Shown here: piece by piece, positions 1 through 64,000 of the stretch
How positions within the stretch are numbered: position 1 is the stretch's first letter
How the letters are laid out: every line of letters begins with the position of its first letter
NCBI GenBank assembly: GCA_016181305.1
Contig: JACOZN010000001.1
Location: 3,025-67,024, forward strand
Length of the DNA: 64,000 bases
From: Candidatus Woesearchaeota archaeon
GTDB taxonomy: Archaea; Nanobdellota; Nanobdellia; Woesearchaeales; GW2011-AR4
Reading direction: 5' to 3'
Position numbers and translations under genes: made by a program
Notes under the pieces: generated by a model
What the model was told of the DNA's origin: nothing
Database searches by the model: none
The model's input: only the letters and a program-made list of their open reading frames with translations

Positions 1-575
1 GTTACTATGACGCCGGGGTCGATTGCATTCACAGTTATGCCGTGCTTTGCATAATCAAGCGCCATTTCCCTTGCAAGCTCTGTAACGCCGCCTTTTGAGG
101 CGCAGTAGGCGCTTATGCCTGGAAATCCAACCAAGCCCGCAATTGAGCCTATATTGATGATTCTGCCGCCCTTGTCTTGCTTCAGCATTTGCTGTACTGC
201 ATATTTTGAGCATAGAAAAACACCTTTCAAATTGACTTCCATCTGCCTGTCCCAGTCTTTTTCAGTTAAAGTTGTTACAGTTCCCGAGACAAGAATTCCT
301 GCATTGTTTACGAATATATCCAGCTTCCCGAATTTTTTCACTGCTTTTTCAATTAAATCCCTTACATCAATTTCCCTTGTAACATTGGCTTTTATGAAAA
401 TCGCTTCAGCCCCGAGCTTTTTTATTTCCTCAACAGTATTCTTGGCTTCTTCGTCTTCCCTGTAGCTGTTCACAACAACCCTGCAGCCTTCTTTTGCCAA
501 TGCAATTGCTATTCCCTTTCCAATGCCCCTGTTCGAGCCTGTTACAACCGCAACCTTTCCCTCAAGCCTTTTCAT
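1..575 (-). CDS. Short-chain dehydrogenase/reductase (FabG/glucose-1-dehydrogenase-like); C-terminus runs off the window
   Basis: Reverse-strand ATG at 575-573 gives MKRLEGKVAVVTGSNRGIGKGIA (TGxxxGIG Rossmann motif), then NNAG and YCASK (YxxxK catalytic motif). Absent from the ORF track because there is no stop codon inside the window. Confidence 0.85.
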   Translation of the reverse strand, partial: MKRLEGKVAVVTGSNRGIGKGIAIALAKEGCRVVVNSYREDEEAKNTVEEIKKLGAEAIFIKANVTREIDVRDLIEKAVKKFGKLDIFVNNAGILVSGTVTTLTEKDWDRQMEVNLKGVFLCSKYAVQQMLKQDKGGRIINIGSIAGLVGFPGISAYCASKGGVTELAREMALDYAKHGITVNAIDPGVIV

Positions 576-578
576 TTT

Positions 579-767
579 TTACCACCTTTTTGATTTCATA
601 ACCAAAATCAATGCAAGCAAAAATATTATTGAATACATTATAAGACCGTAAACGCATGCGGGAATCCTAAGCATTTCTCTTACAACGCCGCAGCTTATTC
701 CTGTTCCGCTAAGCTCCGCATAAGCGAGATACCCGGAAAACAACATTCCTGCTGCTGACACTAACAA
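579..767 (-). CDS. Small two-TM membrane protein with a Cys pair, function unknown
   Basis: 62-aa ORF with two hydrophobic segments flanking a C-x11-C loop. It sits 3 nt downstream of the SDR start on the same strand. Confidence 0.3.
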   Translation of the reverse strand: MLVSAAGMLFSGYLAYAELSGTGISCGVVREMLRIPACVYGLIMYSIIFLLALILVMKSKRW

Positions 768-833
768 TATAAATTTTAATATTAATTATGGGCTAATGTC
801 TATGCCCTGCTTTTTCTTCTGCACCATTCTTAA

Positions 834-1400
834 TTACTTTGCTTTCTTGTACACTTCTTTCCAAAGCTTTGCAACCCACAAGTAAACAAGGATTACAAGC
901 CCGATTAAAAGCACCAAGGACAGGAGGTTTATAAAACTCCAGTACCCGTAGCTTTGCCCCATCATGCCGTAACCCAAGTTTCCCATCATCCCGTATCCAA
1001 AATTGCCTCCCATCATGCCCATCATTCCTCCGTAATTTGTTCCTCTTCCCAGTCCAGAGCCCATCATACCATAATTTACAGAATCGCTTATGTCGTTGCA
1101 GTACAATCTTTTTGCCATTGCGATATGCATCAGCCTCAAGCTTTCAGAGCCTTCGCCGCCCATCATCCTGTCCATCAGCTCATGGGCTTCCCCAGGATGG
1201 ATTTGCTCCATCAAATAGTCCCCGATAATCTCAAGCTGGTTTTCATTAAGGCTAGGGCATGGCGTTTTTGCGTCAATCAGTTTTTTGGCCTCTGCAAAGT
1301 CTTCTGCATCAGCATAAACAAAAGAAATGCTGAAAATCAAAACTAAAAAATATAACAAAGTCTTTTTCAAATTAACCACCTCCAACGTTTTTAGCAGCAT
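834..1400 (-). CDS. Signal-peptide protein with Met/Gly-rich repeats and a C-terminal TM anchor; putative metal (Cu) binding
   Basis: N-terminal hydrophobic signal sequence, repeated GMMG/GYGMMG units and a C-terminal TM helix. Divergent from the PadR-TRASH regulator gene. Confidence 0.5.
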   Translation of the reverse strand: MLLKTLEVVNLKKTLLYFLVLIFSISFVYADAEDFAEAKKLIDAKTPCPSLNENQLEIIGDYLMEQIHPGEAHELMDRMMGGEGSESLRLMHIAMAKRLYCNDISDSVNYGMMGSGLGRGTNYGGMMGMMGGNFGYGMMGNLGYGMMGQSYGYWSFINLLSLVLLIGLVILVYLWVAKLWKEVYKKAK

Positions 1401-1558
1401 CCTTTTCCTTTCTTTCCTTTCTCCATTTGCATAACCTCATAATATATCCATTTCTGATATATAAAAATGAGCAAGTATTTAAACTTTTCTATTCATATCG
1501 TATTTGGACATATCCAAAAAAGAAAAGTATTTATACATGCTTGCTCTTTAGCCAAATT

Positions 1559-1972
1559 ATGGCAGAAATCAAGATAAACAACATGGTTAAATTCTATACA
1601 TTATGTCTTTTGGCAGCTGATTCGAAGCACGGTTACGATTTAATCAAGGAATTAGAGAAAAAATTAGGAAGGAAGATAAGTGCAAGCAATGTCTATCCTT
1701 TCTTAAGCACTTTAAGAAAAAACAAATTGATTAAATTTGACAAAGTCGGGAAAAGGGACAAGAAAACATACCACTTGACACCTGATGGTAAAAGCTTTAC
1801 AAAGCAGATGTTCAGCAAATTCGGCGATTTAATCAATATAGCGATAGAGCCAAGAATAACAGCATGCCCGTGCGGCTGCAAGATTTATTCAGGAGGCTAT
1901 ACTGAAAAAGTAAAAGGCAAGGTTATGAAGTTCTGCTGCTCGCATTGCGCAAAAATGCATAAGCCAAAATAG
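1559..1972 (+). CDS. PadR-family winged-helix regulator fused to a C-terminal TRASH/YHS-type Cys-rich metal-binding domain
   Basis: The PadR-like core is YTLCLLAADSKHGYDLIKELE...VYPFLSTLRKNKLI. The C-terminus CPCGCKI-x17-KFCCSHCAKM matches the CGM..-x(19-22)-FCSxxC TRASH pattern. Start moved to the ATG at 1559 (MAEIKINN), because the upstream part of the 1427 ORF is AT-rich promoter sequence. Confidence 0.7.
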   Translation: MAEIKINNMVKFYTLCLLAADSKHGYDLIKELEKKLGRKISASNVYPFLSTLRKNKLIKFDKVGKRDKKTYHLTPDGKSFTKQMFSKFGDLINIAIEPRITACPCGCKIYSGGYTEKVKGKVMKFCCSHCAKMHKPK

Positions 1973-2494
1973 TCATTCCTTGCAGCAATCCACGATTTTC
2001 TTGATTATTGCTGAAAATTTATTCAATAATCCATGCTGATTTTTGCTTGTGTCAAAATTATTTTCCAAATTTTTCACTTCAACCATTTTCATGTTGATTG
2101 CAAAGAAAAGAGAATAGAGGTTAAATGCCGATGCAAAATACATGTTAGCTTCCTTGGCACTGCCTTTAGATAATTCTTTTGTCCCGACTTCAATTAATCG
2201 CATGCTCGCCGCCAGCAAGTGCTTGCTGATGCACCACCCCTCTCCTTCAGGATTTGTGACAATCTTTCCAAGCAGGCTTTTCCTTAAGTTCCTTATTGAA
2301 TTGAGCATTTCCAGATATTTCTGGTTGCTGGTTTTCATTGCTGTGAAATAGAAATGCTCCTCAAGGCTTATCAGGTTCATCAGGGCTATGCTCAGGTCCT
2401 CGTCTCTGGACAAATCTATTTCTCCCTGCCTTGCTTCCTTGATTTTTTCCAGCCAGTTCTTTACTTCGTCTTCCATTTTAGCCAAAAATAACAT
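1973..2494 (-). CDS. Hypothetical soluble helical protein ending in CCKE
   Basis: 173-aa ORF, last gene of a co-directional Cys-rich cluster. An alternative start (MEDEV) lies at 2476. I do not recognise a family. Confidence 0.4.
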   Translation of the reverse strand: MLFLAKMEDEVKNWLEKIKEARQGEIDLSRDEDLSIALMNLISLEEHFYFTAMKTSNQKYLEMLNSIRNLRKSLLGKIVTNPEGEGWCISKHLLAASMRLIEVGTKELSKGSAKEANMYFASAFNLYSLFFAINMKMVEVKNLENNFDTSKNQHGLLNKFSAIIKKIVDCCKE

Positions 2495-3014
2495 ATAAAA
2501 TCAAGCTGGATGCACTAAGAAAAAGCAAAGTTATTGCAACCCCCTGAAACGGGAACAGCACTTTCCCTTTTGCTTTTTTGATGTAACTGTGGATAAAAAA
2601 AGCTAATAAAGCTGTAACACCGCCGATAATGCTGCCAAGCAGCATCTTATCAACCCAATAAACTTTGTTGAGTAACGAGCCGGAAGAGCCAAAAATCAAT
2701 AATGGAAGGTAAATGCTGTCGCTGCTTATGCTTAACAATGGTACTATAGTCAGCAGAAATGATGCCAAGACAATTGCGGAAAACTGAAATTTAAAATATT
2801 CTTTCTTGATTTTAAGCCCAATCCACAGGCCTGTTGAAATGCCGAAAGCCCCGACAAGCAATCCTATAATGCTAGTATCCAAGCCATAATACTTTGCAGA
2901 TATGGCAGCTGCGCCGACAGCGGCGGTGCATAGCGGACAATGTGCATGGGCAAATGGAATCTCAAAGAATAATAAAATTAAAAATAATAAAAATAATTTC
3001 CTCATTTTCAGCAT
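2478..3014 (-). CDS. Polytopic membrane protein with a signal peptide and an HCPLC motif
   Basis: MRKLFLLFLILLFF...AHAHCPLC followed by about 5 hydrophobic helices. Overlaps its neighbours, which is operon-like. Confidence 0.45.
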   Translation of the reverse strand: MLKMRKLFLLFLILLFFEIPFAHAHCPLCTAAVGAAAISAKYYGLDTSIIGLLVGAFGISTGLWIGLKIKKEYFKFQFSAIVLASFLLTIVPLLSISSDSIYLPLLIFGSSGSLLNKVYWVDKMLLGSIIGGVTALLAFFIHSYIKKAKGKVLFPFQGVAITLLFLSASSLILYVIFG

Positions 3015-3229
3015 TTTTCATCTTCTGTCCAGCCGCCCATGCCAACTCCTCCGGCGCTCACGGCGGCATTCCCGGTCATTTGATTCCTTATGGTTCTTAT
3101 TTGAAATGATTGGACAACCGACAGCAGCAGTACCGCAGCAACCATCCCGACCAGCACAATATTCTTTATTCCAGCCCCTTCCCTGTCTTTATTCCTGCAG
3201 CAATCATGTTCAGTTTCCATTTTCTGCAC
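3008..3229 (-). CDS. Small single-TM protein with an N-terminal HDCC motif
   Basis: 73-aa ORF that overlaps both neighbours and has one hydrophobic helix. Confidence 0.3.
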   Translation of the reverse strand: MQKMETEHDCCRNKDREGAGIKNIVLVGMVAAVLLLSVVQSFQIRTIRNQMTGNAAVSAGGVGMGGWTEDEKC

Positions 3230-3803
3230 CTCTGTACTTGTTGGACGCTAGGTTGATGTAATTCAATTCAATGCCTTTCGCCTTCAAAACCTGTGCTTTT
3301 TTTGTTATTGGGCCCGGAAAAAACAAGGTTTTCCACTTTCCCAATTCTTCCAGTATCGCATCGTTTGTGTACTGGCTTCCATGGTTCTTTATAATATATT
3401 TAGCCAGGCCCCTCATTGCAAAGCTGTGCTCGCATCCGCATGCGGCTTTGCCGTCGCTGAATATTATGGAATCAACGCCGCAGCAGTACTCGCAGCTTAT
3501 CTGGCTTGCAACGGCTACTGCCTTCTGCTGGTTTGATGGTGAAACATCATCGTAGCTCACCCCAAGCTCTTTTCCGTATATGGCAGGCATCCCTTTTGGG
3601 ATCACATCCAATTCAAAATCAATATTCCCAGCTGTATCTGCCGCGGGTTTGCTTTCTGCAGCTGCATTCCCAGTTATTGCGGTTATTGCATTTGCATTAA
3701 TTTTCATCTGGCTCATTTGAAATGTGTTAAGCCCGATAACGAGCATGGCTGCCGCCAATAAGCCAATGGTTAATTTTTCAAGATTAAATTGCATGCTTTT
3801 CAC
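3210..3803 (-). CDS. Membrane-anchored Cys-rich protein (CEYCCG...ACGCEHS; resembles PCYCGC-motif proteins)
   Basis: N-terminal TM anchor followed by a domain with clustered Cys motifs. The family assignment is from memory of the motif only. Confidence 0.45.
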   Translation of the reverse strand: MKSMQFNLEKLTIGLLAAAMLVIGLNTFQMSQMKINANAITAITGNAAAESKPAADTAGNIDFELDVIPKGMPAIYGKELGVSYDDVSPSNQQKAVAVASQISCEYCCGVDSIIFSDGKAACGCEHSFAMRGLAKYIIKNHGSQYTNDAILEELGKWKTLFFPGPITKKAQVLKAKGIELNYINLASNKYRGAENGN

Positions 3804-3906
3804 CTTCAGTCATTTACCCAATATAACAATAACCTAACAGCAAGAAATAGTTTTGAAACACCTTTTTAAAGTAATGATGAAACTAGTTTCACTGCAGAAA
3901 ACAGCC

Positions 3907-4410
3907 TTATTTCAGAACAATTATATTCGTCATGCCCCTTCTTTTTCTTTCAAGAATGTCCTTTGCCTCAAGCCTGTCAAGAACTCTTGTTACCTTAACC
4001 TTGCTGAAGCTGGTTTCTTTTATCAAATCGGTTTGATACGCAGAGCCATTCTTGCTTTTTACGAGCTCATAAACTTTCCTTTCTTCATCGTCAAGCCTTG
4101 AGAAGTCTATTTGCTTGAAATCCTTTTTATGCTCCATTGGAAAAGGCTTGTAAAAAAATGCAATATACACCCCTAATACAAAAACCAGAAAATCAATGCC
4201 AAAGGCCGTTGTCAGCGCCCATGAAATGGCAGTCCACACAGAATTGGCTTTGTGCACCGGGCAATCAGTTTCAAGGCTTTTTTCATGGAAATAGGCGCAG
4301 AGGTATGATGCCTGGCCGTCTAGCTGTATTTTTATAAATGAAAGCGCAGCTAAAAGTGCTATAGAAAATCCAATTAATAAATAACCGACTGCCTTTGGAT
4401 TCCGCTCCAT
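3907..4410 (-). CDS. Membrane-anchored winged-helix transcription regulator (2 TM + Cys-containing loop + C-terminal wHTH)
   Basis: Two N-terminal TM helices flank the loop C..HEKSLETDCPVH. The C-terminal part ERKVYELVKSKNGSAYQTDLIKETSFSKVKVTRVLDRLEAKDILERKRRG is MarR/TrmB-like. A paralog lies at 31969-32472. Confidence 0.6.
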   Translation of the reverse strand: MERNPKAVGYLLIGFSIALLAALSFIKIQLDGQASYLCAYFHEKSLETDCPVHKANSVWTAISWALTTAFGIDFLVFVLGVYIAFFYKPFPMEHKKDFKQIDFSRLDDEERKVYELVKSKNGSAYQTDLIKETSFSKVKVTRVLDRLEAKDILERKRRGMTNIIVLK

Positions 4411-4502
4411 TCTCTCTTTCAGGCCGTAATCTGGGCTTTAATTTAAATTTATCGCTGCCCTAATTAGAAAATTATAAATATTCATTCCCAAACAATAAAT
4501 TC

Positions 4503-5522
4503 ATGCCTGAAAAGAAGTTCAAAATAGCTTTCTTCGAGCTGGAGCATTGGGAAAAAGAATATTTATTGAAGAACTTGGGGAGAAGATGTAAATTGCAGTT
4601 TATTGGCCATCACCTGAATAAAAATAATGTTAATAAAATAAAAGATGCTGATGCAATCGGCATTTTCATCTATTCCATCGTCAATAAAGAAATTTTGGAC
4701 AAGCTGCCTAATTTAAAGTCGGTAATAACATTGTCAACAGGCTTTGACCACATTGATTTAATGGAGTGCAAAAAGAGAAAAATAACAGTCTGCAATGTCC
4801 CCCACTATGGAGAAAATACTGTTGCAGAGCATACTTTTGCCCTTATACTAAACCTGACAAGGAAAATACACAAGGCTTATGACAGAACTGTAAGGGGTGA
4901 TTTCTCCCTTGACGGCTTAAGAGGAACGGACTTGCAGGGCAAAACGATTGGCATTGTGGGAAATGGAAGCATAGGGCAGCATGTGGCAAGGATTGCAAAG
5001 GGCTTTGAGATGGAAGTCATTGCGTTTGACAGGCTCAGGAACCAAAAGCTCGCAAAAAGGCTCGGGCTCAAATACGTCAGCTTTGACTATTTGCTGAAAA
5101 ATTCCGATATCATTACATTGCACGTCCCATACAGCAAGTCAACGCACCATCTTATTGATAAAAAGGCAATCTCAAGGATGAAAAACGGGGTTTTGGTTGT
5201 AAACACCGCAAGAGGCGGCATAATCAGCACTTCGGCATTGCTTTACGGGCTGAAATCGGGCAAAGTCGGAGGGGCGGGCTTGGATGTGCTTGAAGGCGAG
5301 TGCTTCATTAGGGAGGAAAAGCAGATACTTTCAAGGAACTTCCTAAAAGAATGCGACTTGAAAACCGTGCTTCAGGACCATTTATTGCTGAGGCAGCCTA
5401 ATGTGATAATAACCCCCCATAATGCATTCAACAGCTGGGAAGCTTTGCACAGGATACTTGACACGGCAATTTTAAACATAAATTCTTTTTTGAGGAAAAA
5501 GCCAGTTAACATTGTTAAATAG
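4503..5522 (+). CDS. D-isomer-specific 2-hydroxyacid dehydrogenase (D-lactate/phosphoglycerate dehydrogenase family)
   Basis: NAD-binding motif GIVGNGSIGQHVA, a catalytic-domain Arg/Glu/His pattern (NTARGG...PHNA) and a 339-aa length. Confidence 0.85.
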   Translation: MPEKKFKIAFFELEHWEKEYLLKNLGRRCKLQFIGHHLNKNNVNKIKDADAIGIFIYSIVNKEILDKLPNLKSVITLSTGFDHIDLMECKKRKITVCNVPHYGENTVAEHTFALILNLTRKIHKAYDRTVRGDFSLDGLRGTDLQGKTIGIVGNGSIGQHVARIAKGFEMEVIAFDRLRNQKLAKRLGLKYVSFDYLLKNSDIITLHVPYSKSTHHLIDKKAISRMKNGVLVVNTARGGIISTSALLYGLKSGKVGGAGLDVLEGECFIREEKQILSRNFLKECDLKTVLQDHLLLRQPNVIITPHNAFNSWEALHRILDTAILNINSFLRKKPVNIVK

Positions 5523-6312
5523 TTTTTTCTTTCTTTTTTAGCTCATAAAGCATATAACCACCCACCAGAAACAATGGAAAGCTCAGCAGCTGCCCCATTG
5601 TGAAATAATTGAAAATGAATCCAATCTGCTCGTCAGGGGTCCTGAAGAACTCGGCAATTGTCCTGAATAATCCGTACAAGGCTACAAATGCCCAGAACAT
5701 GAAGCCCTTTGGCAGCTTTTTGCCCCTGATAAGCCAAAGAGCTGAAAATATTGCAAAGTTCTTTATTGACTCGTAAATCTGCGACGGGTGCCTGCAGCCT
5801 GACGGCAGGTTTTCAACAAATTTATTTTTCGAATAATCGATGCACCAAGGCGCATTTGTGATCCTTCCCGCAAGCTCGGCATTGATAAAATTGCCTATTC
5901 TCCCCAAAGCCAGTGCCAGGGCAACAGGGACAACTGCAATGTCTGCAATGTCATAAAATTCTATTTCCTTCTTTTTGCAAAACAAGAATGCTGCAATTAT
6001 CGCCCCAATCAGGCCGCCATGGAAGCTCAGGCCGCCGTGCCATACCGCCAATATTTCCAGGGGATTTTGCAGGTAAAACACGGGGTTGTAAAAAACAACA
6101 TAAGCTAATCTTGCGCCTAAAACAACCCCGATTATAGCATAAACAATGAAATCAGCAGCATCGTCTTTTGTTATCGGCAGCTGCTTTTTCTTTGCAAGGT
6201 GAGAAATCATGAAGTATGCTATTATAAACCCAAGAGCATAGAACAATCCGTAATACCTGATCTGCAAAGGGCCAAGCTCAAGCAAAACAGGGTTTATGTT
6301 GTGGTAGAGCAT
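5515..6312 (-). CDS. lgt: Prolipoprotein diacylglyceryl transferase
   Basis: Lgt signatures: YGLFYALGF, WHGGLSFHGGLIG, GRIGNFINAEL. Polytopic membrane protein of 265 aa. Confidence 0.85.
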   Translation of the reverse strand: MLYHNINPVLLELGPLQIRYYGLFYALGFIIAYFMISHLAKKKQLPITKDDAADFIVYAIIGVVLGARLAYVVFYNPVFYLQNPLEILAVWHGGLSFHGGLIGAIIAAFLFCKKKEIEFYDIADIAVVPVALALALGRIGNFINAELAGRITNAPWCIDYSKNKFVENLPSGCRHPSQIYESIKNFAIFSALWLIRGKKLPKGFMFWAFVALYGLFRTIAEFFRTPDEQIGFIFNYFTMGQLLSFPLFLVGGYMLYELKKKEKTI

Positions 6313-6315
6313 TTT

Positions 6316-6885
6316 CTAGTGCCTTCCCTTCATAGAAATGTCATACATAACTTCTTCCAGTTTTTTTAAGTTCCATTTTATGGAGTCAGACTTCTTTCTA
6401 AGTTCTCCATTCCTCAAGTGCAGCTTTAAAAATTCCCCGTAAATGTCATGCACCAATTCCTTTATCTTTTCAGCCTCGCCGAATTTCTTGTGTATGACAT
6501 CATAGATTGCTTTCCTCACAAGCTCTCCTGTCAGGTCGCATAATCCTGCCAGGTAATCCTCTGCAGAAACATTGAGGCTTGCCCTTGCCGGGATTTTATT
6601 GTTCTTTACAAACTCATAGAAAGCAATAGCTTCAACATACTCCTGAAAAGCCACAGAATTGATGTTTGTATCTGTGTTTATGCTGACTTTTCTTAATTTA
6701 TTTACTTTGTCCTTTATAGTTTTTATTGCAGATTCTGCTTCCTTCAAGTCATTCCTCTGCGCGGCGTAAATAACCTGCTTTGAAAGGCTTATTATCTCCC
6801 TCGAGGTTTGTATGACTTCCTCCCTTTTCAGGTCAATATCATGCATTTCCTGCCTTATTTTGCTGAATTCCTTTTTGTTCAACAT
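6316..6885 (-). CDS. Translin-family nucleic-acid-binding protein
   Basis: All-helical, about 190 aa, with EDYLAGLCDLTGELVR (translin-like motif). Start moved to the ATG at 6885. Confidence 0.6.
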   Translation of the reverse strand: MLNKKEFSKIRQEMHDIDLKREEVIQTSREIISLSKQVIYAAQRNDLKEAESAIKTIKDKVNKLRKVSINTDTNINSVAFQEYVEAIAFYEFVKNNKIPARASLNVSAEDYLAGLCDLTGELVRKAIYDVIHKKFGEAEKIKELVHDIYGEFLKLHLRNGELRKKSDSIKWNLKKLEEVMYDISMKGRH

Positions 6886-6955
6886 AAAGGTTAAGGTTGC
6901 TGTTATGTTTATAAAGGTTTTTAGTGTATCAGAACCCAAATCCAAAAACAAAAAG

Positions 6956-6963
6956 TTTAAATA
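6956..6963 (+). promoter_or_regulatory. Archaeal TATA box (tttaaata) 23 nt upstream of the ATG at 6987; implies a leaderless mRNA
   Basis: The same octamer at the same spacing precedes 27224 and 55279. The 14-mer tttaaatacccatt is repeated at 10897-10910. Confidence 0.6.
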
Positions 6964-6986
6964 CCCATTTCAAGCATTGAAACTTC

Positions 6987-7559
6987 ATGGCTATAGATGC
7001 TCCAGTCACCCCGTTCAGGCAAGTCCTTGTTTTCTTTGACAGCATCGGCTTGTTTGACGTTGTGCTGCCCTTCATTCTTGTTTTTACCATTGTTTTTGCC
7101 ATACTTGAAAAGACCAAAGTGCTCGGGACAGAGGAAATTGAAGGCAGGAAATACACCAAAAAGAACCTGAATGCAATCACCTCTTTTGTCATAGCATTCC
7201 TTGTTGTTGCCTCATCGCAATTGGTGGAGATAATCACTACAGTCTCTTCCCAGGCAGTGGTTGTCCTGTTTTTGTCAGTGCTGTTTTTGCTCCTTGTAGG
7301 CTCTTTTTACAAGGAAGGCGAGCCTGTGTTCCTTGAAGGGGGCTGGAAAATTGTCTTCATGATAATAGTTTTCATCGCCATTATTGGCATCTTCCTCAAT
7401 GCAATCAAGACAGAAGACGGAAGGACATGGCTTGAAAGACTGGGGGATTTCACAGGCACAGGGGGCGATGAGTTGGCAGGCTCCCTCATTTTGCTGGCCT
7501 TGGTTGTGCTTTTCATAGTCTACGCAACAAAAGATACTGCAAAAGAGGCAAAGCATTAA
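6987..7559 (+). CDS. Polytopic membrane protein, paralog 1 of 3 (unknown family)
   Basis: The N-terminal block VLVFFDSIGLFDVVLPFILVFTIVFAILEKTKVLG is shared with the next two ORFs. About 5 TM helices. Confidence 0.6.
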   Translation: MAIDAPVTPFRQVLVFFDSIGLFDVVLPFILVFTIVFAILEKTKVLGTEEIEGRKYTKKNLNAITSFVIAFLVVASSQLVEIITTVSSQAVVVLFLSVLFLLLVGSFYKEGEPVFLEGGWKIVFMIIVFIAIIGIFLNAIKTEDGRTWLERLGDFTGTGGDELAGSLILLALVVLFIVYATKDTAKEAKH

Positions 7560-7616
7560 AAAAATTAACAAAATTTATATACTAATATCAAAATAAAAAG
7601 CCAAAGAGGTTAAAAA

Positions 7617-8219
7617 ATGGCGTCAGAAGCCCTAAAGCTTGAAGGTTTTCTCAGGGTATTGGAAAGGTGGGGGCTTACAGATGTACTGCTGCCGTTTCTG
7701 CTCATATTCACTATTATCTTTGCGGTACTGCAAAAAACCAAGATTCTCGGGGAGGACAAGAAGAACCTTAACGTAGTCATAGCAGTTGTGGTCGGCTTGC
7801 TTGTAGTTGTGCCTCATGTAACCGGAAGGTTTCCCAATAATGCAGATCCTGTTGTGATTATCAATGATGCGTTGCCCCAGGTGTCAATAGTGCTTGTAGC
7901 AGTCATATTCCTGCTGATTTTAATAGGCGTTTTCGGGCAGGACTATGTGTTTTTGGGAGTCACAATGCCCGGCTGGATTACTTTGATATCATTTGTCATA
8001 ATCGTGCTGATTTTTGGAGGCTCAGCAGGCTGGTGGCAGGGCGACTTTGGGCAGACTCTTGAAAACTTTTTTGGCACAGAAGGCGTAGCTGTATTCATCA
8101 TGATAGTCACATTTGGCATAATAATTGCGTGGATTACCAGCGAGTCAAAGGAGAGGGAAGAAAGAACAGTCCTTAACAGGCTGGGCATGGACTTCAGCAA
8201 GCTTTTCGGAAAAAAATAG
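7617..8219 (+). CDS. Polytopic membrane protein, paralog 2 of 3
   Basis: FLRVLERWGLTDVLLPFLLIFTIIFAVLQKTKILG aligns with paralog 1. Confidence 0.6.
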   Translation: MASEALKLEGFLRVLERWGLTDVLLPFLLIFTIIFAVLQKTKILGEDKKNLNVVIAVVVGLLVVVPHVTGRFPNNADPVVIINDALPQVSIVLVAVIFLLILIGVFGQDYVFLGVTMPGWITLISFVIIVLIFGGSAGWWQGDFGQTLENFFGTEGVAVFIMIVTFGIIIAWITSESKEREERTVLNRLGMDFSKLFGKK

Positions 8220-8225
8220 GGCAAG

Positions 8226-8723
8226 ATGGCAACTTTTCTTGATGTGACAGGATTGCAGTACTTCTCAGGCATTTTTGTCTTTATTTTTGTGTGGCTTGTT
8301 GCTTATGCAACGCTGCTATGGACAAGAGTTCTGGGCGACAACAAGTTTATCAGCGCGCTTGTCGGCTTGCTGCTTGGAATATTTGTTCTGATATCTCCTA
8401 TTGCAACAGGCGTTGTTGCGGATGTTGCGCCGTTCCTTGCAGTCATTTTCCTGTTCATAGTTTTGATAAATGTCGCCATAAAGATGCTTGGCGCGGATAT
8501 AGAGGCTTTTCCTGCCCTTAAGGGAATTTTCATAGTTTTCATAATCCTTGTAATATTCATTGCAGCAGGGCTGAAGATAAGGGAAAAGGCAAATGTGCCT
8601 TCAGAAACCCAGACTGACCTGTCCAAAACAGTCAATTTGATTTTCCACCCGACTTTTCTCGGCGTAATACTGGTTTTTGCAATAGCTGTTTTTACGATTG
8701 CTTTATTGGCAGGGAGAAACTGA
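8226..8723 (+). CDS. Polytopic membrane protein, paralog 3 of 3 (more divergent)
   Basis: Same architecture and the ...TRVLGDNK motif. Tandem and co-directional with paralogs 1 and 2. Confidence 0.5.
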   Translation: MATFLDVTGLQYFSGIFVFIFVWLVAYATLLWTRVLGDNKFISALVGLLLGIFVLISPIATGVVADVAPFLAVIFLFIVLINVAIKMLGADIEAFPALKGIFIVFIILVIFIAAGLKIREKANVPSETQTDLSKTVNLIFHPTFLGVILVFAIAVFTIALLAGRN

Positions 8724-8749
8724 GAATTATTTTTGATGCAGAATTAACC

Positions 8750-9454
8750 TTATTTCTTCTGCGGCTCCTTATATCCCTTAGTCATCCTGTCCAGCTTGTT
8801 CACGCTTTCAGTCAGGCTCGGAAGCACCTTCTGGAAAACCTTTTCCATAGCCTTTACCTCTGTGCCGACATCAACAATGTTCTGGTCGTAGGCGGAAACC
8901 TTGGCAAGCATGCTTTTTGTCAGAGAGTCAATGCTTAACCTCATGTCAATAATCTGCTGCTCGAGCTTTGCGAGCCTTTCCTCGCTCTTGTCCTTCCATT
9001 CTATAACCTTTTTTATGTCCTTTGCCAAATCCTCCCATTTCTCTTCAATTATGGCTTCTGCAACCTCCTGTATCCTTTCCTCGTCTATTGAAGCTGGAGT
9101 CTGGATTTCCCTTGGCGCCTGGAAGCCCTGCATGGGCTGTTGCTGGTACTGCTGCTGCTCATAGCCATAGTCCTGCATTCCTGTTTCAGGCTGCTCAACG
9201 CGCTCATTTGCCTCGAAGCCGGCCAAGCCGGCCTGGTTTATCGCGTCAAATATCTGGTTGGTGCTGTAGCCCTGGCTTTGAAGTGTCTGCACAATCTGGT
9301 TGTTTGTATATCCTTGCTGCTTCATCATCAGAACCTGCTCGATCGGGGATTGGGGCATGGGCATCGGCTGCTGTGACTGCAGCTCAGGAGGCGGCAATGG
9401 TATATCTAAAGGTTCCTCTTTTTTTTTCTTTCCAAGCTTAAAGAAAGCCATCAA
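8750..9454 (-). CDS. Gln-rich protein with a GY helical-hairpin module and a C-terminal coiled coil (possibly FlaC-like)
   Basis: The N-terminal module is QQGYTNNQIVQTLQSQGYSTNQIFDAINQA, followed by a Q/E-rich linker and a heptad-rich C-terminus. The resemblance to archaeal FlaC coiled coils is from memory only. Confidence 0.4.
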   Translation of the reverse strand: MMAFFKLGKKKKEEPLDIPLPPPELQSQQPMPMPQSPIEQVLMMKQQGYTNNQIVQTLQSQGYSTNQIFDAINQAGLAGFEANERVEQPETGMQDYGYEQQQYQQQPMQGFQAPREIQTPASIDEERIQEVAEAIIEEKWEDLAKDIKKVIEWKDKSEERLAKLEQQIIDMRLSIDSLTKSMLAKVSAYDQNIVDVGTEVKAMEKVFQKVLPSLTESVNKLDRMTKGYKEPQKK

Positions 9455-9503
9455 TGCACCTCTCTTTTGATGCCATACTTTCCATAAACCTATTTAAACC
9501 TTT

Positions 9504-9974
9504 CTATTGCCCTTTTCTCTCGAGAACTTCATTGATAATCTGCTCCACTTCATTCTGGGTTACGAATCTGATTGGGTTCCACAGGTTGATGTACTTCTCC
9601 AGCACCTTGACCTCGTCTTTTCTTGCAGTTGTCTGCAGCTCCCTTATTATAAGGAGCATCTTGTCCCTTAGCTCCTGCATCTCCTTCCTTATTTCGCTGA
9701 TGTCAGACGCTATGGTCTTGATTTCAGCAGAGTAGTGCCTGTTCTTTGCTATGATGTTCTCCTCTGTAACCTGGAAAAACCTCCTTAGGTTTGTGAAGCC
9801 CTCCTCGAGAAGCCTGAGTCGCCTGCTTAGTGTGTTTATGTCGGTTGTCATGCCGCTGACATCAGGCATTTCAGGCTGCTGCTGATGCCCGAATTTCAGG
9901 ATCCCCTCGTGCCTTTTCGGCGGCGGCGGGGGCAGAGAAGATTGTGCGTCCATGGTAAACCTCTTTTTTGGCAT
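9504..9974 (-). CDS. Coiled-coil protein with a Pro-rich N-terminus, function unknown
   Basis: 156-aa ORF co-directional with 8750-9454, with heptad repeats. Confidence 0.4.
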   Translation of the reverse strand: MPKKRFTMDAQSSLPPPPPKRHEGILKFGHQQQPEMPDVSGMTTDINTLSRRLRLLEEGFTNLRRFFQVTEENIIAKNRHYSAEIKTIASDISEIRKEMQELRDKMLLIIRELQTTARKDEVKVLEKYINLWNPIRFVTQNEVEQIINEVLERKGQ

Positions 9975-10008
9975 TTTATTTATTGCTTTTTATTTAAACT
10001 TTGCCATT

Positions 10009-10842
10009 TCAGCAATAGCCTTTCAAGTCCTCCTCAATCCTATAGACTTTTTTCGCGTCTTTTACAATGCCCAATCCAACTTCTTTGGTTAAAATCCCCT
10101 CTTTGTTATGGCTTAATATGCCTGTTGTGCCGTAAAACGGCAGCGCAATCTGGGTTCTGCCCAGCAATGTGTCTTTTGTCCCATCAGCTTTAAAATTGCC
10201 TGCCGCATTGCAGTAAACAAATACTGCATGGCTTTCAATCGCCCTTGCAGAAGCCAAGGCATCAACCTCTTTCGGAGTTTTGTTTTTGAAATACTTGTTG
10301 CTGTAAATCCGGTCATAAGAAGCGGATTTTGAGCTCCAGAACGAGGGGCAGAATATGATATCGGCTTTTTTTAGCATAAGCTTTCTTGTTATTTCAGGGT
10401 ACAGCAGGTCGCGGCAGATTTCAATCCCTATGCTGCCGATCTTGGTTTTGAAGACAGAAACGTTATTTCCGGCTGTCAGATACTTAGCCTCTGATTTCTG
10501 AACAAGATGGTTTTTTTTATAGCTTCCGATAATTTTCCCTTTATCGTCGAACAGGTAGCTTATGTTGTAGAAATTGCCGCCGATTTTCTCTATTACAGAG
10601 CCCATTACCGAGAAAATGCCGTAATTTTCGGACAGCATGGAAAACAGCCTTTTTGCCTCTACTGGAATTTTTGGGTTATATTTTTCTTTGTTCAAGGGGC
10701 CTGTCAAAAACACTTCAGGAAAGCATATAATGCCGCAGTTGTTTTTATCGGCTTTCTTGAAGAAATGCTCTGCGCTAGAAATGTTTTTATTGAAGTCAGG
10801 GCTTATTTTTGATTGAACTGCGCAGATTTTAGTGACTGGCAT
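10009..10842 (-). CDS. Carbon-nitrogen hydrolase (nitrilase superfamily)
   Basis: Glu-Lys-Cys triad context: ICFPEVF, YKKNHL, GIEICRDLLYPE. Confidence 0.8.
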   Translation of the reverse strand: MPVTKICAVQSKISPDFNKNISSAEHFFKKADKNNCGIICFPEVFLTGPLNKEKYNPKIPVEAKRLFSMLSENYGIFSVMGSVIEKIGGNFYNISYLFDDKGKIIGSYKKNHLVQKSEAKYLTAGNNVSVFKTKIGSIGIEICRDLLYPEITRKLMLKKADIIFCPSFWSSKSASYDRIYSNKYFKNKTPKEVDALASARAIESHAVFVYCNAAGNFKADGTKDTLLGRTQIALPFYGTTGILSHNKEGILTKEVGLGIVKDAKKVYRIEEDLKGYC

Positions 10843-10975
10843 CTGGCATGAGGATGCGTTGGTATATTTATTTTTAATGGATTTAAAACCGCAACCTTTA
10901 AATACCCATTATATTATAAAATAATATAAACTAGATAAAATAATATAAAATATATTTTATAATATAGGTTTGTTG

Positions 10976-11119
10976 ATGAAAAAGCCAATCAGCGCGACAA
11001 TTGACGAGGACTTGATTGATTGGATTAGAAAAGAGCTCCAAAACAAGGAGAGGTACAGGAACAAGTCGCATTTAATAGAAGTTGCATTGCATCAATTAAA
11101 AAAAGAGGCGAAAAAATAA
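10976..11119 (+). CDS. Ribbon-helix-helix (CopG/Arc-like) small DNA-binding protein
   Basis: 47-aa ORF MKKPISATIDEDLIDWIRKELQNKERYRNKSHLIEVALHQLKKEAKK, below the ORF-track size cutoff. The beta-strand, helix, helix pattern is typical of RHH proteins. Its TAA stop overlaps the ATPase ATG (taatg). Confidence 0.65.
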   Translation: MKKPISATIDEDLIDWIRKELQNKERYRNKSHLIEVALHQLKKEAKK

Positions 11120-13422
11120 TGGCATTATTTGGAGAAACCAAAAAGCCCTTCACTTACGATGTCATGAGGGAGGGCGAGGAAATAATACTTCTCATAGACA
11201 TGGAGCAGTACCCGCATATACCATCCCTGGAAGACGACCCAGTGTGCATGTCAAGGACAATGGACATTCTTGCAGAGGCAGGCGCTGTTACAAAGATTGT
11301 CTACACTCAAAAGAGAAATTACGAGTACGACTACACCCAGGCTTTGATGGTTCAGGAGATGGCAAAGCTTTACTCCCAGCTTGGCAAAAGAAGGGACTTG
11401 CTCGGGTATTCAACCTTGCTTGCAGACCCTAAATGTACAAAATGGGCGCCGCAATGGTACGCAAGCATACAGAACATAACAGCTGACTTGATGAAAAGAG
11501 ACCCGATTGGGGCTTATGTCGAGCTTAAAAGAACCATAAGGGACGAAAGGATAAAGATTGACAGGACTGTCGACCAGAACTACATAAGCTGCTCAAAAAA
11601 ATACATTGCAATCCTGAATTACCTGATGGGGCTGATGGAAAAGACAAAGATAATCGACTCGGCAAAGCCGTATTTGTCAGGATATAAGCTGGGAGACAGA
11701 AGTGTTTACAGGCGCATTTTCACTCCTGACATAAGGCCTGACTTCATGTTCACAAAGCTTATGGCGGCTTTTCCTCCCGAGGCAGAGGAGATTGACAGCT
11801 ACGAGATTGACAAAAACACGGAAGTCACGATTTTTGAGCTGCCTGACAACGTGCAGTACCTCTACCACTTAATACCTCCTGAGTTCAAGCTGACAGAGGA
11901 AAAGTACGAGATTCTTGACACTGCAAGGAAGATAATGGCGGAGCACAAGCCCACAAGGCAGGAATTTATCGACCCTGAAAGGATGAGGCAGGTATTTTAC
12001 AACATAGGCTCTGACCTGATTGAGGAGCTGGTCAATTACAGAAATTTAAGATTGACAGCTGCAGAAATAGACGAGATGACTAAAATTCTTGTTAGGTACA
12101 CTGTAGGCTTTGGACTGATTGAAGTTCTGCTTCAGGATGAAAAGGTGCAGGACATCACAATAAACTCGCCTCTTGGCGAAACGCCGATATTCATAGTGCA
12201 CCAGGACTATGCCGACTGCAAAACCAACATAGTTCCAACTGTGCCTGAAGCGGATTCGTGGGCATCCAAACTGAGATTGATTTCAGGGCGCCCATTGGAC
12301 GAAGCCAACCCGATTCTTGATACAGAACTGATAATTCCCGGGGCAAACTCAAGGATTGCAGTAGTCGCACCTCCCTTAAACCCGAGCGGCTTGGCTTTTG
12401 CATTCAGGCGCCATAGGGACAAGCCATGGACACTGCCCTTGTTCATACAAAACAAGATGCTCAATCCATTGGCAGCAGGCATACTGAGCTTTTTGATTGA
12501 CGGCTCAAGGTCATTGCTGGTTGCAGGCACAAGAAGCGCGGGAAAAACAAGCCTTTTAGGGGCAATTCTCGTCGAGCTGATGAGGAAGTACAGGGTTATA
12601 ACGATAGAGGACACCTTGGAGCTGCCAACAAACTCATTGAGAAAACTTGGTTACAACATCCAGTCAATGAAGGTTGCTGCTGCGCTGACAAAAGGCACAA
12701 GCGAGGTTCCTGCAGACGAAGGAATAAGGACAACATTAAGGATGGGCGATTCTGCCTTGATTATCGGGGAAATCAGAAGCAAGGAAGCTCTTGCCTTGTA
12801 CGAGGCAATGCGAGTTGGGGCGTTGGCAAATGTGGTTGCAGGCACTATTCATGGCGACTCTCCTTATGGGGTGTTTGACAGGGTTGTAAACGACTTGGGG
12901 GTGCCAAGGACAAGCTTCAAGGCAACAGATGTTGTTGTTGTTGCAAATCCCGTAAGAAGCGCAGACGGCTTGCACCGATGGAGAAGAGTAACCCAAATAA
13001 CCGAAGTCAGGAAGCAGTGGGAGCAGGATCCCTTGGTTGAGAAAGGCTTTGTGGACTTGATGAAATATGACTCAAGAAAAGACGAGCTTGAGGCAAGCGA
13101 GGAGCTTATCAACGGCGATTCCGAGATACTGAAAGCAATAGCAGGCAATGTAAAGGAATGGGCAGGCAACTGGGATGCTGTCTGGGACAACATAATGCTA
13201 AGGGCAAAGATAAAGGAAACTCTTGTAGGCTTTGCAGGCAAGACAGGCAATCCGGGGCTGCTTGAGGCGGACTTTGTGATTCAGAGCAATGACCAGTTCC
13301 ACAAGATATCAGAAAGGGTAAAGGATGACATTGGAACACTTGACTCCAAAAGGATACTCTTTGAATGGAATGAATGGCTCAAGAGGCATGTCAAGAGAAT
13401 GGATTTCCACAGCAAGCTATGA
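11119..13422 (+). CDS. Archaeal type IV pilus/archaellum-type secretion ATPase (FlaI/PilB/VirB11 superfamily) with a long N-terminal extension
   Basis: Walker A is GTRSAGKTSLLGA. The box ALIIGEIRSKEALALYEAMRVG is typical of FlaI/GspE ATPases. 767 aa. Confidence 0.85.
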   Translation: MALFGETKKPFTYDVMREGEEIILLIDMEQYPHIPSLEDDPVCMSRTMDILAEAGAVTKIVYTQKRNYEYDYTQALMVQEMAKLYSQLGKRRDLLGYSTLLADPKCTKWAPQWYASIQNITADLMKRDPIGAYVELKRTIRDERIKIDRTVDQNYISCSKKYIAILNYLMGLMEKTKIIDSAKPYLSGYKLGDRSVYRRIFTPDIRPDFMFTKLMAAFPPEAEEIDSYEIDKNTEVTIFELPDNVQYLYHLIPPEFKLTEEKYEILDTARKIMAEHKPTRQEFIDPERMRQVFYNIGSDLIEELVNYRNLRLTAAEIDEMTKILVRYTVGFGLIEVLLQDEKVQDITINSPLGETPIFIVHQDYADCKTNIVPTVPEADSWASKLRLISGRPLDEANPILDTELIIPGANSRIAVVAPPLNPSGLAFAFRRHRDKPWTLPLFIQNKMLNPLAAGILSFLIDGSRSLLVAGTRSAGKTSLLGAILVELMRKYRVITIEDTLELPTNSLRKLGYNIQSMKVAAALTKGTSEVPADEGIRTTLRMGDSALIIGEIRSKEALALYEAMRVGALANVVAGTIHGDSPYGVFDRVVNDLGVPRTSFKATDVVVVANPVRSADGLHRWRRVTQITEVRKQWEQDPLVEKGFVDLMKYDSRKDELEASEELINGDSEILKAIAGNVKEWAGNWDAVWDNIMLRAKIKETLVGFAGKTGNPGLLEADFVIQSNDQFHKISERVKDDIGTLDSKRILFEWNEWLKRHVKRMDFHSKL

Positions 13423-13620
13423 TTAAAATTATTTTAGTTTTGCCATAAAATCATCCATTAAAAAAATAAAACACGTTGAACAAAAAATAAGCAAAAAACG
13501 AGAGCGACTTTGTGATTTCATAAGGGGCGTAAAGTGAACCGCTTGTGATTTAAGCCTGACAAATTAAAAATTAATCAATCAAATAATCAAAAAAAGAGGT
13601 GAAAGTAAATTCTGTAGAAC

Positions 13621-15807
13621 ATGCCCAAGGAAATAGACAGGCAGAAGCTGCTGGACTTGATGCAGATTTACAAGGCCCACCTTGAGAAAGAGCTGGGCGC
13701 AAAGCTTGAGGGGCAGCCTTCAAAGCCCACAACAAGGGAGTACCAGGAGTTCAAGGCGGAATTTCTCCCACCTCATATGGGCTTGTACGAGAAATTATGC
13801 AATCTAAGCGAGAAACTGCTGAAAATAAAGCCTGATGCAAAAAAGGCTGCAGAGCTCCAGGAGGCAATTAATATAACCCACCTTAGCATAACTCCTTCCG
13901 GAACAGTCTCTTTTTCCTTCCTGATTCCGTTGGTTGGAGCGCTGTTCGGCTCGCTGCTTGCGTATTTGATATTCCAGTCAACATTCTTCGTGCTGCTTTT
14001 TGTCGTCGGCGCTCTTGCAGCGATAAAGCCTCTTGGGAAGGCTCCTGAATTCATTGCCAACAACTGGAGGCTGAAGGCAAGCAACCAGATGGTGCTGTGC
14101 ATATTCTATGTCGTAACGTACATGAGGCACACGTCAAATCTTGAAAAAGCCATTGAGTTTGCATCCCAGCATCTTGCCCCTCCGCTGTCCCTTGACATGA
14201 AAAAAGTGCTCTGGGACGTTGAAACAGAGAAGTATTCAACCGTAAAGGAGTCTCTTGATGCCTATCTTGACACGTGGAAGAAATGGAACCTTGAGTTTAT
14301 AGAGTCGTTCCACCTAATTGAAAGCTCATTGTACGAGGGAGATGAAGCCAGAAGGTTGAACGCGCTTGACAAGGCGCTTGATGTCATACTTGACGAAACT
14401 TATGAAAAGATGCTGCATTACGCCCACAATCTCCAGAATCCAATCACCATGCTGCACATGCTTGGAATCATACTGCCGATTCTCGGGCTCGTGATACTGC
14501 CGCTGGTTGTAAGCTTCATGGAGGGCGTGAGATGGTATCATCTTGCCTTTATTTACAATGTAGTCCTGACTGTCGTGGTTTATTACCTTGGAAAAAACAT
14601 CCTTTCAAGAAGGCCTACGGGATACGGCGACACTGACATATCGGAGGAAAACCCCGAGCTGAAAAAATACAGGAGCATTCTCATAAAGGTGGGGAATGGG
14701 GAATTCCAGCTGTCGCCTTTGGTTATAAGCGTTCTTGTAGGAGTGGTGCTTTTTTTTATAGGGCTCAGCCCGCTGATATTCCACGCGATTGGGGTTTCTG
14801 ATTTTGGGATTGGGGCTGAAGACCTGACGAACCCCTGCGGGCAGAAATACTGCTTTCTTGAGTACAGGAGGAGCGCGACAACAAACATCGAAATAGGGCC
14901 TTACGGGCTGGGAGCGGCAATTGCAAGCCTTTTCATTCCATTGAGCTTTGGCATTTCAATCGGCTTGTACTACAGGCTCAAGTCAAAAAACATCATCAAA
15001 ATAAGGGAGAAAGCCAAGCAGCTTGAGCTTGAGTTTGCAAATGCGCTGTTCCAGCTTGGAAACAGGCTGGGCGACAACATACCGGTCGAGATAGCAGTGG
15101 GCAAAGTTGCTGATGTCATGGAAGGCACTGTTTCGGGAAATTTCTTCCAGGTTGTGAGCCTCAACATAAGAAGGCTCGGGATGAGCATTGAAAGGGCGAT
15201 ATTTGACCCTCTGCACGGAGCGCTTGTCTCATTTCCAAGCAACCTTATTGAAAGCTCAATGAAAGTTTTGACCCAGGCGATAAAAAAGGGCCCCCTGATT
15301 GCGGCGCAGGCGCTGACAAACGTTTCAAGGTACATAAAGGAAATCCACAGGGTTAATGAAAGATTAAAGGACCTTATGGCGGATATTATTTCCTCAATGA
15401 AGTCGCAGATAAAGTTTTTGACGCCTGCAATTGCAGGGGTTGTGATTGGGATTACCTCGATGATAACGGCAATTTTGGGCAAATTAAGTGGGCAGCTTCA
15501 GCAGGTTACTTCTGATGTTGGCGGCGCCTCATCCGGAGCGCCGCTCGGCATCCTGGGCTTGTTCGGGGAAGGCATTCCGACTTATTATTTCCAGATGATA
15601 GTCGGCATTTATGTTGTGCAGATTACATTCATTTTGACAGTCATAGCGAATGGCGTTGAGAACGGCGCTGACAAGCTCAGCGAGAGATTCCTGCTTGGAA
15701 ACAATTTGATAAGAAGCACCATACTTTACGTCTTCATTTCCGGGGCTGTCATGCTGCTGTTCAACATAATTGCAGGAAGGATACTGACTGCAACGCTGAG
15801 CGGTTGA
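13621..15807 (+). CDS. FlaJ/TadC-type (T2SS-F family) polytopic platform protein
   Basis: Two cytoplasmic helical T2SSF-like repeats (around aa 160-270 and 470-570, e.g. ELEFANALFQLGNRLGDNIPVEIAVGKVA) alternate with TM bundles. The gene lies downstream of the ATPase. Confidence 0.7.
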   Translation: MPKEIDRQKLLDLMQIYKAHLEKELGAKLEGQPSKPTTREYQEFKAEFLPPHMGLYEKLCNLSEKLLKIKPDAKKAAELQEAINITHLSITPSGTVSFSFLIPLVGALFGSLLAYLIFQSTFFVLLFVVGALAAIKPLGKAPEFIANNWRLKASNQMVLCIFYVVTYMRHTSNLEKAIEFASQHLAPPLSLDMKKVLWDVETEKYSTVKESLDAYLDTWKKWNLEFIESFHLIESSLYEGDEARRLNALDKALDVILDETYEKMLHYAHNLQNPITMLHMLGIILPILGLVILPLVVSFMEGVRWYHLAFIYNVVLTVVVYYLGKNILSRRPTGYGDTDISEENPELKKYRSILIKVGNGEFQLSPLVISVLVGVVLFFIGLSPLIFHAIGVSDFGIGAEDLTNPCGQKYCFLEYRRSATTNIEIGPYGLGAAIASLFIPLSFGISIGLYYRLKSKNIIKIREKAKQLELEFANALFQLGNRLGDNIPVEIAVGKVADVMEGTVSGNFFQVVSLNIRRLGMSIERAIFDPLHGALVSFPSNLIESSMKVLTQAIKKGPLIAAQALTNVSRYIKEIHRVNERLKDLMADIISSMKSQIKFLTPAIAGVVIGITSMITAILGKLSGQLQQVTSDVGGASSGAPLGILGLFGEGIPTYYFQMIVGIYVVQITFILTVIANGVENGADKLSERFLLGNNLIRSTILYVFISGAVMLLFNIIAGRILTATLSG

Positions 15808-16028
15808 AAATTTTTAGAAAAATAGTTGGGCGGATTTCTTAATCCTAACTTAATTTTCTCAATCAAATTCCCTATTATTTTAAATCCCTTGAATTATTAT
15901 CAACAATCAAATTATGATTTATGTTTTCTAATGTATATACTCCAGTACCACTGGACATTTGTCGACGTGAAGTATTTAAACCCAAATCATTTACATAGTT
16001 TCAATCTAAATAAAATTGGTGATTTAAA

Positions 16029-16796
16029 ATGGAATTTGATTTATCTGAAATAAAATTAAGTCATAATGACATAAGAAGAGAGGTAACACTACCAAATCAA
16101 CCTTCTAAAGAGTTGGCAGAGTTTATAGGTATCCTAACTGGTGATGGTTTCATTAACAATTATACTAATAAAAATTCTTATATTATAGAGATTGCTGGAG
16201 ATAGAAACTTGGATAAAGAATACTTGGAAGTTTATATAAAAAATCTTATTAAGAATTTATTCAACATAAACTGCAAAATATACTATAAGAAAGATCAAAA
16301 CACAGCTTATGCTAGATTATTATCTAAGGGAGTTTATAATTACTTACTATCAATAGGATTTAAAGCTGGAAAGAAAGAGCAGATAGGAATCCCAAATTGG
16401 ATAGCAGAAAATAACAGCTTAATGATATCGTTTATTAAGGGTTTAATAGATACTGATGGTTCTTTGATGTTAACAAAAAAGCCATCAAAGAAGTCGCTAT
16501 TTTACCCAATAATCAGTATTAAAGTAAAAAGTAAGATTTTGGTTCAGAAAACTGGAAAGTTTTTAGAGGAATTTGGATTTAGAGTTAATATAATTGAAGA
16601 TGAATTACGCACTGACAAAAGAGGCTATAAAGATACGCTAATTTCTTCTGTAATAATATCTGGAAGAAAAAATTTGGACTTATGGATGGCTAAAATAAAT
16701 TTCAGAAATAAAAGACACTTAGATAAGTACTTGCATTATATTAAAAGTAGAAATATGGGGCGGATGGAAATTTCAGCAACTTTGCGAACGAAGTGA
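16029..16796 (+). CDS. Double-motif LAGLIDADG homing endonuclease, free-standing
   Basis: Two LAGLIDADG motifs: FIGILTGDGFI and FIKGLIDTDGSL. The gene and its 220-nt upstream region are visibly more AT-rich than the flanks. The last 41 nt overlap tRNA-Phe antisense. Confidence 0.8.
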   Translation: MEFDLSEIKLSHNDIRREVTLPNQPSKELAEFIGILTGDGFINNYTNKNSYIIEIAGDRNLDKEYLEVYIKNLIKNLFNINCKIYYKKDQNTAYARLLSKGVYNYLLSIGFKAGKKEQIGIPNWIAENNSLMISFIKGLIDTDGSLMLTKKPSKKSLFYPIISIKVKSKILVQKTGKFLEEFGFRVNIIEDELRTDKRGYKDTLISSVIISGRKNLDLWMAKINFRNKRHLDKYLHYIKSRNMGRMEISATLRTK

Positions 16797-17013
16797 GCTC
16801 TCGGAACTTTATGTTCCGCAAAGCGTCAACCGATTTCGCGGTTGTTTTGAATCCATGATTGTAGAAGGACACTAAACGTGAGCCTTTCACCACGGTCTTC
16901 AGCCGTCTAAGCCAACATTAAAGCTGTGTGCTCTCCATAGCCGAAGACTTCTAGCTTCCTTCACAGGCTGAGCTACCGAACTGGTTCGATAAGCACTTGC
17001 TTATAGAATCCCC
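16756..17013 (-). tRNA. tRNA-Phe(GAA) with five BHB introns (exons 17013-17010, 16978-16964, 16936-16928, 16906-16888, 16858-16846, 16769-16756)
   Basis: The exons join to GGGGCGGTAGCTCAGCCTGGGAGAGCACACGGCTGAAGACCGTGGTGTCATGGATTCAAATTCCATCCGCCCCA. This has a 7-bp acceptor stem, a canonical Phe D-arm, anticodon loop CTGAAGA, variable loop GTGTC and T-loop TTCAAAT. Exons (74 nt) plus introns (31+27+21+29+76 nt) sum to exactly 258 nt. Four introns satisfy the BHB rule fully and the acceptor-stem intron has 3 of 4 central base pairs. Confidence 0.75.
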
Positions 17014-17068
17014 ATGGATGCTCAACCCAAAATCCAAGAACAAGATGACAATTTAAAATACTTTCGAT

Positions 17069-17482
17069 TTAAATCTCCTCATCATCAGAATCTTCAACGT
17101 CCTCTTCCTCGACATTGACATCTTCCCCGCTGGGTTCTTCAGTAGGAATGTTTGTCCTTATTTTGGCATCGTCGCTGCCAGAGCCGGCATCGGATTTGCC
17201 GACAACCTCAAGCTTTCCAAGCCTGCCTGTCGTCAGCTGCATCTCACCCTGCCACTCATTGACATAGCCGTTGGTTAAATGAACCTTGTCGCCTGCCCTG
17301 ACTTTTTCAATGTCGTCATTCCACAAAGTGAGCTTTATGTCGCCGGTTTCGTCTTTGGCTATTGCGTTTGCAACCTTGCCGGGCTTGCCGAACTTGTTGA
17401 ACTCCCTTGTGTCGCCAACATCAACAATATCAATGACTATGTCTACATTGCCCAGCTTCGGCTTTAAGTCTTTTACCTGCAT
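17069..17482 (-). CDS. Single OB-fold ssDNA-binding protein with an acidic C-terminal tail
   Basis: OB-fold core (KLTLWNDDIEKVRAGDKVHLTNGYVNEWQGEMQLT) followed by a flexible tail ending in EEEDVEDSDDEEI. Confidence 0.7.
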   Translation of the reverse strand: MQVKDLKPKLGNVDIVIDIVDVGDTREFNKFGKPGKVANAIAKDETGDIKLTLWNDDIEKVRAGDKVHLTNGYVNEWQGEMQLTTGRLGKLEVVGKSDAGSGSDDAKIRTNIPTEEPSGEDVNVEEEDVEDSDDEEI

Positions 17483-17751
17483 TTTAGAGTGAATTATTCT
17501 ATCTGGTATTTAAATTTTTGGTAGGATAATATTAATCTTTAGTACCTATCAAACTAAAACTTTATTAACATATAAATAAGATGTTGTTTAAAAATGTCCA
17601 AGGTGCACGATTTTATTCATGAGCGAAGTCCGCTTATCTTTGTACTCTTGTTCTTGTTATCCGCAGCTTTTGCATTTGCGATAGAAGCCGAAACAAAAAA
17701 ATCATCACAGTCACAATAGAAACATTTGGAAGTCTAATAGGAATAATATTA

Positions 17752-17994
17752 TTGGCATTTATAGTTAATGTAACAAAGTCTTTCAGGGGCTCCCTGAGGA
17801 AAAGCTTTAACTACATTGCTTGCGGAGCGATATTCCAGATTTTGTCTTTGGTTTACACACTGGTATTTTTGAGATACAACCTCTTTCCAACGCCATTAAA
17901 CTTCGACATACATCATCTGCTTATGGTTATCGGAATTGTATTTTTTACCATAGGCGTATTTAAGCTGAAAAGCATGCTCAAGGAATTGAAGTAA
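17752..17994 (+). CDS. Small membrane protein (2-3 TM), TTG start
   Basis: 80-aa hydrophobic ORF convergent with the Cache-HAMP gene. No family recognised. Confidence 0.3.
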   Translation: MAFIVNVTKSFRGSLRKSFNYIACGAIFQILSLVYTLVFLRYNLFPTPLNFDIHHLLMVIGIVFFTIGVFKLKSMLKELK

Positions 17995-18042
17995 TCATAC
18001 TCCAAATCCGCTTCAAAATTATTATAATCCTTAAACTTACTT

Positions 18043-19413
18043 TTAATCGTTTTTCTTGATGAAGCCCTTTTCCTTCAAAAGCCTGGCATCTATATTTTTC
18101 GGCTTCTCCAATATTTCTGTAAGCCTTTTTTTGGATTTTTGGTAGGACTCTTCAGACATAAAGCCTAATTTATGGCTTGCCTCAACCGCTTCAAGCTCTT
18201 TCTCTGCCTTTTTTGCTACTCCTATGCGCTTCAAGTCCTTGAGCTCCTGCACCATGCTGTTGAAAGCGCCTGCCAGAGTCCTGAATTCGTCCTTTGATGA
18301 TATTTCCACTCTTGCTTCCATATTGCCGTGCATAACCTCATCAACAGCCTTCTCAAATTTTCCCAGTGACTTTGAGATTGTTGAGTAAATATAAAATCCT
18401 ATTACGCCTGCAAGCACTATCAAAACAATTGCGAAAATCAAAATAGCCAATATCAAATCATGGATTGGCTTGGATATCTGGCCCATTTCAATGTCAACAG
18501 CCAAAATCCATCCCAGCCCCTTGTAATCCTTATAGCCATGCGAATGCGTATGAATAATCAGTTTATCTGCCCCTGTTTGCGGGTCTTTAGCGGTTAATAT
18601 GCCTTCTTTGTCTTTTATCGCTGAAAACAGGCTAAAAGGCTGGAAGATTTCATAATTTCTTGTGGAGAATATAATCCTGCCCTTTTCATCAACCAAAGTG
18701 TATTCTGCGCTGCTGAATTTTTTTTGCGCCTCTGTTTCTCTTATGATGCTGATAATCTCCTCTAAGTTCAGCACTGCTTTTATAACACCTATAAACTCGC
18801 CGTTGCTGTCGTCAATCCTTACGCCTATTGAGGTAGAATAAACATCAGCGCTCTGGTCGTATTTCAGCTCTTCTACATAAATCCCGTCAGATTTCGCCTT
18901 TTGCCACCATTCCTCGTCATCCTGCCTGTAATCGCTTGTTTTTCCTGTCTGGGCGACATTCGCCCCATATTTGTTTGTGGCAAATATCTCGCCATAAAGC
19001 TTATAGCCAAACTTATTTTCGTAGAAATTCGACTTTCGCCTCAATTCTTCAGAAATTTTATTGTCAATAAGCTGCTGCATGAAAGGAGTTATTTCACTTT
19101 TTGGCGCAGAAACCCATTCCAAGTCTTTTTGGTTGATGTAAGACTGCATACCACTTAATTTCTCAAATTCGCTGTTTGACTGGGCTGTAAACCCCATCAA
19201 TTCAGTGTTTTGCGAATAAACTTCAATATCGTTGATTCTTTCATTAATCTCCTTGTCTATCTCCTCAATTGTATGGCGTGTTAACACCAACAAGCCTTCG
19301 CTGGCTGCCTTTTTCAATTCCTTTGAGCTTTCATACATAGGAATAAATATAGCCAAACCGAATAGCAAATAAATTATTAGAAACCCAAGAATCAGCTTTG
19401 TCTGGACTTTCAT
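18043..19413 (-). CDS. Membrane sensor-like protein: TM, Cache-like extracytoplasmic domain, TM, HAMP, short coiled coil; no output domain
   Basis: Two TM helices bracket a periplasmic domain of about 290 aa. The HAMP-like segment is SLGKFEKAVDEVMHGNMEARVEISSKDEFRTLAGAFNSMVQEL. There are no kinase or MCP signalling motifs downstream. Confidence 0.6.
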   Translation of the reverse strand: MKVQTKLILGFLIIYLLFGLAIFIPMYESSKELKKAASEGLLVLTRHTIEEIDKEINERINDIEVYSQNTELMGFTAQSNSEFEKLSGMQSYINQKDLEWVSAPKSEITPFMQQLIDNKISEELRRKSNFYENKFGYKLYGEIFATNKYGANVAQTGKTSDYRQDDEEWWQKAKSDGIYVEELKYDQSADVYSTSIGVRIDDSNGEFIGVIKAVLNLEEIISIIRETEAQKKFSSAEYTLVDEKGRIIFSTRNYEIFQPFSLFSAIKDKEGILTAKDPQTGADKLIIHTHSHGYKDYKGLGWILAVDIEMGQISKPIHDLILAILIFAIVLIVLAGVIGFYIYSTISKSLGKFEKAVDEVMHGNMEARVEISSKDEFRTLAGAFNSMVQELKDLKRIGVAKKAEKELEAVEASHKLGFMSEESYQKSKKRLTEILEKPKNIDARLLKEKGFIKKND

Positions 19414-19977
19414 TAAAATAACCCTCTTTTTTAATAGCCATGAGATTATTTGTATTTAAACTTTCTGATATGTCGGAAATCGCAAAGGCACACACTTTGG
19501 TACTTGAGTCCAAAGCAAGCAAGCGATTTCCGAGCATGCTCAAAAACACGCTCCGTGCTTTAGTTCGGAGTGTTTTTGACAAAAACAATAAAAAAGAAAG
19601 AGAAAATTTGTTAATGATTATAAGCCCAGAATGCCTATTGTGCTTGTTCTGTTTGCTGCTCTTTTTTCTTCTTTGCCATTTTAAGCACCTCGCTTGCGTT
19701 GAAACAATTGCCGGCTTGCCAAGACATTCAATTTTAATTTAAAAGCGTTGCGAAAAAGCTCGTCAGTCAGGAGTTTTTGATAATATTGAAAAAAACAAAT
19801 TACGAGTAAAAATGCGGAATCGTTGACAATATGGAAAATAAATTTAGTATTCTTATATAGAATTAAGAAAAGCTTTAAATAAGCACAGCATAAACTCAAA
19901 GGTGTTTGGACCTTGGGTAAGTGGAACAGGTTCTAAATATTATTGTTTGATAATAAAAAACTATAAGGAGGTATTGA

Positions 19978-21464
19978 ATGCAACAAAACTTCGAAAGACC
20001 GAAGGATATAAAGCAGGTAAGCGAAACAATCTGGGAGATACCAACCTCATTCAAGAAGGGAATGTTAGTTCCCGCGAGAATTTATGCAACTAAAAAATTG
20101 TTGCATGAAATGGATGATGGAGTTTTTAATCAAGTAACTAATGTTGCTTGTCTTCCCGGAATTCAAAAGTACGCATTCTGCATGCCGGATGGGCACTGGG
20201 GATTTTGAGTAAGTTAATTCTTATTCAACCCTTGACGGTTTTCCCATCGGCGGATCGGATTTGACATTTTTGCTAAAGTATAAGCTTTGCGAAGTCACGT
20301 AATTGCGGTATGCGCCTGGTTACAACTAATCTTACCTATAAAGAAGTCCAGCCAAAACTGAGGGAATTAGTTGACACAATGTTCAAGATAGTCCCGTCAG
20401 GAGTAGGCTCAAGGGGATTTGTTGACGCAAACAAATCCCAGTTCAAGGAAATCATGGAGTATGGCTCGAAATGGTGCGTTGAAAACAATTACGGATGGAA
20501 AGAAGACATGGAAAGGACAGAAGGCTATGGCAGGATTGACTGGGCAGAGCCTGAAAAGGTAAGCTCAAAGGCAATTGAAAGGGGCATGAACCAATTAGGC
20601 ACTTTGGGCTCCGGCAACCATTACTTGGAAATTCAGGTTGTGAAAGCGGAAAACATTTTTGACGGGGAATTGGCAAAAAAGTTCGGCATTGTCGAGCCTG
20701 AGCAGGTTGTTGTTATGGTGCATTGCGGCAGCAGGGGATTTGGCCATCAGATTGGCACAGATTACTTGAGAATTTTTGAAGGAGTAATGAAAAAATACAA
20801 TATTGAGGTTTATGACAGAGAGCTTGCATGCGCGCCTTTCCAAAGCAATGAGGGGCAGGATTATTACAAGGCAATGGCATGCGCAGCCAACATGGCATTT
20901 GCAAACCGCCAGGTCATCTTGCACAGGATAAGGGAAGGCTTTTCAAAAATTTTCAAAACAGAAGCTGAAAAACTTGAGATGCACATGGTTTATGATGTTG
21001 CCCACAATATTGCAAAACTTGAGGAGCATACAATTGACGGGCACAAGAAAAAGCTTGTTGTGCACAGAAAAGGAAGCACAAGGGCATTTCCGCCGCATCA
21101 TCCTGAATTGGCAAAAATATTCAAGGAAACGGGGCAGCCTGTCATTATTGGAGGCAGTATGGAAACAGGAAGCTTTTTGCTTGTCGGCACTCAAAAGGCA
21201 ATGGACGAAACCTTTGGAAGCACTGCTCATGGCTCGGGACGTACAATGTCAAGGGCTGCTGCAAAGCATCAAGTGAGGGGAGAACAATTACAAAGAGACA
21301 TGGAGAAAAGAGGAATTTATGTCAAGGCAACTTCAATGCCCGGGTTGGCTGAGGAAGCTGGATTTGCATATAAGAATATAAATGATGTCATTGATGCCGT
21401 TTCACAGGCGGGAATAAGCAAGCCTGTTGTTGGGTTGAAGCCTGTGGGAAATATTAAGGGTTAA
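19978..21464 (+). CDS. rtcB: RNA-splicing ligase RtcB, interrupted by two BHB introns (exons 19978-20203, 20235-20267, 20300-21464); a 1-nt frame discrepancy remains in the 33-nt middle exon
   Basis: Exon 1 ends ...VACLPGIQKYAFCMPDGHWG, the middle exon encodes YGFPIGG / IGFDI, and exon 3 encodes NCGMRLVTTNL...GSGNHYLEIQ...HCGSRGFGHQ...GSTAHGSGR (RtcB active-site motifs). A GGAGGT Shine-Dalgarno lies 7 nt before the ATG. Confidence 0.8.
20204..20234 (+). other. BHB intron 1 within the rtcB coding sequence (31 nt)
   Basis: Central helix gggg (20198-20201) pairs with ccct (20229-20232). The 3-nt bulges are att and tga, and the inner 9-bp hairpin is ttgagtaag/cttattcaa. Excision creates the codon t|ac (Tyr) and restores HWGYGFPIGG. 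Confidence 0.75.
20268..20299 (+). other. BHB intron 2 within the rtcB coding sequence (32 nt)
   Basis: Outer helix gatt/aatt, central helix tgac (20262-20265) paired with gtca (20294-20297), bulges att and cgt, inner helix of about 10 bp. Excision joins gac at|t aat tgc, giving GFDINCG. Confidence 0.75.
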
Positions 21465-21465
21465 A

Positions 21466-22215
21466 ATGGTTGAAGTTTTGTTTCAAATCCTCATCGCAGT
21501 CCTGATAGTCAGCCTAGTCTCATTGCTGGGAATTTTGATTTTTATGCGCAAGAAAACGCTGAACAGGATTTTATTTTTCCTTGTCAGCTTTGCAGCAGGC
21601 ACGTTGCTCGGCGCAGCATTTCTTGACTTGCTTCCAGAGGCGCTTGAAAACGGCTTTAAAGAAAGCGTTCCTGTTTTTATCTTGCTTGGCATATTATCAT
21701 TTTTCATTCTGGAAAAATTCCTTTACTGGCACCACCACCATGCGGGGCACGAGCATGAGGAAGTTCATGGATTTACATACTTGAACATCGTTGGAGACGC
21801 AATACACAACTTCCTTGACGGCGCTGTCATCGCAATCAGTTTTATGAACAATACTGCGCTTGGCATCATCACAACAATCGCCATAATCGCCCACGAAATA
21901 CCTCAGGAAATAGCAGATTTTTCAATTTTGATTTATGGCGGATTCTCAAAGGCAAAAGCCCTTGTTTATAATTTCCTGACAGCTTTGACTGCAGTGATAG
22001 GGGCTTTGGCTGCTTACTTTTACTCAAGCGCAATAGGGAACTCAACAACATTCCTTACATCTTTTGCGGTTGGGGGCTTTGTCTACATAGCGAGCAGCGA
22101 CTTGATTCCCGAAATCCACAAGGAGAAGGACTTGAAAAAATCCCTTGTACAGCTTGTTTTGCTTGCATCAGGCATATTTTTGATATGGATTGTAGGAGAG
22201 GTGTTCCAGCACTAA
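21466..22215 (+). CDS. ZIP-family divalent metal transporter (ZupT-like)
   Basis: His-rich loop HHHHAGHEHEEVHG and ZIP signatures GDAIHNFLDGAVIA and AHEIPQEIADF. Starts 1 nt after the rtcB stop. Confidence 0.85.
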   Translation: MVEVLFQILIAVLIVSLVSLLGILIFMRKKTLNRILFFLVSFAAGTLLGAAFLDLLPEALENGFKESVPVFILLGILSFFILEKFLYWHHHHAGHEHEEVHGFTYLNIVGDAIHNFLDGAVIAISFMNNTALGIITTIAIIAHEIPQEIADFSILIYGGFSKAKALVYNFLTALTAVIGALAAYFYSSAIGNSTTFLTSFAVGGFVYIASSDLIPEIHKEKDLKKSLVQLVLLASGIFLIWIVGEVFQH

Positions 22216-22216
22216 A

Positions 22217-22663
22217 ATGAACATAAACAATGACAAGAAAAGATACAAATTTCTAGAGGATGTTGCAATTGCCGACATTGCATATGAAGCCTACGGCAAG
22301 GACTTGAACGAGCTGTTCGAGAATGCCGCCCTCGCAGTCTTTGAGCTTAGCGCTGACTTAAAAACAGTTGATGCAAAAGAGAAAATTGAATTTGGGCTTG
22401 AGAATGAAAAAATTGACAACTTATTGTACGATTTCCTATCTGAAATTTTGTTTTTGAAAGACTCAAAGTACATGGTTTTCAATAAGGTTAAAGTTGAAAT
22501 TAAGCAAAACAAGAAATATAATTTGAAAGCAATTGTTGAAGGCGATAATATAAACCCCCAAAAACAGCGCTTGGAAAATGACATAAAAGCTGTTACAATG
22601 CACATGTTTGAGGTCAAGAAAGAGAAAAATATGTGGAAGGCTGTTGTTGTTGTGGATATTTAA
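22217..22663 (+). CDS. Archease (RtcB activator)
   Basis: 148 aa with YKFLEDVAIADIAYEAYGKDLNELFENAA at the N-terminus and ...AVTMHMFEV near the C-terminus, both typical of archease. Confidence 0.8.
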   Translation: MNINNDKKRYKFLEDVAIADIAYEAYGKDLNELFENAALAVFELSADLKTVDAKEKIEFGLENEKIDNLLYDFLSEILFLKDSKYMVFNKVKVEIKQNKKYNLKAIVEGDNINPQKQRLENDIKAVTMHMFEVKKEKNMWKAVVVVDI

Positions 22664-23259
22664 GTGTCTTTCAATCTTCTGCTTAATAACTGCCTTGTCG
22701 TCAAAAACCTTGCCCCATTCTTCCTGAACAATTCCAAGTCTTTCTTTTCATTTTTCCTGAAAGCAGGCTTTATGGCATCCTTAATAACATAAGTTTCAAC
22801 ACCAATCTTTATCAATCCCAAAACAGCAGCTTTCACGCAATAGTCGGTTGCAACTCCATAGACGCAGGCTCTTTCGGCGTTTTTTATCATTTCTTTTGTG
22901 TTTGGATTGGAAAAAATGTCATTTTTCTGCTTGAAAACCCAGTACCTGCTGTATTTTTCCAAAATACCCTTTAATTGCCCATTTTCTAATTTATTATTGG
23001 GTATTATTTTTGCATTCGGCAATGTCGTTTCAGGAATTTTCCTGTACCCGTTTGCTTGATTAGCGTAATTTGTCATAACTTCAACACCGCTTTTCTGCAG
23101 GTCTATGGAAGCGACAATGCTTATATTATTTTTTCCTGCAAAATCCGTTATTCTCTTCAATTTCGGGATTATTTTTTCCGCGCCAGGAACATAAAACCTG
23201 CCGTCTTTGCGCATGAAGTTATGCTGCGTGTCAATGTCAAAGAATATTGTGCCTTTCAT
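22660..23259 (-). CDS. Isochorismatase-family cysteine hydrolase (nicotinamidase-like)
   Basis: FFDIDTQHNF (Asp) at the N-terminus and YGVATDYCVKAAVLG (catalytic Cys). Confidence 0.75.
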   Translation of the reverse strand: MKGTIFFDIDTQHNFMRKDGRFYVPGAEKIIPKLKRITDFAGKNNISIVASIDLQKSGVEVMTNYANQANGYRKIPETTLPNAKIIPNNKLENGQLKGILEKYSRYWVFKQKNDIFSNPNTKEMIKNAERACVYGVATDYCVKAAVLGLIKIGVETYVIKDAIKPAFRKNEKKDLELFRKNGARFLTTRQLLSRRLKDT

Positions 23260-23307
23260 TTGAAAAATTAATATTGTTTTGTTTATAAAATTTTAGGTTT
23301 TGAGAAA

Positions 23308-23973
23308 TTAAGCCGCCATAATCTTTTCCAAGCTGTTTATTACATTCAAAGCCTTGAGCAAGTCGTCTTTTTTTATGAATATCAGCAGTTCAGGCGCGCA
23401 GCTTATGATTTCAGCGATGTTTACGTTTTCGGCATTAAGGCTTGATGATATCAGGGATATCACGCCTTTGGTTTTCGCCGCTTCAGGCGCGAAATGGAGG
23501 TTCATTTCAACTAAATTTTTTTCAATTGAAAGGCAGTCGTTTTTTGAAAAATAATTAAAAAATTTTTCAAGGTTCTTCTCGTCTATTATTATCCTGATGC
23601 TTTCCTCTGCCTGGATTATCCTTATTACCTCCCCTTTCTCAACGTCCACAATCGAGTTTATCTTATTCAGCTGCTCAAGCACTTTTCTGCTTTTTTTAAG
23701 GCAAATGTCAATAATATTGCTTCTTGTTTTAACGCCTATTTTTAAAAAAAGTTTTCTTAGTTCTGCTTCTGATTTATGCTTTTCCTCTTTTTTATAGCGT
23801 CTTATAGCACTCATAACAGCATCAAGATTTTTTTCTTCCAAATCCAATGTTTGAATGATATATCTAGAAAGAGCCCTTAAGCTGATTATGTTCCTGAACA
23901 GGCATTTCCTTATTATGAAGTCATTGTCCAGAAATACCTTTACCTTTTCTGCTATTTGTGTCATAAAAGACAC
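23308..23973 (-). CDS. Putative regulator with a C-terminal ACT-like domain
   Basis: The C-terminal beta-alpha-beta-beta-alpha-beta-like segment (ISLISSSLNAENVNIAEIISCAPELLIFIKKDD) resembles ACT. The assignment is weak. Confidence 0.35.
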   Translation of the reverse strand: MSFMTQIAEKVKVFLDNDFIIRKCLFRNIISLRALSRYIIQTLDLEEKNLDAVMSAIRRYKKEEKHKSEAELRKLFLKIGVKTRSNIIDICLKKSRKVLEQLNKINSIVDVEKGEVIRIIQAEESIRIIIDEKNLEKFFNYFSKNDCLSIEKNLVEMNLHFAPEAAKTKGVISLISSSLNAENVNIAEIISCAPELLIFIKKDDLLKALNVINSLEKIMAA

Positions 23974-24059
23974 AAATAAGCCTTTATTTATAAATTTTGT
24001 GCATTTGTGGCATAAGGTTTAAGATATATACTCTTTATACTTAAGATGGGTGCAGTAAA

Positions 24060-24608
24060 ATGGCAGAAAATGACGAATATTTGCTTATTTACAAATTAAC
24101 AATACCTTTTGATAAACCAATGAGTGGTTTAGAGGGAAGACTGCTTGGGCACTTAAATGGCAGAGTAGCTGGAAAACCCGCACCATTTAACGCATTAATT
24201 CAGGCAAATGAGAAAGCGGTTTATGATGTTAAAGAATCTTATACGCCCTCTGCTGGTTACGAATTAGAAAAAGTCTACAAAGCTGAGCTAAATTTGCCAG
24301 ATTTTAACAAAAAATTATTTGACTTTTTAGAAACTGAAAAAAGCAAGGAGCCTACTGAGCAGTTTGAATTTGAAGTACAGGGCTTAAATGGTGATATAAC
24401 AAAAATAAGATTTGTAATGACATACGGGCTTAAGAGCGGAATTTTGGTTAAATACTTGCTATCTAATACACGCTTAAGAATTACAATTCCTAAGGAATAT
24501 GCTTATCAATCTATTGAAGAAGAGAAGATATCTCCAATAACCGAAACAATTTTGCGAGATGTTACTGTAATCGGAAACCCAAAAATTAATGAATCTTTAT
24601 GCGGTTAA
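24060..24608 (+). CDS. Hypothetical protein (orphan, first gene of an overlapping pair)
   Basis: 182-aa ORF overlapping the next ORF by 10 nt. No recognisable motifs. Confidence 0.4.
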   Translation: MAENDEYLLIYKLTIPFDKPMSGLEGRLLGHLNGRVAGKPAPFNALIQANEKAVYDVKESYTPSAGYELEKVYKAELNLPDFNKKLFDFLETEKSKEPTEQFEFEVQGLNGDITKIRFVMTYGLKSGILVKYLLSNTRLRITIPKEYAYQSIEEEKISPITETILRDVTVIGNPKINESLCG

Positions 24609-25234
24609 AAATGAACCCCGAACAATTTATTCCAGGACAAACATATACCATAAGCGGAAAAAGAACTCGAAATGAGTTCGGAAACAATAAAATTGTTGAA
24701 TCTTACACAGCTAGAGGCATATTTGCCGGATACAAAAAAACTGGAAGTGTTGCTTACTTAGTCATGCAAAATTGTATTTTTCATCTTAATGGCTCATCTC
24801 CAACATCCAGCATACGCTTGCTTCTTCCTTATATTTCTGAAAATCCTGATGAGCGAATAAATCATGTCGTTGTTTCAGGTACCCTCACCAAGAAAGTATC
24901 AGAAATTGTTGTGTATAAGAATAGGGAATTAGTCTATCCTATTTCTTCTTTTGTTAGTCGCCATTTGAAAGATGCCATATTCGCAGATATAGAGTTTCAA
25001 ATGGCAATAAGAAGACCGTCAAAGGAATCTGAAGAAACATATCATCAAATCTTAAGTTCATATGGAAATCCAAATTATGTGATACACAGAAGCTCGTTGG
25101 CAGCTAGTCTTCATTTGAAACCTGCAGACAGCATACTTTTAGAAAAACTAGTCAATGAATTACATCAAGCTAGAATGAAAAGGCAGGAAAATAACAGAGC
25201 AACAATAAAAGTAAGGGTACAAACTTATCATTAA
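24599..25234 (+). CDS. Hypothetical protein (orphan, second gene of the pair)
   Basis: 211-aa ORF with no recognisable motifs. Confidence 0.4.
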   Translation: MRLKMNPEQFIPGQTYTISGKRTRNEFGNNKIVESYTARGIFAGYKKTGSVAYLVMQNCIFHLNGSSPTSSIRLLLPYISENPDERINHVVVSGTLTKKVSEIVVYKNRELVYPISSFVSRHLKDAIFADIEFQMAIRRPSKESEETYHQILSSYGNPNYVIHRSSLAASLHLKPADSILLEKLVNELHQARMKRQENNRATIKVRVQTYH

Positions 25235-25238
25235 ATAT

Positions 25239-25727
25239 CTATTCCCTCAGCAAATTCTCGTACTCTTCCTCCTCAGCAACTTCTTCCGAAAGCAAGTCCT
25301 CCGCAAGCTCATGCGTAACCAAGTCCTTGCCATGAGTTTTGTTTGCCAAGTCGTTGTACAATGCAATTGCATGCCTTTCCATTTCCAGGAATACTTTGAC
25401 AAACCCTGAAGTGTCGCTCCTCTTTGCCGGGAATTTTACTTTTCCAAATCCTGCAAGTTTTTCAATCTCTGCCATTGTTGCTGGCGGCTCTCCACCAAGC
25501 TCCGCAATTCTTTTCGCAATCCTGTTTGCATGCTTAAGCTCGCCTTCTGAAGCTTTCTTGAAAATTTCAGCATAAACAGGCGTAGCTAACCCTGAAACAA
25601 TGTTTGCAGCCAGAGAAGCATGATAATGCACAACCCACTCAAAGGCATAAGCTTTGCTCAATTCATTCAACAGCCATTTATGGTCTAGTTTTGAAATTTC
25701 TTTTCCTTTTTGCCCCATTGAAACCAC
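25239..25727 (-). CDS. Ferritin-like/Dps-like four-helix-bundle protein
   Basis: Pattern of Glu/His-bearing helices (EWVVHYHA..., EGELKHANRIAKRI, LEMERHAIALY). Confidence 0.6.
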   Translation of the reverse strand: MVSMGQKGKEISKLDHKWLLNELSKAYAFEWVVHYHASLAANIVSGLATPVYAEIFKKASEGELKHANRIAKRIAELGGEPPATMAEIEKLAGFGKVKFPAKRSDTSGFVKVFLEMERHAIALYNDLANKTHGKDLVTHELAEDLLSEEVAEEEEYENLLRE

Positions 25728-25753
25728 CCCAACGACATAAATTCGTTGACCCT

Positions 25754-26233
25754 TTAATCAAGTGGGACTCCACTTTGTTCAGTCCCACGAATTTTTTTCA
25801 AATCCCAAATCAAATGCCTGTTTTCAAGCCTTTCACCGGGGTTGGGCATGAAATACTTAAATCTTACTATCCCTTGCGAGTCAATTATGAAATAGGCCCT
25901 TTCGCTGAAGCCCTCTTTCCTCAAAGTGCCGTACAATTTGCACACTTCTTTTCCAAAATCGCTAAGCAAAGTAAAATTCAATTTTAATTTATCGGCAAAT
26001 TCCTTGTGGCAGTATTTGCTGTCAACGCTTATTCCAAGCACTTTGGCATTCAAATCATTAAGCTCGCTTAAATCATCCTGAAAGCATCCAAACTCAACAG
26101 TGCATACAGGCGAGAAGTCAAACGGATAAAAAGCAAGAATGACATTACTGTCTTTAAAATCGCTTAGTTTCAATTCCTTGCCGTCCTGATCAGGCAGTGC
26201 AAAATCAGGAGCTTTATCACCGACATTCACCAT
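25754..26233 (-). CDS. Peroxiredoxin (Bcp/AhpC-TSA family)
   Basis: [14 protein letters not shown] peroxidatic-Cys motif. 159 aa. Confidence 0.85.
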
Positions 26234-26352
26234 TTTGATTGCAATGTGAGTTACAAGCAGGTTTCCTCCTTCACGCTTGCATAAAGAGGAAGCTCTTGTT
26301 TTTTATTTTAATTAAAAATGTTTTGAATAAAAATCAGGTTTAAATAAAAATC

Positions 26353-26925
26353 CTAATGCTCAAAACTCTGTCCGCAGCCGCATGAGCTGTGGGCATTCGG
26401 ATTGCTTATCTTGAAGCCGCCGCCCTGCAGGCTGTCAACATAGTCAAGCTTCGCGCCTTTTAAGAATGCCATGTTTTCCTTGCTTACTATTATCCTGACT
26501 CCCTTTTCCTCAAACACAATGTCCAGGTCAGTAGTATTCTCGTCAAGCTCCAGGCCGTACTGGAAGCCCGAGCATCCGCCCGGCACAATTTCAACCCTTA
26601 ATCCGGAGCCTTCCTTGTTGTTTTCCTTCAGAACTTCCTTAAGCTTTTCAGCTGCCTTGTTTGTGATTATAAATTCCTTGCCTTCCTCAAGCTTTGAATC
26701 TCCGATGGCTTTGTTTATGTTGGTTATGACAATATCAACTTCTTCATCGCTCATGCCGTGCCCTTTAAAGCCCTGCTCCAGTGTTTCATGATAAGACACA
26801 TGGCACCCAACGCAATGGACTCCTGCAGCCTGCAAAGGCTCTATGCTGGCAGGATATTTTGCCACAACATCGCCTATTGTCATGTCCTTTGTCACGATAT
26901 GCTTTACTTCTGCCTTTTGCTCCAT
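26353..26925 (-). CDS. Fusion of a DUF1858-type redox-disulfide domain with a HesB/IscA Fe-S cluster carrier
   Basis: The N-terminus MTIGDVVAKYPASIEPLQAAGVHCVGCHVS is DUF1858-like. The C-terminus has GCSGFQY...NPNAHSSCGCGQSF (IscA Cys triad). Confidence 0.75.
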   Translation of the reverse strand: MEQKAEVKHIVTKDMTIGDVVAKYPASIEPLQAAGVHCVGCHVSYHETLEQGFKGHGMSDEEVDIVITNINKAIGDSKLEEGKEFIITNKAAEKLKEVLKENNKEGSGLRVEIVPGGCSGFQYGLELDENTTDLDIVFEEKGVRIIVSKENMAFLKGAKLDYVDSLQGGGFKISNPNAHSSCGCGQSFEH

Positions 26926-27023
26926 GTTAATCTTAACTATTGTTAACTGATTTAGTATTTAAATGTTTCCCATTCCTGAAAATACCAGAAAATTATAATT
27001 ACTTTTGTAGTAATATGCTTTTT

Positions 27024-27215
27024 GTAGTGCCTAATATAATAGTCTAAAATAGTGCCTAGAATAAGAAATACAATTATAGTAATGCCTAATAAAATATAAT
27101 TAATAAATCAGTTACGTATATTTTCCAATGTAGTGCCTAAAATTTATATCCAAAAAATGCCTAAAATATTGATAAATCCTGAATTAACAAACCTTTAAAT
27201 ATAAGTAGTGCCTAA
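27024..27215 (+). repeat. Six same-orientation copies of an 11-bp motif (gtagtgcctaa and variants) in a divergent promoter region
   Basis: Copies start at 27024, 27050, 27079, 27130, 27154 and 27205, with spacings of 26, 29, 51, 24 and 51 nt. The last copy lies between the TATA box (27194-27201) and the ATG at 27224. Confidence 0.7.
27194..27201 (+). promoter_or_regulatory. TATA box (tttaaata) 23 nt upstream of the ATG at 27224
   Basis: Same octamer and spacing as at 6956 and 55249. Confidence 0.55.
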
Positions 27216-27223
27216 ATAAATCC

Positions 27224-27379
27224 ATGGTATTCATAAGAGTCAAGAAAATCAGCAATAACTACTACTATTACCTTGTCAAAAGCATAAGAATCAATGGCAA
27301 GATAAGGCAAAAAGTCGTCAGGTACATAGGCAAGTCAAAGAATTTAGTTTCTATGATTGAAAATGCTCAGAAAAAATAG
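27224..27379 (+). CDS. Small basic protein (51 aa), possible DNA-binding autoregulator
   Basis: MVFIRVKKISNNYYYYLVKSIRINGKIRQKVVRYIGKSKNLVSMIENAQKK. Below the ORF-track cutoff, positioned for a leaderless start, Lys/Arg-rich with a beta-hairpin-like pattern. Confidence 0.4.
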   Translation: MVFIRVKKISNNYYYYLVKSIRINGKIRQKVVRYIGKSKNLVSMIENAQKK

Positions 27380-28976
27380 GGTAGAAAAGAGTCTGAAAAG
27401 CTACATAAGGGGGCATTTAAAGAGTGGATACTCTCGGCATTCTGTAAGGAAAGTCCTAGTCAGTCACGGCTACGACGAGCCGTATGTTGACAAGCTGCTA
27501 AGGAAGCATTCAGAACTGCAATTTGTCAGGAAATACGCAATTTTTGTCTCATTATTGTTTATAGTTTCACTTGTTTTGTTTAACTCATTTAGTCCAATCC
27601 AAATTAGCAGCCAAGAAATCACAGGCTATGCTGTGAGCAGCGGCAATGACGGGTGCTGCACTTCAATATGCCAGCAGACTTCAAAGGAGGAATGCTACGG
27701 CACCTTCATGCCGGGCCAAAAATGCAAAGAACTGGAAGCCTGCAGGGTTGGGTGCTGCATCGACAGGGAGGGATACTGCCTGACAAACTACCTTTACGGG
27801 AACTGCATCGGCAGCTTTGGGACAAGCGTCAACAGGGACTGCAGCGACATAGTTTTTTGCAGGAACCTGACTGACAAGTCATACGCCTCAAGGATTTATA
27901 ACCTTAAAGGCAAGAAGGGGGCTGGTATTTCTGCAGGGCAGCAGGCTGACTATTACAAGTCTTCCTTCAGCATAAAATATTACCTTTATGACAAATCCAA
28001 TGTCCAGTCTGTTATTGCCGAGATTGTTGACAAAGGCACAATCATTGACTCCATTGCGCTTTACGATGACGGCTTCCACAATGACGGCGCAAAAAATGAC
28101 AATCTTTACGGCAATAACTGGCTTAGCTCCAAGCTGAATGACTTTGAAGGGTTCAAAAGCCTTGACATTGACATAGTGATAGTCTACAATGACGGCACAA
28201 CCGCAAAAATAAGCAAAGCACAGTCCATAGTCATAGTCGGCAAAAGCAGGTGCCTTCCGATATACGCCGAATGGGGCAATGCCAGTAAATACGGCATGAT
28301 TTTTGCAGCAGATAACTACAACTCAAGCAGCGGCTACGGGCAGCTGGAGTCAGATGCAAACAGCTTCATTGGCGCGTTGTTCTCGACTGGCGGATTTTCA
28401 GGCAGCAAGGCTGATTTCAGTTTTTACAGGCTCGAGGAGGCGCTGTCATACCTCAATGCGCAAGCCATAGCCAGCATTGCCTCAAGCTCATGCCCGTATT
28501 ACAGCAATACAAAGGACTTGATTGTCGTGCTGGACCCAAAAGAAGAATATTGCGTATATGGGAATAAAAAGATAATCAGGACAAACCCAAGTGTTTTGTT
28601 CTACAGCAATATAACAAGCGCCGATATAAACAGGACTTTGGATGAATTTTGCGGCTATGTACTTACCCCAAAAAAACTTGCAGACGGGATTATAGGGTTT
28701 GCAACCCCGCCAAAAATAGTAATGCACACTTTAGACAGCATTACATACAATACAACCGCAGTAAACCTGTCATTCAGCATCTCGTCAGTTAATTACCCTG
28801 TGAATTACTCGATATTCCTTGAAGATTTGCCAGTGTCAGGCGGGATTTTCAACACAGATTCAGATGGCAGCATTTTGCTGAGCCTTTCAAACGGCACAAA
28901 CCGGGTCTTAGTCAGCTCTGCTGATAAAAACAATAACATAGCATTTGCGCAGCTTTTGCTGAACGTCACTGCATAA
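27363..28976 (+). CDS. Type II membrane protein: cytoplasmic GY module, TM, Cys-rich stalk and a large extracellular domain
   Basis: SYIRGHLKSGYSRHSVRKVLVSHGYDEPYVDKLL, then a TM helix, then a Cys-rich segment (CCTSICQQTSKEECYG...CRVGCC) and about 400 aa of beta-rich sequence. Confidence 0.5.
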   Translation: MLRKNRVEKSLKSYIRGHLKSGYSRHSVRKVLVSHGYDEPYVDKLLRKHSELQFVRKYAIFVSLLFIVSLVLFNSFSPIQISSQEITGYAVSSGNDGCCTSICQQTSKEECYGTFMPGQKCKELEACRVGCCIDREGYCLTNYLYGNCIGSFGTSVNRDCSDIVFCRNLTDKSYASRIYNLKGKKGAGISAGQQADYYKSSFSIKYYLYDKSNVQSVIAEIVDKGTIIDSIALYDDGFHNDGAKNDNLYGNNWLSSKLNDFEGFKSLDIDIVIVYNDGTTAKISKAQSIVIVGKSRCLPIYAEWGNASKYGMIFAADNYNSSSGYGQLESDANSFIGALFSTGGFSGSKADFSFYRLEEALSYLNAQAIASIASSSCPYYSNTKDLIVVLDPKEEYCVYGNKKIIRTNPSVLFYSNITSADINRTLDEFCGYVLTPKKLADGIIGFATPPKIVMHTLDSITYNTTAVNLSFSISSVNYPVNYSIFLEDLPVSGGIFNTDSDGSILLSLSNGTNRVLVSSADKNNNIAFAQLLLNVTA

Positions 28977-28977
28977 A

Positions 28978-29793
28978 ATGAAACAGGCAAAAATAATACT
29001 GTATATGGCATTGATGATGATGGCGGTTAATGCAGCAAGCGCCGAGAAGTACTTTGTGCTTGATGTCAACCATATTCTCGGCTCTGTCACTTTCAATAAA
29101 ATAAGCCTCAAGGACGCCGGCGGTGCAGTAAGATACGCGGACACTTCCGGGTTTCTTATCAAGTCAGTCTCGTTCAAAAATGAGGACATAGACAAAATAT
29201 ATTTTGGCATGGCTGAAAACAAAAACTACCTTATTTATGTCCCGTACAGCAAGGACGCGGCAAGGATAGAGGTTTACAACCTTAAGAACTCCAAGATAAT
29301 GGACATAGACGTAAGCTCTTTTGCAGACACATGCGGCAATTCAGTTTGCGAAGAGCATGAATCATATGAAAGCTGCACAAAAGACTGCAGTTCCGGAGGC
29401 GGGGATGATTTTTGTGACAGTGTTGCAGATGGCATTTGTGATCCTGACTGCTCTCCCAAGACAGACGCTGATTGCGCTGAAAAAGAAGCAGGGGAGGCAT
29501 CCGAAAAACAGGCAATCCCAAAAACAGGTGAAGGGGCAAAAGTAAGGCAATTAACAGAAGCAGAGAAGGAGCAGTCAAATTACCTGTGGATTTTGCTGGC
29601 CTTATTTATCATCATCATTGCTTTGATATTTTTCCTAATCAAAAAAAGAAAGGAAAGCAAAATCATCGAGTCGCTGAGGGGGTACATAAGCGAGAACATA
29701 AGAAGGGGATTTACACTGCAGCAGATAAAGGACGCATTGTTCAGGGAAGGCTACAAGGAAAAGGAGATCGACAGGGCTGTTAGGGCTATCTAA
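28978..29793 (+). CDS. Secreted/type I membrane protein with an Asp/Cys-rich segment, TM and a C-terminal GY module
   Basis: Signal peptide, then CGNSVCEEHESYESCTKDCSSGGGDDFCDSVADGICDPDCSPKTDADC, a TM helix, and a cytoplasmic tail LRGYISENIRRGFTLQQIKDALFREGYKEKEIDRAV. Confidence 0.5.
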   Translation: MKQAKIILYMALMMMAVNAASAEKYFVLDVNHILGSVTFNKISLKDAGGAVRYADTSGFLIKSVSFKNEDIDKIYFGMAENKNYLIYVPYSKDAARIEVYNLKNSKIMDIDVSSFADTCGNSVCEEHESYESCTKDCSSGGGDDFCDSVADGICDPDCSPKTDADCAEKEAGEASEKQAIPKTGEGAKVRQLTEAEKEQSNYLWILLALFIIIIALIFFLIKKRKESKIIESLRGYISENIRRGFTLQQIKDALFREGYKEKEIDRAVRAI

Positions 29794-31873
29794 CCCCCGC
29801 CCCATCCTTGGCTTTCTCAACTTTTACAATTTCCTTGCCTGTTTTCAGCTCCTTGCCTTCAAAATAAACCCTGCTGTTCTTTACTTCGATCTTGAGCTTT
29901 GCAAACTCATCATAAGTAACCTGTGCAGTTGAATTCTCATAGCCATCAAAATAAACTTTATCTCCCGGGTTGCTTTCTGCAGCAGTCAGCAAGCCAATAT
30001 GCTCTCCGTCATCGCCTGCAAGCAGCATGCCCTGGCTTTCAATGCCCCTTAATTTGGCGTATTTCAAATTAGCAATAACAATTATTTTCTTGTTTTTTAA
30101 CTCGTCAATCGAGTAATGCCCCCTTATGCCGGCAACAAGCTGCCTTTTTTCATTCCCAATGTCAATGTCAAGCACGTAAAGCTTGTCAGCATTCGGGTGT
30201 TCTTTCACGCTTAATATTTTTGCAACTTTAAGGTTAAGCGGAAACACATTTTTTTGCTCCTGCTTTCCTTCAGTCTTTTTTATCAGTATCTCCTCTTTGC
30301 CGGTTTTATGGTCTCTCAGGCCAAAATCAATGCCATTCCATTTTAAATTTTTCAGATTTAGCTGATTCTGCAGTCTTAATGAAAAATCAGGAAGTATCGG
30401 GGAAATCAATACGCTCAAATTTTTTACAATATTGGCGCACAACCCCAGAATCCTGTGTGTTTTTTCCCTGTTTTCATTTATCAGCTTCCACGGCTCGTTT
30501 TCCTGGAAGTATTTGTTGCCCAAAGAAGAGATATGCAGAATGTCTTTTACAGCTTCATTAAAATTCAATGCATAATAATCTTTTTCAATGTTTTTTATTT
30601 TTTGGCTTACCTCATTGATTAATTCTTTATTGTTGTCAATATCAATAATCTGCCCTTCAAAATTCTTGTTCAGGAAATTCAATACCCTGTAGCAGAAATT
30701 ACCTATATTGGCAGCCAGCTCGTTGTTTGTTTTCTTGTTCAAGTCCTCGAAACTCAAGTCTATGTCAGACATTGTTTTGCTCAGCATGCTTGCATAGTAA
30801 AACCTAAGGTATTCTCCATTATGGCTTTGCAGAAATTCCCTTGCCGTGAAGAAAGTGCCTCTTGACTTTGACATCTTCTCGCCGTTCACAGTTAGAAATC
30901 CGTGCACGACAATGTCGTAAGGCAGCTCAAAATCCGCGCCCATCAGCATTGCAGGCCAAAAAAGAAAATGGAAGTAAGTGATGTCCTTGCCGATGAAATG
31001 GTAAATCCTTGAATTTTTGCTGTTCCAGTAATCCTCTGTCTTCAAGCCATGCTTTTTGCAGTAATTGTCGGTGCTCGCAATGTAGCCAATTGGCGCGTCA
31101 AGCCATACATAGTAATACTTATCTTCCTCGCCTGGAATTTTGAAGCCAAAATATGGGCCGTCTCTGCTTATGTTCCAGTCGTCCAGTCCATTTTTTATCC
31201 AGTTCAGGACAAAATGCCTGATTTCAGGCTGCAGGTTCTTGTTTTTGTTCAGCCATTTTTCCAGCTTGCCTGAAAATTTGCTAAGCCTGAAGAAATAATG
31301 TGTTGAGCTTTTCCTTACAGGCTTGTTCTTGCATATCACGCAGTAAGGCTCAATCAAGTCAATTGTCTTGTAAGCAGCATTGCAGTTTTCGCAGACATCT
31401 CCATACTGGTCAGGGGCATTGCATTTCGGGCATTTTCCCTTCACATACCTGTCGGGCAATGTTCTTTTGCAGAAATTGCAGTATGTAACTTCAATGTCCT
31501 TTGTGTAGATTAAATTTTTTTCCTTTAATTTATTGAATATCAAGTCGCTGTAATGCTTGTTTTCAGGGCTGTCTGTCGTGTAGTAGTTGTCAAAGCTTAT
31601 CAAGAAATCCTTAAAATCCTGGACATGCTCATTGTAGAATTTTTCAATTAACTCTTCAGGCTTTATTCCAAGCTCTGTTGCCTTGATTTCTATAGGAGCG
31701 CCGTGGGAATCATCTGCGCAGGCGTAAATGACATCTTCTCCAATCAGCCTTAGAAATCTTACAAATATGTCTGTTTGTATGTATTCAACCAGATGACCAA
31801 GATGTATAGGACCGTTCGCATACGGCAATGCGCTTGTTACAAGTATTTTGTGTTTTGTTTTGAATTTTAACAC
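29786..31873 (-). CDS. metG: Methionyl-tRNA synthetase with a C-terminal EMAP/Trbp111-like tRNA-binding domain
   Basis: HIGH motif (PIHLGHLVEY), KMSKS motif, a Zn knuckle (CPKCNAPDQYGDVCENC), and a C-terminal VAKILSVKEHPNADKLYVLDIDIG. Confidence 0.95.
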   Translation of the reverse strand: MLKFKTKHKILVTSALPYANGPIHLGHLVEYIQTDIFVRFLRLIGEDVIYACADDSHGAPIEIKATELGIKPEELIEKFYNEHVQDFKDFLISFDNYYTTDSPENKHYSDLIFNKLKEKNLIYTKDIEVTYCNFCKRTLPDRYVKGKCPKCNAPDQYGDVCENCNAAYKTIDLIEPYCVICKNKPVRKSSTHYFFRLSKFSGKLEKWLNKNKNLQPEIRHFVLNWIKNGLDDWNISRDGPYFGFKIPGEEDKYYYVWLDAPIGYIASTDNYCKKHGLKTEDYWNSKNSRIYHFIGKDITYFHFLFWPAMLMGADFELPYDIVVHGFLTVNGEKMSKSRGTFFTAREFLQSHNGEYLRFYYASMLSKTMSDIDLSFEDLNKKTNNELAANIGNFCYRVLNFLNKNFEGQIIDIDNNKELINEVSQKIKNIEKDYYALNFNEAVKDILHISSLGNKYFQENEPWKLINENREKTHRILGLCANIVKNLSVLISPILPDFSLRLQNQLNLKNLKWNGIDFGLRDHKTGKEEILIKKTEGKQEQKNVFPLNLKVAKILSVKEHPNADKLYVLDIDIGNEKRQLVAGIRGHYSIDELKNKKIIVIANLKYAKLRGIESQGMLLAGDDGEHIGLLTAAESNPGDKVYFDGYENSTAQVTYDEFAKLKIEVKNSRVYFEGKELKTGKEIVKVEKAKDGAGVR

Positions 31874-31968
31874 CCAATATAACGAATTTAATTATTGTAT
31901 AAAAAGGTTGTTGTTTTTGTTTGGTTATACAAAAACTTTATATACTTCGCAATATATAATCCATTTTA

Positions 31969-32472
31969 ATGGAGAACAAGAAGCTTGGTTTTGTAATCTT
32001 GTCATTCAGCATTTTGGCAGGGGTTCTTGCGTATGGGTTTATGGGTGTTTTGGGCAGGCAGACAACTGCATTGCAGTGCTACCCTACAAGCGAGTGCCAT
32101 AGGGTTGAGTCATTGATGGGCCTGAGCCATGTTGCAGTGGGATTGATTTCTTTCATCGCGGCTTTGGGAATATACCTTTTGTTTTTCAGCACAAGCGAGG
32201 AAGCCATTTTGAAAAGATTGGAGGAAGAAAAAAACACCAAGATTGAGCAGGACAAGTTCGAGCTTGTATTGAAGGCGATGGACGACAATGAAAGAAAAGT
32301 GCTGAAAGCCATCAAGGAGCAGGATGGCATCACTCAATCAACATTGAAGTACAGGACAGACCTGTCAAAGGCAAAAGTCAGCCAGATTTTGACAGATTTT
32401 GAGAAAAAGCGCCTTGTCAAGAGGGAAGCAAAAGGAAAAACTTATTCTGTTTATCTGGCGGAAAATTTTTAG
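31969..32472 (+). CDS. Membrane-anchored winged-helix regulator (paralog of 3907-4410)
   Basis: Same length (167 aa) and architecture: TM, loop with CYPTSEC, TM, then NERKVLKAIKEQDGITQSTLKYRTDLSKAKVSQILTDFEKKRLVKREAKG. Confidence 0.6.
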   Translation: MENKKLGFVILSFSILAGVLAYGFMGVLGRQTTALQCYPTSECHRVESLMGLSHVAVGLISFIAALGIYLLFFSTSEEAILKRLEEEKNTKIEQDKFELVLKAMDDNERKVLKAIKEQDGITQSTLKYRTDLSKAKVSQILTDFEKKRLVKREAKGKTYSVYLAENF

Positions 32473-32517
32473 CGAAAACTATTTAAATCAGCCGTTTACC
32501 AAGCAAAAGGTTGCACA

Positions 32518-33234
32518 ATGAAGCTGAACAAATTATTGACAAGAAAAGGCATTTTGTTCCTTGTGATTTTCAGCGTTCTTGTTTTCATAGGAGACAAAAT
32601 AAACTTCTCAAGGCTTGTCGGAGCTGAAAACCAGTTCTTCACCCTGTTCCAGTTTTTCGGGCCTGTTGCAGGCGCTTTTCTTGGCCCGGTTGTAGGAGTT
32701 TTGGCTGTGCTAATCGCTGAGGTATCTAGTTACCTTGTTGCTGGAAAAACTCTTGTTTGGAGTTATCCTTTAATGATTAATATTTTAAGATTGCTTCCAA
32801 TGCTTTTTGCGGCATGGTACTTTGGCACCAAGAAGAACAAGCTGAGCTTCTTTGTTCCAGTGGCAGCTATCCTGCTATTCATAGCGCATCCTGTCGGCAG
32901 GCAGGTTTGGTTTTTTGCCTTGTTTTGGACAATACCCATTGTAATCAAGCTGCTCCCGAAGAAATATGGTGACAAGCTGTTTTTAAGAAGTTTAGGAGCT
33001 ACTTTCACAGCCCATGCAGTCGGAGGCGCAATGTGGAATTATATTGTGCCAATGACGCCTCAGGCTTGGACTGCATTAATACCTGTTGTTATTTACGAAA
33101 GATTATTATTTGCAGGCGGTATTGCAATTTCATTCATTGCCTTAAGTACTTTGCTGGACAGGCTCGATTCAAAGACAAAATCAGAATACATCAATATTGA
33201 TAAGAAATATATTTTATTCAGGCATGATGCTTAA
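32518..33234 (+). CDS. Polytopic membrane protein, unknown function
   Basis: 238 aa, about 6 TM helices. No confident family. Confidence 0.4.
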   Translation: MKLNKLLTRKGILFLVIFSVLVFIGDKINFSRLVGAENQFFTLFQFFGPVAGAFLGPVVGVLAVLIAEVSSYLVAGKTLVWSYPLMINILRLLPMLFAAWYFGTKKNKLSFFVPVAAILLFIAHPVGRQVWFFALFWTIPIVIKLLPKKYGDKLFLRSLGATFTAHAVGGAMWNYIVPMTPQAWTALIPVVIYERLLFAGGIAISFIALSTLLDRLDSKTKSEYINIDKKYILFRHDA

Positions 33235-33255
33235 TAAAAATCAAGGGGTGGTTTT

Positions 33256-33684
33256 GTGGACAAGCTGGATTTAGGAATAATAGGGATTTTGTCAAAAAAC
33301 TCGAGAACTCCGTTCATGGAGATGGGCAGGAAGCTGAAGGTTTCCGAGTCAACGATAAGGAAGAGGGTTTCTAACCTTGAGAATGAAAGCATAATCAAGA
33401 AATATTCCCTTGTTGTTGACACAAACAAGATTGGGTTTGAGAATGTTGCTTTGATAGGCATTGATGTCGTGCCTGAAAAATACCTTGATGTGGCAAAGAA
33501 GCTCACAGAGCTTGATGAGGTTAAGTTTGCCGCCTCTTCTACTGGCGACCATATGTTCATGCTTGAGGTGTGGACAAGGAACGGAGAAGAATTAAGGGCG
33601 CTTTCTAACAAGCTGAAAGGGCTTGATGGCATTACAAGGATATGCCCTGCCATAATAAAGGAGACTTTGAAAGGGACTTTATAG
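33256..33684 (+). CDS. Lrp/AsnC-family transcription regulator (GTG start)
   Basis: The HTH is LDLGIIGILSKNSRTPFMEMGRKLKVSESTIRKRVSNLE, followed by a C-terminal RAM/ACT-like domain. Confidence 0.85.
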   Translation: MDKLDLGIIGILSKNSRTPFMEMGRKLKVSESTIRKRVSNLENESIIKKYSLVVDTNKIGFENVALIGIDVVPEKYLDVAKKLTELDEVKFAASSTGDHMFMLEVWTRNGEELRALSNKLKGLDGITRICPAIIKETLKGTL

Positions 33685-33793
33685 TATTATTCTAGTCTAT
33701 ACGAATTTCGCACTATTCTAAACGTATACAGGAAAGCCTCTAGAAAGCTTTAAATACAAGCATAATTAACAATTGTTAAGTTTAGGTGGTTTT

Positions 33794-33979
33794 ATGGGAA
33801 TTGATGGTGGTGATTTGGGGACAGTGGCTGGTGCTGTGATTGGTGGTGGTTTAATTGCAGTAGCAGGAGGCGGTTTAGGGGCAGTGATAGCAGGAAGCAC
33901 ATTGGGTGCCGTTGGTGGCCATCATGTAGCAGAACCCAATCATTACAAACCAATATACCAAAATAACCAGTATAAATAA
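33794..33979 (+). CDS. Small glycine-zipper membrane protein
   Basis: GxxxG-rich hydrophobic stretch GAVIGGGLIAVAGGGLGAVIAGSTLGAVGG. Lies immediately upstream of the FTR1 permease. Confidence 0.4.
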   Translation: MGIDGGDLGTVAGAVIGGGLIAVAGGGLGAVIAGSTLGAVGGHHVAEPNHYKPIYQNNQYK

Positions 33980-33987
33980 GAAATAAA

Positions 33988-34809
33988 ATGCTTGAATCAT
34001 TTTTAATCACATCAAGGGAAACACTGGAGGCAAGCCTTGTTGTTGGAATAGTTCTTGCTTACTTAAACAGGACCAATAACCAAAGTTACAGGAAAACTGT
34101 TTACTACGGCATTGTTTTTGGGATTCTTGCAAGCATTTTGTCTGCCTTTATCTTCATGTTCTTTGCAGGCGGCTTTGAGGGCAGGGCAGAGCAGATTTTT
34201 GAAGGCACAACCATGATTATAGGCTCATTTTTGCTTACAACCATGATTTTGTGGATGATGAGGCAGAGGCACATTGCAAAAGAGATAGAGGGCAGGGTTG
34301 AAAGGCACTTGATGAGTTCTGAGCCATTGTTTTCCCACCTTGGAATTTTCATGCTTATCTTCATCGCAATAATAAGGGAAGGAGTTGAGACTGTTATTTT
34401 CCTCAATGCCATAAATTATGCAAGCGGAATCAATTTAATTGGAGGCACGCTTGGAATTGTTGCGGCAATAGCCATTGGCTACTTATTTTTTGTCGGCATT
34501 AAAAATATCAACCTAAAGAAAGTATTCGGCGTCAGCAGCATTTTATTAATATTGTTTGCAGCGGGATTGGTTGCACATGGCATTCACGAGTTTGAAGAAG
34601 CTGGAATTGTAAGCGGCATAATTGCTCCATTGTTTGACATTAATTTCATCTTGAACGAGAAAGGAATTGTTGGAAGCTTCCTGAAGGGATTGTTTGGCTA
34701 CAACGGAAACCCAAGCCTGCTTGAAGTTATTGCTTATGTTGCTTATTTAGGTGTAATATTTTATTTGTACAAGAGGATTGAGAGTTCTAGGGTGAAGGCG
34801 AGTGCTTAA
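33988..34809 (+). CDS. FTR1/EfeU-family high-affinity iron permease
   Basis: Two RExxE motifs: SRETLEASL and [11 protein letters not shown]. 7 TM helices. Confidence 0.8.
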
Positions 34810-34850
34810 CTTGCACAAACTATAAAAACCCTCTAAAATATCATTTCTCA

Positions 34851-35135
34851 ATGAAAAACTTGCTGTGGTATTTAGTAGCAGGCACAAAAGGAGGCGAAAC
34901 CCGAGCCAGAATTATTGATTTTCTGAGAAAAAAGCCTTCTAATGCCAACAAAATAGCAGAAATTTTGAAGCTTGACTACAAAACCATAAGGCACCACATT
35001 GAAGTTCTTGAAAAAAACAATATTATAACCGCAATTAACAAAGGAAATTACGGCGCTGTCTATTTCTTGTCGGAGTTCATGCAGGCAAACATAAAGCTTT
35101 TTGATGAAATTTGGGCTCAATTTGGGAAAAAGTAA
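34851..35135 (+). CDS. ArsR-family winged-helix regulator
   Basis: [42 protein letters not shown]. Confidence 0.75.
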
Positions 35136-35162
35136 ATAAATAACTTCTGTTTTTGAATCTTT

Positions 35163-35447
35163 ATGGCAATGCTAATGAATCTTACAACTATCCTCACTGC
35201 AGTTTCAGCTTTGGCTTTGGGTGGCTTGCTTCACATATACATAAAAAACCTCAGAAACATAAAATCGAAATTCACAATCGGCTTGCTTATTTTTGCAGTG
35301 CTGTTTTTGGCTCAAAGCTTGGTGTCTTTATATTATTACCTTACAATGATGGACTATTACTCGCCCGAAGTTGAAGTTCATGTCTTTATTTTGACTTTGC
35401 TGCAGACAGCGGCGTTTTTGGTATTGCTGAAAATAAGCTGGGAATAA
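35163..35447 (+). CDS. Small membrane protein (3 TM)
   Basis: Hydrophobic 94-aa ORF lying between the ArsR and thioredoxin genes. Confidence 0.35.
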   Translation: MAMLMNLTTILTAVSALALGGLLHIYIKNLRNIKSKFTIGLLIFAVLFLAQSLVSLYYYLTMMDYYSPEVEVHVFILTLLQTAAFLVLLKISWE

Positions 35448-35456
35448 TGTGGAAAA

Positions 35457-36023
35457 ATGAAAATAATATATTTAATTGGGCTATTGGCAATTTTTAGCAT
35501 TGTTGTATTTGGATGCGCACAAACTTCTGAAATAAGCATGATGGAAAACAAAGACACATCCATGGAAAAAGATTTGATAATGGAGGAAGAAGTTGAAACA
35601 ATGGGCAAGGAAGGAAAAGTAACGGAAAAAGAGGAAGCAATGATGGATAAGTCCGGCTATACAGGAAAAGTGCTTGCAGGAACTACATCAAAATACCTTG
35701 ACTTCAACAAAGCTGATTATGACAAGGCATTAAAAGAGAAAAAGAAAATCTTATTATACTTTTATGCAAGCTGGTGCCCCACATGCAGGGCAGAGCAGCC
35801 AGAGACATTTGCGGCTTTCAATGAGTTAAACGACCCTGATTTGATTGGATTCAGGGTTAATTACCGTGATGGCGATGATGATGCTGATGAAAAGGCACTG
35901 GCTCAGCAATTTGGGGTTAGCTACCAGCACACAAAGGTAATATTAAAAGACGGGCAAAGAATATTGAAGGCTCCTGATTCATGGGACAAGCAGAGATATC
36001 TGGAGGAGCTAATAAAAATTTAG
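35457..36023 (+). CDS. Exported thioredoxin-fold protein, candidate lipoprotein
   Basis: WCPTC active site. The signal peptide ends in VVFGC, which is lipobox-like. Confidence 0.75.
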   Translation: MKIIYLIGLLAIFSIVVFGCAQTSEISMMENKDTSMEKDLIMEEEVETMGKEGKVTEKEEAMMDKSGYTGKVLAGTTSKYLDFNKADYDKALKEKKKILLYFYASWCPTCRAEQPETFAAFNELNDPDLIGFRVNYRDGDDDADEKALAQQFGVSYQHTKVILKDGQRILKAPDSWDKQRYLEELIKI

Positions 36024-36046
36024 ATTAAATAAAAACCCGAATTAAA

Positions 36047-36748
36047 ATGGTTGAGCCAACAATAATTGTCGCTTTTATCGCAGGCATTGTCTCGTTTGCA
36101 AGCCCCTGCGTTCTGCCGTTGATTCCGGGCTTTCTGGCTTATTTGTCAGGCACATCAGCAGGGCAGCAAAATGCGAGATTGAAAGTGTTCCTTAACAGCG
36201 TTGCTTTTGTGCTTGGATTTTCGGTTGTTTTTGCATTATTGGGCGTCTTGTTGAATACTATACTGGAAAATGTTTCTTACTCAGTACAGACATGGCTTTC
36301 GAGGATTGGGGGGATTATTATAATCCTGTTTGCCCTGTATATTCTTGGATTGATAAAAATAAGCTTCCTTGAAAGGGAGCATAAGCTTTCTGTAAAGAAA
36401 AAATTCAGCGTAACTTACGTTACTTCATTTGTATTTGGATCGGCTTTTGCAGTCGGATGGACTCCGTGCGTCAGCGCGATTCTTGGCAGCGTTTTTGCAT
36501 TGGTTATAGCAAAGCCCGGCCTGGGGTTTGTTTTATTGATGTCCTATGCCCTTGGCTTAGGCATCCCATTTTTGCTTGTAGGCTTATTCACAACGCAGGC
36601 AGTAAGCTTAATCAATAAGTCTGCAACTGTGCTTAAATACTTCAACATTATTGTCGGGATTTTATTGTTGGTATTGGGCATACTGGTTTTCACAAACAAG
36701 CTTAATGTTGTTGCAAACTGGTTTTTTGCATATTCGCTTTTATCATGA
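36047..36748 (+). CDS. ccdA: CcdA/DsbD-family transmembrane thiol-disulfide electron transporter
   Basis: SPCVLPLIPGFLAYLSG plus a second conserved Cys (WTPCVSAILG). Confidence 0.85.
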   Translation: MVEPTIIVAFIAGIVSFASPCVLPLIPGFLAYLSGTSAGQQNARLKVFLNSVAFVLGFSVVFALLGVLLNTILENVSYSVQTWLSRIGGIIIILFALYILGLIKISFLEREHKLSVKKKFSVTYVTSFVFGSAFAVGWTPCVSAILGSVFALVIAKPGLGFVLLMSYALGLGIPFLLVGLFTTQAVSLINKSATVLKYFNIIVGILLLVLGILVFTNKLNVVANWFFAYSLLS

Positions 36749-37851
36749 AAACGCCAAATTTCATCAAAAAGCCATTTTTAACCATTGTAGTTGTGATTTT
36801 TGTAGCAGCAGCCATTCTTTACATAGAATCGCAAAAGCCGAACATAAATGAGATTAAAAAACCAGCAACCGGAAAAAATTCAACATACCCCAGAGCGCCT
36901 GATTTTGCAGGCATTGAAAAGTGGATTAACTCAGAGCCTTTAAAGATTGAGCAGTTAAGAGGAAAAGTAGTTTTGGTTGACTTCTGGACTTACACGTGCA
37001 TCAACTGCATCAGGACTTTGCCTTACCTGAAGGACTGGGATAAAAAGTACAGGGACAAGGGGCTTGTAATTGTTGGAGTCCACACCCCTGAATTTGAGTT
37101 TGAGAAAAAATATGAAAATGTTGTGAAAGCAGTGAATGATTACAAATTAAAATATGCTGTTGCCCAAGACAACAATTATGTCACATGGAACCTTTACCAG
37201 AACAGGTACTGGCCGCACAAGTTTTTGATTGACATTGACGGCTATGTAAGGTACGACCACATAGGGGAAGGGGCTTATGAGGAAACCGAAATGATGATAC
37301 AGCAGCTTTTAAAGGAGAGGATGGAAAGATTGAATAAAAAAGATGGCATCAAGGCAGAGCCAAGCAAGCCAAAAGAAGCCATCGATGTGAATTTCTCGGG
37401 CGTAAAGACCCCTGAGATATATTTTGGGTATCAGTTTGACAGGGGCAATCTCGGCTATGAAGGATTGAAACCGGGATATGTTGCCGATTTCAAGTATCCT
37501 CCAATATCGCATAAGAATTATGTCTATCTTGACGGGAAATGGAAGTACAATGCTGACAACATGGAGCTTTTAAGCGACGAGGGAAGCATTCTCCTTGCTT
37601 TTGAAGCCAAATCCGTCAATATTGTGGCGGGCTCTGAAAACGGCTCTGACGCCTTTGTTTTCTTTGACACTAATTTTTTAAACGAAGAAAACAAGGGAAG
37701 CGATGCTGAAATTGAAGGCGGAAAAAGCATCGTAAAAACGGATGAATTCAGGCTTTACAACATCGTCTCTGCTGGCAGCTACGGGGAGCATGTAATTGAG
37801 CTGCAGGTTGCCGGCAAGGGATTCAGGATTTATACGTTTACGTTTGGGTGA
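36745..37851 (+). CDS. Membrane-anchored redoxin (DipZ C-terminal-like thioredoxin domain plus beta-sandwich)
   Basis: VLVDFWTYTCINCIRTLPYLKDW (CxxC) followed by a beta-rich domain of about 170 aa. Confidence 0.7.
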   Translation: MKTPNFIKKPFLTIVVVIFVAAAILYIESQKPNINEIKKPATGKNSTYPRAPDFAGIEKWINSEPLKIEQLRGKVVLVDFWTYTCINCIRTLPYLKDWDKKYRDKGLVIVGVHTPEFEFEKKYENVVKAVNDYKLKYAVAQDNNYVTWNLYQNRYWPHKFLIDIDGYVRYDHIGEGAYEETEMMIQQLLKERMERLNKKDGIKAEPSKPKEAIDVNFSGVKTPEIYFGYQFDRGNLGYEGLKPGYVADFKYPPISHKNYVYLDGKWKYNADNMELLSDEGSILLAFEAKSVNIVAGSENGSDAFVFFDTNFLNEENKGSDAEIEGGKSIVKTDEFRLYNIVSAGSYGEHVIELQVAGKGFRIYTFTFG

Positions 37852-37857
37852 AAATAG

Positions 37858-38457
37858 TTAAATTTTTTGTTTCTCTTCATTAAGCATTGAACATATAGTT
37901 GCCTTAACTTCGTCTGTAATTTTATGATTAGTAAACCTATATGCAATTTCTAATACTCTTCCATCATATTCGCTGAGATTAACAGCAAATGTTTTTGCCT
38001 TAAATGGTGGGCGTATACTTTCATACCACCACCAAACAAGTTTTGTTGGATCAACATCTTGAATCATTGTTGGAAAATGTCTAGTGTCCTTTTGAATTAA
38101 TCTAATCCATAAATCGTCCTTTTGGCTTAATCTTATCAAATCATTATCTAACAAATCCTCTAGCCTAAAATTATACCAACCAATCTTTTCATCATCGCAG
38201 CAAACTATTGATTTAGGACTTATAAGTCCTGCTTCTTTAAATCCTGAGTATACTTGATAGAAAGATTTTATAGTTGAAAAAATAACATTATAACCAGCAT
38301 CACCGCTTGCCCCTAGTGTCAATCTTCCACTTCCAACTACTCCACCAGTGCTCGAATTTACAGCTACTACACCACTACTTGGCCATCTTACAGGATCGAC
38401 TGGAGAAATTATTATGCCTGCATTTTTTGTTCCTATTAATCTATCTTCAATTTCCAT
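37858..38457 (-). CDS. Hypothetical protein (AT-rich gene)
   Basis: 199-aa ORF with no recognisable motifs. Composition is more AT-rich than the neighbours. Confidence 0.35.
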   Translation of the reverse strand: MEIEDRLIGTKNAGIIISPVDPVRWPSSGVVAVNSSTGGVVGSGRLTLGASGDAGYNVIFSTIKSFYQVYSGFKEAGLISPKSIVCCDDEKIGWYNFRLEDLLDNDLIRLSQKDDLWIRLIQKDTRHFPTMIQDVDPTKLVWWWYESIRPPFKAKTFAVNLSEYDGRVLEIAYRFTNHKITDEVKATICSMLNEEKQKI

Positions 38458-38508
38458 AATTTATTTAAAAATAATCTTTATTTAATAAATTATTGTTAAA
38501 AATGTCAT

Positions 38509-39339
38509 TCACAATTTACTAAACACTTTCTGGCACAGCATAGCATCCCCTTCTATATTCGGGCTTTCTGAGATTGCAACGCCCTTGACTTTGAAATCTT
38601 TCAGCGCTTTCAGTAATTCTTTGTATTTTAAGTCAGATTCCTCAAGAGTTAAATGGTTTTTCTCTCCTTTTTCTCCGTATGCAATCCCAGTTACGTGCAT
38701 ATGCATGTTTTCCAAGCCTTTTTTCCCCAGTTTTTTTTCTATTTTTTCCAAAATTTCGCTGAATTCCCCATAACTATTGTACTTCCCATTTGTCCTTGCA
38801 TGGAAATGCGCGAAATCCACACATGGCATGACATTGTCAAGCTCCTGGCTTAACTGCAGGATTTCATCAACATTGCCGAACTGGGTTTCCTTGCCTGTTG
38901 TCTCAGGGCGAACCCATATGCTGTTGTTTTCATTCTTTAAAGTTGAAATAATTTCCTTCAAATTGTCTTTTATTGTGCCATAAACCTTTTTTGAATCCAT
39001 GCCCATGTAAAAACCCGAATGGAAGCAAACAGAATAGCCGCCGCACAAATTTGCAATCCTTGCTGAGTCTAGAATCCTTTGAATGCTTGCCTTAATCTTT
39101 GCTTTCTCCAAAGAGTTAAGATTGATGAAATAAGGCGCGTGGCACGTCAAAACCACATTGCTTTCTTCAGCAGCCTTTTTTACTTCAGGCGCCCTGTCTT
39201 TAGTTATATTGACGCTTCTTACAAACTCAAGCTCCATTGCCCCCAAGCCGAGGTTTCTGACATGACTTATCCCATCAATAGTCGTCCTTGGATTCGAGCT
39301 TAATGGAATGCCTGCCGTGCCGAATAAGAGTTCTTTCAT
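38509..39339 (-). CDS. AP endonuclease family 2 / xylose-isomerase-like TIM-barrel protein (endonuclease IV-like)
   Basis: 276 aa with metal-ligand-like His/Glu/Asp positions (CHAPY, FHSG, ETTG, DFAHFHA, HMHVTG). Confidence 0.6.
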   Translation of the reverse strand: MKELLFGTAGIPLSSNPRTTIDGISHVRNLGLGAMELEFVRSVNITKDRAPEVKKAAEESNVVLTCHAPYFINLNSLEKAKIKASIQRILDSARIANLCGGYSVCFHSGFYMGMDSKKVYGTIKDNLKEIISTLKNENNSIWVRPETTGKETQFGNVDEILQLSQELDNVMPCVDFAHFHARTNGKYNSYGEFSEILEKIEKKLGKKGLENMHMHVTGIAYGEKGEKNHLTLEESDLKYKELLKALKDFKVKGVAISESPNIEGDAMLCQKVFSKL

Positions 39340-39377
39340 TAAGAGAAGTAAAATTCATTCATTTTTAAAATTGTTGA

Positions 39378-39563
39378 TTATCTCGCTTTCCTAAGCATTG
39401 CCTTAATCTGCCTTCTCAATGCAGGGCTATTCTTATGCCCGTGGTCATGCACGGCATGCCAGACAGCAACCTTCAAAACTTCTTTCTCTGTCCCAGCAAT
39501 CGTCAAAGTGCATTTCTTTTTGCTCGGAAACCTTCTGCAGTCTGCCACTACCCTTTTTGCCAT
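39378..39563 (-). CDS. DUF1059-like small protein
   Basis: MAKRVVADCRRFPSKKKCTLTIAGTEKEVLKVAVWHAVHDHGH matches the pattern remembered for DUF1059. Confidence 0.55.
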   Translation of the reverse strand: MAKRVVADCRRFPSKKKCTLTIAGTEKEVLKVAVWHAVHDHGHKNSPALRRQIKAMLRKAR

Positions 39564-39721
39564 TTTTACACCCACATTCAATTATCTAAATTTAGTTTGA
39601 ATCTCATTATTGGTATTTAATGTTTTCGTTTTAAAATGGGCGAAAAGCGGATTTTTATGATTATTTGAAATTTAATTGTAAATATAAAAATATTTAAACC
39701 ATTAAATCATTTCTATGAATA

Positions 39722-39880
39722 ATGGTTGAAAAACTAACCGAAAACAATAAAACATATTACATCTGCGAAGAATGCAGTTTTGCTTACAAAGACAAAAAAA
39801 CTGCCTTAAAATGCGAAGCATGGTGCAGGAAATATAAAAGCTGCAATGTTGAAATAACAAAACACGCAGTCAAAATTTAA
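39722..39880 (+). CDS. Small zinc-ribbon protein (52 aa)
   Basis: CEEC-x13-CEAWC pattern. Below the ORF-track cutoff. Confidence 0.4.
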   Translation: MVEKLTENNKTYYICEECSFAYKDKKTALKCEAWCRKYKSCNVEITKHAVKI

Positions 39881-39942
39881 ATCTATTTTTCATAAAGTTT
39901 AAATACACCCCTTGCGGATTTTCTCTGATTAAAGAGGATGCT

Positions 39943-40632
39943 ATGGCTTTTCACTTATTGTCATTGATGTTGGCAGGGATTTTAAGCTTTGCCGATTACA
40001 TTACAGAAAATGTTTATTCAAATAAAATAAGGGCAAACAAAAAGCTTATTTCATTCTCAGCCGGAGTTGCAATATCATATATCATACTAAACTTGTTCCC
40101 GGAGATATCATTATACGCACTGATTGACGGAAAAGAGATTTTTCTTTACGCGCTTTTTGGTTTTATTTCACTGAATCTCATTGAGCAGTACATACAAAAA
40201 GGAATAAAAAAGCCGAAAACAGCTTACTACCACAAAGCGCTTCATGTGGCTTACTTTTTCATCTACAACTTTGTTATAGGCATGGTTTTGGTTAATTTTT
40301 CGTCAAAGGGATTGACAAGAACCATGCTTTTTTTCGTTCCATTCCTTCTTTACATAATCATAAAGATACTTCCGCAGGAGTTTATCTTCAAAACCAGCGC
40401 GTTCAGGATTTTCTATTCGCTGGCTCCTTTATTTGGAGCTGTTTTAGGGCTGGTTTACTTTGATTTTGCAATTACAGCGTTTAGCAAGCTGCTTTCCTTC
40501 ATTACAGGCACGTTGCTTTATACAGTTATAAGGGAATCTCTGCCGAGCGACAAGGCTGAAAAGCCGTTGTACTTCATGATTGGGGCTTTATTTTATGCAT
40601 TAATCATATTTGTGACTTGGAATTTTGCATAA
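39943..40632 (+). CDS. Polytopic membrane protein, unknown function
   Basis: 229 aa, about 7 TM helices. A GAGG Shine-Dalgarno lies upstream. Confidence 0.4.
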   Translation: MAFHLLSLMLAGILSFADYITENVYSNKIRANKKLISFSAGVAISYIILNLFPEISLYALIDGKEIFLYALFGFISLNLIEQYIQKGIKKPKTAYYHKALHVAYFFIYNFVIGMVLVNFSSKGLTRTMLFFVPFLLYIIIKILPQEFIFKTSAFRIFYSLAPLFGAVLGLVYFDFAITAFSKLLSFITGTLLYTVIRESLPSDKAEKPLYFMIGALFYALIIFVTWNFA

Positions 40633-40768
40633 AAACCATCAAACCACTTAAATCTCTTATTTAACCCTTAAAAGATAGTTTGTTAAGATAGCTTGAATGT
40701 CTGATAAAAAAGAAAGATTTATTAAATAGGTAAAAACAACAAAATCCATAACTGAGGTGATAGCGAAT

Positions 40769-41011
40769 ATGCCAAAAGCAAATAAAGTCAAAATTTACTC
40801 TACAAGCACGTGCCCCTGGTGTGTCAAGACAAAGGAGTTTTTGAAAGCCAACAGCATCAAATACGAAGATGTCAATGTCGGCAATGACGAAAAAGCCCGA
40901 AACGAGATGTTTGAAAAATCAGGGCAGTTTGGAGTTCCTGTCACTGATGTCAACGGCACAATCATTGTAGGCTATGACAAGGAAGCCCTGAAAAAAGCGC
41001 TTGGTTTATAA
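40769..41011 (+). CDS. Glutaredoxin/NrdH-like small redoxin
   Basis: KIYSTSTCPWCVKTKEFL (CPWC) and a GVPV motif. Start set at the ATG at 40769, behind a GAGGTG Shine-Dalgarno. Confidence 0.8.
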   Translation: MPKANKVKIYSTSTCPWCVKTKEFLKANSIKYEDVNVGNDEKARNEMFEKSGQFGVPVTDVNGTIIVGYDKEALKKALGL

Positions 41012-41034
41012 ACCTAAACTTTTCTCCGATTTCT

Positions 41035-42282
41035 ATGGAAAAAGACAATGTTTGCATCAACTGCTACAACCAGGTTGATAAAGTAGCGAAGATTCTTAAG
41101 CTTGGGCAGGCAGAGCTTGACATTCTTACGATACCAAAAAGAATATTCACGTTCAGCTATCCTGTAAGGCTTGACTCAGGAGACATAAGGTATTTCACAG
41201 GCTACAGGGTTCAGTTTAATGATGCCAGAGGCCCGACAAAAGGCGGCATAAGGTTTCATCCGGAGGTTAACCTTGAGGAAATCAAGACACTGGCTTTCTT
41301 GATGACGTTAAAATGCGCTGTTGTGAACCTGCCTTATGGAGGCGCAAAAGGAGGCATTACTATAAACCCCGGCAAGTTTTCTGAAGCAGAGCTTGAAAGA
41401 ATCAGCAGGGGGTACATAAGGGAGACATACAACTTCATAGGGCCCAGTATAGACATTCCGGCGCCTGATGTCAACACAGATGCAAAGATAATGGCATGGA
41501 TGCTTGACGAGTATGAAAAGCTCGAAGGAAGGCATACTCCTTCTGCAATAACAGGCAAGCCTATTGCATTATTGGGCTCAAAGGCAAGAGACTTCTCAAC
41601 TTCTATGGGGGGAGCTTACGTCCTGCAGGAATTTGCCGAAACTCTTGGCATGAAGCCAAAAAATACAAGCGTTGCAGTGCAGGGATTTGGAAATGTGGGC
41701 ATGAATATTGCAAGGATTTTGAATGAATGGGGCTACAAGGTTATTGCTGTAAGTGACTCAAAAAGCGGCATTTACAATCCAAAAGGGCTTAATATAAAAG
41801 AAGTCATAGCCCATAAGGAAAAGACAGGCAGGCTGGCTAAATTCAAAGGCGCAAAGGAAATTTCAAACGAGGAACTGCTTGAGCTGAAAACAGACGTGCT
41901 TGTGCCTGCTGCTCTTGAGGACCAAATAACAAAAAAGAATGCAGGCAAAATAAAAGCAAAGCTTATCCTTGAGATGGCTAACCGCCCGATAACTCCGGAA
42001 GCAGATGAAATACTTCTTGACAAGCACATTTTTATTGTTCCTGACATACTTGCAAATGCCGGAGGAGTCGTTGTTTCTTACTTTGAATGGGTTCAGAACT
42101 CCCAGAATTACTATTGGAGCGAAAAGGTAGTATTGGAAAGGCTCAAAACATACATGACAGATGCTGTGAAGGAATTGTCAAAAGTTTGTACTGACTTTAA
42201 ATGTGACATGAGGGCTTCGCTTTACATCAACGCTGTCAAGAAGATTCTGGAAGCGGAAAGATTGAGGGGGAATTTGAAGTAG
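41035..42282 (+). CDS. gdhA: Glutamate dehydrogenase
   Basis: KGGIRFHP, PYGGAKGG and GFGNVG motifs. 415 aa. Confidence 0.9.
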   Translation: MEKDNVCINCYNQVDKVAKILKLGQAELDILTIPKRIFTFSYPVRLDSGDIRYFTGYRVQFNDARGPTKGGIRFHPEVNLEEIKTLAFLMTLKCAVVNLPYGGAKGGITINPGKFSEAELERISRGYIRETYNFIGPSIDIPAPDVNTDAKIMAWMLDEYEKLEGRHTPSAITGKPIALLGSKARDFSTSMGGAYVLQEFAETLGMKPKNTSVAVQGFGNVGMNIARILNEWGYKVIAVSDSKSGIYNPKGLNIKEVIAHKEKTGRLAKFKGAKEISNEELLELKTDVLVPAALEDQITKKNAGKIKAKLILEMANRPITPEADEILLDKHIFIVPDILANAGGVVVSYFEWVQNSQNYYWSEKVVLERLKTYMTDAVKELSKVCTDFKCDMRASLYINAVKKILEAERLRGNLK

Positions 42283-42346
42283 TGTTTCTATTAATTTTTA
42301 TTATAATTCTAAAAAGTATTAATACAAGAAAGAATTAAATATAGAT

Positions 42347-43198
42347 ATGAATAATTTCTTAATAATGAAATCAATTAAATGGTACAAATCAAATATATAT
42401 GATAAATGGAGTATTACTAATAAAATTATGTTTTGGTTAGCAATAATCAGTATTTTTGTTGGTAGTTCAATTTCTATTAATACTGTGATTGCTCCAAATT
42501 TAAATGTAACATTGGAAAAAAGTCCACAATGTATCGGAATAAATTGCCAACAATCAGTTACATATAATGAATGTAATCCTTATGAAGTACTCAAAAAATA
42601 TGAAGAATTAAAATTAAAAAACAATTCTATTAAATTATGCACTAATAATTTAACATTTTATTATTACGAAAAATGTGGATTCCAATTAAAAGCTTATTTA
42701 TTTGACCAGTGTGATATTAAAAATGTAACTTTAATAAGTCCAGACCCAAAAAATTTTGGTGATTATTTTTTAGTTTATCCTTTTTGGAATAAAACTAATG
42801 AAGACTATTATTTTTTTGATGCTTTATTAGAGTTTGGAGAAAGAGCAGTGGTATATGTTACTCTTGAAAAAATCTTAAAATTTACATTCATAGAATATGA
42901 TAAAACACAATATGAACTTTCTATTAATGTTTCAGATTGGAAAGAAAATGAATGGGCTATTATAGCCTATGGACATAATAATGATACTTTATATCTGTTA
43001 TATAAAAATATAAAAGATCAAAATAAAAAAGGAATAGTCCAAAAAAAGATACCTAAATTAGAATTAAAAAGTACTAAAGGTACTGCTTATTGGGGGAGTA
43101 ATGTATATGGTAAAAATCAGGCTAATGCTGTAATAACTATCATAGATAAAGAGTCATTACTTAATAAAGATTCATGGGTATATCAATATTTAAGCTAA
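42347..43198 (+). CDS. Membrane-anchored hypothetical protein in a strongly AT-rich island
   Basis: 283-aa ORF with one TM helix, rich in Asn/Lys/Tyr. A possible jelly-roll (LamG-like) C-terminus is only a guess. Confidence 0.35.
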   Translation: MNNFLIMKSIKWYKSNIYDKWSITNKIMFWLAIISIFVGSSISINTVIAPNLNVTLEKSPQCIGINCQQSVTYNECNPYEVLKKYEELKLKNNSIKLCTNNLTFYYYEKCGFQLKAYLFDQCDIKNVTLISPDPKNFGDYFLVYPFWNKTNEDYYFFDALLEFGERAVVYVTLEKILKFTFIEYDKTQYELSINVSDWKENEWAIIAYGHNNDTLYLLYKNIKDQNKKGIVQKKIPKLELKSTKGTAYWGSNVYGKNQANAVITIIDKESLLNKDSWVYQYLS

Positions 43199-43295
43199 CT
43201 ATTCTGTTTGATTATTATTTGATATAATAATTACAATATTTTATAAAAAACTTTATAACAACCTTTAAAAACCCCTTTCAGTCACCTTTCCTGTT

Positions 43296-44477
43296 ATGAA
43301 CCTAAAAGAAGAGGCTTTAAAACTTCATCGTGAAAACAAAGGCAAATTAGCAACCAAATCAAAAGTAAAAGTTGCAACAAAAGAGGATTTAAGCTTAGTC
43401 TACACTCCCGGAGTTGCAGAGGTTTGCAGGGAAATAGCCTCAAACCCAAAAAGCATTTATGATTACACAATGAAGGCTAATTCTGTTGCTGTTGTGACAG
43501 ACGGCTCAGCAGTTCTTGGTCTGGGCAATATTGGCGCAGAGGCTTCGTTGCCTGTGATGGAAGGAAAATGCATAATATTCAAGGAATTGGCTGATATAGA
43601 CGCTTTCCCAATCTGCATCAAGTCACAGGATGAGAACGAAATAATAAGCATAGTGAAGAACATAGCGCCTGCTTTTGGCGGCATTAATCTTGAAGATATA
43701 TCGGCACCAAGGTGTTTTACCATAGAAGAGCAACTGCTCAACATAGGCATCCCTCTTATGCATGACGACCAGCATGGCTCTGCAATTGTTGTTCTGGCAG
43801 CCTTGATAAATGCCTCAAGGGCTGTCAGAAAAGAAATAGAAGACCTGAAGGTTGTGATTAATGGAGCAGGTGCGGCTGGAATGGCAACTGCAAAACTTCT
43901 TACATGCCTTGGAATTGACAAAAATATATGCACATCCGTAAAAGAGCTTGTGCTTTGCGACAGCAAGGGCATCATCTATGACGGAAGGCCAGATTTAAAT
44001 GAATTCAAGAAACAGATGGCAAAGGTAACCAACAAGTCAAAGAGAAAAGGAACTTTGAAAGATGCCCTGGAAGGCGCAGATGCTTTCATAGGGCTTTCAA
44101 GAGCGAATTTGCTTACAGCAAACGATTTAAAAGTGATGAATGCAAATGCAATTGTGTTTGCAATGGCAAACCCGACTCCTGAGATTTCCTATGACGAGGC
44201 AAAGAAGGTTGCAGCGGTTGCAGGCACAGGCAGGAGCGACTTTCCCAACCAAATCAACAATTCCTTGGCGTTTCCGGGCTTATTCAGGGGCACTCTTGAT
44301 GCAAAAGCCACAAAGATAAACAACGAGATGAAAGTTGCCGCAGCCCATGCAATAGCAGGCTGCGTAAAGCCTACAAAAGACAATGTTCTTCCTTACACGC
44401 TTGACAGGCAGGTTGTTCCCAGAGTTGCTGAGGCTGTGAGAAAAGCGGCTGTAGAAAGCAGAATTATAAGGCACTAA
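43296..44477 (+). CDS. NAD(P)-dependent malic enzyme (short archaeal/bacterial form)
   Basis: LSLVYTPGVA, DGSAVLGLGNIG, FGGINLEDI and VINGAGAAG motifs. Confidence 0.9.
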   Translation: MNLKEEALKLHRENKGKLATKSKVKVATKEDLSLVYTPGVAEVCREIASNPKSIYDYTMKANSVAVVTDGSAVLGLGNIGAEASLPVMEGKCIIFKELADIDAFPICIKSQDENEIISIVKNIAPAFGGINLEDISAPRCFTIEEQLLNIGIPLMHDDQHGSAIVVLAALINASRAVRKEIEDLKVVINGAGAAGMATAKLLTCLGIDKNICTSVKELVLCDSKGIIYDGRPDLNEFKKQMAKVTNKSKRKGTLKDALEGADAFIGLSRANLLTANDLKVMNANAIVFAMANPTPEISYDEAKKVAAVAGTGRSDFPNQINNSLAFPGLFRGTLDAKATKINNEMKVAAAHAIAGCVKPTKDNVLPYTLDRQVVPRVAEAVRKAAVESRIIRH

Positions 44478-44521
44478 TTTATCGCTAAAGATTTAAATCC
44501 TCACTTAATTCTATCATAATC

Positions 44522-45451
44522 ATGGACTGCATAGAAGTTTATGACTTGGTAAAAACCTTCAGGGAGAAAGGAAAAGAGATTGTCGCAGTAGACGGCATTT
44601 CATTCAAAGTCAAAAAAGGCGAGATGTTTGGGTTGCTGGGTCCAAACGGGGCAGGAAAATCCACAACAATAAACATACTCACGGGATTGCTTGAAAAAGA
44701 TTCCGGAACAGTGAAAATACTTGGATTTGAGCCTGAAAAAAACTGGGAATTTGTTAAGAACAATTCAAATGTGGCAACTGCCTATTCATGGCTTTCAGAC
44801 GTTCTTACAGTAAGGCAGAATCTCAGGGTTTATGCAAAAATTTACGGCGTTAAAAACACTGAAAAAAGAATAAATGAGCTATTGGAAATGTTCGAGCTTG
44901 GCAATGTCGCTGACAGGAAAGTAATCAGGCTGAGCTCCGGCGAGAATACAAGGGCTGTTTTGTGCAAAGGGCTGATAAACAATCCAAAGGTACTTTTTTT
45001 GGACGAATGCACTGTGGGCTTGGATCCTGATATAGCAGACAAGACGCGAAGCCTCATTAAAAATTACCAGAAAGAGAATGATGCTGCAATACTTTTTACT
45101 TCCCATTATATGTACGAGGTTGAACAGCTTTGCGACAGGATAGCCTTCATGTCCAACGGAAAGATCATAAGCATTGATACAAGCTCCAACCTTAAGAAAC
45201 TAATAAAAAAGCATACTGTTGAAATTGCAGTCAAAAAAGATATCAAGCCGCTTATGGAATTTCTTAAGACAGAGGGTGTTGAAATTATTTTTGCAAAAGA
45301 TAACAGCATTGTATTTGAGGTTACCACAGAGCATGACAAGATGTACAAAGTAATAAGCAAGATTTTTCATAAAGGATTCATGCTGAGCAATCTTCATGTC
45401 AAAGGACCCACTTTGGACGACGTATTCATAAAGATAGCCCGACAAAAATGA
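44522..45451 (+). CDS. ABC transporter ATP-binding protein
   Basis: Walker A GPNGAGKST, signature LSSGE, Walker B LFLDE. Confidence 0.9.
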   Translation: MDCIEVYDLVKTFREKGKEIVAVDGISFKVKKGEMFGLLGPNGAGKSTTINILTGLLEKDSGTVKILGFEPEKNWEFVKNNSNVATAYSWLSDVLTVRQNLRVYAKIYGVKNTEKRINELLEMFELGNVADRKVIRLSSGENTRAVLCKGLINNPKVLFLDECTVGLDPDIADKTRSLIKNYQKENDAAILFTSHYMYEVEQLCDRIAFMSNGKIISIDTSSNLKKLIKKHTVEIAVKKDIKPLMEFLKTEGVEIIFAKDNSIVFEVTTEHDKMYKVISKIFHKGFMLSNLHVKGPTLDDVFIKIARQK

Positions 45452-46233
45452 ACCTCCACAGAATCAATGCGCTATTGCTGAAGTATTATTATATAACAAT
45501 CAACAGAGTTGACAGGCTGTTTGATATTGTATATTGGCCTATCATAGACCTGTTTATCTGGGGCTTTACAGCATTCTATATACAGGAATTGTCTGATGTA
45601 AATGTGCTTAGCATACTTCTTGGAGGAGCTATATTGTGGGTTTTTGTCTGGAGAGCGTCCCAGGATATAGCAGTATTTATATTGGAGGATTTCTGGTCAA
45701 GAAACCTTTACCACCTTTTTTCGTCGCCAGTAAGATTAAGCGAGCATCTGGCATCAATCATCATAATCGGGCTTTTCAGGGCACTGGCAACATTTGTATT
45801 GATGTGGATTGTTGCAATTGTGTTTTATTCGTTTAACATATTAACAATATCACCTTTAGTCATAGCATTTGCTGTATTTCTGCTCACATTGTTTGGATGG
45901 GCCATAGGACTTTTTGTAGCAGCATTCATATTTAGATACGGGCAGAGAATACAGGTTTTGGCGTGGAGCGTTACATTCCTGCTTCAGCCTTTTGTGTGCA
46001 TATTTTATCCCCTGTCTGTTCTTCCGGAATGGGCTGCAAGAATAGCTGTTGTTTTGCCTCCAACTCATGTGTTTGAGGCGCTAAGGGCTGCAATATACAA
46101 TCAAGCTATCAACTATACAGGATTGTGGTATGCCCTCATTGCTGAATTAATCTTGTTCGTAATCATGGCTTTTTTCCTGCAGGCAGCATTCCAAAGATCA
46201 AGGAAGACGGGTTTATTGGCAAAAGGCGATTAA
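45448..46233 (+). CDS. ABC-2-type transporter permease
   Basis: 6-TM protein whose start overlaps the ATPase stop (4-nt overlap). Confidence 0.75.
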   Translation: MNLHRINALLLKYYYITINRVDRLFDIVYWPIIDLFIWGFTAFYIQELSDVNVLSILLGGAILWVFVWRASQDIAVFILEDFWSRNLYHLFSSPVRLSEHLASIIIIGLFRALATFVLMWIVAIVFYSFNILTISPLVIAFAVFLLTLFGWAIGLFVAAFIFRYGQRIQVLAWSVTFLLQPFVCIFYPLSVLPEWAARIAVVLPPTHVFEALRAAIYNQAINYTGLWYALIAELILFVIMAFFLQAAFQRSRKTGLLAKGD

Positions 46234-46273
46234 ACATAATATTTAAAAACAACCTTTCTCATTTTTATTAAAA

Positions 46274-47635
46274 ATGCAATTATTTGACTTAATTGTAATA
46301 GGAGCAGGCTCCGGCCTGAATGTCAGTTCCGCAGCAGCAGAAATGGGCATGAAGGTTGCTGTTGTAGAGAAAGGCCCGATGGGAGGCACATGTCTCAATC
46401 GCGGATGCATTCCGTCAAAGATAATAATTCACAGCGCTGATGTCGCAGAAACAATAAAAAAATCAAAGCTGTTTGGAATAAACTCCAGGATTTCCTCAAT
46501 TGATTTCAAGAAAATAACAGGCAGGGCTTCAAAAATAGTCGACAAGGATGCAAAAGAGATTGAAGAAGCGATTATCCAGGATAAAAACACAACTTTGTTT
46601 AAAGTAGAGGCTAAATTTATTGCCGAAAGAACTTTAAAAGCTGGAAAAGAAACAATAAAAGGCAACAAGGTTATTATTGCTGCCGGAACAAGGCCTGCAA
46701 TACCTAAAATAGAAGGCTTAAGCGACGTTGATTTTATCACAAGCGATGAAGCCTTAAGGCTGAAAAAGCAGCCAAAAACAATGACAATTCTCGGCGGCGG
46801 CTATATCGCTGCCGAGCTTGCACATTTTTTTGGCGCACTTGGAACAAAAATCAATATAATGCAAAGAGGCAAGTATTTAATACCAAATGAAGATGAGGAG
46901 ATATCATCAAAATTTACCGGGATTTTCAAAAAAAAGTACAATGTTTTGACGGAATTTAATGCAGCAAAAGTCTCAAAGAAAGGAAATAAATTTATTTTAG
47001 AAGCTGAAAATAAAAAAGCAAGGAAAAAGCTTGTATCAGACGCATTGCTTGTTGCAGCAGGAAGAACTCCAAATACAGATTTGCTTGATGTTAAAAAAGC
47101 CAATGTTGATGTTGATGATAAAGGTTTTATAAAAACAAATGACTACCTTGAAACAACTGCAAAAAACATCTGGGCTTTGGGCGATATAGTAGGAAAATTC
47201 CTGTTCAAGCACAGCGCAAACCTTGAGGCGCAGTATGTTTATAATAACGCAATCCTAAACAAAAAAATAAAGATTGACTACACCGCAATGCCGCATGCAA
47301 TATTTTCCTCGCCGCAGATTGCAGGTGTCGGGTTGAGAGAGCAGGATTTAAAAGAGAGAAAAATTGACTATGCAGTTGGAAAATATAACTACAGAGATTC
47401 AGGAATGGGGATTGCATTGCAGGACAATGAAGGCTTTGTAAAGATTTTCGCAGACAGAAAGGCAAGAAAGATTCTCGGCTGCCATATTATTGGAACAGAT
47501 GCCTCAACTTTAATACATGAAGTGATTGTTGCAATGAAAGCCGGCTTGAGAATTGATGCAATCAGCGATGCAGTTCATGTGCATCCCGCACTGAGCGAGG
47601 TTGTGCAGAGGGCTGTGAATAGTATTGAGTGGTGA
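46274..47635 (+). CDS. Pyridine nucleotide-disulfide oxidoreductase (dihydrolipoyl dehydrogenase-like)
   Basis: GAGSG FAD motif, redox-active GGTCLNRGCIPSK, and a C-terminal HVHPALSE interface motif. Confidence 0.85.
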   Translation: MQLFDLIVIGAGSGLNVSSAAAEMGMKVAVVEKGPMGGTCLNRGCIPSKIIIHSADVAETIKKSKLFGINSRISSIDFKKITGRASKIVDKDAKEIEEAIIQDKNTTLFKVEAKFIAERTLKAGKETIKGNKVIIAAGTRPAIPKIEGLSDVDFITSDEALRLKKQPKTMTILGGGYIAAELAHFFGALGTKINIMQRGKYLIPNEDEEISSKFTGIFKKKYNVLTEFNAAKVSKKGNKFILEAENKKARKKLVSDALLVAAGRTPNTDLLDVKKANVDVDDKGFIKTNDYLETTAKNIWALGDIVGKFLFKHSANLEAQYVYNNAILNKKIKIDYTAMPHAIFSSPQIAGVGLREQDLKERKIDYAVGKYNYRDSGMGIALQDNEGFVKIFADRKARKILGCHIIGTDASTLIHEVIVAMKAGLRIDAISDAVHVHPALSEVVQRAVNSIEW

Positions 47636-47725
47636 TGTAGCTGAGGTTTTTGATTGAATTCTAACTCATTCCCCACCGCAAAACTTAAATACTCATTAAT
47701 TCTAAATATTAATTTGGGGGTAAAT

Positions 47726-47953
47726 ATGGCAGAAGAAATGCAGGTTGGAAAGGTAACCCATTACTTTACAAAAATAGGGGTTGCTGTGATTGAAGTCACA
47801 GGCGGCAGCATCAAGATTGGAGACGAGCTTCATATAAAAGGGCACACAAGCGATTTCAGGCAGAAAGTAAGCTCAATGCAGATAGAGCAGGACAAAATAG
47901 AAATGGCAGAGCCCGGGCAGTCAATAGGCATGAAGGTAAAACTGGCTTATTGA
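47726..47953 (+). CDS. Small beta-barrel protein resembling EF-Tu domain 2
   Basis: MAEEMQVGKVTHYFTKIGVAVIEVTGGSIKIGDELHIKG... Start moved to the ATG at 47726. Confidence 0.45.
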   Translation: MAEEMQVGKVTHYFTKIGVAVIEVTGGSIKIGDELHIKGHTSDFRQKVSSMQIEQDKIEMAEPGQSIGMKVKLAY

Positions 47954-48511
47954 AGAGAACAGGATTGTTGAGTGCAGGCATACGAATTCATCAACATTTT
48001 TCCTGATTTCGCTGTTTAAATTCGACGGCGCAACAGGAACAGCCAAAATCAATTTTTTTGGATTTTGCGACCTGATGTAGCCTATTGCAGCTTTTGTCGT
48101 GAAGCCTGTTGCAATGCCGTCGTCTGTTAATATAACAATCTTATCTTTTAGGTTGTGTAATTCATATTTTCCCCTGTAAGCCCTGTACCTTCTTGCTATT
48201 TCCCTGCCCATCTCCCTTGTTTTTTCCTTTAAATATACATCTGAAACGTTATAAATCCTTATAGTCTCTTCATTCAGCATTACCTTTTTGTCAGGCCCGA
48301 CTGAGCCTATTGCAAATTCCTCATCATCCGGCAATCCTATCTTTTTTGTAACTATTATGTCTAACTTTACATTCAATATCTTTGCAATCTCATACCCAAC
48401 CTCAACGCCGCCTCTCGGTATGGCTAAAACTATAACATCTTTGTTATCCCTATACTCATTTAACTTTTCTGCCAGCTTGATTCCCGCTTCGTGCCTGTCC
48501 TTGAAGTGCAT
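47921..48511 (-). CDS. Phosphoribosyltransferase-family protein
   Basis: The PRPP-binding loop is IVILTDDGIATGFT. 196 aa. Confidence 0.75.
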   Translation of the reverse strand: MHFKDRHEAGIKLAEKLNEYRDNKDVIVLAIPRGGVEVGYEIAKILNVKLDIIVTKKIGLPDDEEFAIGSVGPDKKVMLNEETIRIYNVSDVYLKEKTREMGREIARRYRAYRGKYELHNLKDKIVILTDDGIATGFTTKAAIGYIRSQNPKKLILAVPVAPSNLNSEIRKNVDEFVCLHSTILFSSISQFYLHAY

Positions 48512-48601
48512 TTTTGTATTGTTTACTTTAGTATTTATAATTTTATTCTATAATATCCAAAACCAATAAATTTTTAATAACCTCCCAATCTTTTGCTGGT
48601 T

Positions 48602-51130
48602 ATGCCAAGTGATAAAGAGATAAAAAAGGAATTCAAGCTGAAAGCATCTAAAGAGCCCGATAAATATTATGCAACTTCTGTGCTTAAGGCAGAGGGCTTC
48701 AGCAGGAATAAATGCTCAAAATGCGGCACGTATTTCTGGACAACAACGGGAAGTGAGGTATGCGGCAATCCGGCATGCTCAGGCGGCTTTAGGTTTATCG
48801 GCGACACTCCTGCGACAAAAAAACTCGACTATGTCGGGGTATGGAACGAATTTTCAAGATTGTTCAGTAAATGGGGCTACACTCCCATAAAAAGGTACCC
48901 TGTTGTTGCAAGATGGCGCGATGACACTGACTTTGTGCAGGCTTCTATCTATGATTTCCAGCCGTATGTTGTTTCAGGCGAAGTTGAGCCTCCTGCAAAC
49001 CCATTGGTTGTGCCGCAGATGTGCTTGAGATTTAACGATATTGACAATATTGGCATTACAGGAGCCCATTACTGCGCCTTTGTGATGATTGGGCAGCACG
49101 CCTTCATGAAGCCAAAAGAATGGAATCAGGCAAGATACTTTACAGACATCCACAACTGGCTTAAAGAAGGGCTCGGATTAAAAAATGAGGAAATCACTTT
49201 CCATGAGGATGCATGGGCTGGTGGGGGAAATTTCGGGCCATGCATGGAGTACTTTTCAAGAGGCTTGGAATTGGGAAACCAAGTTTATATGCTCTATGAG
49301 CAGACTCCCAGCGGATTCAAGGAATTAAACCTGAAAGTTTTGGATATGGGTATGGGGCATGAGAGGAATGCATGGTTTACCCAAGGAAAGTCAACAAGCT
49401 ATGATACAACTTTCCCTACTGTTGTCAAAAAATTATACGAGATAACTAGAGTTAAAGTTGATGAAAAACTTATGCAAAAGTTTCTCCCATATTCATCTTA
49501 TTTGAACGTTGATGAAGTTGAGGACATTGACAAGGTATGGCACGATGTTGCCAAAAAAACCGGCTATGATGTCAATGAATTGAGGGAAAAAATTCTTGAA
49601 TTGGCTGCCTTGTACTCTGTTGCAGAGCATTCAAGGGCTTTGCTTGTTGCATTAAGCGACGGGGGGTTGCCTTCAAATGTCGGAGGCGGCTATAACCTAA
49701 GAGCTATTCTGAGAAGAGCGCTTTCTTTTATAGACAAACATCAATGGAAGATAGATTTGCCTGACGTTTGCAAATGGCATGCCGAATACTTAAAACCATT
49801 GTTTCCAGAGTTGAGCGAGAATCTTGACGAAGTTACTAAGATTTTAGAAGTTGAAAAAAGCAAGTATGAAGCAACAAAGCAAAAAACCCATTCAATGATT
49901 TCAAAGCTGATTAAAGACGAGATTAATGACAAAAAACTGCTGCTTTTGTATGACAGCTATGGCATAACCCCAGAAATTGTAAGGGAAGAGTCCTTTAAGC
50001 TCGGCAAAAAAATTGAAGTGCCTGAGAATTTCTATGCAAGGGTTGCTGAAATGCATGAAAAACAAGAGCAGGAGCACGCAACCAAAAGGGAGGAAAAATT
50101 GAATCTTGAAGGGATTCCGGAGACAAAGGCTTTGTATTATTTTGATTACACAAAAACCAAGTTCAATGCAAAAGTCATTAAAATAATTGATAACAAAGTG
50201 ATTCTCAATGAAACATATTTCTATCCGACAAGCGGCGGGCAGTTGCATGATTTGGGCATGATTAATGGGCAGAATGTTGTTGACATCTTTAAGCAGGGCA
50301 GCATTATAGTGCATGTTTTAAGCCAAAAACCGGAGTTTAAAGAAGGAAGTGAAGCAGAGTGCATCATTGACAAAGACAGAAGATTCCAGCTTGCAAAGCA
50401 CCACACTGCAACTCACATAATAAATGCAGCCGCAAGGAAAGTTCTTGGAAATCACATAAATCAAGCTGGAGCTAAAAAAGACATTGACAAAGCCACTATT
50501 GACTTGACGCATTACCAAAGCATTACAGATGATGAGATTGAAGAAATTGAAAAAGAGGCAAACAGGCTGGTTAAGGCAGCGATACAGGTGCAAAGCAATT
50601 TTGTCCCGAGAACAGAGGCAGAGCAGACTTATGGTATGGGAATCTATCAGGGCGGTGCAGTCCCAGGCAAACTGCTTAGGATTGTTAATATCCCCAACAT
50701 TGATGTTGAGGCTTGCGGCGGAACTCACTTAAAGAATACCTCCGAGGCTGGCGAAATCAAGATTTTGAAAGCCACAAAGATATCAGATGGAATTGTTAGA
50801 TTATATTTTACTGCTGGAGAAGCAGCGCAAAGGGAGAAAAAGCAGGAATCGCATATTTTAGAAGAGTCTGCAAAACTGCTTAATGTCAAAGTTGAGCAGT
50901 TGCCTTCAAGGGTTGAAGAATTATTCAATAAATGGAAACTGGCGAAAAAAGCTGTTGAGAAGAAAAAGCAGGTTGACCTGAAGCAGCTGGAATTAACCAA
51001 AAAAGAAGAATTTAAAGGCAATGTCTTGGACAAGGTTTCTGAAATTCTGAAAACCCAGCCGGAGCATGTGGTTAAAACTATCAACAGGTTTATGAAGGAA
51101 TTGGAGGAGATGAAGGGGAAGATTAGATAA
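48602..51130 (+). CDS. alaS: Alanyl-tRNA synthetase, archaeal type
   Basis: N-terminal CSKCGTYFWT...CGNPAC zinc knuckle, class II core, and editing-domain HHTATH...CGGTH motifs. The first ATG is at 48602; the ORF-track start at 48593 is a TTG. Confidence 0.9.
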   Translation: MPSDKEIKKEFKLKASKEPDKYYATSVLKAEGFSRNKCSKCGTYFWTTTGSEVCGNPACSGGFRFIGDTPATKKLDYVGVWNEFSRLFSKWGYTPIKRYPVVARWRDDTDFVQASIYDFQPYVVSGEVEPPANPLVVPQMCLRFNDIDNIGITGAHYCAFVMIGQHAFMKPKEWNQARYFTDIHNWLKEGLGLKNEEITFHEDAWAGGGNFGPCMEYFSRGLELGNQVYMLYEQTPSGFKELNLKVLDMGMGHERNAWFTQGKSTSYDTTFPTVVKKLYEITRVKVDEKLMQKFLPYSSYLNVDEVEDIDKVWHDVAKKTGYDVNELREKILELAALYSVAEHSRALLVALSDGGLPSNVGGGYNLRAILRRALSFIDKHQWKIDLPDVCKWHAEYLKPLFPELSENLDEVTKILEVEKSKYEATKQKTHSMISKLIKDEINDKKLLLLYDSYGITPEIVREESFKLGKKIEVPENFYARVAEMHEKQEQEHATKREEKLNLEGIPETKALYYFDYTKTKFNAKVIKIIDNKVILNETYFYPTSGGQLHDLGMINGQNVVDIFKQGSIIVHVLSQKPEFKEGSEAECIIDKDRRFQLAKHHTATHIINAAARKVLGNHINQAGAKKDIDKATIDLTHYQSITDDEIEEIEKEANRLVKAAIQVQSNFVPRTEAEQTYGMGIYQGGAVPGKLLRIVNIPNIDVEACGGTHLKNTSEAGEIKILKATKISDGIVRLYFTAGEAAQREKKQESHILEESAKLLNVKVEQLPSRVEELFNKWKLAKKAVEKKKQVDLKQLELTKKEEFKGNVLDKVSEILKTQPEHVVKTINRFMKELEEMKGKIR

Positions 51131-51135
51131 AAATA

Positions 51136-51429
51136 TTAAACCCTTGGCTGGTGAATTTTTTCAAATTCTTCCAATATATTTTCTACTCCCCCATACACGC
51201 TGTGGTGGTGAAATCTCCTTTGGTATACAGTGCCTTTTACATACCTTACCAATTCAACATTTAAATCCTCTATACCATCAACACTACCTTCATGCGTAAT
51301 AACAATTTGGTCCAATCCAAGTTTTTGCCCCTTTATTTGAATTGTACATACCTCATGTTCTGTCATGTAGTTGCTTGTATTCTTGCCGTTAATCTTTGGT
51401 GTTGTATCAATAACGATTTGTTGTTCCAT
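51136..51429 (-). CDS. Hypothetical protein
   Basis: 97-aa ORF with no recognisable motifs. Confidence 0.3.
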   Translation of the reverse strand: MEQQIVIDTTPKINGKNTSNYMTEHEVCTIQIKGQKLGLDQIVITHEGSVDGIEDLNVELVRYVKGTVYQRRFHHHSVYGGVENILEEFEKIHQPRV

Positions 51430-51689
51430 TTTTCTCCATCAATCCTTTTTATTGTCAGCACATCCTAGAACTTAAACAAGCTCAAATTCAAAGCCCCTTA
51501 AAGAATATGCCAACTCTTTGCGGGCTTTACAATAGCAGTAGAAGCAATAGACTTAGGGCTAACAAGGACAATACAGAATGTTTGCCTAAGTTTGTGTCAG
51601 CCATTTTGATTGGTATATGTTATAGCTGCTTATTCTTAAATCTTTCTGTTTTTGCCAAGTTAAATAAGCGCCGCGACTGGTTATTTCAG

Positions 51690-51798
51690 CGCCAGGGACG
51701 GGAATTCCGTGGCATACATTTCGAACCCGTGTTACATTCGGGTGAATGTAAACCAGATCTTAAGTCTGGCATCTTAAGCCTGACTCGACCACCCTGGC
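51690..51798 (-). tRNA. tRNA-Leu(UAA), class II, with one 16-nt intron in the T-loop (51704-51719)
   Basis: Acceptor GCCAGGG/CCCTGGC, anticodon arm CCAGA-CTTAAGA-TCTGG, long variable arm TTACATTC-ACCC-GAATGTAA, T-arm ACGGG-TTCGAA[intron]T-CCCGT. The intron obeys the BHB rule (TTCG pairs with CGGA). Confidence 0.85.
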
Positions 51799-51825
51799 TG
51801 TGCTGATAGCAAGGTTTATATAGTG

Positions 51826-51897
51826 GCTTTGACATATATCTATTATTCGGGTGAATGTCAACTGGATTTTGAGTCTAGTTATTTGGCCAGACTCGGC
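51826..51897 (-). pseudogene. tRNA-Leu(CAA)-like fragment (D-arm, anticodon arm and variable arm only)
   Basis: TGGCCGAGTCTGGCCAAATAACTAGACTCAAAATCCAGTTGACATTCACCCGAAT aligns with nt 8-63 of the adjacent tRNA-Leu. It lacks an acceptor 5' strand (preceded by A7) and a T-arm, and its D and anticodon stems carry mismatches. Confidence 0.4.
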
Positions 51898-52003
51898 CAT
51901 TTTTTCTTATTTTTTATCAACTATGGTAGAACTACTACTTTATAAACATCACCCAAGAATGTCCAGTGCTTGTAGAAAATATATTTTAGAGAGCAACGAT
52001 AGA

Positions 52004-53263
52004 TTACAAATATTTAACCAATTTAGACTGCTGTTTTATGCTTCTCAATAATTTGCTTTCATTCAGCAAATAATCAGCATTGTAATTAAACCTCTTTTTG
52101 ATTAATTTTCTCCCATATTCCAGCATCAATTCTTTCGATGAAAACTCAATAGGCTTGCCGTTCATTGCTTTTCTTGTGCATTCGCGCGTAACCCAAACAC
52201 CCAAAGGCATCGTGTATTCATCAGTTATGAACCTCAGCGCCAAAACAGAAGCCTGTTTTTTCATCTGCCTTAATTTCTCCAAAATTGCGAGCCTTACAGT
52301 ATAGTATCCTCCTGCAGTTGTTTCAGCATAATCTTTTCTTCCGCCATAACTTTCATAGTCAGTGCTGTATCTTAACGCTTTGCTGGAATTCCAATTTGAT
52401 GGCACGTAAGTTTCAAATAATTCATAGCTCCAGACTTCAGGGAACATAAAAATTAAATAATAATTGCCAAGGTAATTTCCAAAAAACGAGCAATAAGAAT
52501 TCATCTCATTACAATTTTTTATTTCATTGATTAAATTTTTTCCAATAATATCATCGGTAGCTGTAATGCTCCACCTCGTCGGCACAAGCTTCCTGTCCTT
52601 CTTCAGCCCCAAAGTCCCTACACTCAAAATTCTCGACAAAAAGTTCTCGTCAAAATTGTTTTCATAAAGATAATTTACAGCTTCATTAGCTTTCAAGTCA
52701 GTGTCCCCAAAAACCTTGTAAACCTTTGTGTGGATTTTGGGGTTTTCTGTAATTTCTGCCTTTTTTAGCCTTGCATTCGGGCCTGTGGGTGCCATATGGG
52801 AGTCAAGGTTCAGCCTGAATTTCGGCTTTTCCTTTAATTGGATATCCACATCCAAAGGAGAAGACGACATTGCAATGTCCTGCGACAGCTCCAAAAGCTT
52901 TATCCTTTTTTTTATGTTGATGTTATACCTTGAATTTAATAAAGAAGAGCGGAAATCAACAATCCTTGGTATTTCATAATTTTCCGCTGCCCATTGTTTT
53001 GGTGCGTCATAAAGCCATGCTTCCTCATTTTGCTCGGGAGGGGCAAGAATGCCGACATTGACATAAGGATAGCCATATCTTCCAACAAAAGGAGCTACAC
53101 CATCGCTTGTGAACTCCTCTTTTTGTATTGATGATTTGACCCTGAAAACAGCATTGTTTCTCGCGCATACTGGGCATTTTCCCTTGCCGCAGTCGCCTAA
53201 TGGGTCGTAGCCTTTGTGCTGCCTGAACGGTATTTGCATTAAATCTGATAAGAAAACAGCCAA
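52004..53263 (-). CDS. Archaeal Nre-family (NreA-like) DNA-repair-associated protein with a C-terminal PIP-box-like motif
   Basis: N-terminal Cys cluster (CGKGKCPVC), a PTRWSITATDD motif, a length of about 420 aa, and a C-terminus QSKLVKYL that fits QxxLxxYL. Confidence 0.55.
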   Translation of the reverse strand: MAVFLSDLMQIPFRQHKGYDPLGDCGKGKCPVCARNNAVFRVKSSIQKEEFTSDGVAPFVGRYGYPYVNVGILAPPEQNEEAWLYDAPKQWAAENYEIPRIVDFRSSLLNSRYNINIKKRIKLLELSQDIAMSSSPLDVDIQLKEKPKFRLNLDSHMAPTGPNARLKKAEITENPKIHTKVYKVFGDTDLKANEAVNYLYENNFDENFLSRILSVGTLGLKKDRKLVPTRWSITATDDIIGKNLINEIKNCNEMNSYCSFFGNYLGNYYLIFMFPEVWSYELFETYVPSNWNSSKALRYSTDYESYGGRKDYAETTAGGYYTVRLAILEKLRQMKKQASVLALRFITDEYTMPLGVWVTRECTRKAMNGKPIEFSSKELMLEYGRKLIKKRFNYNADYLLNESKLLRSIKQQSKLVKYL

Positions 53264-53277
53264 TATAAAGTTTTGGG

Positions 53278-53541
53278 TTATTTTTTATTGTATTTTAACC
53301 ATAACTCCTTAAAGAATGGCAATGTCAATGTAGAAAGCATGAATGCAACAGCAGGCACAATGGAATTCAGCCATGGCCTCGGGATATTAATTGCCTGGAG
53401 GTAGAATCCTATCACAAGATAGGTAAACAGCAAAAGCAGAAACCTTCTTGCCATGCTTGTTTCCCATGCCTTGTCCATCTCCACTTTCTTGTTCCTTTCC
53501 TCTATCTGCCTGATTTTTTCCTCTAAACGCCTTGATTCCAT
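53278..53541 (-). CDS. Small membrane protein (2 TM)
   Basis: 87-aa ORF with a charged N-terminal helix followed by two hydrophobic helices. Confidence 0.35.
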   Translation of the reverse strand: MESRRLEEKIRQIEERNKKVEMDKAWETSMARRFLLLLFTYLVIGFYLQAINIPRPWLNSIVPAVAFMLSTLTLPFFKELWLKYNKK

Positions 53542-53620
53542 AGCTTAAAATTTTGTTATTTCATTTATAAATCTTTTTAAAACAACAATCCTTAAATAAT
53601 AAAGCCAAATATTCAAAATT

Positions 53621-54655
53621 ATGGCGCTTTCAAAAAATCAAATCCATCAGATAAGGGAGGGCCTGGACAGCTGCAAAAATCCGTTATTTTTCTTCGACGA
53701 CGACCAGGACGGATTGTGCTCCTTCCTCCAGCTTTACAGGTACAAGGGCGAGGGAAAAGGCATTATTGTGAAGACAACCCCGAAGCTCGGCTCACTATTT
53801 GCAAGGAAAGTTGAGGAGTACCATCCGGACAAAGTCTTTATCCTGGACTTGGCAGCTGTCGAGCAGGAATTTCTTGACGGGATTAAAGTGCCTGTCATAT
53901 GGATAGACCATCACAGCCCTGCCAAGGCGTATAATGTGAAATACTTCAACCCCCGGGTTTCGGACTATGAAGACAACCAGCCGACTTCTTATATGTGCTA
54001 TCAGGCTGCCGAAAAAGACCTGTGGATTGCAACAATTGGCTGTGTTGCAGACTGGTTTATACCGCCTTTTATTAAAGAGTTTAAAAATGAATTTCCTGAT
54101 TTGGCTGAAAATCCCTGTAAAACGCCCGGCGACGTAATTTACAATACAAAGCTGGGGCTTTTGATAAGGATATTCTCTTTCATACTCAAAGGCAAAACAG
54201 ATGATGTGATGAAAAACATAAAGGTTCTGTCGCGGATAGCAGGCCCTTATGAAATCCTTAACAAGGAGACTGCTCAGGGCAGGTTCATTTACAAGCATTA
54301 CGAGCAGGTCAATAAGCTATACGAGCCGTTGATTAAGGATGTGCTGAAGACTTTGGAAAAAACAGAAGACAGGCTTGTAATGTTCACTTACAAGGATGAC
54401 AGGACAAGCTTCACGAGCGATTTGAGCAACGAGGCAATTTACAGATTTCCGGATAAAATAATACTTATTGCAAGGGAGAAAAACGATGAGATGAAATGCA
54501 GCCTTCGCTCCGCAAAAGCTGTTCTGCCGCCAATAATTGACAAATGCCTGGTTGGACTGGAAGGCTACGGCGGCGGGCACGAGCACGCCTGCGGGCTGAA
54601 CATCAAAACAAGGGACTTTGAGGAGTTTGTGAGAAGACTTAGAGAGTTAATCTAA
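53621..54655 (+). CDS. DHH-family phosphoesterase (RecJ/NrnA-like)
   Basis: DHH motifs FFDDDQDGLCS and WIDHH, plus the DHHA1 motif GGGHEHACG. Confidence 0.75.
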   Translation: MALSKNQIHQIREGLDSCKNPLFFFDDDQDGLCSFLQLYRYKGEGKGIIVKTTPKLGSLFARKVEEYHPDKVFILDLAAVEQEFLDGIKVPVIWIDHHSPAKAYNVKYFNPRVSDYEDNQPTSYMCYQAAEKDLWIATIGCVADWFIPPFIKEFKNEFPDLAENPCKTPGDVIYNTKLGLLIRIFSFILKGKTDDVMKNIKVLSRIAGPYEILNKETAQGRFIYKHYEQVNKLYEPLIKDVLKTLEKTEDRLVMFTYKDDRTSFTSDLSNEAIYRFPDKIILIAREKNDEMKCSLRSAKAVLPPIIDKCLVGLEGYGGGHEHACGLNIKTRDFEEFVRRLRELI

Positions 54656-55170
54656 ACCCTCAGATTCTGGTTTATGAAATTTATAATGTCATCCTTCTTT
54701 TTGTCCATTGCCGCTCTGTTTTTTGCCCTTGATGCGTACAAGTCAATATTCTCTTTCTTTATTCTTGCATTGATTCTTGTTATCTTGTCGTTGATTTTGT
54801 TAAGCCTTGTTATAACCATGTTCATCTTGTTTGTGACCTCATTTGGCAATGACAGGACAAGCAGCTTGCTGCACTCGTTATTGATGTAGAATATCTTGCT
54901 GCCCCCGAAGGTTTTCTGCTCTTCATGCAGGAAATCCCTCCAAGTGCTGGAGTAAGCGCCGTTGCTCTTCTTCAGCCTCAAAATCAGTGCTTCTTTGTAG
55001 GACTTGGACCTGACAAGATGCAGCTCAATCGAGTCGTTGCCTGCCTCGATGTCATTCTTGAATTCAAGAATGCTTTCATCCTCGATGCCGTTAAAGCTGA
55101 AATACTCTATAGCGCCCAGGCTCCTGTCTATATCTATGTGAGAAATAATGTTCTTGTAATCTGGCTCCAT
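54652..55170 (-). CDS. Hypothetical protein divergent from smc
   Basis: Start placed at the ATG at 55170 (MEPDYKNI...). The longer track ORF would run through the smc promoter and start codon. Confidence 0.4.
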   Translation of the reverse strand: MEPDYKNIISHIDIDRSLGAIEYFSFNGIEDESILEFKNDIEAGNDSIELHLVRSKSYKEALILRLKKSNGAYSSTWRDFLHEEQKTFGGSKIFYINNECSKLLVLSLPNEVTNKMNMVITRLNKINDKITRINARIKKENIDLYASRAKNRAAMDKKKDDIINFINQNLRV

Positions 55171-55248
55171 GCCTACCACCCCAACTAATATACTCTTTAT
55201 ATCAGGTAGTATAAATATTTGTTGGTTTAAAAAGCCAGCACAGCAACC

Positions 55249-55256
55249 TTTAAATA
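55249..55256 (+). promoter_or_regulatory. TATA box (tttaaata) 23 nt upstream of the smc ATG
   Basis: Same octamer and spacing as at 6956 and 27194. Confidence 0.55.
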
Positions 55257-55278
55257 TATCCATTATAGCATTATTCTC

Positions 55279-58200
55279 ATGGAAGAGCAGGCTCCGAACG
55301 ACAACCAGCAAATAAGCCAAATGCCGCAGATAGCCGTTGCAGCAGAGGCTTTGAAGACGACAAGAATCAACAAGATGGTGGTGCACGGCTTCAAGTCCTT
55401 TGCAAAGCACACTGAAATTCTTTTCGGGGGCAATTTCAACTGTGTTCTTGGCCCAAACGGGGCAGGCAAGAGCAATGTCCTTGATGCCCTGTGCTTTGTC
55501 CTGGGCAAATCCTCCTCAAGGGACTTAAGGGCGGAAAAGTCAGCCAACCTCATCTATAACGGCGGCAAGTCAAAAAAGCCTGCAAAGCATGGGGAAGTAA
55601 GCATATACTTTGACAATGCAAGCAGGATATTCCCCACAGAAGACAGGGAAGTCAAAATATCAAGGATAGTGAGGCAGAACGGGCAGTCAATATACAAGAT
55701 CAATGACAAGGCGATGACAAGGCAGCAAATTACAAATCTTCTTTCTCTGGCAAAAATAGACCCTGACGGCTACAACATCATCCTGCAGGGCGATATTGTG
55801 AAGTTTGTTGAGATGCACCCTGAAGACAGGCGAAAGCTTATAGAGGACATTGCAGGCATCTCCATTTATGAGGAGAAAAAGCACAAGGCAATGCTCGAGC
55901 TCGATAAGGTTGAGCAGCACCTCAGAGAGACAGAGCTTATCCTTACTGAGAGAAGCACATATCTCAAGGAGCTCAGGAAGGACAGGGACCAGGCCTTGAA
56001 GTACAAGGAAATGAGCGATAAAATAAAGCAAAACAAGGCTTCTTACCTAAAAATCCAGATAGACAAAAAAGATGCCGAAAAAAACGGGATACGGGGCAAA
56101 ATAGACTCCGGCAACAATGAATTGAGTGCCTTAAGGGAAAAGATAGGCAAGCTCAAGGCTGAAAATGAAGACAAAAAGAGGCAGATTGAAAGCATTTCAA
56201 GAGAAATTGAGGAAAAGGGCGAGGTGGAGCAGCTGAAGCTGAACAAGGAAGTCGAGACCTTAAAGATAGAGCTTACAAAGCACAACTCAAGGATAGACAC
56301 ATTAAAAAACGAGGTTAGTAAGATAAAGCAGAGAAGGAACGACTTGGAGGGCAACATTCAGGACACAGAAAGAAAGATAGCCCAGCTGACTGGAGAGAAA
56401 AAGGACTATGAAGCCCAGATAACCTCCAAGGAAAAAGACAGGCACATAATAAGCGGCAAAATACTGAAATTCAAGGAAAAGAATAAGCTTGACAGCGTTG
56501 CTGGCATAGAAAAGCAGGTTGAGGAGATTGACAAAAAGGCAGAAGAGCTGCAAAAAGAGATAACCGCATTGAGGGAAGGCCAGCACACGCTGATAAGGGA
56601 AAAGGACAGGATGGGGCACGAGATAAGCGTTATAGGCGACAGGATAAAAAAAGTCATTGACGTTGAGAAGGAGCATGCCCAGCAGCTCAGCTCTTTGAAG
56701 GGCAAAAGGCAGCTTTTCAAGGAGGCGACATTGGAGCTTAACAAGTGCCTTGATGATGATTCAGGGCTGGCTGTGCAGCTTTCTGATGCCAGGAGAAAGC
56801 TTAACGCAGTCAACGAGGATATTGCAAAGCTCCGCGCAAAGGACATAACCATAAGGGAGGTTGCAAGAGGCGACTTGGCTGTTAGGAAAATTCTTGAGCT
56901 CAAGGGCAAAAAAGAAGGCATCTACGGCACGGTTGCAGAGCTCGGGAATGTAAGCTCAAAATACGCTGTCGCATTGGAAGTTGCGGCAGGCCCAAGAATA
57001 AAAAGCATTGTTGTAGAGAATGACAGACTCGCAGCAGAGCTGATAAACTACCTCAAGCAGAACAGGCTTGGCACAGCAACATTTCTGCCTTTAAACAAGA
57101 TAAGCTCAAGAGAGGCTGGAGATGATGCAAAAAAGCTGGTTGGCGCAAAGGGAGTGCATGATTTGGCCATCAACCTTGTTTCTTACGACCAAAAATTCAG
57201 GAAAGTATTTTCTTATGTTTTCTCTGACACCCTAATAGTCGATGACATCCATGTTGCAACTCGCTTAGGCATCGGAAAGGCAAAATTTGTGGCTTTGGAC
57301 GGGGACATTGCCGAGGTTTCCGGGGCGATGCACGGCGGCTTCAGGGAAAGGAAAAAAGAGGCATTCGGGTTCAAGGAAAGGGAGGTTGCCGAAAGCCTTG
57401 GGGAAAGCGAGAAAAAAGCAGGCGAGCTTGAAAGCCTGATTTCAGCGCTTGAAAAGAGAAGGAACGAAAACGAAGCCAGAATAACGGAATTAAGGGAGAA
57501 AAAAGCGGTTTTTGAAGGTGAAATAATTAAGTCCGAGGCGTCAATGCATCTCGAGTCCGGCGATGCGGAAACATCGATGCAGCAGCAGAGGGAGCTGGAG
57601 GCCAAGCAAAAGGAGATTGACGGCGAAATAAGCAAAATAAGCGGCAAAATCTCAGAATGCAACAGGGAGATGACCGGACTTAAAATAGAAAAGCAGAAGC
57701 TTAGGAATGAGATTGCCCAGCTTAACGACCCTACTTTGCTTGCAGAGCTTAACACATTTGAGCAGAAGTTCAAGGAGCTCAGCGAGGAAATAATCAGGCT
57801 GAGCTCTGAAATAAAAAACATCGACGCCCAGGTAATAAACATATTCCTGCCAGACAGGGAAAAGACCGAGAAGATAATTAAGCAGATTGGCAGGGACGAG
57901 GGGGAGTTCAACAGCGAGCTTAAAAGGCTTGATGAAGCGATAGCCCAAAAAGAATCCATGCTGAAGGACAAGGAAAACACTGCAAGGGAATTCTACACAA
58001 AGTTCAAGTCGTTATTCGGAAAACAGGCCAAAATAAACGGGGAGATACAAAAAAATGAGGCGTCAATAGAAAAACTGGCAGAGGAAAGCAGGCAGGTTGA
58101 GATAAAAGTCAACTTCAACTCACTGAAAAACGCGGAAATTGCGGCTTCGCTGGCGGCGTTAATGCAGGACTTCTCCCAGTATGAGGGAGTGAAGCTCGAC

Positions 58201-58857
58201 TTGGAAAAGACTGAAGAGCAGCTGAAAAGCGAGATTTCAAAGTTCGAGAGGATGAGGGAGGACATAGGCTCTGTCAACATGAGGGCTCTGGAAGTCTATG
58301 ACGAGGCGGAGAGGCAGTACAATGAGTTTATGGACAAGAAGGAAAAGCTCGGCATGGAAAAAGACGATGTACTGGCAATGATGAAGGAGATAGAGGGCAA
58401 GAAAAAGGAATTGTTAATGAAGACATTCGAGGTTGTCAACGGCAATTTCAAGAACTTCTTCGGCATGCTTACCACAAAAGGCGCAGAAGCCGCTTTAATA
58501 TTGGAGAATGAGGAAAACCCGTTTGAGGCAGGGGTAAGAATCAATGTGAAGATAACCGGAAGCAAGTTCCTTGACATAAGGGGGCTGTCAGGCGGCGAGA
58601 AGACGCTGACTGCATTGGCTTTTATTTTTGCAATACAGGAGCACGAGCCCGCCTCGTTTTATGTTCTCGACGAGGTTGATGCGGCTTTGGACAAACATAA
58701 CAGCGAGAAGCTTGCAAAATTAATCAGGAGATACGCCGAGAAAGCCCAGTACATAATGATATCGCACAATGACAATGTGATTTCGGAAGCTGACGTCCTT
58801 TACGGCGTTTCAATGAACAATGACGGGATCTCCCAGGTTGTGAGCCTGAAGATTTGA
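55279..58857 (+). CDS. smc: Structural maintenance of chromosomes protein
   Basis: N-terminal Walker A GPNGAGKSN, long coiled coils, a hinge (GIYGTVAELG...), and a C-terminal LSGGEKTLTALAFIFAIQ and YVLDEVDAALD. Confidence 0.95.
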   Translation: MEEQAPNDNQQISQMPQIAVAAEALKTTRINKMVVHGFKSFAKHTEILFGGNFNCVLGPNGAGKSNVLDALCFVLGKSSSRDLRAEKSANLIYNGGKSKKPAKHGEVSIYFDNASRIFPTEDREVKISRIVRQNGQSIYKINDKAMTRQQITNLLSLAKIDPDGYNIILQGDIVKFVEMHPEDRRKLIEDIAGISIYEEKKHKAMLELDKVEQHLRETELILTERSTYLKELRKDRDQALKYKEMSDKIKQNKASYLKIQIDKKDAEKNGIRGKIDSGNNELSALREKIGKLKAENEDKKRQIESISREIEEKGEVEQLKLNKEVETLKIELTKHNSRIDTLKNEVSKIKQRRNDLEGNIQDTERKIAQLTGEKKDYEAQITSKEKDRHIISGKILKFKEKNKLDSVAGIEKQVEEIDKKAEELQKEITALREGQHTLIREKDRMGHEISVIGDRIKKVIDVEKEHAQQLSSLKGKRQLFKEATLELNKCLDDDSGLAVQLSDARRKLNAVNEDIAKLRAKDITIREVARGDLAVRKILELKGKKEGIYGTVAELGNVSSKYAVALEVAAGPRIKSIVVENDRLAAELINYLKQNRLGTATFLPLNKISSREAGDDAKKLVGAKGVHDLAINLVSYDQKFRKVFSYVFSDTLIVDDIHVATRLGIGKAKFVALDGDIAEVSGAMHGGFRERKKEAFGFKEREVAESLGESEKKAGELESLISALEKRRNENEARITELREKKAVFEGEIIKSEASMHLESGDAETSMQQQRELEAKQKEIDGEISKISGKISECNREMTGLKIEKQKLRNEIAQLNDPTLLAELNTFEQKFKELSEEIIRLSSEIKNIDAQVINIFLPDREKTEKIIKQIGRDEGEFNSELKRLDEAIAQKESMLKDKENTAREFYTKFKSLFGKQAKINGEIQKNEASIEKLAEESRQVEIKVNFNSLKNAEIAASLAALMQDFSQYEGVKLDLEKTEEQLKSEISKFERMREDIGSVNMRALEVYDEAERQYNEFMDKKEKLGMEKDDVLAMMKEIEGKKKELLMKTFEVVNGNFKNFFGMLTTKGAEAALILENEENPFEAGVRINVKITGSKFLDIRGLSGGEKTLTALAFIFAIQEHEPASFYVLDEVDAALDKHNSEKLAKLIRRYAEKAQYIMISHNDNVISEADVLYGVSMNNDGISQVVSLKI

Positions 58858-58868
58858 CATAGCCATTT

Positions 58869-59567
58869 TCATTTCCTGTACCTTAAATTGTACCTGAACA
58901 CATCGCTTCTTATCTCGCCGAAAAATATCCTGTAAAAAACCGACAGCAGCAATTTAAACCCGATTTTAAGCCTGCCTTCCTTCTCGAACCTTCTCATTGC
59001 AACATAGCTCTTTGCTGTCCTTAATATCCCAAACTTTCCATGTTTTCCGCATCTTTTTGCATAGTCCATGTCCTCGCTCAGCCTTATAGTTTCGTCAAAG
59101 CCGTTAACCTTTTCATGAAGCCGTCTCCTGCACATTATGCCGCTTCCTGACGCATTCGGATAGAAAAGCTGTGTTGCAAACACCCATAAATTAAAGATTG
59201 CAAAGAAAGCCGTGTCAACAAAATTGCTGCCCAACGGGCGGATGTAAACTCCGGCTATGCCCAATTTCCGCTTTTCAAACTCGTTAACGGCGTTTTTCAA
59301 AAAATTTTCGTCAAACTGCACATCAGAGTCCAAAAACAGCAAAATGCCGCCTCTTGCTATTTTCGCCCCGTTATTCCTTCCAACAGCAGGCAGCCCTCCC
59401 TTAACAATCCTGCAGCCGAATTTTTTTGCTATCTGCCTTGTCTTGTCTTTTGAGTTTGCATCCGCTACTATGATCTCATAATTCCTGTAAGACTGCTTTT
59501 TTATGCAGTTCAACAGCTTTGGCAAATACTTCTCCTCGTTGTACGCCGGGATTATTATGCTTAGCAT
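58869..59567 (-). CDS. Family 2 glycosyltransferase
   Basis: LSIIIPAYNEEKYL, DANSKD and LDSD (DxD) motifs. Confidence 0.85.
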   Translation of the reverse strand: MLSIIIPAYNEEKYLPKLLNCIKKQSYRNYEIIVADANSKDKTRQIAKKFGCRIVKGGLPAVGRNNGAKIARGGILLFLDSDVQFDENFLKNAVNEFEKRKLGIAGVYIRPLGSNFVDTAFFAIFNLWVFATQLFYPNASGSGIMCRRRLHEKVNGFDETIRLSEDMDYAKRCGKHGKFGILRTAKSYVAMRRFEKEGRLKIGFKLLLSVFYRIFFGEIRSDVFRYNLRYRK

Positions 59568-59618
59568 TTTGGCTTATTCAGATTGTATAATGCCTGGTTA
59601 AATACATAACATTTAAAT

Positions 59619-60422
59619 ATGTATATGTTTTGCTATTATATAGTGGTTAAGTTGGGGCTTAGAAAAGACTTTTTGATTCACAGGAAAAAAACCATTGACT
59701 CGTTTCAGATGGTAAGGGCGGATGTCACAAGCATCAGCCTTAGCCTCGAAACAATCAAGAACATGCTTTCTTCAATAGAGTCAAGAATCTCAGGGATTGA
59801 GAGCGAGGCATTGGGCATGCGCCAGTCGATTGAAAGGTGCTCTTCTGGAATCAGCATGCAGCAGGCAGAAAGCCTAAGCATACAGTCAAAAATCGAAGAC
59901 ATAAATGGCTCAATCCAAAATGCGGTTGCAAAAGTCAACTCATTCAGGGACAAGGTTGGCAGCCTGGTGTCAAAAAGCCAGCAAGTGTCAAGGGCTGTGT
60001 CAAAAAACAGCAATTCAATCAAAAAAATGCTGCCGAGGCTGAGAAAGCAGTCGCTTCAGGCCAGAAAGCTCAAGTCAGCATTAAGAGTGTCACAGGAAGA
60101 AGCCAAAAAACTGAGGAATCTGATAAACAGAAAATTAAGGACTACAAAAAGGGCTGATTCAGAGCTTGAGAAAAAGCTCGGGAGCCAGCGAAGGCGAATC
60201 GCGCAGTTAAACAGGAAAATAGAAGGCAGTAAAGTGGCAAGAAGGATAGCCAGAAAGATAATTAAAAAGAAAACAACCCCGAAGAAAACAATCAAAAAGA
60301 CAATAACCCCGAAAAAGACAATAACCAAGACAATAACTCCCAAGAGGACAGTAACAAAAACAGTAACCCCTAAAAAGCAGAAGATAGTCGAGGTTATAAA
60401 GCTGAAAAAGCCCTTGATATGA
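59619..60422 (+). CDS. Coiled-coil protein with a Lys/Thr/Pro-rich tandem-repeat tail; start uncertain
   Basis: Heptad-rich body and a C-terminal TTPKKTIKKTITPKKTITKTITPKRTVTKTVTPKK. A TATA-like element at about 59612 suggests the true start is the GTG at 59643 or the ATG at 59709. Confidence 0.45.
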   Translation: MYMFCYYIVVKLGLRKDFLIHRKKTIDSFQMVRADVTSISLSLETIKNMLSSIESRISGIESEALGMRQSIERCSSGISMQQAESLSIQSKIEDINGSIQNAVAKVNSFRDKVGSLVSKSQQVSRAVSKNSNSIKKMLPRLRKQSLQARKLKSALRVSQEEAKKLRNLINRKLRTTKRADSELEKKLGSQRRRIAQLNRKIEGSKVARRIARKIIKKKTTPKKTIKKTITPKKTITKTITPKRTVTKTVTPKKQKIVEVIKLKKPLI

Positions 60423-60449
60423 TTTTAGCTTTTTCTTTAATATTAATTA

Positions 60450-60588
60450 TGCGCCGGCCGGGAATTTCGTTGCAGTTCTGCACATTCGAACCCGGACACG
60501 CGGCTGCCCTCTGATTTAATGGAAGGCCGCAGTCATTTATGGCAACCGATCTTTTCCTAAAAGGTTGTAGCCATTAGACCACCAGCGC
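60450..60588 (-). tRNA. tRNA-Gly(UCC) with three BHB introns (60537-60568 in the D-loop, 60506-60519 at 37/38, 60464-60484 in the T-loop)
   Basis: Acceptor GCGCTGG/CCGGCGC (one G-U pair), D-arm GTCTAATGGCT|ATGAC, anticodon arm GCGGC-CTTCCA|A-GCCGC, T-arm CCGGG-TTCGAA|T-CCCGG. All three introns obey the BHB rule. A TATA box lies at 60612-60621 on the minus strand. Confidence 0.85.
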
Positions 60589-60629
60589 ACCAAAAGAAGT
60601 TTTGAAAGTGGATTTATAAAAGTAGTGGT

Positions 60630-61826
60630 TTATTTGCCCGTCACAATCTCTATTACATCCCTGTTCTTCAGCAAATATTCCTTTCCCACGGGCTTTCTTG
60701 TCTTGACGTCAATCGCCTTTATGAAATGGTTCCCTATATCTGTATGGAGCTTGAAGGCAAAATCCAATGCAGTTGTCTTCGGCGGCATCAGGAAGCAGTC
60801 GGGAATTACATTGCCGTGCTGGTCTGCAAGCTTGTTGACTCCGCCCGGGAATATGGCGATGTAATTCAGCAGCTCAAAAACAGCAATATCAAGCACTTTC
60901 TGCACACCTGTCGAGCCATATTTTTCAAGCACCTCTGTTTTTATGAAATTCAGGGCATTTTTCTGCTTTTCATTAAGCTTGTTTTCATTTAAAATCTGGA
61001 AATCATTGTCGCCCGGCACATAGCTAATCAAACCGTGCTTTGCAGCCTCTCTCAAAGCCAGTTCGGCTTCTGCGCTGCACGGCACAAGCAGATGCCCGGA
61101 AAACTCCTGCCTTAATCTTTCAAAATTTGCATCAGCGCCTTTTACATCAATCTTGTTGCACGCTATAAGCATCGGCTTTGTTGCTTTTCTCAGCTCTGTA
61201 GCAATCCTCAAAAGCGCATTCCTGTCCCATTTCATAATGTCAGCGTCAAGGGCCAGTTTTTGAATAATCCTATCCATAAGCTTTTCATTAACCCTCAAAG
61301 AGCTGAGCTGCTTTGCAACTGCCTTGTTAAGCTCGGGCTTTTCCTGGTTGACAGTCCTTGCAAACCTCTCCCAACCTTTTTCTATGAGCCTTAAGTACCA
61401 CATGTCAAGCTCGTGCTCCAGGAACTTTATGTCATTTGCAGGGTTGTAGCTTAAAGGAGGCACGGACTCCCCTTTCTCATTTGTTGAGCCTGCAATGTCT
61501 ATTATGTGGATTAAGGCATCTGCCTGGTTCAAGTCATCAAGAAACTGGTTGCCCATGCCCTTGCCTTCATGCGCGCCCGGAACCAGTCCAGCTACGTCAA
61601 GCAATTCCACAGGCACAAATCTCTTTGAGTCAATGCAGTACCCAAACCTTGGATTGCATTTTACATTGAATTCCTTGTCAGCACATTCAACCCTTACATA
61701 CCCAGTTCCGTGGTTCGGCTTTATAGTTGTGAAAGGATAGCTTGCAATCTCCACATTCGCCAGCGTCTGCGCCTTGAAGAAAGTGCTCTTTCCGCATGAT
61801 GGCTTTCCGACTATTCCTATAAGCAT
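60630..61826 (-). CDS. Obg-superfamily GTPase (YchF/DRG-like) with a C-terminal TGS domain
   Basis: G1 GKPSCGKST, G3 DVAGLV, G4 NKID, and a C-terminal TGS-like segment (KNRDVIEIVTGK). Confidence 0.8.
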   Translation of the reverse strand: MLIGIVGKPSCGKSTFFKAQTLANVEIASYPFTTIKPNHGTGYVRVECADKEFNVKCNPRFGYCIDSKRFVPVELLDVAGLVPGAHEGKGMGNQFLDDLNQADALIHIIDIAGSTNEKGESVPPLSYNPANDIKFLEHELDMWYLRLIEKGWERFARTVNQEKPELNKAVAKQLSSLRVNEKLMDRIIQKLALDADIMKWDRNALLRIATELRKATKPMLIACNKIDVKGADANFERLRQEFSGHLLVPCSAEAELALREAAKHGLISYVPGDNDFQILNENKLNEKQKNALNFIKTEVLEKYGSTGVQKVLDIAVFELLNYIAIFPGGVNKLADQHGNVIPDCFLMPPKTTALDFAFKLHTDIGNHFIKAIDVKTRKPVGKEYLLKNRDVIEIVTGK

Positions 61827-61869
61827 GGGAGAATGGAATAGTTTTTGTTTTAAGAATTTAACTGAAATT

Positions 61870-64000
61870 TCAGCCCTTTATAATTTCAACCAATATGACA
61901 GCATATGGCTGCATTGTAATTTCTTCAATATAATCTCCATCTATTATGATTTGCTTTGCTTTTAGAGAGCTTTCAAGCGATACTCCTTCCATGCTGTTTA
62001 TCTTGTCTATGGAATTGTCACTATCATAGTAAAATGCCTGCTTTGCAGCTTCTTTCCCTTTTGCCCTTGCTGCATCCTTGGCAAGCTTTACCTTTTGTTC
62101 TACTATTCCATTAATGCCGCATTGGGTGCTTGAAGGGCTTGCCTCTGTTTTTTTATTGAGCCTGCAGGAGTTTGCGTTGTCCTTGTCAATTGTATACCTT
62201 TTTATAATGTAGCTTCCGGTGGAGAGTCCGGAAACTGCAAGCTTGACAGTTACAGGAGACTCAGCATGAGAGGAAATGCCGGCTTCTGCCTCCTTTTGGC
62301 ATTGAGATGCATCTTCTTTTGCCTTTTGCGGAATGGTCTGCCTGTTTTTAACAGCATCCAAAAGCGATTTTAACTCATTATCGGAGTAGCCTTTTGAGGA
62401 CAGGCATGACTTGATTGCTTTTGAGCGGTACTCTCCGGCTATCTCGCCGCTGGGGACAAAATTGGATAAAAGCACCCTTGTTGTTTTCTTGTCTTTTGTT
62501 TGCGACGCTATTGCCGCCACAAAGCTGTTTTCGTCCAATTCCGCTTCAAGCCTGTAAGGAGTTTCCTGCTCCTTTTTGCCAGCCAGCATTGACAATGCCC
62601 TAAATGCATTGTACACAGGCTTGATGATTTGCGTATTGTCTATTCTGGTAAAGATGGGCCAGCATCCGTCAAAAATGCTTCCTTTCCTTTCCTTTGAAAC
62701 CTTTGAGGCTCCTGCAGCATCATAAACATCAAAGTCATGGCTGTGCCATTGAATGCCTGCCTTTTCCATGGCGTACAAGGCGGATATAACATAAGCCGAG
62801 CGGTACTCAGTGTCAAGGCTGTCAAGCTGCGGATAGGCATTTGGATCGCAGCTTACACCTTCAAGGCTCCAGTCAGCAGGATACAAAATAACATTGTCTG
62901 CGTCAAATCCATTGTCCTTAAGCCATTTTGACACGTCTTTTTTCGTCTTCTCAAAATGCCCGGCGATAGGCGGCTCGCCGAACTGGTGGTAATTAAGGAA
63001 ATCAATCTGGACTTTTTTTGCACCCGCATATTCTATAAAATTCTTCATCATTGGCTCGTTGTCTTTTGTGTCATGCTCTGTGCAGAATCTTCTGAGGTTT
63101 TCAGGATAAGGGCATGTTTTCGGCGTGCTTATACCAACTGTGCCTATTCCCCCTACCTTAATGCCGGGGTACAGATTTTTCACAGACTTGGCAGTATTCC
63201 CATACATAAGGAAAAAGTCATTCTCGCTGCCGAAAAAGCCCCAGTCGGGCTCGTGCCCGAACCAAAAGCTCAGGTCCCTGATGCCCAATCCTTTTACATT
63301 GCCCAAGTCTTTATCATTGAACTCGTCCTCGTAATAGTACTTTGCAGTGAACTGCACGACCTCTTTCCACGCGTTCCAGTCATTCGGGTATGTGTTGCCG
63401 CCTATGTTGTAGCCGTAAAGCTCGGTAAAAATCACGCTGTAAGCGTCGCAAACAGTTTTGCCGTCCTGCATTATTGAAGCCTGCCCATTGCATACAGGAT
63501 CATCAATCGGCCTGTAATTGTACGCAGAAAGCCACCTTGGCATGAACCATGTTCCGCCTCCCAACCCCATAGAAACATGCGCCTTGCCTTCCCTGGCTTT
63601 GTCCAGCTGATGCCTCAGCTCAGTGCCTGGCTTTGTAAGCTCCATGAGCCTTAGCTTGTAGTCTTTCAAGCTTTCAGAATACAAAAGAGGGTTGGTTTCA
63701 ACATTAAACTGAAACTGCATTACACCCATGGCATTTTCGCTTGCAAATTTGTCAAAAATGTATCTTGTTCCTTCCTCGCTGTCGACAACCCACATCCCTG
63801 CCTTGAACGTTGCAGGCAATTCGCCAATATGCCTGCCTGCATTGATATTCACATCAACAAAGCCAATCGGTGTTGGCTGTTCTGGCTCTGGCGGCTGTTC
63901 CTGCCCGGGCAGTTCAGGCAGTTGCATGTCTTCAGGAGTTCGCCTTAAAGTGCATCCTAAAACAATGAAGACAATTATGAAGAACGCAATAATGGCATTC
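61870..64000 (-). CDS. Exported glycoside-hydrolase-like protein (clan GH-A-type NEP-like motif), candidate lipoprotein; N-terminus runs off the window
   Basis: The frame stays open upstream of the track start to the window edge and encodes ...NAIIAFFIIVFIVLGCTLRR, a signal anchor with a lipobox-like VLGC. It has a GHEPDW (NEP-like acid/base) motif and a TIM-barrel-like pattern. Confidence 0.5.
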   Translation of the reverse strand, partial: NAIIAFFIIVFIVLGCTLRRTPEDMQLPELPGQEQPPEPEQPTPIGFVDVNINAGRHIGELPATFKAGMWVVDSEEGTRYIFDKFASENAMGVMQFQFNVETNPLLYSESLKDYKLRLMELTKPGTELRHQLDKAREGKAHVSMGLGGGTWFMPRWLSAYNYRPIDDPVCNGQASIMQDGKTVCDAYSVIFTELYGYNIGGNTYPNDWNAWKEVVQFTAKYYYEDEFNDKDLGNVKGLGIRDLSFWFGHEPDWGFFGSENDFFLMYGNTAKSVKNLYPGIKVGGIGTVGISTPKTCPYPENLRRFCTEHDTKDNEPMMKNFIEYAGAKKVQIDFLNYHQFGEPPIAGHFEKTKKDVSKWLKDNGFDADNVILYPADWSLEGVSCDPNAYPQLDSLDTEYRSAYVISALYAMEKAGIQWHSHDFDVYDAAGASKVSKERKGSIFDGCWPIFTRIDNTQIIKPVYNAFRALSMLAGKKEQETPYRLEAELDENSFVAAIASQTKDKKTTRVLLSNFVPSGEIAGEYRSKAIKSCLSSKGYSDNELKSLLDAVKNRQTIPQKAKEDASQCQKEAEAGISSHAESPVTVKLAVSGLSTGSYIIKRYTIDKDNANSCRLNKKTEASPSSTQCGINGIVEQKVKLAKDAARAKGKEAAKQAFYYDSDNSIDKINSMEGVSLESSLKAKQIIIDGDYIEEITMQPYAVILVEIIKG

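What the first reader, a model, noticed from the sequence alone, without database searches (positions are those of the whole stretch)
16756..17013. tRNA-Phe(GAA) gene split by five BHB introns, including one in the acceptor stem
On the minus strand, six short exons of 4, 15, 9, 19, 13 and 14 nt join into a textbook 74-nt tRNA-Phe: GGGGCGG TA GCTC AGCCTGGGA GAGC A CACGG CTGAAGA CCGTG GTGTC ATGGA TTCAAAT TCCAT CCGCCCC A.

The introns are 31, 27, 21, 29 and 76 nt. They sit after position 4 (acceptor stem), in the D-loop, at 27/28, in the variable loop and at 59/60 (T-loop). Exons plus introns sum to exactly 258 nt.

For four introns, the 4 nt preceding the last 2 exon nt pair with the 4 nt preceding the last 2 intron nt, as the BHB geometry requires: AGCC/GGCT, GAGC/GCTT, GTGG/CTAC, TTCA/TGAA. 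The acceptor-stem intron has 3 of 4 pairs.

Splicing produces the canonical Phe D-loop GCTCAGCCTGGGAGAGC and the variable loop GTGTC, which I did not assume beforehand. To my knowledge, archaeal tRNA genes with up to three introns (Thermoproteales) are the described extreme, so five would be exceptional. One oddity is that base pair 53-61 is A-T rather than the usual G-C.
Basis: seen in the sequence. Interest (0 to 1): 0.88.

Follow-up and report, generated by a model that had tools for sequence, protein, structure and literature searches.

The report
Transfer RNA gene with five introns
A phenylalanine tRNA gene of an uncultured ultrasmall (DPANN, Woesearchaeota-type) archaeon is cut into six pieces by five short protein-spliced introns, two more than the published maximum of three, and related genomes keep the same layout.

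Summary
On the minus strand, 17013..16756, six exons (4, 15, 9, 19, 13, 14 nt) join into a 74-nt tRNA-Phe(GAA) that ARAGORN accepts once it is spliced. ARAGORN and Rfam both miss the unspliced gene.

All five insertions have bulge-helix-bulge (BHB) geometry at the only junctions the mature sequence allows. 19 of 20 central-helix pairs form, against 0 of 200,000 intron shuffles.

The decisive evidence is comparative. Three other assemblies (L033, L080, L129) carry all five introns. Close relatives lack one or two of them, and their uninterrupted sequence equals the predicted exon-exon junctions. Central helices are kept in every copy, while inner helices and tRNA stems show compensatory changes. 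A BRE/TATA promoter is conserved.

The other two tRNA genes in the window are also interrupted: Leu has one intron and a hidden Gly(TCC) has three.

The mechanism is the known one: EndA cleavage followed by RtcB ligation. What is new is the number of introns and the leader-dependent acceptor-stem intron. The literature I could search gives three introns as the maximum.

Not shown here: expression, an EndA gene, and the absence of a second tRNA-Phe. The RtcB gene in the window is itself interrupted and apparently frameshifted.

The parts
17051..17066 (-). Archaeal promoter-like element CGAAAG-TA-TTTTAAAT (BRE-like plus TATA-like box). It ends 37 nt upstream of G1.
   Evidence: Read. The same CGAAAG..TTTTAAAT element lies upstream of all orthologous tRNA-Phe genes. 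It is 26 nt from G1 in genes without intron 1 and about 37 nt in genes with intron 1. That it acts as a promoter is inferred from position and conservation, not tested.
17014..17027 (-). 5' leader GGTTGAGCATCCAT. Its last two bases plus G1-G2 form the 5' strand of the intron-1 central helix. GGTTGAGC..TC pairs with exon 2 (GG.TAGCTCAGCC) as the outer helix.
   Evidence: local minimum-free-energy fold. RNAalifold on 5 orthologues predicts an 11-bp leader/exon-2 helix with A-U/G-U variation. The roughly 11-nt longer leader GGTTGRGCAKC..AT is present only in the genes that have intron 1.
17010..17013 (-). Exon 1, GGGG (tRNA positions 1-4)
16979..17009 (-). Intron 1, 31 nt, in the acceptor stem at 4/5. 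Central helix ATGG/CCAG (3 of 4 pairs), bulges GG|A and TT|C, inner helix TTC.ATAAGC/GCTTAT.GAA.
   Evidence: Also present in L129, L033, L080 and L010, where L010 has 4/4 (ATGG/CCAT). Absent in L123, L122, L127, L124 and L070, which read ..GGGG|CG.. without interruption. Inner-helix positions 3 and 4 change on both sides.
16964..16978 (-). Exon 2, CGGTAGCTCAGCCTG (positions 5-18: 3' part of the acceptor 5' strand, D stem 5' strand, D loop)
16937..16963 (-). Intron 2, 27 nt, in the D loop (between the G's of the conserved GG). Central helix AGCC/GGCT 4/4, inner helix GAAGG/TCTTC, outer helix CTC/GAG.
   Evidence: As an isolated module its minimum-free-energy fold is exactly helix-bulge-helix, -5.8 kcal/mol. 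Present in all 13 orthologous loci, and at the same site in 14 of the 107 DPANN tRNA-Phe genes surveyed.
16928..16936 (-). Exon 3, GGAGAGCAC (positions 19-27)
16907..16927 (-). Intron 3, 21 nt, at 27/28 (first step of the anticodon stem). Central helix GAGC/GCTT 4/4, inner helix CAGC/GTTG, no outer helix (HBh' type).
   Evidence: Central-helix probability is 0.95 in the full precursor. RNAalifold predicts it unaided. Inner pair 3 is G-U, A-U or G-C among orthologues.
16888..16906 (-). Exon 4, ACGGCTGAAGACCGTGGTG (positions 28-46: anticodon stem-loop with GAA and the start of the variable loop)
   Evidence: The 19-mer is shared by more than 100 DPANN tRNA-Phe genes.
16859..16887 (-). Intron 4, 29 nt, in the variable loop at 46/47. 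Central helix GTGG/CTAC 4/4, inner helix AAGG/CCTT plus CAC/GTG, no outer helix.
   Evidence: The intron strand of the central helix varies (CTAC, CCAC, CCGC) and always pairs. Absent in L010, L122 and L127, which read ..GTGGTG|TCGAGG...
16846..16858 (-). Exon 5, TCATGGATTCAAA (positions 47-59)
16770..16845 (-). Intron 5, 76 nt, in the T loop at 59/60. Central helix TTCA/TGAA 4/4, outer helix is the T stem (5 bp), inner helix CAAC/GTTG with one extra bulged C. It is about 49 nt longer than the 22-29 nt orthologues.
   Evidence: The local minimum-free-energy fold is a complete hBHBh'. Central-helix probability is 0.89. Absent in L124 and L070, which read ..TTCAAA|TTCCAT... The same 59/60 site is used in the window's tRNA-Leu and tRNA-Gly.
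16756..16769 (-). Exon 6, TTCCATCCGCCCCA (positions 60-73, ending in discriminator A). No encoded CCA.
   Evidence: Acceptor pair 7:66 covaries among orthologues as G-C, T-A or C-G.

Best explanation
This is the working tRNA-Phe(GAA) gene of a DPANN archaeon of the Woesearchaeota/Nanobdellota type. It is interrupted by five introns of the archaeal bulge-helix-bulge (BHB) class.

Proposed pathway:
1. Transcription starts about 11-14 nt upstream of G1 from a conserved BRE/TATA element (inferred).
2. Each intron folds locally into a 4-bp central helix flanked by 3-nt bulges. For intron 1 the 5' leader provides part of the central helix and the whole outer helix by pairing with exon 2. For intron 5 the T stem is the outer helix. 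Introns 3 and 4 are the relaxed helix-bulge-helix form, and intron 2 has only a short 3-bp outer helix (the geometry is shown in the sequence).
3. The tRNA splicing endonuclease EndA cuts after the second nucleotide of each bulge, at ten sites in all. RtcB, helped by Archease, joins the six exons (inferred from what is established for this intron class).
4. The cloverleaf can form only after splicing. The leader is then removed and CCA is added, since CCA is not encoded (inferred).

The helices overlap: the leader/exon-2 helix covers the D-loop strand that intron 2 needs, and the intron-4 central helix uses the 3' strand of the anticodon stem. Splicing is therefore probably ordered, with introns 1, 3 and 5 removed before 2 and 4 (inferred from folding only).
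For: Sequence and geometry:
- Exact exon/intron arithmetic, and ARAGORN calls the spliced product tRNA-Phe(GAA).
- BHB geometry sits at the sequence-fixed junctions, with 19/20 central pairs against 0 of 200,000 shuffles.
- Each intron module on its own folds to helix-bulge-helix, or within about 1 kcal/mol of it.

Comparative evidence:
- L033, L080 and L129 have all five introns. L010 and L123 have four. L122, L127, L124 and L070 have three. Wherever an intron is absent, the sequence equals the predicted junction.
- The central helix is 4/4 in every copy of I2-I5, with pair-preserving changes on the intron side.
- Changes on both sides occur in the inner helices of I1, I3, I4 and I5, in acceptor pair 7:66 and in T-stem pairs 49:65 and 50:64.
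- The promoter element is conserved, and the extended leader is found only with intron 1.
- RNAalifold independently predicts the I1 outer and inner helices, and the I3 and I5 BHBs.

Survey of related genes:
- In 107 DPANN tRNA-Phe genes, 36 of 44 inferred introns have a 4/4 central helix. Only 2 of 30 spurious 'introns' forced onto non-tRNA or truncated hits do.

Context in the window:
- tRNA-Leu has one BHB intron and tRNA-Gly has three.
- RtcB and Archease genes lie 3-5 kb away.

Literature:
- DPANN EndA variants have been linked to increased tRNA gene disruption, and undetected disrupted tRNA genes were predicted (PMC5829648).
Against: - There are no expression or splicing data.
- No EndA gene is in the 64-kb window (Pfam scan of 65 ORFs).
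- The RtcB gene in the window is interrupted by two intron-like inserts. It also lacks 46 nt of coding sequence, so it stays frameshifted after their removal. Either another ligase copy exists, or the assembly is wrong there, or ligation is impaired.
- Equilibrium folding of the whole precursor gives a low probability for the central helices of I1 (0.06), I2 (0.00) and I4 (0-0.3) in every splicing intermediate. The structure with all five central helices formed is about 22 kcal/mol above the minimum free energy.
- G53-C61 is replaced by A-T.
- The 3' trailer in the window lacks the long T run seen in relatives.
- I could not test whether the genome holds a second, ordinary tRNA-Phe gene.
Confidence: 0.85

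Rival explanations
1. The locus is a decaying or redundant tRNA-Phe copy that has accumulated insertions and is not needed, because an ordinary tRNA-Phe(GAA) gene elsewhere in the genome does the work.
For: Only 64 kb of the genome was available, so a second gene cannot be excluded. The RtcB gene next door looks damaged. The T stem has A53-T61. The trailer lacks a clear T-run terminator, and a LAGLIDADG ORF has been inserted against the 3' end.
Against: - The exons are invariant or covary so as to keep the stems (7:66 as G-C, T-A or C-G; 49:65; 50:64) across at least 10 distinct orthologues.
- All five insertions keep BHB helices in four independent assemblies.
- The promoter is conserved.
- The genome scan with the anticodon-arm 19-mer listed one hit in each related genome (L010, L033, L070, L080).
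- A pseudogene would not preserve ten splice-site contexts.
Confidence: 0.08
2. The gene is real, but not all five insertions are removed through simple independent BHB recognition. Introns 2 and 4 (and perhaps 1) may need refolding, a fixed order, helper factors or another nuclease, or some transcripts may end as dead-end intermediates.
For: Partition-function folding never favours the central helices of I2, I4 and I1 in any intermediate. The 3' part of intron 2 (GTCTTCGGCT) is complementary over 10 bp to the anticodon arm, and RNAalifold chooses that pairing. The helices for I1/I2 and for I4/anticodon stem overlap.
Against: As local modules, I2 and I4 fold exactly into helix-bulge-helix, and their central helices are 4/4 in all orthologues. 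BHB motifs of known non-canonical introns can also be weak by free energy: +1.15 kcal/mol was reported for one spliced Cyanidioschyzon merolae intron (PMC3728597). Ordered splicing is documented there too, so this is a refinement of the main explanation rather than an alternative to it.
Confidence: 0.05
3. The five-intron model is a chance assembly of short tRNA-like pieces, or an assembly artefact.
Against: 0 of 200,000 shuffles reach the observed pairing. The same layout occurs in independent genome and metagenome assemblies from different projects, and relatives without a given intron have exactly the predicted junctions.
Confidence: 0.01

Closest known systems
Multi-intron tRNA genes of Thermoproteales (Pyrobaculum, Thermofilum, Caldivirga), found with SPLITS and tRNAscan-SE
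   Same: They have short BHB or relaxed BHB introns at canonical and non-canonical positions, including the D loop, variable region and 59/60. They are removed by EndA and ligated by RtcB, and several introns can sit in one gene. Standard tRNA finders miss the genes until the introns are removed.
   Different: The published maximum is three introns per gene, and the densest genome has 71 introns in 46 genes (PMC8450103). Here one gene has five, and the window's three tRNA genes carry nine. The host is a mesophile-type, 41% G+C DPANN archaeon, not a hyperthermophilic crenarchaeon. The first intron needs the 5' leader to build its BHB.
Disrupted nuclear tRNA genes of the red alga Cyanidioschyzon merolae
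   Same: Up to three ectopic BHB-type introns per gene in the D arm, at 37/38 and in the T loop. Splicing order was shown experimentally and correlates with BHB stability (PMC3728597).
   Different: These are eukaryotic nuclear genes, some of them also circularly permuted. There are at most three introns per gene.
Split and tri-split tRNA genes (Nanoarchaeum equitans, Caldivirga maquilingensis)
   Same: Pieces of a tRNA are joined at BHB motifs built with leader or trailer sequences, and they occur in DPANN. Here the intron-1 BHB likewise uses a leader, and locus L032 keeps only the 3' part of the gene.
   Different: In the window all six pieces are collinear on one transcript (cis-splicing). 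No trans-splicing is needed.
DPANN EndA variants with broad substrate specificity (epsilon2 of ARMAN-2; alpha4 with the L3 loop)
   Same: This is the enzyme class expected to process such relaxed, ectopic BHB motifs. Kaneta et al. linked L3-loop EndAs in DPANN, including a Woesearchaeota and a Pacearchaeota genome, with increased tRNA gene disruption and predicted undetected disrupted genes (PMC5829648).
   Different: No EndA gene was found in this window, so its type in this organism is unknown.

Membership tests
Archaeal BHB (EndA-dependent) tRNA intron | A 4-bp central helix with a 3-nt bulge on each strand; splice sites after the second bulge nucleotide, staggered symmetrically | tested here: met
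   All five introns meet it. The central helix is 4/4 for I2-I5 and 3/4 for I1, at junctions fixed by the mature sequence. 0 of 200,000 shuffles match. The helix is kept in every orthologue.
Archaeal BHB (EndA-dependent) tRNA intron | Flanking outer (h) and inner (h') helices: strict hBHBh', or the accepted relaxed forms HBh' / hBH | tested here: met
   I1 and I5 have both helices (leader/exon 2 and T stem as outer helices). I2 has a 3-bp outer and a 5-bp inner helix. I3 and I4 have an inner helix only (HBh').
Archaeal BHB (EndA-dependent) tRNA intron | Removing the introns yields a canonical cloverleaf tRNA with conserved nucleotides | tested here: met
   ARAGORN calls the spliced 74-mer tRNA-Phe(GAA). 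It has T8, A14, G18G19, A21, T33, T54T55C56 and A58. The exception is A53-T61, which is conserved in the clade.
Archaeal BHB (EndA-dependent) tRNA intron | The BHB is adopted by the full precursor | tested here: inconclusive
   Central helices of I3 and I5 have probabilities 0.95 and 0.89. I1, I2 and I4 are at or below 0.3 in all intermediates. As isolated modules, however, all five fold correctly or within about 1 kcal/mol.
Archaeal BHB (EndA-dependent) tRNA intron | The host encodes the splicing endonuclease EndA and the ligase RtcB | tested here: inconclusive
   RtcB (19978-21464, interrupted) and Archease (22217-22663) are present. No EndA domain was found among 65 ORFs of the window. The rest of the genome was not available.
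Archaeal BHB (EndA-dependent) tRNA intron | Introns are excised and exons ligated in vivo or in vitro | not testable with these tools
   This needs tRNA-seq, RT-PCR or an EndA cleavage assay.
tRNA pseudogene | Loss of constraint: broken stems, no promoter, insertions without conserved structure, no conservation between species | tested here: not met
   Stems are intact and covary, the promoter is conserved, and the introns keep BHB helices across at least 10 distinct orthologues.
Split (trans-spliced) or permuted tRNA gene | Pieces are encoded at separate loci or in permuted order | tested here: not met
   All six exons are collinear within 258 nt on one strand. The related locus L032, which lacks exons 1-3, might be such a case.
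Self-splicing group I / group II intron in tRNA | An intron of hundreds of nucleotides with a ribozyme core; known in tRNA genes mainly at the anticodon loop in bacteria and organelles | tested here: not met
   The introns are 21-76 nt. Rfam finds no intron family, or any other family, at the locus.

The most novel reading that the evidence does not exclude
In this Woesearchaeota-type clade, BHB introns may be proliferating genome-wide rather than being a curiosity of one gene.

- They reach five per tRNA gene, and nine in the three tRNA genes of this window.
- They may explain the 'missing' tRNAs reported for DPANN/Nanobdellota genomes.
- They appear to have invaded protein-coding genes, including the gene for the splicing ligase RtcB itself, so that making the ligase would depend on splicing.
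- Free-standing LAGLIDADG genes next to the intron-rich loci hint at a possible link to intron mobility.
Probability: 0.45. Interest if true: 0.85.

Novelty: new variant of a known kind. Interest (0 to 1): 0.64.

Why it matters
The find raises the known ceiling for tRNA gene fragmentation from three to five cis-introns. It also shows a tRNA whose cloverleaf cannot form at all before ten endonuclease cuts and five ligations.

Practical consequence. ARAGORN and Rfam see none of the window's three tRNA genes correctly. 'Missing' tRNAs in DPANN genomes may therefore often be hidden multi-intron genes rather than losses or split genes. Genome completeness and codon-usage inferences for these lineages need intron-aware searches.

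Use for evolution studies. The presence/absence series among close relatives (5, 4, 4, 3 and 3 introns at identical sites) is a ready-made system for studying gain and loss of archaeal introns. The leader-dependent acceptor-stem intron resembles an intermediate between cis-spliced and split tRNA genes. This bears on the long-running debate about the origin of split tRNAs.

Tried and rejected
- **Standard detectors.** ARAGORN finds only a mis-delimited tRNA-Leu. Rfam finds nothing relevant at gathering threshold or at E <= 10.
- **Identifying the source genome.** Exact-protein look-up of three window proteins found none on record.
- **Blind recovery of the gene.** Brute-force enumeration of all BHB-candidate subsets followed by ARAGORN timed out twice. 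A stricter version limited to four introns could not include I1, whose central helix is 3/4, so it recovered the hidden tRNA-Gly but not tRNA-Phe.
- **Whole-window scan for introns in protein genes.** Joining ORFs across BHB candidates gave hundreds of unspecific hits, and I abandoned it.
- **Search for EndA in the window.** Negative.
- **C/D-box sRNA in the 76-nt intron 5.** Considered by eye: there is a CTGA but no convincing C box. Not pursued.
- **A 'tRNA-Pro(AGG)' call at 60541-60464.** This was a mis-spliced version of tRNA-Gly(TCC).
Full report
**1. The observation**

Exons of 4, 15, 9, 19, 13 and 14 nt are separated by introns of 31, 27, 21, 29 and 76 nt, 258 nt in all. The coordinates are in the parts list.

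The joined sequence is GGGGCGGTAGCTCAGCCTGGGAGAGCACACGGCTGAAGACCGTGGTGTCATGGATTCAAATTCCATCCGCCCCA. ARAGORN folds it into a regular cloverleaf and calls it tRNA-Phe(GAA).

On the unspliced DNA, ARAGORN finds nothing here. Rfam finds no tRNA at the gathering threshold or at E <= 10.

In standard numbering the introns lie at:
- 4/5, in the acceptor stem
- between the conserved G's of the D loop
- 27/28
- 46/47
- 59/60

Four junctions are fixed uniquely by the sequence. For intron 3 three registers give the same product.

**2. BHB geometry**

In an archaeal bulge-helix-bulge (BHB) motif, the four exon bases before the last two exon bases pair with the four intron bases before the last two intron bases. 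Each splice site then lies after the second base of a 3-nt bulge. This is my own knowledge of the motif, consistent with PMC5829648.

| Intron | Central helix | Inner helix | Outer helix |
|---|---|---|---|
| I1 | 3/4 | yes | yes: 5' leader (GAGCATCC) pairs with exon 2 (GGTAGCTC) |
| I2 | 4/4 | yes | 3-bp CTC/GAG |
| I3 | 4/4 | yes | none |
| I4 | 4/4 | yes | none |
| I5 | 4/4 | CAAC/GTTG, offset by one bulged C | yes: the T stem |

I3 and I4 are therefore the relaxed helix-bulge-helix form, which broad-specificity endonucleases accept.

Shuffling the intron interiors 200,000 times never gave 19 of 20 central pairs; the maximum was 18 and the mode 8.

Each intron taken alone, from the start of its central helix to its end, folds into exactly this structure (I2, I3, I4) or within about 1 kcal/mol of it (I1, I5).

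**3. Comparative evidence**

This is the decisive part. The 19-nt anticodon-arm exon is shared by more than 100 tRNA-Phe genes. Nearly all come from DPANN archaea: Woesearchaeota, Pacearchaeota, Iainarchaeota, Aenigmatarchaeota and Nanoarchaeota. A second pattern retrieved nine metagenome contigs.

A close clade has the same gene next to the same neighbours:

| Loci | Introns present |
|---|---|
| L033, L080, L129 | all five |
| L010 | all but I4 |
| L123/L125 | all but I1 |
| L122/L126/L128, L127 | I2, I3, I5 |
| L124, L070 | I2, I3, I4 |

Wherever an intron is missing, the uninterrupted sequence is exactly the predicted exon-exon junction: GGGG|CG.., ..GGTG|TC.., ..TTCAAA|TTCC...

Structure is conserved in detail:
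- The central helix is 4/4 in every copy of I2-I5. In I1 it is 4/4 in L010.
- The intron strand varies only in pair-preserving ways, for example CTAC, CCAC or CCGC opposite GTGG.
- Inner helices of I1, I3, I4 and I5 show changes on both sides.
- The mature stems covary: 7:66 is G-C, T-A or C-G, and 49:65 and 50:64 change together.
- A53-T61 is constant in this clade.

All genes share an upstream CGAAAG..TTTTAAAT element. Genes with I1 have about 11 extra nucleotides of leader (GGTTGRGCAKC..AT); genes without I1 do not.

RNAalifold, given five orthologues and no hint, predicts three things:
- an 11-bp leader/exon-2 helix together with the I1 inner helix
- the I3 BHB
- the complete I5 hBHBh'

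**4. How common this is**

I ran a spliced-alignment survey and corrected it by hand for the acceptor-stem introns in L010, L033, L071, L080 and L106 and for a missed second T-arm intron in L045. Among 107 complete tRNA-Phe genes in the genome hits:

| Introns per gene | Genes |
|---|---|
| 0 | 80 |
| 1 | 16 |
| 2 | 5 |
| 3 | 2 |
| 4 | 2 |
| 5 | 2 |

Of the 44 introns inferred in real genes, 36 have a 4/4 central helix. Of 30 'introns' forced onto bacterial coding hits or truncated loci, only 2 do. This serves as an internal negative control.

The window itself holds two more interrupted tRNA genes:
- tRNA-Leu(TAA) is really 51798-51690, with a 16-nt intron at 59/60.
- tRNA-Gly(TCC), 60588-60450, was invisible to the standard tools. 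It has three introns: D loop, 37/38 and 59/60.

That makes nine introns in three genes.

**5. Mechanism**

Shown here: the geometry, its conservation, and the fact that the cloverleaf cannot form before splicing.

Inferred from established knowledge of this intron class: EndA cuts at the ten bulge sites, RtcB with Archease ligates the exons, the leader is then removed, and CCA is added.

The ligase and its activator are encoded 3-5 kb away. RtcB occupies 19978-21464 and Archease 22217-22663.

Splicing order is an inference from folding:
- The leader/exon-2 helix hides the AGCC strand that I2 needs.
- The I4 central helix uses the anticodon-stem 3' strand.
- In the full precursor only I3 (0.95) and I5 (0.89) have probable central helices. 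I2 and I4 never do at equilibrium.

Co-transcriptional local folding, or removal of I1, I3 and I5 first, would resolve this. Ordered splicing and weak BHBs have been documented for the three-intron genes of Cyanidioschyzon merolae (PMC3728597).

**6. Weak points**

- There are no RNA data.
- No EndA gene is in the window.
- Whether a second tRNA-Phe exists could not be tested.
- The RtcB gene is interrupted and, in this window only, lacks 46 nt of coding sequence, so it stays out of frame.

**7. Comparison with what is known**

The tRNAscan-SE 2.0 paper states that archaeal tRNA genes contain up to three introns, and that Pyrobaculum calidifontis has the most, 71 in 46 genes (PMC8450103). C. 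merolae also reaches three.

Kaneta et al. noted that incomplete tRNA sets in DPANN point to undetected disrupted genes (PMC5829648). A 2026 preprint on 208 Nanobdellota genomes reports missing tRNAs and suggests split genes.

Seven literature searches found no gene with more than three introns.

The mechanism is therefore a known one. The new elements are the number of introns, the leader-built acceptor-stem BHB, and the lineage.

**8. Verdict**

I classify it as a new variant of a known kind, with interest about 0.64. The main residual uncertainty is the lack of expression data.

Noticed in passing
window 60450-60588 (- strand): A hidden tRNA-Gly(TCC) gene with three BHB introns. They are a D-loop intron 60568-60537 (32 nt; register ambiguous by 1 nt), a canonical 37/38 intron 60519-60506 (14 nt, central helix CTTC/GAGG) and a T-loop 59/60 intron 60484-60464 (21 nt, central helix TTCG/CGAA). 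ARAGORN and Rfam miss it. I found it by removing BHB candidates and rerunning ARAGORN.
   Followed up: partly
window 51690-51798 (- strand): tRNA-Leu(TAA) has a 16-nt intron at 59/60 (51719-51704, central helix TTCG/CGGA). ARAGORN's call 51706-51797 is mis-delimited, and the spliced gene is 94 nt with a 22-nt variable arm. All three tRNA genes of the window have an intron at 59/60.
   Followed up: partly
window 19978-21464 (+ strand); inserts at 20204-20234 and 20268-20299: The coding sequence of the tRNA ligase RtcB is interrupted by two short BHB-like inserts. The first is 31 nt, with central helix GGGG/CCCT and a 9-bp inner helix. The second is 32 nt, with central helix TGAC/GTCA. In L010, removing the two homologous inserts restores the exact reading frame (..DGHWGYGFPIGGVAAFD..GFDINCGMR..), and L080, L127, L033, L032 and L070 are uninterrupted. 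The first insert sits 7 nt apart in the window and in L010. The only archaeal mRNA intron I found described is in cbf5 (PMC2738675).
   Followed up: partly
window 20254/20255: Relative to all orthologues, the window's RtcB lacks 46 nt of the middle exon (the VAAFD..ISPGG region). The gap lies between two GGCGG repeats and leaves a frameshift even after both inserts are removed. Contigs L130-L132 are 95-96% identical to window 19657-20254, diverge exactly at this point and keep the missing sequence. It could be a pseudogene, a strain variant or a misassembly; this is unresolved.
   Followed up: partly
proteins P0001-P0120; loci L130-L135: The 120 best database matches to the 76-aa RtcB N-terminal ORF are all fragments of 71-133 aa. 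Many lie on contigs of 10-150 kb, so interruption of RtcB just after ..MPDGHWG seems widespread in this lineage. L133-L135 have the first insert plus a 12-nt mini-insert TTTAAACCTTAG (central helix GAGG/CCTT). L130-L132 continue after ..DIN with CLVRDSKILT.., which looks like an intein.
   Followed up: partly
window 16029-16796 (+ strand): A free-standing LAGLIDADG-domain ORF (255 aa) lies between the FlaJ-like gene and tRNA-Phe, and its last 41 nt overlap exon 6 and intron 5 on the opposite strand. In L033, L010, L080 and L129 this ORF is absent and the FlaJ-like gene ends directly downstream of the tRNA. Intron 5 is about 49 nt longer only in the window. Another LAGLIDADG ORF sits just upstream of the interrupted RtcB in L133-L135.
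   Followed up: partly
window 22217-22663 (+ strand): An Archease gene (the RtcB activator) lies two genes downstream of RtcB, with a ZIP transporter gene between them.
   Followed up: no
L032 around 3550-3680: In this Woesearchaeota contig the tRNA-Phe locus lacks the promoter and exons 1-3. The sequence runs from the stop codon of the upstream OB-fold gene straight into the 3' part of intron 3, then exon 4, intron 4 and exons 5-6. No 5' half lies within the 4.4-kb locus. It could be the 3' half of a split tRNA or a remnant.
   Followed up: partly
window 16939-16948 versus 16893-16904 (- strand): The 3' part of intron 2 (GTCTTCGGCT) is complementary over 10 bp to the anticodon arm (GGCTGAAGAC). 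It is invariant in all orthologues. Both the single-sequence and the consensus folds prefer this pairing to the intron-2 BHB. It may be a by-product, or it may help set the splicing order.
   Followed up: no
L071, L106, L045, L020: Other DPANN lineages also have tRNA-Phe introns at unusual sites. L071 has one in the acceptor stem at 4/5, and L106 at 5/6. L045 has two introns within the T arm plus one in the D loop. L020 has four introns, including two in the D loop.
   Followed up: partly

What the first reader, a model, noticed from the sequence alone, without database searches (positions are those of the whole stretch)
20190..20312. rtcB, the tRNA-splicing ligase gene, is itself interrupted by two bulge-helix-bulge introns
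The ORF track splits RtcB into 19978-20208 (ending ...CMPDGHWGF stop) and 20310-21464 (starting MRLVTTNL).

Protein evidence:
- Deleting 20204-20234 (31 nt) turns cac tgg gga t|ac ggt ttt ccc atc ggc gga into HWGYGFPIGG.
- Deleting 20268-20299 (32 nt) turns gga ttt gac at|t aat tgc ggt atg cgc into GFDINCGMRL.
- Both are conserved RtcB motifs (compare Pyrococcus horikoshii MPDGHQGYGFPIGG...GIGYDINCGVRL, quoted from memory).

Structural evidence, independent of the protein argument: each insert folds as a canonical archaeal BHB.
- Intron 1: central helix gggg/ccct, 3-nt bulges att and tga, 9-bp inner hairpin.
- Intron 2: outer helix gatt/aatt, central helix tgac/gtca, bulges att and cgt, inner helix of about 10 bp.

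Cutting after the second bulge nucleotide on each strand gives exactly the junctions predicted from homology. To my knowledge, BHB introns in protein-coding genes are known essentially only from crenarchaeal cbf5. Here the host gene encodes the ligase that must reseal BHB-cut exons, so RtcB protein would be needed to mature rtcB mRNA. That is a self-referential dependency or feedback loop.
Basis: partly seen in the sequence, partly recalled or inferred. Interest (0 to 1): 0.92.

Follow-up and report, generated by a model that had tools for sequence, protein, structure and literature searches.

The report
Mini-introns inside the RNA ligase gene
The gene for the RNA-joining enzyme RtcB in this tiny DPANN archaeon is broken by two short tRNA-type (bulge-helix-bulge) introns, as it is in many of its relatives, so the enzyme would have to mend its own message; this particular copy also lacks 46 bases and cannot give a full protein as assembled.

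Summary
Each carries a 4-bp central helix flanked by 3-nt bulges, exactly at the junction predicted by protein homology.

Comparison with about 70 related Woesearchaeota/Nanoarchaeota loci makes the BHB-intron reading strong.
- Close relatives have rtcB with no insert, or with the same or other 12-41-nt inserts at nine positions.
- 20 of 23 representative inserts show the exact BHB geometry at the homology-defined junction. The other three have 3 of 4 central pairs.
- Removing the inserts restores a full RtcB of at least 485 aa in 17 of 17 other loci.
- Central helices covary with synonymous exon changes, and dN/dS is about 0.05.

In this window, removing both inserts does not rejoin the two ORFs. 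The middle exon is 33 nt instead of 79 nt, with 46 nt (15 conserved codons plus 1 nt) absent at 20254|20255. No relative shares this, so it is either a local assembly error or a very recent inactivating deletion.

No transcript evidence could be found. No report of rtcB introns was found in the searchable literature, which names only cbf5 and one 5'UTR. Insertion sites cluster tightly, and free-standing LAGLIDADG genes often lie next to intron-bearing alleles, which hints at homing.

The parts
19978..20203 (+). rtcB exon 1: Met1 to the first base of the Tyr codon (Y70 in P. horikoshii numbering). An AAGGAGG Shine-Dalgarno-like motif lies just upstream.
   Evidence: 88% identical to residues 1-76 of the intron-less relative P0001.
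20204..20234 (+). Intron 1, 31 nt, family 'A', relaxed BHB. Central helix GGGG (20198-20201, exonic) / CCCT (20229-32). Bulges ATT (20202-04) and TGA (20233-35). Inner 9-bp hairpin 20205-13 / 20220-28 with loop TTAATT. The ORF1 reading frame meets a TGA here (20206-08).
   Evidence: The same site and family occur in L002, L004, L007, L017, L019, L021, L024, L052, L082, L094 and L059. 99% of cells are paired, against 35-65% for slid controls, and 2 pairs carry compensatory changes.
20235..20267 (+). rtcB exon 2, truncated: 33 nt where relatives have 79 nt. The junction of the 46-nt gap is at 20254|20255 (GGCGGA|TCGGA). It removes V77-G91 plus the first base of the I92 codon.
   Evidence: None of about 70 related loci shares the gap. 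The missing piece is not elsewhere in the window.
20268..20299 (+). Intron 2, 32 nt, family 'D', full hBHBh' motif. Outer helix GATT 20258-61 / AATT 20301-04. Central helix TGAC 20262-65 / GTCA 20294-97. Bulges ATT 20266-68 and CGT 20298-20300. Inner helix 20269-73 / 20289-93 and 20275-78 / 20285-88, with loop TATAAG. It splits the Ile96 codon between the metal ligands D95 and C98.
   Evidence: The same site and family occur in L013, L052 and L081-L084. Variants at the same site occur in L041 and L094.
20300..21464 (+). rtcB exon 3: last base of the I96 codon, N97, C98 ... to the stop codon. It contains ORF2 (20310-21464).
   Evidence: It matches Pfam PF01139 relatives at up to 95% identity. 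dN/dS is 0.05-0.08.
22217..22663 (+). Archease gene, encoding the RtcB activator. It is intact and is separated from rtcB by a ZIP transporter gene (21466-22215).
   Evidence: PF01951, E = 5e-40.

Best explanation
The locus is the rtcB gene (RNA 3'-phosphate/5'-OH ligase) of a Woesearchaeota-type DPANN archaeon. It is interrupted by two mini-introns of the archaeal bulge-helix-bulge class, each belonging to a family found at the same codon position in rtcB of related species.

Inferred mechanism:
- The pre-mRNA folds into BHB motifs whose 5' strand of the central helix is exonic.
- The tRNA-splicing endonuclease EndA cuts after the second nucleotide of each 3-nt bulge.
- RtcB, helped by archease, joins the exon ends and circularises the introns.
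- New RtcB can therefore only be made if RtcB protein is already present.

The introns are most likely mobile or selfish insertions tolerated at two hot spots in the active-site-coding region, rather than a designed regulator.

In this window the 79-nt middle exon has lost 46 nt, so the assembled sequence cannot encode a full RtcB even after splicing. This is either a local assembly error at a strain-variable hot spot or a very recent inactivating deletion.
For: Shown:
1. Both inserts have a 4-bp central helix and 3-nt bulges at the junctions required by homology.
2. Relatives with 85-95% identical RtcB carry no insert. Others carry inserts of 12-41 nt at nine positions: H67|W68, W68 tg|g, Y70 t|ac, I92 a|tc, G93 g|gc, D95 g|ac, D95|I96 and I96 at|t, plus inteins at N97|C98.
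3. 20 of 23 representative inserts have 4 of 4 central pairs exactly at the homology-defined junction, and the other three have 3 of 4. At 80 offset controls only 0-6 of the 23 do.
4. Central helices covary with synonymous exon changes: TGAC/GTCA, CGAC/GTCG, CGAT/GTCG; GGTT/AACC, GATT/AATC; CCAT/ATGG, TCAT/GTGA; GGTC/GACA, GGCC/GGCA.
5. Removal at BHB-rule junctions restores a full-length RtcB ORF carrying CMPDGHWGYGFP[IV]GG[VL]AAFD...ISPGGIGFDINCGMRL in 17 of 17 other loci. Thirteen are 485-490 aa; three are longer at the C terminus and one has an over-long predicted start.
6. The inserts carry in-frame stops or have lengths not divisible by 3. Loops vary in length and sequence while stems stay paired, at 99-100% against 19-65% for slid controls.
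7. dN/dS is 0.05-0.08 between this gene and relatives with and without inserts.
8. The archease gene is intact nearby.
9. The 46-nt gap is unique to the window.

Inferred: cleavage by EndA and ligation by RtcB, from established archaeal tRNA and cbf5 splicing (PMC2738675, PMC5829648).
Against: - There is no RNA evidence. No exact spliced product of 10 intron-bearing loci exists among 15 billion proteins, and no full-length 100% match was found to the spliced AR20 protein.
- EndA is not in the 64-kb window.
- Intron 1 lacks an outer helix, and site-B introns have a G.A in the central helix. Cleavage therefore needs a broad-specificity EndA, which was not examined here.
- Within-family covariation is modest because the sequences are close: 2 pairs with double changes in family A and 1 in family D.
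- In this window the gene is out of frame after splicing.
Confidence: 0.85

Rival explanations
1. The 46-nt gap is an assembly or consensus artefact. The real genome has a normal 79-nt exon 2, and the organism makes functional RtcB after removing the two introns.
For: - The gap is unique among about 70 loci.
- dN/dS of the rest of the gene is as low as in relatives, and no other defect is present.
- Archease is intact.
- The region is a strain-variable hot spot where populations mix alleles with and without inserts.
Against: - Other long genes in the window are intact (MetRS, AlaRS, SMC), so the assembly is not generally error-prone.
- The shared repeat at the gap ends is only about 5 nt (GGCGG), too short to collapse a de Bruijn graph.
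- Reads are not available.
Confidence: 0.45
2. The 46-nt gap is real. This strain's rtcB was very recently inactivated, or is a minority allele captured by the assembler. The introns are genuine, but here they sit in a fresh pseudogene.
For: - As assembled, the spliced frame stops 21 codons after the second junction.
- Fifteen highly conserved residues are absent.
- The gap is flanked by GGCGG direct repeats, as in slippage or microhomology deletions.
Against: - RtcB is the only RNA ligase expected to join EndA-cut tRNA exons (established knowledge), so loss should be lethal unless a second copy exists.
- There is no sign of relaxed selection elsewhere in the gene.
- No second rtcB is present in the window.
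Confidence: 0.4
3. A -1 shift at GGA|TC (re-reading the A as ATC) or another recoding event yields a 15-residue-shorter RtcB, ...PIGG-I-GFDINCG....
For: A -1 shift at 20254/20255 would recreate exactly GG-I-GFDINCG (sequence).
Against: - There is no slippery heptamer.
- The deleted hairpin is conserved in all RtcBs compared.
- No relative shows such a shortened form.
Confidence: 0.03
4. The inserts are not spliced at the RNA level. They are DNA insertions that leave rtcB as a pseudogene, as a two-piece protein, or as a gene read through by translational bypass.
For: No transcript evidence was found. Annotators call the pieces 'partial' or 'hypothetical'.
Against: - Exact BHB geometry in 20 of 23 inserts at nine positions.
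- ORF restoration in 17 of 17 other loci.
- dN/dS about 0.05 across deeply diverged (dS 0.5-1.5) intron-bearing genes.
- A C-terminal fragment starting at MRL would lack D95 and C98, which are the metal ligands.
- No target-site duplications are visible.
Confidence: 0.04

Closest known systems
BHB intron in crenarchaeal cbf5 pre-mRNA (Watanabe 2002; Yokobori 2009, PMC2738675)
   Same: - A short intron inside a protein-coding gene, defined by a bulge-helix-bulge motif at the exon-intron boundaries.
- Presence/absence polymorphism among related species.
- Presumed EndA cleavage plus RNA ligase joining.
   Different: - The host gene is rtcB, the ligase itself, not cbf5.
- The lineage is DPANN (Woesearchaeota/Nanoarchaeota), not Crenarchaeota.
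- Up to two introns occur per gene, at nine positions in two clusters.
- Sizes are 12-41 nt.
- No experimental splicing data exist.
Non-canonical and multiple tRNA introns of Archaea (hBHBh' and relaxed HBh'/hBH motifs; Marck and Grosjean 2003; PMC5829648)
   Same: - The same structural motif and the same cut positions (after the second bulge nucleotide).
- Mini-introns as short as about 12 nt.
- Relaxed forms that need a broad-specificity EndA.
   Different: The substrate is an mRNA coding region. The exonic half of the helix is constrained by codons, and it covaries through synonymous sites.
HAC1/XBP1 mRNA splicing (IRE1 cut, RtcB or Trl1 ligation)
   Same: Non-spliceosomal removal of a small intron from an mRNA by an endonuclease plus a tRNA ligase. 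The reading frame changes on splicing.
   Different: The endonuclease is IRE1 recognising two stem-loops, not EndA on a BHB. The spliced message encodes a transcription factor, not the ligase.
Inteins and homing-endonuclease-associated introns at conserved active-site codons, including 'collaborative homing' of a free-standing HEG with a neighbouring intron (from memory: Bonocora and Shub 2009; Zeng et al. 2009)
   Same: - Insertions cluster in the most conserved, catalytic part of the gene.
- Inteins lie at N97|C98 in L026, L032, L035, L036, L038, L040, L045 and L049.
- A LAGLIDADG gene abuts intron-bearing rtcB alleles.
- Exon identity is elevated next to the intron.
   Different: The introns are too small to encode anything and are removed by host enzymes. 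No cleavage specificity of the LAGLIDADG protein is known. The association is statistically weak (p = 0.05).

Membership tests
Archaeal BHB (EndA-dependent) intron | Two 3-nt bulges on opposite strands, separated by a 4-bp helix, at the exon-intron boundaries | tested here: met
   Intron 1 has GGGG/CCCT with bulges ATT and TGA. Intron 2 has TGAC/GTCA with bulges ATT and CGT. 20 of 23 inserts across relatives meet this exactly, against 0-6 at offset controls.
Archaeal BHB (EndA-dependent) intron | Flanking helices on both sides (strict hBHBh') | tested here: inconclusive
   Intron 2 has a 4-bp outer helix and a 9-bp inner helix, so the feature is met. Intron 1 has a 9-bp inner helix but no contiguous outer helix. 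The MFE fold offers only an ACUG/CGGU alternative with a 4-nt bulge, so it is a relaxed form.
Archaeal BHB (EndA-dependent) intron | Cutting after the second bulge nucleotide and joining the ends gives the functional mature sequence | tested here: inconclusive
   Each junction locally restores a conserved motif in the window, and the rule restores a full RtcB ORF in 17 of 17 other loci. The window's own ORF is not restored because of the 46-nt gap in exon 2.
Archaeal BHB (EndA-dependent) intron | Orthologues lacking the insert at exactly that position | tested here: met
   L001, L006, L008, L009, L011, L012, L014, L016, L018, L020 and L027 are intron-less at 85-95% protein identity.
Archaeal BHB (EndA-dependent) intron | Base pairing maintained by compensatory change | tested here: met
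   Within families there are 2 pairs (A) and 1 pair (D) with double changes, and 99-100% of cells are paired. Across introns at one site, the central helix covaries with synonymous exon changes. The sample is small and the sequences are related.
Archaeal BHB (EndA-dependent) intron | Spliced RNA and excised (circular) intron observed; cleavage by the cognate EndA | not testable with these tools
   No RNA data are available. Exact spliced proteins are absent from the protein collection. No EndA gene is among the Pfam-scanned ORFs of at least 100 aa in the window.
cbf5-type pre-mRNA intron | Located in the cbf5 (pseudouridine synthase) gene of Crenarchaeota | tested here: not met
   The host gene is rtcB (PF01139; PDB 1uc2, E = 3e-167). 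The lineage is Woesearchaeota/Nanoarchaeota.
Intein | An in-frame insertion encoding a self-splicing protein domain, next to Cys/Ser/Thr | tested here: not met
   The inserts are 31 and 32 nt, not multiples of 3, and the ORF1 frame meets a stop inside intron 1. True intein-sized insertions of about 1.5 kb occur in other loci at N97|C98.
Group I / group II self-splicing intron | Conserved ribozyme core | tested here: not met
   There is no Rfam family hit anywhere in the window at gathering thresholds, and the inserts are only 31-32 nt.

The most novel reading that the evidence does not exclude
rtcB in Woesearchaeota may be a battleground for homing elements.
- Free-standing LAGLIDADG endonucleases (and intein-borne ones) would target two short, highly conserved active-site-coding stretches of rtcB.
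- BHB mini-introns would persist and spread because any insert within those 8-nt and 20-nt windows destroys the target site, while the host's own EndA/RtcB removes it harmlessly from the mRNA.
- This would amount to 'collaborative homing' with an enzyme-spliced intron.

A by-product would be an obligate self-maturation loop for the ligase, which may also act as a positive-feedback gate on splicing capacity.
Probability: 0.3. Interest if true: 0.85.

Novelty: new variant of a known kind. Interest (0 to 1): 0.72.

Why it matters
In the literature searched here, enzyme-spliced (BHB) introns in archaeal mRNAs are reported only for cbf5 and one 5'UTR.

Here a second protein-coding host appears, in a different superphylum. 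It recurs in dozens of species, with up to two introns per gene, and it sits in the gene for the ligase that must finish the splicing reaction.

This has several consequences:
- RtcB synthesis would depend on pre-existing RtcB. That epigenetic-like dependency is directly testable.
- Standard gene callers truncate or split these genes into 76-aa plus 384-aa pieces labelled 'partial' or 'hypothetical'. Completeness and metabolic inferences for DPANN genomes are therefore affected.
- The clustering of sites, the adjacent LAGLIDADG genes and the co-conversion-like flanks offer a natural system for studying how BHB introns are gained and move, which is an open question.

Tried and rejected
1. Missing exon piece elsewhere in the window (trans-splicing idea). 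tblastn, a regex search and blastn-short found only chance hits. The best, 35138-35159 on the minus strand, is AT-rich intergenic DNA between two plus-strand ORFs. Rejected.
2. The source genome in other assemblies, to test the 46-nt gap. Exact look-ups of ORF2, ORF1 and the neighbouring ZIP gene found nothing. A metagenome scan with the intron-D 3' end found 4 rtcB loci, all with a full exon 2.
3. Transcript-level evidence. A homology search with the spliced AR20 protein gave no 100% full-length hit. Exact look-up of 10 predicted spliced proteins found none.
4. The gap as a BHB-like mis-splice. At the two possible placements the central helix is at best 3 of 4 pairs (worked out by hand from the sequences). 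Not supported.
5. Other split genes in the window. A crude BHB plus ORF-fusion scan gave about 340 motif hits per strand and no convincing case. Candidate 19324-19348 (minus strand) extends an MCP-like gene into low-complexity sequence. Pfam showed no adjacent ORFs sharing a family.
6. Other copies of intron families A, B or D outside rtcB in the window. None were found.
7. Rfam scan of the window: no hits.
8. Alternative splice combinations. Intron 1 5' site joined to intron 2 3' site removes 96 nt, and removing intron 2 alone was also considered. None restores the frame (frame arithmetic on the sequence).

Full report
**Observation**

The window has 41% G+C, one tRNA and no Rfam hit. rtcB is split into two ORFs:
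- ORF1, 19978-20208, ends ...CMPDGHWGF*.
- ORF2, 20310-21464, starts MRLVTTNL.

- Removing 20204-20234 (31 nt) gives HWGYGFPIGG.
- Removing 20268-20299 (32 nt) gives GFDINCGM.

The BHB elements are as described.
- Intron 1 has GGGG/CCCT, bulges ATT and TGA, and a 9-bp inner hairpin.
- Intron 2 has an outer GATT/AATT helix, a central TGAC/GTCA helix, bulges ATT and CGT, and a 5+4-bp inner helix.
- The MFE folds reproduce these helices. The 131-nt region folds better than shuffles (z = -2.6).
- Intron 1 has no contiguous outer helix, so it is a relaxed BHB. Intron 2 is a full hBHBh' motif.

The two restored motifs are not in the same frame.
- ORF2 lies in frame +2 relative to ORF1, and 63 nt are removed. 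The doubly spliced sequence reads ...YGFPIGGSDLTLIAVCAW... and terminates.
- Against P. horikoshii RtcB (1uc2, E = 3e-167), 15 residues (V77-G91) are absent between PIGG and IGFDINCG.
- In every relative, exon 2 is 79 nt. Here it is 33 nt, with 46 nt missing at 20254|20255.

The missing piece is not elsewhere in the window. The gap is unique among about 70 loci, including four metagenome contigs that carry the same intron 2. Several points bear on its origin:
- Other long genes in the window are intact.
- ORF2 shows dN/dS of 0.05-0.08.
- The source genome could not be found in other assemblies.

Whether this is a local assembly error or a very recent deletion therefore stays open.

**Comparative evidence**

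Protein searches show hundreds of close relatives from Woesearchaeota/Nanoarchaeota MAGs. Some are full length at about 489 aa. Many are 384-aa fragments starting at the same MRL.

Reading the DNA of 80 species-representative loci plus 15 further contigs gave the following picture:
- Intron-less genes: L001, L006, L008, L009 and others.
- Genes with 12-41-nt inserts at H67|W68, W68 tg|g, Y70 t|ac (the window's intron 1 site), I92 a|tc, G93 g|gc, D95 g|ac, D95|I96 and I96 at|t (the window's intron 2 site).
- Inteins of about 1.5 kb at N97|C98.
- Combinations seen: none, A, B, D, A+D, B+D, A+C, B+C, and others.

**Test of the BHB rule**

For 23 representative inserts, I fixed the junction by protein homology. 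I then asked whether the four bases ending 2 nt before the 5' cut pair with the four bases ending 2 nt before the 3' cut.
- 20 of 23 have 4 of 4 pairs. The three site-B introns have 3 of 4, with a conserved G.A.
- At 80 offset combinations only 0-6 of the 23 do.
- The exonic strand of the helix changes through synonymous substitutions, and the intronic strand follows: TGAC/GTCA, CGAC/GTCG, CGAT/GTCG; GGTT/AACC, GATT/AATC; CCAT/ATGG, TCAT/GTGA; GGTC/GACA, GGCC/GGCA.
- Within families A and D, 99-100% of cells pair, against 19-65% for slid partners. There are a few double changes, and the loops are variable.

Removing inserts at BHB-rule junctions gives a full RtcB ORF with the canonical motif in 17 of 17 other loci. 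Most products are 485-490 aa. For AR20 the rule even corrects an apparent extra Lys. The inserts contain stops or shift the frame, so they cannot be translated through.

**Interpretation**

These are BHB introns in a protein-coding gene, presumably cut by EndA and joined by RtcB with archease. Archease is intact at 22217-22663. That RtcB must mature its own mRNA follows from established biochemistry, but it is inferred.

No RNA-level evidence could be obtained, and EndA is not in the window. The relaxed motifs imply a broad-specificity EndA. PMC5829648 links an L3 loop found in EndAs of diverse DPANN lineages to increased tRNA gene disruption.

**Mobility hints**

- Sites fall in two tight clusters, spanning 8 nt and 20 nt, in the most conserved part of the gene.
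- A free-standing LAGLIDADG_3 gene abuts the rtcB start in L017, L022, L046, L084 and L089, and lies on the opposite strand in L059. It is also present in L091, L041 and L035. All of these are intron-bearing: 6 of 25 against 1 of 26, p = 0.05.
- Exon DNA within about 33 nt of intron D is 93-96% identical among genes that are otherwise 75-80% identical. Intron-less genes are flat at about 80%.

This resembles co-conversion during homing, but it is only suggestive.

**Novelty**

Seven full-text searches and seven papers read found no report of introns in rtcB or of mRNA BHB introns in DPANN. Papers from 2018-2025 cite only cbf5 and the HVO_1309 5'UTR. The mechanism is a known kind. What is new is the host gene (the ligase itself), the lineage, the multiplicity and clustering of sites, and the possible link to a homing endonuclease.

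**Verdict**

- Interest is high for the phenomenon, tempered by the lack of RNA data and by the defect in this window.

Noticed in passing
L017 815-1621; L022 1332-2138; L046 1330-2136; L084 (reverse-complemented) 174-980; L089 329-1153; L091 1-794; L041 6-581; L059 1365-2063 (opposite strand); remnant in L019 1502-1573: A free-standing LAGLIDADG_3 homing-endonuclease-like gene lies immediately upstream of rtcB, overlapping its start codon in L089. Full copies were found only next to intron-bearing alleles: 6 of 25 against 1 of 26 intron-less loci, and that one hit is a weak 28% match (Fisher p = 0.05).
   Followed up: partly
window 16029-16796 (+): A 255-aa LAGLIDADG_3 ORF lies 3.2 kb upstream of rtcB. 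It belongs to a different family from the rtcB-adjacent one and is 47% identical to an ORF in L020, an intron-less locus.
   Followed up: partly
L026, L032, L035, L036, L038, L040, L045, L049 (about 1.5-kb insertion before the Cys98 codon): Intein-sized in-frame insertions lie at N97|C98 of rtcB, 7 nt downstream of the window's intron 2 site. L035, L036 and L038 carry both mini-introns and the intein.
   Followed up: no
L013, L052, L081-L084, exon DNA around the intron D site: Exon sequence within about 33 nt of intron D is 93-96% identical between loci whose genes are otherwise about 75-80% identical. Intron-less loci show a flat 78-85%. This looks like a co-conversion tract.
   Followed up: partly
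L003 and L007 (CCCGGAGGAA|TTTAAACCTTAG|TCGGG); L090: A 12-nt insert splits the I92 codon. It has a 5-bp outer helix and a 4-bp central helix but no inner helix, which puts it among the shortest BHB-type introns.
   Followed up: partly
window 20254|20255: The right end of the 46-nt gap (a|tc of the I92 codon, allowing the 1-nt slide) coincides with the site-C intron junction seen in L003, L007 and L090. It could be coincidence (roughly 10-15%) or a trace of an imprecise intron loss.
   Followed up: partly
window 21466-22215: A ZIP zinc-transporter gene sits between rtcB and archease. In several relatives (L086, L089, L090) archease directly follows rtcB.
   Followed up: no
L005, L008, L009, L014, L016, L017 and others (GTDB record titles): Many records titled 'uncultured Methanosarcinales archaeon' (binchicken MAGs) carry rtcB that is 89-92% identical to the Woesearchaeota gene. 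The organism labels look wrong.
   Followed up: no
L055, L058, L060, L065 and others: MAG contigs labelled as bacteria (Oscillatoriales, Latescibacterota, Zixibacteria, Thermoleophilia) encode archaeal-type RtcB at 59-63% identity, without inserts.
   Followed up: no
window 51706-51797 (-): The only tRNA found in 64 kb is tRNA-Leu(TAA), 92 nt. ARAGORN may miss archaeal tRNAs with non-canonical introns.
   Followed up: no
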